Shown: piece by piece, positions 1 to 42,579 of the stretch | Layout of the letters: every line of letters starts with the position of its first letter | Position numbering within the stretch: position 1 is the stretch's first letter | Source: Octopus bimaculoides | Lineage: Eukaryota | Length of the DNA: 42,579 nucleotides | Direction: 5' to 3' | NCBI RefSeq assembly: GCF_001194135.2 | Contig: NC_068992.1 | Span: 24,739,689 to 24,782,267 of the forward strand | Program-made: the position numbers and the translations under genes | The notes under the pieces: model-generated | What the model was told of the DNA's origin: nothing | Databases searched by the model: none | What the model saw: only the letters and a program-made list of their open reading frames with translations

Positions 1-105
1 CCCCCTTCCCTGACACGAGCAGCGACGTTAGTAGCAGAAACAACAACATAAACGGAGTGTCATCGGAGTGTTACAGATCTTAGCAGCAAAAAGCATTAGC
101 AGCAG

Positions 106-106
<1 letters not shown>

Positions 107-155
<49 letters not shown>
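107..155 (+). repeat. (CTA)n microsatellite
   Basis: About 16 tandem CTA units read directly. Confidence 0.95.
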
Positions 156-156
<1 letters not shown>

Positions 157-310
157 CACTGGTGTAGTAGTAATAGAAACAGCGAAAAGTGTCAGATGTC
201 GACATAAAAGGGAAGAACAGAAAAGTAGAGCGATTGACTATCGACGATGCGACGTCGTCTTTATGTTTACTTATCTTTTCTCACTTTTATTGTGTCTCAA
301 GGAATCTGCG

Positions 311-345
311 AATGAATGAATGAATGAATGAATGAATGAATAAAC
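311..345 (+). repeat. (GAAT)n microsatellite
   Basis: Tandem GAAT units read directly. Confidence 0.9.
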
Positions 346-1580
346 GAATGAGTAAGTGATTGAGTGAGTATGTATGTGTTTATATGGGTGATGCGTGTAA
401 CAACCATTGTCACTTTTATGACTCCGGCTTCAGACCGATTTCATGCGTAACTTGGTTATGTGTGTAGTTAATTCTACGATAAGTTTAGTCTAAATTCAAT
501 GACATGTTAGTCAAATTGTTAGACGGAAATTACAGGAGACGCATACACTCCACGCATATATATATATATACAAGGATGCGGTACTGTATGTGCATACAAT
601 ATGGCATACTAATATGTATTACACGAGTGTGGCTGCGTTTTCCCGCCCAGCAAACGTTGTTGTGTATTTATGTCCCGTATCTCGGTGCTTCAACGAATGA
701 AGATCAATAAGATAGATAAAATCAGACTTAAAAATAAGTACTGTGATCAATAAGATCAATTTAGAATAAATAAATTAATTAATGTATAAATAAAGCCTTT
801 CAATGCGATCGCAGAATAACTGCAGCCCAAATGAGACAAGTAAAGTAACAAGTAGCCACAATACACGCGCGCGCACATATGCGCACACACACATGTATGT
901 ATGTAGGTACCTATATAATTATATATGTGCAAAAAATATATATATATGATATATGATGTACATGTATGCGTATATTTGTTTATAAAGCTATTCACACATA
1001 CACACACACATGCATACACACACACTCCACGCATATATATATATATATATAATATATAGAAGCACATGTATACATTAATATATATATATATATANNNNNN
1101 NNNNNNNNNNNNNNNNNNNNNNNNNNNNNNNNNNNNNNNNNNNNNNNNNNNNNNNNNNNNNNNNNNNNNNNNNNNNNNNNNNNNNNNNNNNNNNNNNNNN
1201 NNNNNNNNNNNNNNNNNNNNNNNNNNNNNNNNNNNNNNNNNNNNNNNNNNNNNNNNNNNNNNNNNNNNNNNNNNNNNNNNNNNNNNNNNNNNNNNNNNNN
1301 NNNNNNNNNNNNNNNNNNNNNNNNNNNNNNNNNNNNNNNNNNNNNNNNNNNNNNNNNNNNNNNNNNNNNNNNNNNNNNNNNNNNNNNNNNNNNNNNNNNN
1401 NNNNNNNNNNNNNNNNNNNNNNNNNNNNNNNNNNNNNNTATATATATATATATGTATACACATAGACTTGTACATATGTTATATAAAATACACATATAGG
1501 CATCTACACGTATAGATGCATATACATACATATGTGTATAATTTATATACACACATACATGTATATATATACATATACAA

Positions 1581-1643
<63 letters not shown>

Positions 1644-2155
1644 TTGCAAAAATGCACACACAAAGAAAATAATACAACACAAGTATGATGCAACAAAAGT
1701 CAAAAGAGGACCCCACGATAACCACTGAAAGCCGTAGATTCACTTCTCTCCACAGTTGAATATTTCTTCTTTGGCAACTATACGATTGCCGCTGGTTTTG
1801 CTCACCCACTCACTCTGTACCAAACCAACCAGCCATCTATGCTTCCACCCACCTATTCTAACAGTCATTTCTCATCCATCGTATGTAACTCATACTTCAA
1901 ACCACTATTCATCTCACCCCTCTCATGTCCCTTTCTTAACACCCGTTTCCCTGTTACTTGTTAAGTCTCTTATTTATTGTCATCAACTCTGCAGCATTTA
2001 GTTAGTATCTCTGCCTTTTCCTCCAATACATTCTCTGTTTCTAGTTTACCAACCATTTTACGTAAGTACTTGTCTTTCGAAAAAATACCTTTCTACAAAC
2101 GAACTACTTCAGAATGATTTTCTCTCCTCGCACACAACGAAACTTATCTATCAAA

Positions 2156-2697
<542 letters not shown>

Positions 2698-2763
2698 AAC
2701 CGTTGTAATACATCTCCCGAGAATTAGCAGAACAAAAAGCTGTCTTTGTTGATTGGATTTCAC

Positions 2764-3088
2764 TGGTACTCCATCGATTACGACGATGATCGTTCCACTT
2801 GATCCGATCAGCGGAACAACCTGCTCTTGAAATTAATGTGTAAAAAGCTGAGCACTCCACAGACAAGCGTACCCTTAACATAGTACTCAGGGAGATTCAG
2901 CGTGACACAGAATGCAACAAGATTGACCCTTTGAAATACAGGTACAATTCGTTTTTGCTAGCTGAGTTGAATGGAGCAACGTAAAATAATATGGTTTACA
3001 GAAGGACACAACGCGTCGCCGGGAATCGAACGCATTAAATTATGATCATGAGCGAAATACCCTAGCCACTAAGCCACGCGCCTTTCAC
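2764..3088 (-). mobile_element. SINE family D (tRNA head; 3' half shared with family C)
   Basis: Minus strand has A box tggcttagtgg and B box gttcgattccc. The 3' ~190 bp match 16164-16355 and 13756-13930. Confidence 0.85.
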
Positions 3089-3569
3089 GTTCATTGAACC
3101 GTAAAGAGCAACTAGATCAATATTAGAAATGTTAACCTCTTTCAAAACCTCATTAGATTAACCTGTTTAATCTTTAAGTCTAACACCCAAGATCTAACCA
3201 CCGAAAAGATACACCACGCAGTGGGCGGTGATTCTCCGATCATATTTATTTATGATGAAGTATTATCTTTCCCTCTCCAGCTTTTTAATCTCTGCCCTGC
3301 TAATTTCCCTCCTCAGACCAGCTCCAGTTCATAAGGAGGCATGGTGGATTTATGTAAACTCTCCTCTCACCTCTACAGAAAGCACGTGACACTGCCAACA
3401 GCACTGACTTATTTGACATCAAACATATCTCTCACTCTCTCTCTCTTTTTCTCTCTCGCTCTCATCCTAGCTTTCTCACTCTTTCTGTCTCTTACGTTTG
3501 TATGTATGCGTAATATCTCTGTCTCTGTCTGTCTCCCCCTCTCTCTCTTTCTATCTATTTGTCTGTATG

Positions 3570-3573
3570 TTTT

Positions 3574-3632
<59 letters not shown>

Positions 3633-3681
3633 GTCTGCCTGTCTGTCTGTCTGTCTGTNNNNNNNNNNTCTATCTGTCTGC

Positions 3682-3763
<82 letters not shown>

Positions 3764-3834
3764 CACTCACTCTTTCCCTCTCTCTCACTTCCTGTTTCCG
3801 TTTATGCGTATGAGCATATAGTTACGTTTGTGCG

Positions 3835-3878
<44 letters not shown>

Positions 3879-3888
3879 NNNNNNNNNN

Positions 3889-3926
<38 letters not shown>
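3570..3926 (+). repeat. Compound (TATC)n/(TGTC)n/(TC)n microsatellite block
   Basis: Read directly; contains two 10-N gaps. Confidence 0.9.
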
Positions 3927-3929
<3 letters not shown>

Positions 3930-4853
3930 TTTCTATCTTTCATCGTCTCTCTATGTGCTTATATCTACACGCGTATGGGCATATGTATTTGTCTCCATTG
4001 CTTTCACGTAAACAAGTTGAATGTCGATTACGCTGCTCCAGATCGTTTGCATCCAGACAGCTGCGCCCAGTGGTCCCATTCCATTCCCAAGAAACCGTCA
4101 ACTCAACAATCAGAGCATTTATGTCCAGCCAGCCCGAAGTGTAATATGACTGAGAAGCAAAAATAACTTTCTTTATATCTACCAACATCTTCCAGTCGCT
4201 AGCAGCCAGTCAGTCTTAGGTTTATTTAAACTCCTGCGTGGTCCTTTCTCACTCACCTTATGGAAAACAACAGAATGCACCTTTGAGTTCAACTTTATTA
4301 CATTCACACTACTGTGCTAGTGATTGTTTCTTTTCTGTTATTAGGGAAGCTGTCTCCAGCCAAGAGGATTTTCAGTGCTTGATTTAAACATTATTTATAA
4401 TTGACACATTGTTTTGATATTATTTGGAATAACGTTACATTAAGGAGTGGAACGTACAATTTCCTGCTATTCAGACTGCATCATAGTTCTAGCTGACAAA
4501 ATGGAAAGGCGTTGCCCCGGAGGATGGCGTGGGAGAAAAGCTGAAACAGCTACTCTGACTCACAGGGCTCGCACTTGCAGGCAGCTGTCCCCGCGCTGAT
4601 AGCAGTGAGTAGGGATATGGTCCGGTGACCGAGAACCTCGGAGGTCTCCACTGTCATAGGTTCGACCATAATCTAAACTTAGTTATATTGCCAAACGAAT
4701 AGTTCCTCCCCACTCCTTTTTTTATCTTCGTAAGTAATTGCTATATCTAGCGTCCATGTAAGTGAAGAGTGAGGTATCACGGCTAAAACTAACTGAACGG
4801 ATTATAATTTATAAATTTTACTGAAAAATGGATTGTATAAACTTTTAAGAGTG

Positions 4854-5013
4854 CATTATTTATATTATTTACATTATTTACATTTGACGGATATTTGTCC
4901 TCATCTTGTTTGTTGTTAACAACGTTTCGACTGATACACCCTCCAGTTTTCTTCAGGTATCTTGGAGAAATTTAGAACCTGGGTTTTCATTCCTAAGGTA
5001 TTTTTCGATGTTG

Positions 5014-5049
<36 letters not shown>

Positions 5050-5151
5050 TCACTGCCTGGAATCGAACTCGGAATCTTGGGGTTAGTAGCCCGCGATCTT
5101 AACCACTACGCTATATACCCGTGGACATATGATAAGGGCACTAGTAAATAG
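4854..5151 (-). mobile_element. Element E: tRNA-headed SINE-like insertion carrying a hammerhead-like motif
   Basis: Flanked by the identical 14-mer aacttttaagagtg (4840-4853 and 5152-5165). Minus strand has A box TAGCGTAGTGG, B box GTTCGATTCC, a (TAA)n spacer, then CTGAAGA...GAAAC. Its 3' end recurs at 10313-10383. Confidence 0.8.
4915..4962 (-). ncRNA. Decayed minimal (Penelope-type) hammerhead ribozyme motif
   Basis: Minus strand AGATAC CTGAAGA A AACTG gagggtgtat CAGTC GAAA CG TT GTTAAC. Core heptamer and GAAA are present, stem II is ACTG/CAGT with an A.C mismatch at the base, and AACGTT is palindromic. Stem I is only 2 bp in this copy. Confidence 0.5.
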
Positions 5152-6234
5152 AACTTTTAAGAGTGAAATGATAAAACGTTTTTAAAGACAAATGTAAAAT
5201 TACTTCATACGCTGCAAATTACTAGTATTCCCTGTGCCTGATGAGGTTTAATATTAGTCAAAAGAAATCGTAAGTCTCCTCCTTGATTTATTGCAAATTT
5301 ATTTTGTTTGCCTAGACAGCAATTTGCGACACCACACTAACCAAATGCTCATAAAGTATTTTACTTGATTCGGTGCAAAAGACTTTTGCAGCGAATTATA
5401 ACATTGACCAAATTAGCGGTGCAACAATGGTGGAATTTTGTTTACTGTTTGGTATAAGAGCTTGTTTATAAGATTCAGCTGATGTTACATACAGAGTTAT
5501 ACACAGACACACACACAATATGAATTTATATATACATTCATATATATATATATATATATATATATANNNNNNNNNNNNNNNNNNNNNNNNNNNNNNNNNN
5601 NNNNNNNNNNNNNNNNNNNNNNNNNNNNNNNNNNNNNNNNNNNNNNNNNNNNNNNNNNNNNNNNNNNNNNNNNNNNNNNNNNNNNNNNNNNNNNNNNNNN
5701 NNNNNNNNNNNNNNNNNNNNNNNNNNNNNNNNNNNNNNNNNNNNNNNNNNNNNNNNNNNNNNNNNNNNNNNNNNNNNNNNNNNNNNNNNNNNNNNNNNNN
5801 NNNNNNNNNNNNNNNNNNNNNNNNNNNNNNNNNNNNNNNNNNNNNNNNNNNNNNNNNNNNNNNNNNNNNNNNNNNNNNNNNNNNNNNNNNNNNNNNNNNN
5901 NNNNNNNNNNNNNNNNNNNNNNNNNNNNNNNNNNNNNNNNNNNNNNNNNNNNNNNNNNNNNNNNNNNNNNNNNNNNNNNNNNNNNNNNNNNNNNNNNNNN
6001 NNNNNNNNNNNNNNNNNNNNNNNNNNNNNNNNNNNNNNNNNNNNNNNNNNNNNNNNNNNNNNNNNNNNNNNNNNNNNNNNNNNNNNNNNNNNNNNNNNNN
6101 NNNNNNNNNNNNNNNNNNNNNNNNNNNNNNNNNNNNNNNNNNNNNNNNNNNNNNNNNNNNNNNNNNNNNNNNNNNNNNNNNNNNNNNNNNNNNNNNNNNN
6201 NNNNNNNNNNNNNNNNNNNNNNNNNNNNNNNNNN

Positions 6235-6355
6235 TTTCGGGGTCGATAAATTAAGTACCAGTTACGCCCTGGGGTCGATCTAATAGACTTAATTCCTTTG
6301 TCTGTCCTTGTTTATCCCCTCTCTGTGTAGCCCCTTGTGGGCAATAAAGAAATAA
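6235..6355 (+). mobile_element. SINE family B body with alternative 3' tail (shared with element H)
   Basis: 6235-6289 matches the family B core ggggtcgataaattaagtaccagtt...ggggtcgatctaat. 6290-6355 matches the tails at 32371-32410, 34666-34725 and 40083-40128. The 5' part is lost in a gap. Confidence 0.75.
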
Positions 6356-6554
6356 GAAACGTTAGCACGTCGGGAAAAATGCTTAGCGGTATTTCGTCTG
6401 TCTTTATATTCTGAGTTCAAATTCCGCCGAAGTCGACTTTGTCTTTCATCCTCTCGGGGTCGATAAATTAAGTATCAGTTGCGTACTGGGGTCGATCTAA
6501 TCGACTAGCCCCTCTCCCAAAAGTTTCGGGTCTTGTGCCTAGAGTAGAAAAGAA
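6356..6554 (+). mobile_element. SINE family B (tRNA-derived), slightly 5' truncated
   Basis: Co-linear with 15703-15914; B box gagttcaaattcc; ends gcctagagtagaaaagaat. Confidence 0.9.
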
Positions 6555-6562
6555 TCGTTAGC

Positions 6563-6652
6563 AATAAGTACCAGTTACGTACTGAGGACGATGTAATCCA
6601 CTGGTCTCCTCCCACAAAATTTCAGGCCTTGTGCCTTTAGTAAAAAGGATAT
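6563..6652 (+). mobile_element. SINE family B 3' fragment
   Basis: taagtaccagttacgtactgagg...ggccttgtgcctttagtaaaaaggat matches the family B 3' half. Confidence 0.8.
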
Positions 6653-6856
6653 TATAGACTGATTTAATACAAACACAAACACAACATACAGATAAAGATT
6701 GTAAATCCCGCCTCTTTTAATCTATATATGTATGTTTGTGCATGTGTATATATAGAAATATAAGTACACACCTAATCGAGAGTATACCTTAAAAAAATAG
6801 ATATACTTATGTGTATATTTGCTTATGTGTATGTATTTATGTGTGTCTCAGATAAA

Positions 6857-7062
6857 CTGGCAGAAACGTGAGCATTCTGGACGAAATGCTTAGCGGTTTT
6901 TCGCCTGTCTTTACGTTTTGAGTTCAAATTCCGCCGAGGTCGACTTTGTCTATCATTCTTTAGGGGGTCGATAAATTAAGTACCAGTTGCGTACTGGGGT
7001 CAGTCTATTAGACTGACCCCTTCCCCCAAAATTTCGGGCCTTGTCTAGAGTAGAAAAGAATA
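6857..7062 (+). mobile_element. SINE family B
   Basis: ctggcagaaacgtgagc...gggccttgtctagagtagaaaagaat, co-linear with 15703-15914. Confidence 0.9.
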
Positions 7063-7198
7063 TCATTAGGAATTGTATGACAAAAAATTTTTTTTAATAC
7101 TTTGTGTATTGTAGAAATCGACCCAATTTATTGGAGATAAATTTTAACAACAAAAACGGACCCCTAAGGGTTATATTGACCCTGGTTAAGAACCACTG
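7061..7198. mobile_element. hAT-like MITE, 3' half
   Basis: Shares tatcattaggaa(t/c)tgtat and gacccc(t)taggg with 27474-27747. Ends in TIR ggttaagaaccactg followed by gtctagta, resembling the NTCTAGAN target preference known for Charlie-type hAT elements. Confidence 0.6.
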
Positions 7199-7608
7199 GT
7201 CTAGTACACCCTGTAGACCCTTTTTAATGTGTCACCCGATTCTTTTCCCGGATGCATTGTTCTCTGTTTAGCTTCCTGTAAATCATAAGTCCTTAAAATC
7301 TCTTAGCTCCTTTCCTGGAATCGGGGCTCTCTGAAATTCACCACCATCGTCTTGTTTTTGTCTCTTCTATAATACTCAGTCCTCGAAGCTTTCTGTCAGT
7401 CTACATCATACGAATTTGCAGGTCCCTTCTTTTCCTTCTTGGTAACCCATTATGCAGCACTGGTCTCAAGCCTTGTTTGGGACAAAACCGTTAAAAAAAA
7501 AAAGGAAAAAAAAAAAGAGAAGCATGTCTCGTGTAGAGTCGTTAATCCGCTATCCTCGTTGACTTCGTCAAATACCCTCCCGCTAGTTTGATAACATAAA
7601 TAAACGTT

Positions 7609-7790
7609 GGTTTCGTAGAATGGTAGAAGTTTTCGCTTCGCAGCCACAAGGCTTCGTATTCGATACCGTTGCGTGTCTCTTAAGGTAAGTGCTTTCTTAC
7701 AATCTCGAGTTGCCCAGTATCTTGTGAGTGAGAGTTAATAGTTGGAAACTGTAAGGAAACCCATCGTGAGTGCTTGCGTCTACATATGTA
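7609..7790 (+). mobile_element. Old diverged family A-like SINE, 5' half
   Basis: Degenerate head plus ttgtgagtg...ggaaactgtaaggaaacccatcgt, matching family A just upstream of its microsatellite. Confidence 0.6.
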
Positions 7791-8157
7791 CGCGTACACA
7801 CACACAAACGTATACATTTTTTCTCTTCTGTTTTTAATGATACGCGTTCCTGTTAGGGTGGAACTGGTTTCTAACCAAGCTACAAAGATTAAAAAAAAAA
7901 GCCCCATCATTGGAATGTAGATAACAGAAACAATGCCACACATTGAATTTGAGGATTGTCGCATATTTTTACTGTTCTGCTTAGAGATTATATTTGTAAT
8001 GTGCATGTTACCTGACAGATTTATCTTTCTCAAACCCCTATCTTTTCCAGGTTGTCACTTAGGCATTTACTCACAAACTCAGGTACACCAATTATAGTAC
8101 GTATGAATGAATGAACGTACGTACACACACATGTACGTACGTACGTAGTATGTACGT

Positions 8158-8865
8158 ATTCTTTTATTCTTTTATTCTTTTACTTGTTTCAGTCATTTGA
8201 CTGCGACCATGCTGGAGCACCGCCTTTAGTCGAACGAATCGACCCCAGGACTTATTCATTGTAAGCCCAGTACCTATTCTGTCGGTCTCTTTTTTGCCGA
8301 ACTGCTAAAGTTACGGGACGTAAACACACCAGAATCAGTTATCAAGCGATGTCGAGGGACAAATACAGACACACAAACATACACNNNNNNNNNNNNNNNN
8401 NNNNNNNNNNNNNNNNNNNNNNNNNNNNNNNNNNNNNNNNNNNNNNNNNNNNNNNNNNNNNNNNNNNNNNNNNNNNNNNNNNNNNNNNNNNNNNNNNNNN
8501 NNNNNNNNNNNNNNNNNNNNNNNNNNNNNNNNNNNNNNNNNNNNNNNNNNNNNNNNNNNNNNNNNNNNNNNNNNNNNNNNNNNNNNNNNNNNNNNNNNNN
8601 NNNNNNNNNNNNNNNNNNNNNNNNNNNNNNNNNNNNNNNNNNNNNNNNNNNNNNNNNNNNNNNNNNNNNNNNNNNNNNNNNNNNNNNNNNNNNNNNNNNT
8701 ATATATATTATACGACGGGCTTCTTTCAGTTTCCGTTCACCAAATCCACAAGGCTTTGGTTGGCCTGAGGCTATGCTAGAAGACACTTGCCCAAGGTGGC
8801 ATGCAGTGGGACTGAACCCGGAACCATGTGGTTCGTAAGCAAGCTACTTACCACCCACCCACTCC
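8158..8865 (-). mobile_element. SINE family A, full length (gap in central microsatellite)
   Basis: Reverse complement of 2156-2697 and 36468-36879; N gap 8385-8699 sits at the internal microsatellite. Confidence 0.9.
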
Positions 8866-8964
8866 TATGTATGTATGTATGTATGTATGTATGTATGTAT
8901 GTATGTATGTATGTGTGCGTCTATACGTGTGTGTTGCCATGTCGTCGTGTGTATAAATGATTAC

Positions 8965-9165
8965 ATTGATCTAAAACCATCGTTGCTGTCAACGTTTTGC
9001 TCCTATACGTCTTATAACTTAGCGGTTTGATGAAGTGAAATCGATAATATACGTACTAAGCTGAAACAAACACTTAGGTTGAAATGATTTACGGGAACCC
9101 TATAAAGTGTTGCTCCAGCATGGCTGTAGGACAATGACCTAAATCATTTGTAAAACATAAAAATA
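8965..9165 (+). mobile_element. Old diverged family A-like SINE, 3' half
   Basis: taacttagcggtt, gataatatacgtactaagct and gtgttgctccagcatggc match family A 3' motifs in order. Confidence 0.6.
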
Positions 9166-9328
9166 TACTACGTTACATTTTGATATTGTAGTTATGGCAA
9201 ACTTTATTTCGTGATGAACCGCATCACTTTGAATACAATGGAGATACTAAGTCTGATAAATATGGAAGACAATACGGTATTTGATAGGCGCGAACACTCT
9301 AGTTTTGATAATGTGAAGCGCCAGACCC

Positions 9329-9380
<52 letters not shown>

Positions 9381-10312
9381 ATTTGACAACATAGTAATAT
9401 CAAATTTGAAAAGTGAAGACATCAAATATGATTCTGGGAAGATAACAAACCTTTCTGATGCAAATACATCAAATTTTATGCCGTTAAGTCCTCAAATTTG
9501 ATACGTTAAAAGCGTTAGATTTATTATCGTAAAGGCATAAAACCTAGTCGTATAAAGATGTCGTAAAATACTAAATATACATACCAAGTTTTAAACTGAA
9601 TGCTGACAACAGTTTTATATCGTCTGCGCACCAACGTTTTCTATCGCAAAGACACCAAAATATTATACTGTAAAGAGACCGCCTTTTATTCCTATGGACA
9701 TACTAAATTTAGTGAATAAAATCACTAAAATGTGATTCAGTAACTTCGAGATGACTATGATCAAATCATCAACGAAATTTTTAATGAAATATGAATTCCC
9801 ATAAACCGAATATAGAAGATATTTTGTTTTACTTTATTGCTCAACGCGTATACATAAATGTTGTCAAGAAATAGTTTATAATTCGTATAATTAATGAAAT
9901 TAAATACTACCTAAATAAATTAAAGTTAAACATACTATGATATATCCACACTGTTTATAAAAGAAATAAAACTGTATTTTCATAGAACATAATATCATAA
10001 AAGAAAAAAGAAGCTATCAACTTGATGTTTATATATGTTTTCCCTCTAGAATTTATAAGCTCTCATGTTCTCCTGCTCTCTAACCCGTCCCATCTACGTT
10101 TTTATATCTTTTCATTTTTCCCTGATTAATTTGTTGATAATAATATGCTTGAGAATGGCTGTTAATAAACGAGAACAGTGTTGTTGTGAATATACAAAGA
10201 GAATGAATAAGCCCGTTTTGCAACCCTTGTGGTTACGGGTTCAGTATGAATAGATAAATAGATAGATAAATAAATAAATAGATAGATAGATAGATGGATG
10301 GATGGATGGATA

Positions 10313-10383
10313 GATGAGGACAAATATCCATCAATTGTAAATAATGTAAATAATGTACATAATTCCTCCTCTCTTAAATATAG
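10313..10383 (+). mobile_element. 3' fragment of element E family
   Basis: gatgaggacaaatatccatcaattgtaaataatgtaaataat matches the reverse complement of ~4858-4905. Confidence 0.75.
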
Positions 10384-10409
10384 ACCTGTATTATGGCGCT
10401 AATCATTTT

Positions 10410-10642
10410 GATCGGAGTGCGAACGATTCTGCCAGCTCGCCACCTTATATGGGGGGGGGGGAACCAGTCGATTAGATCGACCCCCAGTACGCAACTGGTA
10501 CTTAATCTATCGATCCCCTGAAAGGATGAAAGGATAAAAGGATGAAAGTCGATCTCGGCGGAATTTGAAGTCAAGAGCGTAGCGACGGATGACATGCCGC
10601 TAAGCACTTTGCTTGGCGTGCTAACGATTCTGCCAGCTTGCT
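10410..10642 (-). mobile_element. SINE family B plus a second B head fragment
   Basis: 10448-10642 is reverse-complement family B. aacgattctgccagct occurs twice (~10423 and ~10623), marking two heads in tandem. Confidence 0.85.
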
Positions 10643-10656
10643 GACTTAAATAATAA

Positions 10657-10657
<1 letters not shown>

Positions 10658-10740
<83 letters not shown>

Positions 10741-10741
10741 A
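10658..10741 (+). repeat. (AAT)n(GAT)n compound microsatellite
   Basis: Read directly. Confidence 0.95.
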
Positions 10742-11368
10742 TAAAGCAACGACGAGCAAACAACAGCACTTACTTTACTAGCACATTGTCTATGTAGCTA
10801 ACATGGTGACATATGTTAAAGTCTGTCTAAATCTTTGTGATGGAGGCTAACGTGCGTTATTAAATGCATGCAACAGATGGTGACACGTGTTCGGCAGCGT
10901 GCTTTATAGCCTTTCAGTTCTCTTTACGTACGTTGTATGGCGAATATACATACTGACACACATGTAAAGTAAGCATGTAACAAGCAGCGTGCGTGTTCGC
11001 TTCAACAACATGGGATAGACAAACGATGACAGGGAAGTACTTAATGACGAGCATTCTGTACAGGATAAAATGACAACTGGTTGAAATGTGTGTTGAGTGT
11101 ATGAGTGTCATGTAAACACAGGTTAACATGTGTTGAAGATAAGTATCTTCCATAATATAATGAGTTTTTCGTATTGGCATGCGGCCAGAAACAAATTCGT
11201 TGCTTTGCAGGTACAGTCGATTCAATCGACAATTTCTAAGTACAAATGATTAGCGCTTCGTTTATTGACACTAGAGGAATGGAATACAAGAATTTAACCT
11301 ACTTGCCTAAGCCTGAGAAACCTGATAGGGATGAGGGATCGATAACATACTGTACCAGATACATACTT

Positions 11369-11404
<36 letters not shown>

Positions 11405-11765
11405 NNNNNNNNNNNNNNNNNNNNNNNNNNNNNNNNNNNNNNNNNNNNNNNNNNNNNNNNNNNNNNNNNNNNNNNNNNNNNNNNNNNNNNNNNNNNNNNN
11501 NNNNNNNNNNNNNNNNNNNNNNNNNNNNNNNNNNNNNNNNNNNNNNNNNNNNNNNNNNNNNNNNNTAAAACAAATAATAAATGAGTATATGCATATATAC
11601 GTACAGGTATGTGCATACCTACGTCTAACTGTATATATAGGTGCATATCTCGGTACAGGACATTGCAAACAAAACGTAGACAAAAATAGTAATAACCAGA
11701 GTACAGAAAACGCACAGGCCACATAGAGAACATGTTCCTTCATCAGCTACCCCCATTCTAACACA

Positions 11766-11803
<38 letters not shown>

Positions 11804-11871
11804 TTACTCTCTATCGTTCTATTCCACAAAATTTGTAGCATTTTGTTTCGTTAAAAAATGATAATACTTTA

Positions 11872-12037
11872 AAATTTTGGCACAAGGCCAGCAGTACTTC
11901 ACTGGTGTTTATTTCATCAACATCGTAAAAAAAAAAAAAAAAAAGTAATGCAAGTTAACGTCGGCCTTACAGTAAATTGAACTCAGAACGTAATGAGCAG
12001 GTAGAAACACCGTTTGTCCGACGCTCTAACGATTCCC
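11872..12037 (-). mobile_element. Diverged SINE family B
   Basis: ggcacaaggcc, ttgaactcagaacgta and gctctaacgattc are reverse-complement family B motifs in order. Confidence 0.6.
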
Positions 12038-12459
12038 CTATTCCGGACCCACCATGCCTAGGCAGATGTTCTTATAAAAATGTCATCCTTTGCGAACCGG
12101 CCATGCCTTCACTAAGCTACTGCTTTTAATATTGATGATGTTTTAATAATTATTATTTAGACTTAAATAGTTGTTGGTCATAGGCCAGACAGGCCAATAA
12201 TCAATCGTTATTTTCCATCCATAACCTACTAAGATATGCTTTAAATATGGCGCAATTGTAAAGTCTTTACTGCGTCGGATGAAATGTCTTGCCCTATCTT
12301 TTACTGTCTCTTCCACTCTGACTTGAAATCTATGACAACATTCTTTTCTCTAGAAATGAAAAAAGGCTGAATGCGGGGCTAGCATCCTCTTCTCATGAGA
12401 AAGTTGAAGATGCTGCTAGAAATTGAGGCCATATGTTCCAAGGAGGAACACCAACATAT

Positions 12460-12851
12460 AACCACTAAAAGAGTTTCGCAACACAAACGCTATCGATTAT
12501 AAAAGTAAAACTATGTACTACATAAAAGCTATATAGGTATGACTGAGCGAAGTTGTAACAGTCTACAATAATACGTCTGTTTTTTTTTTTTAGAGATGCA
12601 CTTAAAAGTGACTTATGACAACATTAGTCGGTTCCATCTGGAAATTAAAGGAAAATGCCGCCAATTATAATACCAAATGTAACATTATTGATAGATGAAA
12701 TCCCTTACAAAAAGGGAAATGAAAGACGTAATCTTTGTACAGTAGAGAAAAACTCATCCTGAAAAACACGCGTAACCATTTCGTCTATCTGAAAACCGGG
12801 TATAATATTTTCAGGAAATTCAGTCATTTTAATGCGCGTCTGTTACATTAA
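12460..12851 (+). pseudogene. Decayed Penelope-like element GIY-YIG endonuclease (C-terminal ORF region)
   Basis: Manual translation across frameshifts gives PLKEFRNTNAIDYK, KSYIGMTE (YIGMTE at 12530), IWKLKEN (12636), IPYKKGNERRNLCTVEK (from ~12700), LILK and FRKFSH. This order matches the Penelope/Poseidon-type GIY-YIG pattern (CPLxGxC..IVYK..YIGxT..IWxLK..CNLCxxEK..KCRH). Several stops and frameshifts. Confidence 0.75.
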
Positions 12852-13198
12852 TTGGAATACCATCTTTAGTAACATCCTCAAAAAGACACACAAACTCAAG
12901 CATATACGCGAATCTAGGCATTCGATTTTATTTTACATATCGCTTTTTTTTTTTGTTTCTTTCTTTTATTCTCATCTGTCGTTGACATATATATATTTTT
13001 ACGGTAGGTCTGGTGGTGCTTTGTTCGATTAAGATAAAATAACTCTCTTATTCATTATAGCAAAAATGGAAATAGCTCAGTTTTTCACAAATAACATTCT
13101 GTAAAAGATATTACAAATAAAGGATTTAGACTGACGATTGTCCCAACGCATACGAAACTATTTCTCGCCACGATGGAATGTCCGCAGTTTGTATTGTT

Positions 13199-13200
<2 letters not shown>

Positions 13201-13244
<44 letters not shown>

Positions 13245-13320
13245 ACACACACACGCGCGCGCGCACGCGCACGCACACACATACACCATTACCGCACCAC
13301 ACCACACTCACACACACACA
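13201..13320 (+). repeat. (AC)n/(GC)n microsatellite block
   Basis: Read directly. Confidence 0.9.
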
Positions 13321-13534
13321 GACTCGCATATATATATATATATATATGCCTGTATTTGTAAACAATAATCATATATATTTACACACACACACACATATAT
13401 TTGCCTGCATTTGTAAACGATAACATTACAGCAGTTAGCGACTAATTACTTCTTTCTGAAAGTAGTCATTAACTAAATACGTAATTATAACAGACGCTAC
13501 TGTAACATTATAACACATTAGTTGACAGCTTGTT

Positions 13535-13536
<2 letters not shown>

Positions 13537-13610
<74 letters not shown>
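13537..13610 (+). repeat. (AT)n microsatellite
   Basis: About 37 AT units, not broken by a gap. Confidence 0.95.
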
Positions 13611-13619
<9 letters not shown>

Positions 13620-13755
13620 CATGTATGTGTGTGTGTGTGTGAGTGTGTGCGAAATATAATCTTTGAAAGCAGTATTTGTAGATAGGCGCGTTTGATAGTC
13701 TGGCTGTTCAGCATCGGCCATCTACATCTAAGATTACGTAATCTAATATCTTTTC

Positions 13756-13989
13756 TTGGCATTCCGTCGGTTACGATGACGAGGGTTCCGGTTGATCAAC
13801 GGAACAGCCTGCTCGTGAAATTATCGTGCTGAGTACTCCACAGATACGTTTACCTTTAAAGTAGTTCTCAGGGAGATTCTGCGTGACACAGAATGTGAGA
13901 AGAATGTTCCTTTGAATTACAGATACAACTCATGGGAATCGAACTCGTGACCTATCAAATACCTTAACCACTAACCCATGCGCCTTCAC
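13756..13989 (-). mobile_element. SINE family D with internal deletion
   Basis: Head and 3' half match 2764-3088, but the central domain is missing (junction acaactcat|gggaatcgaac). Confidence 0.8.
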
Positions 13990-14067
13990 GCAATCCAATG
14001 TATCTCAGTTATGATTTGAGGAATAATTGGCTGCTAATTAATAGAAGATATGTATGTACCCTGGCCG

Positions 14068-14135
14068 CCCCGCAGTGGGACTGAACCCGGAGCCATGTGG
14101 TTGGGAAGCAAATACGTTACCTCGCAACCACGTCT
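14068..14135 (-). mobile_element. SINE family A head fragment
   Basis: cgcagtgggactgaacccggagccatgtggttgggaagcaa matches ~34026-34070. Confidence 0.75.
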
Positions 14136-14239
14136 GTTTTATGTTAATTATATTTTATGTTAATAAGTTATACATGACTATTATTGTTTGGCATGCATGT
14201 TAGCGATATATCATTTGTTAAAATGTTAGTCAGACGTAT

Positions 14240-14520
14240 ATGAGGGTTTATGTGAGTAGTGGCGGTGACCTGTACGGGCCTGCCGGACTAGACAAATTAA
14301 TATAGACAATGTATGGATAGCCTGAACATCTGCAGGTCAATGTTGGCGGGGAATACGTGTTAGGAAGGAACCAAGTTGTGATGGTGGGCGTGAGAACAGA
14401 AAACGAAGATGGTATTCAAATGTTTGCAGAATTTTAAAAGTGAACTTCGGTAATGAGGCTCATACGAGTGGTGGTTGTGGTGTTAAACCAGACAGCGCGT
14501 TAGGTCTACTAGAACGGTTA
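14240..14520 (-). pseudogene. Possible CR1/L2-group LINE 3' ORF2 relic
   Basis: Minus strand with a frameshift reads TTWFLP-HVFPANIDLQMFRLSIH, resembling the WNSLP..VFP...LQ.FK..I C-terminal pattern of CR1/L2-group LINEs. By-eye match only. Confidence 0.4.
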
Positions 14521-14809
14521 CACTTCAGCGAATAACATGTCGTTGACTGAATATTATTATTGTTGCGTAAAAGTAAATAAAAGAAGTGGTTATTATGTCA
14601 ATCTTCTCAAGGAAAAAGGAAAATATCTCTTAGAAGATTATGCAGCACAGGGTGGGTTTCGAATAAGAAAACATCTTAGCTCAGATAGATAAACAGCGAA
14701 AGGCGGAAACAGAGAAAGCAGATTTGAAAATATCACGATATCAAATGATAACCGTTCGTTGCAATTACATCAGTAACTAAAATAAATATAATTACCAATA
14801 ATAATAATA

Positions 14810-14841
<32 letters not shown>

Positions 14842-15000
14842 TAAAACTGTTGCGATAGACACAAGTTTATGTGAAACATATTGCACTTCAGAAGGCAAAA
14901 AACTATTTCACCTAACCTTTAATAATTTGAGAGAAGAAAGACTATAATGTAGATACAGGATTTTCAAATGTTTGTTTATTGTTAGATAAACTAATGTTTC

Positions 15001-15197
15001 AGGCGCAAGCATAGCTGCGTGGTTAAGAAGCACGATTTGCAGCCATGGGGTTTCGGGTTCAACCCATTGCGCGGCACCTTTGGCAAGTGTTTTCTACTAG
15101 AGTCTCTGGTCAAGCCAAATGCCTTGTGAGTGAATTTAGTAGACATAAACTGTGTGGAAACTCGTCGTGTGTGTGTGTGTGTGTGCGTGCGTGTGTG
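15001..15197 (+). mobile_element. SINE family A 5' half ending in (GT)n
   Basis: ggcgcaagcatagctgcgtggttaag...ggcacctttggcaagtg...ccttgtgagtgaatttagtagac, then (GT)n. Confidence 0.8.
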
Positions 15198-15407
15198 TTC
15201 TTTTATTTTTTTATTCGTTTCAGTCATTTGACTGCGGCCATGCTGGAACACCACCTTAAAGGATGCCAGTCGAAGAAATCGACCCCAGGACTTATTGTTT
15301 GTAGGCCTAGTACTTGTTCTAACGGTCACTTATGCCGAACCGCTATGTTACGGGGACATAAATACACCAGCATCGGTTGTTAAGCGACGGTGGCTGGGAG
15401 AGACAAA

Positions 15408-15480
<73 letters not shown>

Positions 15481-15656
15481 GCACATATATGTATACGCCG
15501 GGGTTCTTCCAGTTTCCGTCTACCAAATCCACTCATAAGGCTTTGGTCGGCCCGAAGCTATGATACATGATACTTGACCCACTTGCCCAAGGTGTCGGGC
15601 AGTGGGACTGAAACCAAGATCTCATGGTTGGAAAGGAATCTGCTAACCACACATCC
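15198..15656 (-). mobile_element. SINE family A, full length
   Basis: Reverse-complement family A with a central (AC)n at ~15409-15479. Confidence 0.9.
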
Positions 15657-15702
15657 GATGTAAATATTGCAGATAGTAACTGAATTTAAATTAAATACAA
15701 GA

Positions 15703-15914
15703 CAGCGAGCTGGCAGAAACGTTAGCACGCCGGGCGAAATGCTTAGCGGTATTTCGTTTGTCTTTACGTTCTGAGTTCGAAATTCCGCCGAGGTCGACTT
15801 TTCCTTTTATCTATTCGGTCTCGATAAATTAAGTACCAGTTGCGTACTGGGTCGATCTGATCGACTGGCCTCCTCCCACCAAATTTCGGGTTTTGTGCCT
15901 AGAGTCGAAAAGAG
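15703..15914 (+). mobile_element. SINE family B, full length with TSD
   Basis: Flanked by tttaaattaaatacaa (15685-15700) and tttaatttaaatacaa (15915-15930), 15/16 identical. B box gagttcgaaattcc. Confidence 0.92.
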
Positions 15915-16163
15915 TTTAATTTAAATACAAACCAAACAGTCACTAGACAATATCGTAGTTCCTATAGACATCATTGTAGTCGCAATAAAATCGGACAATT
16001 ATATTTTAATTAGATTTTCGTGCCATGATTACATAAAGTGAAGTCTTGTCTTAACAATATTGATTTCTGTTTAAATAGTTTCTTAAATTAAACAACTTAT
16101 TAGCGTCTCTAATATTAGCATTGTAATATATTTAATATACGACTCCGTATAGATAAGTATATT

Positions 16164-16547
16164 GTGGCACTCCGTCGGTTACGACGACGAGGGTTCCAGT
16201 TGATCTGATCAACGGAACAGTCTGCTCGTGAAATTAACGTGCAAGTGGCTGATTACTCCACAGATACGTGTACCCTTAACGTAGTTCTCGGGGAGATTCA
16301 GCGGGACACAGAGTGTGACAAGGCTGGCCCTTTGAAATACAGGTGCAACAGAAACAGGAAGAAAGATCGAGAGAAAGTTGTGGTGAAAGAGTATAGCAGG
16401 GCTCGCCACCACCACCCCCTACCGGAGCGTCGTGGAGCTGTAGGTGTTTTCGCTCAATAAACACTCGCAACGCCCGGTCTTGGAATCGAAACCGCGATCC
16501 TACGAACGCGAGTCCGCTGCCCCAACAACTGGGCCATTGCGCCTCCA
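16164..16547 (-). mobile_element. SINE family C (tRNA-Arg-like head), full length with TSD
   Basis: Flanked by ataagtata (16153-16161 and 16551-16559). A box tggcccagttg, B box gtttcgattcc. The head matches 28278-28480. Possibly one of the described octopus OR-type SINEs; assignment not verified. Confidence 0.9.
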
Positions 16548-16659
16548 CTCATAAGTATAAACATCGTAATGTAAGGTGAAGCGAGATCAGTCAAACAAAG
16601 TTTCCGTTACGAGTTCGATTCCCAAAGAAAGTATAGTTTTTCTTTCTTATTTCTTTTTG

Positions 16660-16880
16660 GTGAAGGTGTGTGGCGTAGAGGCTCAGGTGAATGCATTCAC
16701 CCATTACAAGATTGTAGTTTCAATTCCCAGACCGGGTGGTACGCTGTGCTCTCGAGCAAAACACATCGTTTCATGTTACTCCTATGCGACAATACGACGA
16801 ACAGGCGTTCCGTTCAAGGGGCGTGTTGTGATTTCGGTCACTTACGTGCCATCGAAGCTGGATAACAGCCCCTTTGGGAC
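16660..16880 (+). mobile_element. tRNA-headed SINE with family D-like head and a different 3' part
   Basis: gtgaaggtgtgtggcgtagag...ttcaattcccagaccgg...gtgctctcgagcaaaacac resembles the family D head, but the downstream part does not match the C/D tail. Confidence 0.55.
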
Positions 16881-17039
16881 GCGAGACAGTTCTGAGTTCT
16901 TCTTACGTTATGGGTTTTCGCTATTCAGTTAACTTAATTTTCACAGACTTCCAAGAAGAGAAATTCTTCCCTTGAGACGCAGTGATGAATTTCGCACAAC
17001 CACTGTAATTATTTCTGCTGGTGCTGTTGTTGATGATGT

Positions 17040-17071
<32 letters not shown>

Positions 17072-17104
17072 TTGTTATTGTTGGTGTTTTATACTTGTGT
17101 ATTT

Positions 17105-17340
17105 AACCGTTTATCTTTTACTTGTTTCAGTCATTACACTGCGCCCATACTGGGGCACCGCCTTGAAAGATGTTTTTAACCGAATGAATCGACCTCAGTA
17201 TTTATTTTTTTTTTTTTTAAGCATGGTACTTATTTTATCGGTCTCTTTGGCCGAACCGCTAACTTACAGTGACATACACACACCAACACCGGTTGTTAAA
17301 AGGTCTTGTGAGACAAACATAGAAACACACACATATCACG
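17105..17340 (-). mobile_element. Older SINE family A 3' half
   Basis: cttttacttgtttcagtcatt...gccgaaccgctaac...caacaccggttgttaa is the reverse-complement family A tail. Confidence 0.8.
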
Positions 17341-17561
17341 TATATTCTTTTATTTGTTTCAGTCATTTGACTGCGGCCATGCTGGAGCACCACCTTTAGT
17401 CGAACAAATCGACCCCAGGACTTATTCTTTGTAAGCCTAGTACTTATTCTATCGGGTCTCTTTTGCCGAACAGCTAAGTTACGGAGACGTAAACACACCA
17501 ACATTGATTGTCAAGCGATGGTGGGAGACAACACAGACACACACACACACACGTATATATG

Positions 17562-17594
<33 letters not shown>

Positions 17595-18018
17595 NNNNNN
17601 NNNNNNNNNNNNNNNNNNNNNNNNNNNNNNNNNNNNNNNNNNNNNNNNNNNNNNNNNNNNNNNNNNNNNNNNNNNNNNNNNNNNNNNNNNNNNNNNNNNN
17701 NNNNNNNNNNNNNNNNNNNNNNNNNNNNNNNNNNNNNNNNNNNNNNNNNNNNNNNNNNNNNNNNNNNNNNNNNNNNNNNNNNNNNNNNNNNNNNNNNNNN
17801 NNNNNNNNNNNNNNNNNNNNNNNNNNNNNNNNNNNNNNNNNNNNNNNNNNNNNNNNNNNNNNNNNNNNNNNNNNNNNNNNNNNNNNNNNNNNNNNNNNNN
17901 NNNNNNNNNNNNNNNNNNNNNNNATATATGCACGATGTGCTTCTTACAGTTTCCGTCTACCAAATCCACTCACAAGGCTTTGGTCGGCCCAAGGCTAAAG
18001 TAGGAGACACTTGCCCGA
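17341..18018 (-). mobile_element. SINE family A (head truncated; gap in microsatellite)
   Basis: Family A tail at 17341-17540 and pre-microsatellite segment at 17930-18018 ending gacacttgccc. Confidence 0.85.
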
Positions 18019-18446
18019 ACTATATGGATGGGTACCATGCTTCTTACCTCGATTTTAATTATCCGGTTTGATGGCATAAAAAACTTTCGGGTATAATCGA
18101 TGTATCCTAATTTCAGCATCAATAATTCATGAAAATTGAGCGTCAAGGACAAAATTAATTTGAGAGATAGGACCTGAAGTTTTCTGTGTTTTTATATTTT
18201 TCTTCTGGGTACATCTTTTGGAAAAAGCGTGTCTCATATCTTCGTTCTTACGATTTACGAAATTTAAGTAGCTGGGAACGGTATCAGTGGTGACAATAAC
18301 ATCTTTGACGACAATAAAGATGACAACCGTGTTAATAAATATAATGATCACGTGGGGTGTGATGAGGACAATGGTCGGTGTGATGTCGATAAATATGATA
18401 ATACGGATGAAAGTGACCTTAGAAGTGATTAGAGATGATAATGAGT

Positions 18447-18470
18447 ACGACGACGACGACGACGACGACT

Positions 18471-18505
<35 letters not shown>

Positions 18506-18531
18506 CATGATGATGATGATGATGATGATGA
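18447..18531 (+). repeat. (GAC)n(GAT)n microsatellite
   Basis: Read directly. Confidence 0.9.
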
Positions 18532-19055
18532 TATTTTTGCTTAACTCCTTAAAAGAACAGGAGTTTATGATCGCCTTCATTAGCTTTACAGCCGTTTCGG
18601 CGTTGGGTGCATTTGCACTCAAAATTGAGTGTACGAATAACATCTTATAGCTTCGTCAGTGCCTTAACACACAACACAAACACACACACACACAAACACA
18701 CACACACATACATACATATCTACACACAAACACACACACACACACACACGTATATACNNNNNNNNNNNNNNNNNNNNNNNNNNNNNNNNNNNNNNNNNNN
18801 NNNNNNNNNNNNNNNNNNNNNNNNNNNNNNNNNNNNNNNNNNNNNNNTATATATATATACATATGCATTTATGTATGTATGTATATTTATATACATATAC
18901 ATACACACACATTTAAAAGAGATAATGTGAAGCATTATTGTATAGCCGTAGGCGACTTTAACTGTCTGTATTGCTGACTTTGAAAACGTGGCAGCTATTA
19001 ATACCTTATATAGTATTACACACGCAGAGACACACAAACACACGCGCACACACGC

Positions 19056-19086
<31 letters not shown>

Positions 19087-19410
19087 TACATATATACACA
19101 TACACGCACACATATATACACACAAACTATTAGACTAGATATGGAAGCATTATTTATAGCAAAATTCAAACGAAAATATTAAACACAGAAACAGAACACA
19201 CTTGTAACTAAATAAGTAAGTAATATAGAGTCGATTGTTAAAGAATTTTAACTCTGACGATGATGATTATATTATGTTTACATTATTTCTCTGAGCACTT
19301 GTTGCCTAAAACGAAACTCTCTGGATAACTTACCACGACCACGACTTTATGCAGAATATGTGACCGAGACGATATTAAATCGTTAAATTATAAAAGTAAG
19401 GGAAATATGA

Positions 19411-19818
19411 AGTATATTTGCCACTTAAATGCGGCTAACCCCTAAGGGTGAATGCTACTGTAGCTTGTAGCCCCAGGAGAACATCTCCTCCAGCTGGCTA
19501 TTGACACACTTTCTGTGCCTTGTCGGTATTTGAAAAGGGAGGTCATCCTCCCCATTGTCAATCTGACGTGATACGCACGGACCCGGGTTTCTGAGTATTT
19601 ACTCTTCGTCAGCGTACGACAATCACCGATCTTCGATGCGAAGGGGTCCCAATGCAAATACATATATCCTTTTTGCAGTTACGAAAATTCATTGATTTCA
19701 AAGAAGTGTAAACAAGCAATAATAAATCTCTGAACGAGGTATAAACAGTAGCAGCACGACAACGTGAAGTATATTTGCCACTTAAATGCGGCTAACCCCT
19801 AAGGGCGAATGCTACTGT
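19411..19818 (-). mobile_element. Element F: terminally redundant hammerhead-bearing retroelement (retrozyme-like)
   Basis: 19408-19463 and 19765-19820 are a 56-bp direct repeat with one mismatch, spaced 357 bp apart. agggaaatatga flanks both sides (19399-19410 and 19819-19830). Internal hammerhead at 19568-19626. Confidence 0.8.
19568..19626 (-). ncRNA. Type I hammerhead ribozyme
   Basis: Minus strand GTGAT TGT CGTACG CTGACGA A GAGT AAAT ACTC A GAAA C CCGG G TC CGTGCG T ATCAC. Core CUGACGA/GAAA, GUC cleavage triplet, stem I of 6 bp + 3x1 internal loop + 5 bp, stem II of 4 bp with AAAU loop, stem III of 2 bp with CCGG loop. The only flaw is an A.A opposition at the base of stem II. Predicted cut between 19580 and 19579. 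Confidence 0.85.
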
Positions 19819-19942
19819 AGGGAAATATGATGAAGCGAAAAGAAAATAAAACCCTTGAGAAATTAACTAAACTCGAACATTGATGTTCTTCCAGTAAAAC
19901 TACACATGCGCACAAGCACCCTTCCACCCACATGCGCACATG

Positions 19943-20054
19943 TATGTATGTATTATGTATGTATGTATGTATGTATGTATGTTTGTATGTGTGTATGCAT
20001 GTATGTATGTATGTATGTTTGTATGTGTGTATGTATGTATGTATGTATGTATGT
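19943..20054 (+). repeat. (GTAT)n microsatellite with internal higher-order duplication
   Basis: Read directly; the interruption gtttgtatgtgtgtatg occurs twice. Confidence 0.9.
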
Positions 20055-20337
20055 ACTCACGTTCCAGCAACCCGAACGGGTACAGCCTTCAATAAAACTG
20101 TCATAGATAGGTCTATACTGGATGAACATATTCTACTGTTGGAACAGCTGAACGCATATAAATGCTACATCGAGAGACATTAAGATATTTATGCACTAGA
20201 AACACGTGTCGGGACTGAAATCTAATCTGAATGTAATGTGAAGAATACTGTAACAAACAAGTTTTGAAAATGTATAAAGTCGGCATTCTGTTTCACGATG
20301 TCTTATATAATACATATGTGCGTACGTGCGTGCATAT

Positions 20338-20382
<45 letters not shown>

Positions 20383-20821
20383 TTAGAACTAACGACAGAA
20401 AGAATATATACATATGCAGTTTTACGAAGTGTCTTTTGTTCTTTTATATTATTAGTGTCTGTGCTTCTTAGCTACAAAGTAACTTTAGACAGAAGCAGAA
20501 ATATATATTTCTGCTTCCGTCTCCAATTACTTGTCAGAAATAAGAAACAAACAAACAAGAGAGGTAAAACAAAAAAAAAAAAAAGACCCCACCACCTAAA
20601 AAGAAACCAAAGATGCGCAGCATAATGAAACTCTCTTATACCCGTGGATATATAGCTATGATGTAAATAATTATATTACACTGTATATCCCATAACAGAT
20701 AGTTTATCACACAGAATATATACATATTTTGTTTGCAAGCCGACATTAATTCGATCATGATGTAGTTCGACTTTAACGCTCTTAATTTTACGGGGCCATT
20801 AGTTTTTCAAATCTGCCTGAG

Positions 20822-20867
<46 letters not shown>

Positions 20868-20999
20868 CCTATCTATGTGGCTTTGCGCGTGCGCGTGCGC
20901 GTATAACTATGTGTGTGTGTATATATATATAAATGTATATAAATATAAAATATAAATGTATATAAGTATAAAGATAAATATTTGTCTGCTTGCCTGTTT

Positions 21000-21150
21000 A
21001 ATGCTGTTAAGAAATAACAGCCAAATTTCACTCAAACGACATTTTACAGTCTTAAAAGAGGAAGGTCATATGATAAAAATGTCGAGAATGTCACGACTGG
21101 AAGATTTTTGGTCGTAGGTTTGTTTGATCGAAACTGACCGGATGCTAAAG
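21000..21150 (+). mobile_element. Uncharacterised dispersed repeat, family G
   Basis: gaaataacagccaaat...gtcttaaaagaggaagg...taggtttgtttg also appears at 28540-28700 (+), 33190-33370 (-) and 34865-34930 (-). Confidence 0.5.
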
Positions 21151-21654
21151 AAGNNNNNNNNNNNNNNNNNNNNNNNNNNNNNNNNNNNNNNNNNNNNNNN
21201 NNNNNNNNNNNNNNNNNNNNNNNNNNNNNNNNNNNNNNNNNNNNNNNNNNNNNNNNNNNNNNNNNNNNNNNNNNNNNNNNNNNNNNNNNNNNNNNNNNNN
21301 NNNNNNNNNNNNNNNNNNNNNNNNNNNNNNNNNNNNNNNNNNNNNNNNNNNNNNNNNNNNNNNNNNNNNNNNNNNNNNNNNNNNNNNNNNNNNNNNNNNN
21401 NNNNNNNNNNNNNNNNNNNNNNNNNNNNNNNNNNNNNNNNNNNNNNNNNNNNNNNNNNNNNNNNNNNNNNNNNNNNNNNNNNNNNNNNNNNNNNNNNNNN
21501 NNNNNNNNNNNNNNNNNNNNNNNNNNNNNNNNNNNNNNNNNNNNNNNNNNNNNNNNNNNNNNNNNNNNNNNNNNNNNNNNNNNNNNNNNNNNNNNNNNNN
21601 NNNNNNNNNNNNNNNNNNNNNNNNNNNNNNNNCCAATATTTATTTTATTTTGTT

Positions 21655-21910
21655 TTATTTAAATCTGGTACTGCCGAAATTGATAGTTACATGGATATAA
21701 CCAAGCCAACACCGATTGTCAAGAAGGGTAGCGAAACACACACACATACACACACACAAATATAAATGTGGTGAGCTTCGACACAGTTTCCGTCTATTAA
21801 ATTCACTCACAAGATTATAGTAGAAAACACTTGCCCAAGGTACCACACAGTGGGACTGAACCTGAAATCACGTGGCTGCAAAGCAGGCTCCTTAACCATA
21901 CAGCCATGTC
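21655..21910 (-). mobile_element. Diverged SINE family A
   Basis: caacaccgattgtcaag, (AC)n, cagtttccgtct...cacttgcccaagg...cagtgggactgaacc. Confidence 0.8.
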
Positions 21911-34843: not shown

Positions 34844-35682
34844 GATAGATAGATAGATAGACGTTAGGTTTGTAAATCGGAGATTTGGCTGCTATTTCGA
34901 GTTATTCAAGCAACCACGTAGAGGTTCACCCGCAAATTGTGTCCGATTGAGAAAGAAAATAATAACAAGTGTAATGTGCTCCACGGGGTGGACAGTGGCC
35001 AGTGTGCAGCACTAAAGCGGTGAGAAGAAAACGTACACTCTTTCTAGTGGTTCAAGCAACTGGGCAGTGGTCACGCTGGAGCACAACGCTGTCTTATTTC
35101 TTAGAATATTCTTTGAATTAGTATTTTTTCTTGTTTGTTATTCATTTATTTAGATGGAGGTAACGAAAAAATCCCAACGGACTTCTCGAATACAGCAAAC
35201 AATATTTATTTGAATTTCGCTTTAGTTGTACGAGGCTTGGCACCACAAGCAGAATCGAGGCGTAGGGAAATGAATGAATGAATGAAAAGGAGGGGAAAGT
35301 AAGATGTGAATGAATGAAGAAATAAATAAATGAATGAAAGAATAAGTGAATGAAGGAATGAAAGAGTAGCGTTCGAAAATACTGGCATTCTACTCAACCT
35401 TTCCAGTGAAAACTAAAGGGAAATGTCTGAGTTACAGGAATACAGATACGAATGTAAATAAACGCGCGCGCGCACAAGCACACGCACACACATGCACATA
35501 CACATGCGCATACACGCACGCACACGCACACACATACGTGCACGCACGCACGCACACACACGCACGCGTGCACACACACGAGCACACGGTCATACACACG
35601 CAGATATACGAATTCATATAGCATATCTATCTCTCTACCTCTCTATCTATCTATCTGTCTATCTGTCTACCTGTCTGTTTGT

Positions 35683-35725
<43 letters not shown>

Positions 35726-35730
35726 GTCTA

Positions 35731-35765
<35 letters not shown>

Positions 35766-35876
35766 TGTCTGTCAGTTTATCTTTCTGTACGTGTGTATGT
35801 ACGTGCCTGTGTGTGTTTCTTTGTGTGTGTCTGTGCGTGTGTATTATGATTCTGCTAAACCATAATGATAATACAT

Positions 35877-35910
<34 letters not shown>

Positions 35911-36263
35911 GAACCCCGTAGATCTTCTACGAAGAATATCCCAGTGTCAGTCGACCAATCGACCAGTTTTAGTTGAAGCCGTCGAGTATTTCACAGACAA
36001 CCTTCATGTAGTTTTCCAACGATGATTCTATTTTCCACAATGTTATAAGCATTAGGATGGTTCTTTGAATGACAGCTAAAATTCTGACAACCCAAATTCA
36101 CTTAAAGAATGATTAAATCGATCTGAGGTTAAGAAACACGATTTTTATCTAAGTTGCCACGCAGCGAATTCGACATACACGTGTGTGTGTATGTGTCTGT
36201 GTATGTATGAATGTACGTATGCGTGTATGCTTGTACATACTATATTCATATGTGTGCGTATGT

Positions 36264-36460
36264 GAATTTCTTCAAGGAATACCAGATAAGCCACCCATAC
36301 CTGGATACAACTCACTCAACAAGAACTCCCTACTTGAGTGGACCATGATACCACAAATCTTGACTTAAAAAAGGATTTAAACAATCCTATCTGGTGGTGC
36401 TATTAAGTTAGACATGGCCTGGACCAATCTTTGGTAGAAATATATCAAAGTTAATCTAAG
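36264..36460 (+). pseudogene. 5'-truncated LINE 3' end (ORF2 C-terminus plus 3' UTR), probably CR1/L2-group
   Basis: Translates as EFLQGIPDKPPIPGYNSLNKNSLLEW (stop at 36366-36368). This matches the FLxxIPDxP..PGY....NSL motif recalled from invertebrate LINE ORF2 C-termini. Clade is uncertain. Confidence 0.55.
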
Positions 36461-36467
36461 TTTATAT

Positions 36468-36879
36468 AGGAGTGGCTGTGTGGTAAGTTGCTTGCTTACC
36501 AATCACATGGTTACGAGTTCAGTCCCACTGCGTAGCACCTTGGGCAAGTGTCTTCTAATATAGCCTCGGGCCCACCAAAGCCTTTTGAGTGGATTTGGTA
36601 GATAGAAAATGAAAGAAGCCCGTCGTATATATCTCTCTCTGTATATATATATATATGTTTGCATATCTGTGTTTGTCCCCCAGCATCGTTTGACAACCGA
36701 TGCTGATGTGTTTACTCCTCCGTAAACTAGCGGTTCGGCAAAATAGACCGATAGAATAAGTACTAGGCTTACAAAGATTAAGTCCTGGGGTTGATTTGTT
36801 CGACTAAAGGCGGTGCTCCTGCATGGCCGCAGTCAAATGACTGAATCAAATAAATAAAGAAAAGAAAGGATAAAAGAAT
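36468..36879 (+). mobile_element. SINE family A, full length, short central (AT)n
   Basis: A box-like tggctgtgtgg, B box gagttcagtccc, ccttgggcaagtg CORE-like box, complete 3' half. Confidence 0.92.
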
Positions 36880-36884
36880 ATATA

Positions 36885-36942
<58 letters not shown>

Positions 36943-37865
36943 CAGTGCAATATATGGTATTCATAGAATCCTGCGGTAACCAGAGAAAAGTTCCTCCAGA
37001 CGACCCAGCTCCCATACCACACGGTAACCCAATACGGAGGAGTATAATGTAGAATCGTATGCAGTTGATATCCACTAGATCCAATATATGAAACAGTTTC
37101 ATGAGGAATATATATTGAACATAAAAAGTCGGGTGGGATGACAGATGAAAATATTTATTTCACCAGTTGATAACCGTAGGATGACAGCCGTTTCGTAACC
37201 TTCATCATATAATGATAATTTCAGTGCACAATAAATTATTTTACATACCAATATGCATGGAACATGCGTTCCACCTCATTTGTTATATATATACATGTAC
37301 AAGGGGTGTTTGCGACAGTAGGTATACAGCAAGTATCTTATCAACGTTAGAATTATTAGCAAATTAATTTAGCATCATTTTTGATATTGTCAGTGTCATT
37401 AATCATAAAACCTTTATCGTAACTTCAAATTTTTTTCGATAAAAATAATACAATATTGTTCGTATTTTCTTTTCTCGTAAATGTGTACCTACATTTGCAC
37501 TACCTTGTGTATGTATATATATATATGTATATATATNNNNNNNNNNGATCTCTTACATAAACACACATTTTGTATATGTGTACAAGTGGCGATGTATGTG
37601 TATATATATGTATGTATAAATGTCTGTCTATCTATCTATCTATCTACCTACCTACCTACCTACCTACCTACCTACCTACCTACAAATCTTTCTGTCTCTT
37701 TGTTTATCTGTATGCATGTATGTATGTATGCATGTATGTATGTATGCATGCTTGCATGTATGTATGCATGTATGACAGCGAAATGGGGCGTAGGAAGATG
37801 GATGTCAATAAATAATAGGTATTGACGAAAAAGATGCGTATGTGTGTGTACGCACAACACACACA

Positions 37866-37902
<37 letters not shown>

Positions 37903-37912
37903 NNNNNNNNNN

Positions 37913-37944
<32 letters not shown>

Positions 37945-38362
37945 TGCATACACACACACACATACATACACTACCCGTATGTATTTACTACAGAAGACAG
38001 ACAAGCCTGCAAACAAATGTCGTCTGCAACACACACTTATGAACACGTGTGTCTGTATATGTTCTTTTACACATGCACACACGCATGTCGTTCCGATACT
38101 TTTCGTCTTCTTTGCCTCTCTCTCTCTCGTCTTCTCTCATTCCTCTCTATACATACATAATACGTACATACATTCGTGCGTACGTAGTTTATACGTAGAT
38201 ATATATATATACGTACATACATAGATATATAAACATTCGTACGTACATCCATTGATCGTGGTGGTTTGGACGGCCGAGGATTCTTAGATTCGGTTTCGAA
38301 TCTAGGCTTGGAGAAGGAAGTGTTAATTTTTACACATCCATACATACATACATATAATACAA

Positions 38363-38429
<67 letters not shown>

Positions 38430-38567
38430 TATAGATATATATACACATACACAGACATACCCACACACCCATACATACATACATAATACATACATACATA
38501 CATACGTACATTCATACATACATTTAATACATACATATATGCATACATACGTACACATATAGAGCAA

Positions 38568-38610
38568 GGTAGATAGATAGATAGATAGATAGATAGATAC
38601 ATAGATAGAT

Positions 38611-38651
<41 letters not shown>

Positions 38652-38672
38652 CATAGATAGATAGATAGATAG
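38568..38672 (+). repeat. (GATA)n microsatellite
   Basis: Read directly. Confidence 0.9.
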
Positions 38673-38687
38673 ATGTACGGATATAGC

Positions 38688-38925
38688 CGTGTAGCTTAGA
38701 CGTACAAATGAGAATTTCGTATTTTTTGAGTTCGATCCCAAAATACGGAAGCACAGAGGCACATGTTGGCAAAATCCATTTTCCTCCTCTAACACGTGCA
38801 AGCGCGATGGTGTGTGTGAGTGTATGCCTATGTGTGTGTGCTGTATGTGCACACATTGTGTTCCTTAAGGTTGCGTAACTTAGCGATCCAACAAACTGAA
38901 AGATCGATGAAATAAGTATGATAAA
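38688..38925 (+). mobile_element. Very old tRNA-headed SINE with family A-like 3' motifs
   Basis: tagccgtgtagcttag and gagttcgatccc form a head; later gtaacttagcgatc and gatcgatgaaataagta resemble the family A tail. Confidence 0.4.
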
Positions 38926-39129
38926 CTAATATAGGAACTGGCATCGTTTTAATCGATAAAACATTTGGATATTAATGATTGATGAAGCTCCATCTAGGCC
39001 GTCGTTCAATTACTGAAATTTGCTTAAAGAATGAACGCATGCATATATATGTATACACACACACATATACAAACACATACACACATATGTGAATGCTGTA
39101 TATATATATATATAAACAAAAGTAAATGA

Positions 39130-39192
<63 letters not shown>

Positions 39193-39439
39193 TACATACG
39201 CACACATACACACACATATATTCATACATTTTTCATATTTTCCTTTTTATATATGCATACATACGTGTATATATATATATACATGCATTCTTATATATAT
39301 ATATATGTGTGTGAATGTGTATATGTGTATGTATTTGTGTATGTGCGTATGAGAGGAGAGAGAGAGACAGACAGACAGACAGAAATAGCTGGTTATATAG
39401 ATAGAAAGACACACACACATACACACACACACACACACA

Positions 39440-39478
<39 letters not shown>

Positions 39479-40040
39479 CCTCTCTCTCTCCCTCACACAC
39501 ATACGCACAAAAATAAAAGACTATGTGTTCATTCACCGCTATATAAACAAATAGACTTTATAATTACACAGACATACACACACACACACACAAATATATA
39601 CACCACATATATACATATACCTACGTGTATATGTGAACTGAGTGTATATGTGTGTGCGTGCGTGTGTGTGTGTGCGCGCACATGTTTATAAGTATATATG
39701 TTTTAACATCATATATGTGGTGCACCGTTATACGTTCGTATGGTTATAGGTATTACTTAAATCGTACTAAGAGGCGTGAAACATACGATGTTGCACATCG
39801 TAGGCTACACATGTGCGTTTCCAGAATCACACACGCCATGTGCCAGTGTGTGCGTATATGTGTGTGTGTTCGTGTACATGTATGTATGTAGGTGTGTGTG
39901 TGTGTATGTGTGTGTGTGTGTGTGTGAATACTTTCATGCATAACCGTGCTGACGTACTCGTAAAATAGTACCAAAATACAGTACATTGACAGTCATATAT
40001 GTTGAGAGACAGACTGAAAGATAGATCGAAAGATAGACAG

Positions 40041-40082
<42 letters not shown>

Positions 40083-40083
<1 letters not shown>

Positions 40084-40128
40084 TTTCTTTATTAGCCACG
40101 CAGGGCCGAACACAGAGAGGACAATACA
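40083..40128 (-). mobile_element. Element H 3' tail only
   Basis: Reverse complement tgtattgtcctctctgtgttcggccctgcgtggctaataaagaaat lies between (AG)n and (CAGA)n/(GATA)n. Confidence 0.65.
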
Positions 40129-40378
40129 GACAGACAGACAGACATACAGACAGACAGACAGACAGACAGACAGATAGATAGATAGATAGATATATATATG
40201 TAGATAGACTGATAGATTAAATAAACAAATTGATAGACTGATACATACACACATACACACACACGCATAAATGGATAGACAGACATGCGTATAGTGAGAA
40301 CAGCAAAACGAGATTGACAGACGGAGGTAAATCGACACATACATATGTAGTATATAGCTGAGTGTGTGAGTGTGTGTG

Positions 40379-40410
<32 letters not shown>

Positions 40411-40604
40411 CGTGCGTGTGTGTGTGTATTGATATTCAGTGACGAGTCGTAGTGGCTCCTATGACTAGCGTTTCGTGTCGATGAATTATTTTTCTACTTT
40501 AAATTATGTAATTAGTTGTTTTTACATAAGTACTTATATACACACACGTAAAGCTAAATAAATAAATATGTAACTAGACACACAGTTACCTATATGTGCG
40601 TGTG

Positions 40605-40664
<60 letters not shown>
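40605..40664 (+). repeat. (GATA)n microsatellite
   Basis: Read directly. Confidence 0.95.
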
Positions 40665-41823
40665 GAGCTTAAGATACGTACGTACATACGAACATTAAAT
40701 GGGAAATATATAAACATAGATAGACAGAGAAATGAAGACACTCGTTCAAAACAGCAGACAGACAGAAAGACTAAAACACAGATAGAAAGACAAGAAACAA
40801 CGACACACTGACCATCGTCTTATACACACATACACACACGTATATATATATATATATATATATANNNNNNNNNNNNNNNNNNNNNNNNNNNNNNNNNNNN
40901 NNNNNNNNNNNNNNNNNNNNNNNNNNNNNNNNNNNNNNNNNNNNNNNNNNNNNNNNNNNNNNNNNNNNNNNNNNNNNNNNNNNNNNNNNNNNNNNNNNNN
41001 NNNNNNNNNNNNNNNNNNNNNNNNNNNNNNNNNNNNNNNNNNNNNNNNNNNNNNNNNNNNNNNNNNNNNNNNNNNNNNNNNNNNNNNNNNNNNNNNNNNN
41101 NNNNNNNNNNNNNNNNNNNNNNNNNNNNNNNNNNNNNNNNNNNNNNNNNNNNNNNNNNNNNNNNNNNNNNNNNNNNNNNNNNNNNNNNNNNNNNNNNNNN
41201 NNNNNNNNNNNNNNNNNNNNNNNNNNNNNNNNNNNNNNNNNNNNNNNNNNNNNNNNNNNNNNNNNNNNNNNNNNNNNNNNNNNNNNNNNNNNNNNNNNNN
41301 NNNNNNNNNNNNNNNNNNNNNNNNNNNNNNNNNNNNNNNNNNNNNNNNNNNNNNNNNNNNNNNNNNNNNNNNNNNNNNNNNNNNNNNNNNNNNNNNNNNN
41401 NNNNNNNNNNNNNNNNNNNNNNNNNNNNNNNNNNNNNNNNNNNNNNNNNNNNNNNNNNNNNNNNNNNNNNNNNNNNNNNNNNNNNNNNNNNNNNNNNNNN
41501 NNNNNNNNNNNNNNNNNNNNNNNNNNNNNNNNNNNNNNNNNNNNNNNNNNNNNNNNNNNNNNNNNNNNNNNNNNNNNNNNNNNNNNNNNNNNNNNNNNNN
41601 NNNNNNNNNNNNNNNNNNNNNNNNNNNNNNNNNNNNNNNNNNNNNNNNNNNNNNNNNNNNNNNNNNNNNNNNNNNNNNNNNNNNNNNNNNNNNNNNNNNN
41701 NNNNNNNNNNNNNNNNNNNNNNNNNNNNNNNNNNNNNNNNNNNNNNNNNNNNNNNNNNNNNNNNNNNNNNNNNNNNNNNNNNNNNNNNNNNNNNNNNNNN
41801 NNNNNNNNNNNNNNNNNNNNNNN

Positions 41824-41886
<63 letters not shown>

Positions 41887-42370
41887 GTATATATTTATCA
41901 TTCTATCTACTTAGCAAAAGAAAATACCAACTTTTATTTTGTATCGAAAAAGAAGAATCTAATTATTTTTATTATTAACAGAGAAAAATGATAACAGTTA
42001 CTCGTGGCCCCATAGTTTCGCATATGCAGTTTATCCTGAAACTCCATATTCTTGTGTAACCCCTCAAGTTTTTAAGCTTATAACTACTTAACTATACTCT
42101 ACATTCCGTAATGANNNNNNNNNNNNNNNNNNNNNNNNNNNNNNNNNNNNNNNNNNNNNNNNNNNNNNNNNNNNNNNNNNNNNNNNNNNNNNNNNNNNNN
42201 NNNNNNNNNNNNNNTTGTTGCACATTTCATGTGCTTACTCCGGTATATATATATATATATCAATATATATATCAATATATATATCAACATATATATATAG
42301 ACACGCTTCTTTGTCCGTTCTTATTACTAGCCCTTTTTCTCCTACCACCACAGAGTGTGTGCGTATGTGA

Positions 42371-42423
<53 letters not shown>

Positions 42424-42579
42424 TGCGTGTGTGCATGTTTGTAAATGCGCGCTTGTGTCTGCATACATACGTTTTATATATAATGTGGGTATTTGGAGTT
42501 ACTTGGCGTGCGGGTTGTTAGTGTGGGTATGACGAGAGGTTAGGGAGTGGTTTGTTTCAATTGATTCTGGTTTCGTCGG

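What the first reader, a model, noticed from the sequence alone, without database searches (positions are those of the whole stretch)
19399..19830. Retrozyme-like element: 357-bp monomer plus ~55-bp terminal redundancy, TSD and a type I hammerhead
Seen: a ~410-bp insertion whose first and last ~56 bp are the same sequence (one mismatch, 357 bp apart), flanked by a 12-bp duplication agggaaatatga. The duplication overlaps the element ends by 2-3 nt of microhomology. The minus strand folds into a type I hammerhead with a GUC site. Known: non-autonomous hammerhead retroelements (non-LTR retrozymes) in metazoans such as mussel, coral and axolotl have monomers of a few hundred nt, make circular RNAs and are thought to use Penelope-like machinery. 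Inference: the insertion ends do not coincide with the cleavage site (19580), and the copy is about 1.15 monomers long. That fits reverse transcription that ran around a ~357-nt circular RNA past its start. This may be a cephalopod circRNA/retrozyme family; I cannot tell from here whether it is already catalogued.
Basis: partly seen in the sequence, partly recalled or inferred. Interest (0 to 1): 0.9.

Follow-up and report, generated by a model that had tools for sequence, protein, structure and literature searches.

The report
Hammerhead-bearing retrozyme-like repeat insertion
A roughly 410-bp non-coding insertion made of 1.15 copies of a 357-nt unit that carries a self-cleaving hammerhead ribozyme motif; it is one old copy of a very abundant repeat family of the already known 'retrozyme' kind, and I found no description of that kind for this animal group.

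Summary
A 56-nt direct repeat (1 mismatch, spacing 357) bounds a 413-bp element flanked by an exact 12-nt target-site duplication. The duplication overlaps the element ends by 3 and 2 nt. The minus strand carries the only hammerhead (HHR) motif in the window (0.025 expected by chance). Its architecture is that of the canonical metazoan type I HHR: helix I 6 bp, helix II 4 bp, and a 2-bp helix III within the palindrome ACCCGGGU. Alone, the HHR fold is unstable; two units together fold into a double hammerhead. The element belongs to a family with about 10^4 copies in at least four related species. It is transcribed, and it occurs in tandem and inverted arrangements. Across family members, N7 shows all four bases and no invariant core base varies. 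This matches metazoan non-LTR retrozymes, so it is a new member of a known kind. Not shown: self-cleavage, circular RNA, or a circular template. No RNA ends pile up at the cleavage site. A transcript of more than one unit comes from a genomic tandem array, not a circle. Rfam hammerhead models do not score the motif. This copy is old, shared by three species, and has one ribozyme, so it cannot release a unit itself.

The parts
19399..19410 (.). Left copy of the 12-nt target-site duplication AGGGAAATATGA; its last 3 nt (TGA) are also the first 3 nt of the element repeat
19819..19830 (.). Right copy of the 12-nt target-site duplication; its first 2 nt (AG) are also the last 2 nt of the element repeat
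19408..19820 (-). Whole inserted element, 1.15 units; the sense strand (the one with the ribozyme) is the minus strand
   Evidence: depth step from single copy to 10^3-10^5 at these borders
19408..19764 (-). One 357-nt unit (44% GC, no ORF with homologues)
19408..19463 (-). Terminal redundancy, copy 1 (56 nt)
19765..19820 (-). Terminal redundancy, copy 2 (56 nt; differs at 19806, C instead of the family's and copy 1's T)
19568..19626 (-). Type I hammerhead ribozyme motif, including the distal part of helix I
19606..19612 (-). Core box CUGACGA (C3-A9); N7 = 19608 shows all four bases in the family
19593..19604 (-). Helix II (4 bp, 19604-19601 / 19596-19593) with a 4-nt loop; the pair 19603/19594 is A-U here and G-C in 93-97% of the family
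19588..19591 (-). Core box GAAA (G12-A15.1)
19581..19588 (-). Helix III: palindrome ACCCGGGU (2 bp plus a tetraloop in one unit; an 8-bp intermolecular helix in a dimer)
19579..19580 (-). Predicted self-cleavage site: after C17 (19580), before 19579
   Evidence: no RNA ends seen here
19613..19618 (-). Helix I, 5' strand (CGUACG)
19574..19579 (-). Helix I, 3' strand (CGUGCG)
19408..19510 (-). Most conserved and most abundant block of the family, part 1 (the sense-strand 3'-terminal ~100 nt of this copy)
   Evidence: depth profiles
19710..19764 (-). Most conserved block, part 2 (contiguous with part 1 across the unit junction)
   Evidence: depth profiles; junction-spanning contigs

Best explanation
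This is one old, inert copy of a high-copy, non-autonomous retroelement family of the metazoan 'non-LTR retrozyme' type. The family unit is about 357 nt and non-coding. On its sense (minus) strand it carries a type I hammerhead with a very short, palindromic helix III, so the ribozyme should be active only when two units pair, as they can in a multimeric transcript. Proposed path, with each step marked as shown or inferred. (1) Tandem arrays of the unit are transcribed (shown: an RNA contig of more than 1.3 units). (2) Double hammerheads cut multimers into units, and a host ligase may circularise them (inferred from the published family; not shown here). (3) A reverse transcriptase supplied in trans, most likely from a Penelope-like element, starts on a nicked target. 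The + strand end ...AGGGAAATATGA-3' paired through TGA with ...UCA of the RNA, at a preferred site 172 nt downstream of the cleavage site (inferred from the 3-nt microhomology and from sibling copies ending at the same place). (4) It copied 1.15 units, so the template was longer than one unit: circular, multimeric, or reached by template jumping (the length is shown; the form of the template is not). (5) The cDNA end joined the other side of a 12-nt staggered break through a 2-nt AG microhomology, giving the 12-nt TSD (inferred from the anatomy). With a single ribozyme, this locus cannot release a unit-length RNA.
For: The anatomy (56-nt redundancy at spacing 357, 12-nt TSD, 3- and 2-nt microhomologies) comes. 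A single HHR descriptor hit was found in the window, against 0.025 expected. The architecture matches the published canonical metazoan type I HHR: helix I 6 bp, helix II 4 bp, helix III 1-2 bp with a palindromic loop, acting as a dimer (PMC4209133). The monomer HHR fold scores -0.1 to -2.2 kcal/mol against an MFE of -15.4 to -20.6, while the MFE of two units (-48.5) is the double hammerhead with an 8-bp intermolecular helix III. Family size: depth is 10^3-10^5 times the flanks in four species, with about 3-4.5x10^4 copies of the conserved block and about 0.5-1.6x10^3 copies of the HHR module at >=80% identity. Family variation at >=3% in two species: N7 shows all four bases, 10.1 varies, helix II has a compensatory A-U/G-C pair, the helix III change G>A keeps pairing (G.U), and none of the 12 invariant core bases varies (P=0.044). 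A divergent subfamily keeps a palindromic helix III (CUCGAG) and a perfect helix I. Tandem ('goes back ~350') and inverted joints appear in DNA contigs. An RNA contig covers more than 1.3 units, and transcripts are present in five RNA studies. No ORF has homologues, there is no tRNA-like head, and there is no poly(A) tail. Unit size and 44% GC fall within the published range (PMC7229834).
Against: Rfam hammerhead models give no hit even at E<=10 on an 86-nt segment. In this copy 10.1/11.1 is an A.A mismatch. RNA-seq depth is flat across the cleavage site, with no pile-up of molecule ends, so cleavage in vivo is not shown. The libraries look poly(A)-type and unstranded, and total expression is modest. 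The most abundant RNA contig over the HHR carries one compensatory and three disruptive changes, so it is a decayed copy. The exact HHR sequence of this copy exists in only about 1.5-3.6 copies, so its A-U pair could be two chance transitions. The structure z-score (-2.7) is the same on both strands. No PLE ORF lies in the window, and no link between the conserved block and a PLE could be tested. No empty site was found.
Confidence: 0.75

Rival explanations
1. Same element, but specifically copied from a covalently closed circular unit-length RNA. Reverse transcription went round the circle 1.15 times.
For: The copy is longer than one unit, and its ends do not coincide with the cleavage site. 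This is the published model for retrozymes (PMC7229834; PMC7761336). RNA reads are continuous across the cleavage site, as expected for re-ligated circles.
Against: Nothing distinguishes a circle from a multimer. The only over-unit RNA contig has two different sequences for the doubly covered stretch, so it comes from a genomic array. There are no cleavage-site ends. Tandem joints also exist in DNA. A dimer-dependent ribozyme predicts that uncleaved or partly cleaved multimers are plentiful.
Confidence: 0.35
2. A remnant of an autonomous Penelope-like element: an extremely 5'-truncated partial tandem consisting only of pLTR or 3'-UTR sequence, not a separate non-autonomous family.
For: PLE insertions form partial tandems (pLTRs), carry dimer-type HHRs, often have inverted truncated copies and a 30-40-bp tail at one end, and favour microsatellite-rich targets (PMC8557442; PMC4209133). 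The family shows inverted joints and two end clusters about 45 nt apart. Retrozymes are reported to derive from pLTRs.
Against: The sequence closes on itself with a 357-nt period in this copy and in DNA and RNA contigs (19820->19464-19472 joints; the 19527-19788 contig; the contig of more than 1.3 units), with no coding sequence in between. There is no RT or GIY-YIG ORF in the window. Helices I and II have canonical sizes, unlike the minimal PLE variants.
Confidence: 0.1
3. An ordinary SINE mobilised by a LINE (RTE, CR1 or similar), in which the hammerhead is a passenger or a decayed relic with no role in mobility.
For: If the host is an octopod, SINEs and LINEs dominate such genomes, and hundreds of SINE families are unclassified (PMC13282606, PMC8967140). 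The review itself says non-LTR retrozymes can be regarded as SINEs. There is a semi-fixed 3' end with a strongly conserved 3' block.
Against: There is no tRNA-, 5S- or 7SL-like head. There is no poly(A) or simple-repeat tail at the sense 3' end. The over-unit-length copy and the tandem and inverted arrangements are not typical of LINE-driven SINEs. The HHR core is invariant across subfamilies while N7 is free.
Confidence: 0.1
4. A DNA-level event: local duplication, or reinsertion of an extrachromosomal circle excised from a satellite array, with no RNA intermediate.
For: Tandem arrays exist, and both junctions have short microhomologies.
Against: The two repeat periods (357 and 420) exclude a single duplication. 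A clean 12-nt TSD fits a staggered endonuclease cut. Tens of thousands of dispersed copies with diverse AT-rich flanks point to transposition.
Confidence: 0.03

Closest known systems
Metazoan non-LTR retrozymes (Cervera & de la Pena 2020, PMC7229834: coral, mussel, axolotl)
   Same: Both have a non-coding unit of a few hundred nt (170-400; here 357), low GC (here 44%), a type I HHR, tandem occurrence, TSDs longer than 4 bp, thousands of copies, and transcription in many samples. The published mobilisation model, a primed circRNA giving cDNA longer than one unit, fits the 1.15-unit copy.
   Different: This locus is a dispersed 1.15-mer, not an array. Circular RNA and self-cleavage are not shown. 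Helix III is of the weak, dimer-dependent kind that the paper reports for amphibians, whereas most invertebrate retrozyme HHRs were reported to cleave efficiently as single motifs. I found no report for this host group.
Newt satellite 2 / axolotl retrozymes (~330-350 nt, dimer-acting HHR)
   Same: The unit length is nearly the same, and helix III is short with a palindromic loop. The computed double hammerhead is the stable form only for two units (the principle is from Forster et al. 1988, as cited in PMC4209133).
   Different: The host is unrelated, and no sequence similarity was tested. The amphibian elements have been shown experimentally to give linear and circular RNAs.
Minimal hammerheads in the pLTRs of Penelope-like elements (PMC4209133; PMC8557442)
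   Same: Both have a dimer-type helix III. Both show partial-tandem insertion architecture, inverted copies, a possible tail at one end, and an AT-rich, microsatellite-rich context.
   Different: There is no RT/GIY-YIG ORF and the period is 357 nt. Helix I (6 bp plus extension) and helix II (4 bp) have canonical sizes, not the long helix II and short helix I of the minimal variants.
Schistosome Sm-alpha SINE-like repeats with active hammerheads (Ferbeyre et al. 1998, cited in PMC4209133)
   Same: Both are high-copy, short, non-coding dispersed or tandem retroelements of an invertebrate that carry a type I HHR.
   Different: Sm-alpha has a tRNA-like SINE head (from my own knowledge). No such head was found here.
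Plant LTR retrozymes (PMC4918200)
   Same: Both are non-autonomous retroelements with HHRs, thought to move through circular RNA.
   Different: Plant elements have type III HHRs inside ~350-bp LTRs, a PBS and PPT, 4-bp TSDs and high GC. None of these features applies here.

Membership tests
Metazoan non-LTR retrozyme | Contains a type I hammerhead with the conserved core (CUGANGA ... GAAA ... UH) and three helices, helix I open | tested here: met
   The descriptor scan gave one hit in the window, against 0.025 expected. The pairs were verified. The core is invariant and N7 free across the family.
Metazoan non-LTR retrozyme | Non-coding unit of ~170-400 nt with low GC (<45-50%) | tested here: met
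   The unit is 357 nt with 44% GC. The longest ORF is 73 aa and has no homologue.
Metazoan non-LTR retrozyme | Occurs as head-to-tail tandem repeats (dimers to multimers) in the genome | tested here: inconclusive
   This locus is only 1.15 units. For the family, DNA contigs show 'goes back ~350' joints, and an RNA contig of more than 1.3 units has non-identical units. Short-read contigs cannot give array sizes, and no long reads were available.
Metazoan non-LTR retrozyme | No LTRs, PBS or PPT; TSDs, when present, longer than 4 bp | tested here: met
   The TSD is 12 nt. The 56-nt redundancy is part of the unit, not an LTR. There is no tRNA-related sequence.
Metazoan non-LTR retrozyme | Expressed as unit-length linear and circular RNAs | tested here: inconclusive
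   Family transcripts were found in five RNA studies. There were no ends at the cleavage site, and circularity cannot be read from these libraries.
Metazoan non-LTR retrozyme | The ribozyme self-cleaves (alone or as a dimer) | not testable with these tools
   Only thermodynamic support is available: the dimer MFE is the double hammerhead.
Metazoan non-LTR retrozyme | Coexists with autonomous Penelope-like elements in the same genome | not testable with these tools
The literature reports active PLEs in octopus genomes, but the host identity is unverified.
Rfam hammerhead families (Hammerhead_1 RF00163 and clan) | Scores at or above the curated gathering threshold of the covariance model | tested here: not met
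   There was no hammerhead hit at gathering score, nor at E<=10 on 601 nt or 86 nt.
Canonical metazoan type I HHR (as defined in PMC4209133) | Helix I ~6 bp, helix II ~4 bp, helix III 1-2 bp capped by a small palindromic loop | tested here: met
   Helix I is 6 bp (plus 5 distal), helix II is 4 bp, and helix III is 2 bp within the palindrome ACCCGGGU. The definition was read.
Canonical metazoan type I HHR (as defined in PMC4209133) | Conserved loop 1 / loop 2 tertiary contacts | not tested
   I had no reference alignment of loop motifs to compare with.
Autonomous Penelope-like element | ORF with a telomerase-like RT and a GIY-YIG endonuclease between pLTRs | tested here: not met
   There is no such ORF in or near the element. 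The window has no long non-repetitive ORF.
tRNA/5S/7SL-derived SINE | Pol III head related to a small RNA, and a LINE-type 3' tail | tested here: not met
   ARAGORN found nothing. Rfam gave no tRNA, 5S or 7SL hit at E<=10. The sense 3' end ...AAAUAUACUUCA has no A-rich or simple-repeat tail.

The most novel reading that the evidence does not exclude
The family, with its ~160-nt hyper-conserved 3' block present in tens of thousands of copies, is a major and so far unrecognised component of the 'unclassified SINE' expansion of this clade. That would mean a large share of that expansion was driven by Penelope-type machinery acting on hammerhead-processed (possibly circular) RNAs. It would also mean reverse transcription starts at a defined internal site 172 nt downstream of the cleavage site, which would be a first concrete priming signal for animal retrozymes. 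The 2020 review says no conserved motif pointing to the partner element had been found in their repeats.
Probability: 0.15. Interest if true: 0.65.

Novelty: new member of a known kind. Interest (0 to 1): 0.4.

Why it matters
If confirmed, it adds another animal lineage to the hosts of hammerhead retrozymes, with a family of about 10^4 copies. It also shows that standard Rfam-based annotation misses such ribozymes, since no model scored this one. The single clean 1.15-unit insertion, with its TSD and microhomologies at both junctions, is a useful molecular fossil of the integration step. It shows that the template was longer than a unit and that priming did not occur at the ribozyme-generated end. 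The strongly conserved 3' block and the clustered 3' ends give a concrete handle for identifying the partner reverse transcriptase. This particular locus has no evident function.

Tried and rejected
- Rfam at gathering and at E<=10 on 601 nt and 86 nt gave no hammerhead hit.
- Unconstrained folding of the segment gave an MFE that is a competing fold pairing CUGACG with CGUCAG, z = -0.29.
- A search for further copies in the window found none.
- Collection scans with a 22-nt conserved-block pattern gave two chance 22-28-nt hits in metagenomes and none in the GTDB genomes or viral contigs.
- Using the spurious 73-aa ORF over the HHR as a handle to fetch other copies found no homologue.
- No long-read runs are listed.
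- The empty-site search in more distant species failed: species D also has the insertion, species F lacks the whole family, and the short right flank is barely assembled anywhere.
- No RNA ends were seen at the cleavage site.
- The covariation argument from RNA variants had to be weakened, because the linked variants of the best-covered RNA contig include three disruptive changes.
- I first read 'loose ends before 19408' as family termini. Their consensus turned out to be homologous to 19735-19764, so these are internal continuity, not ends. Only the high-stringency rows with long unique flanks were used for end positions.
- A local tandem duplication was rejected because the repeat and the TSD have different periods.

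Full report
**Observation.** A 56-nt direct repeat lies at 19408-19463 and 19765-19820 (55/56 identical, spacing 357). An exact 12-nt AGGGAAATATGA lies at 19399-19410 and 19819-19830. The last three bases of the left 12-mer (TGA) are also the first three of the repeat. The first two bases of the right 12-mer (AG) are also the last two of the repeat. The inserted DNA is therefore 408-413 bp, or 1.14-1.16 units of 357 nt. The repeat (period 357) and the flanking duplication (period 420) have different periods, so one local tandem duplication cannot explain both. Public DNA contigs of four runs give single-copy depth (5-25) on the left flank. Depth steps up to 10^3-10^5 at about 19406 and returns to background at about 19815-19820. 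The insertion borders are thus the borders of a high-copy repeat. The element occurs once in the window.

**The ribozyme.** On the minus strand I read these parts:
- helix I: CGUACG (19618-19613) with CGUGCG (19579-19574), extended after a small internal loop by GUGAU/AUCAC;
- CUGACGA (19612-19606);
- helix II: 4 bp with a 4-nt loop (19604-19593);
- GAAA (19591-19588);
- helix III: A-CCCGGG-U (19588-19581);
- GUC, with C17 at 19580.

A descriptor of the RNAmotif type finds exactly this one motif on both strands of the 42.6-kb window. Shuffled windows give 0.025 hits. The architecture is what Cervera and de la Pena (PMC4209133) describe for canonical metazoan type I hammerheads: helix I 6 bp, helix II 4 bp, and helix III 1-2 bp capped by a small palindromic loop, active as a dimer.

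The energetics agree. As a single unit the hammerhead conformer is worth only -0.1 kcal/mol in this copy and -2.2 in the family-consensus helix II version. A competing fold reaches -15.4 and -20.6. The minimum-energy structure of two units together (-48.5 kcal/mol, against 2 x -20.6) is the double hammerhead, with an 8-bp intermolecular helix III.

There are three points against. No Rfam hammerhead model scores the motif, even at E<=10 on an 86-nt segment. The unconstrained fold of the segment is not a hammerhead. Positions 10.1/11.1 are an A.A mismatch in this copy.

**The family.** Summed contig depth relative to the flanks suggests about 3-4.5 x 10^4 copies of the best-conserved block (19710-19764 joined to 19408-19510) in coded species A and B, and about 10^4 in species C and D. 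For the hammerhead module at >=80% identity, the estimate is about 0.5-1.6 x 10^3 copies. These are rough figures from assembler word depths. A further species (F) has no trace of the family. The orthologous left flank in species B (16 differences in 340 nt) and species D (18 in 298 nt) runs into the element. The insertion therefore predates about 5-6% sequence divergence. One difference between the two 56-nt copies is compatible with that age. This copy differs from the majority consensus at about 27 of 357 positions.

**Constraint on the ribozyme.** At a 3% threshold, in DNA of two species, the variable sites between 19574 and 19618 are 19585, 19586, 19594, 19598, 19601, 19603, 19604, 19605 and 19608. 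Their positions in the motif are as follows.
- Position 19608 is N7, the one core position that is free in hammerheads. It shows all four bases.
- Positions 19594 and 19603 are partners in helix II. They are A-U here and G-C in 93-97% of the family.
- The change 19586 G>A keeps pairing in the palindrome, as G.U.
- None of the 12 invariant core bases varies (hypergeometric P = 0.044).
- A divergent expressed subfamily has helix III CUCGAG, again a palindrome, and a perfect helix I CGUACG.

This evidence is suggestive, not strong. The best-covered RNA contig over the ribozyme carries one compensatory and three disruptive linked changes, so it is a decayed copy. The exact ribozyme sequence of this locus exists in only about 1.5-3.6 copies.

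**Arrangement and ends of other copies.** DNA contigs show 'goes back ~350' joints, meaning more than one unit head to tail. They also show many 'opposite strand' joints, meaning inverted copies. Assembly artefacts cannot be excluded. At 97% identity, contigs with long unique flanks place the left ends (the sense-strand 3' ends) of sibling copies in two clusters. One is at about 19404-19416, including its equivalent 19761-19763. The other is at 19714-19722, often next to (TA)n or AT-rich DNA. This copy's 3' end (19408-19411) belongs to the first cluster. The 3' end is therefore semi-fixed, not freely permuted, and it lies 172 nt downstream of the cleavage site. Partial tandems, inverted truncated copies, an extra 30-40-bp tail at one end and a bias to microsatellites are the published hallmarks of Penelope-like element insertions (PMC8557442).

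**RNA.** Family transcripts are present in raw reads of three 2026 runs and in contigs of four older RNA studies. Mate orientation is balanced, so the strand cannot be assigned. Depth is flat across 19580|19579, and no pile-up of molecule ends occurs there (about 80 reads per run). Cleavage in vivo is therefore not shown; uncleaved and re-ligated RNA are both compatible. A 605-nt RNA contig covers 19415-19820 and runs on into 19472-19531. The doubly covered stretch has different sequences in the two passes. That contig is a transcript of a genomic tandem array, not an assembly of a circle. Junction-spanning contigs identical to this copy only show that the 19764/19408 junction is internal sequence in sibling copies.

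**What it is.** The element has none of the features of the alternatives:
- no ORF with homologues;
- no tRNA-like head;
- no poly(A) or simple-repeat tail;
- no retroelement ORF nearby in a gappy, microsatellite-rich scaffold.

The unit has 44% GC and folds somewhat better than shuffles on both strands (z about -2.7). Size, GC, ribozyme type, tandem occurrence, long TSD, copy number and expression all match metazoan non-LTR retrozymes (PMC7229834; PMC7761336). A 2026 preprint argues that these derive from Penelope-like pLTRs. My evidence requires a template longer than one unit and priming away from the ribozyme-made end. It does not tell a circle from a multimer or from template jumping.

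**Most likely mechanism.** The + strand is the first cDNA strand. The nicked target end ...AGGGAAATATGA-3' paired by TGA with ...UCA of the RNA. Synthesis ran 1.15 units. The cDNA end ...GTAG joined the other side of a 12-nt staggered break through AG. Because this locus has a single ribozyme, it cannot itself release a unit.

**Novelty.** I found no paper describing hammerhead retroelements in cephalopods. The only related item is a count of 235 Rfam Hammerhead_1 hits in the giant squid genome paper. Two detailed octopus repeat studies do not mention ribozymes. The tools code organism names, so I could not verify the host. Retrozymes are already known from a mollusc and many other phyla, so this is a new member of a known kind. 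Dfam/Repbase could not be consulted.

Noticed in passing
window 6237-7073: A cluster of copies of another repeat family. A 53-nt block occurs at 6237, 6454, 6550 and 6962. A 105-nt block occurs at 6355-6459 and 6862-6966 (83% identical, spacing 507). There is a 96-nt period x1.9 at 6469-6647. It contains a tRNA B-box-like GAGTTCAAATTCCGCC near 6413-6428, so these are probably tRNA-derived SINE copies in partial tandem.
   Followed up: no
window 10393-10450 and 10594-10651: A 58-nt direct repeat, 79% identical, spacing 201. Its nature is unknown.
   Followed up: no
window 19563-19612: In the unconstrained fold, the core box CUGACG (19612-19607) pairs with CGUCAG (19568-19563). This alternative conformer would keep a single unit, or a circle, from cleaving itself.
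   Followed up: partly
window 19527-19788 (RNA contigs of runs X25 and X31): One family copy with a decayed hammerhead (19575T, 19576A, 19584T, 19595A, 19602G) is the best-covered RNA contig in two independent studies (depth 118 and 76). It is probably a single copy embedded in a well-expressed transcript. A second abundant RNA species diverges from this copy at 19615.
   Followed up: no
window 19408-19510 with 19710-19764: This ~160-nt block is 10-50 times more abundant than the rest of the unit at the same identity cut-off. Either it is under much stronger constraint, for example as an RT recognition module, or it is shared with other families.
   Followed up: partly
whole window: The window is a draft scaffold with 18 N-runs (5,992 N) and very dense microsatellites. 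The element sits between (AC)n at 19018-19124 and (ATGT)n at 19940-20055.
   Followed up: no
window 19140-19440 in other species' runs: The insertion is shared by coded species A, B and D (flanks 94-95% identical), and the whole family is absent from species F. The family is therefore restricted to one clade and the copy is old.
   Followed up: partly
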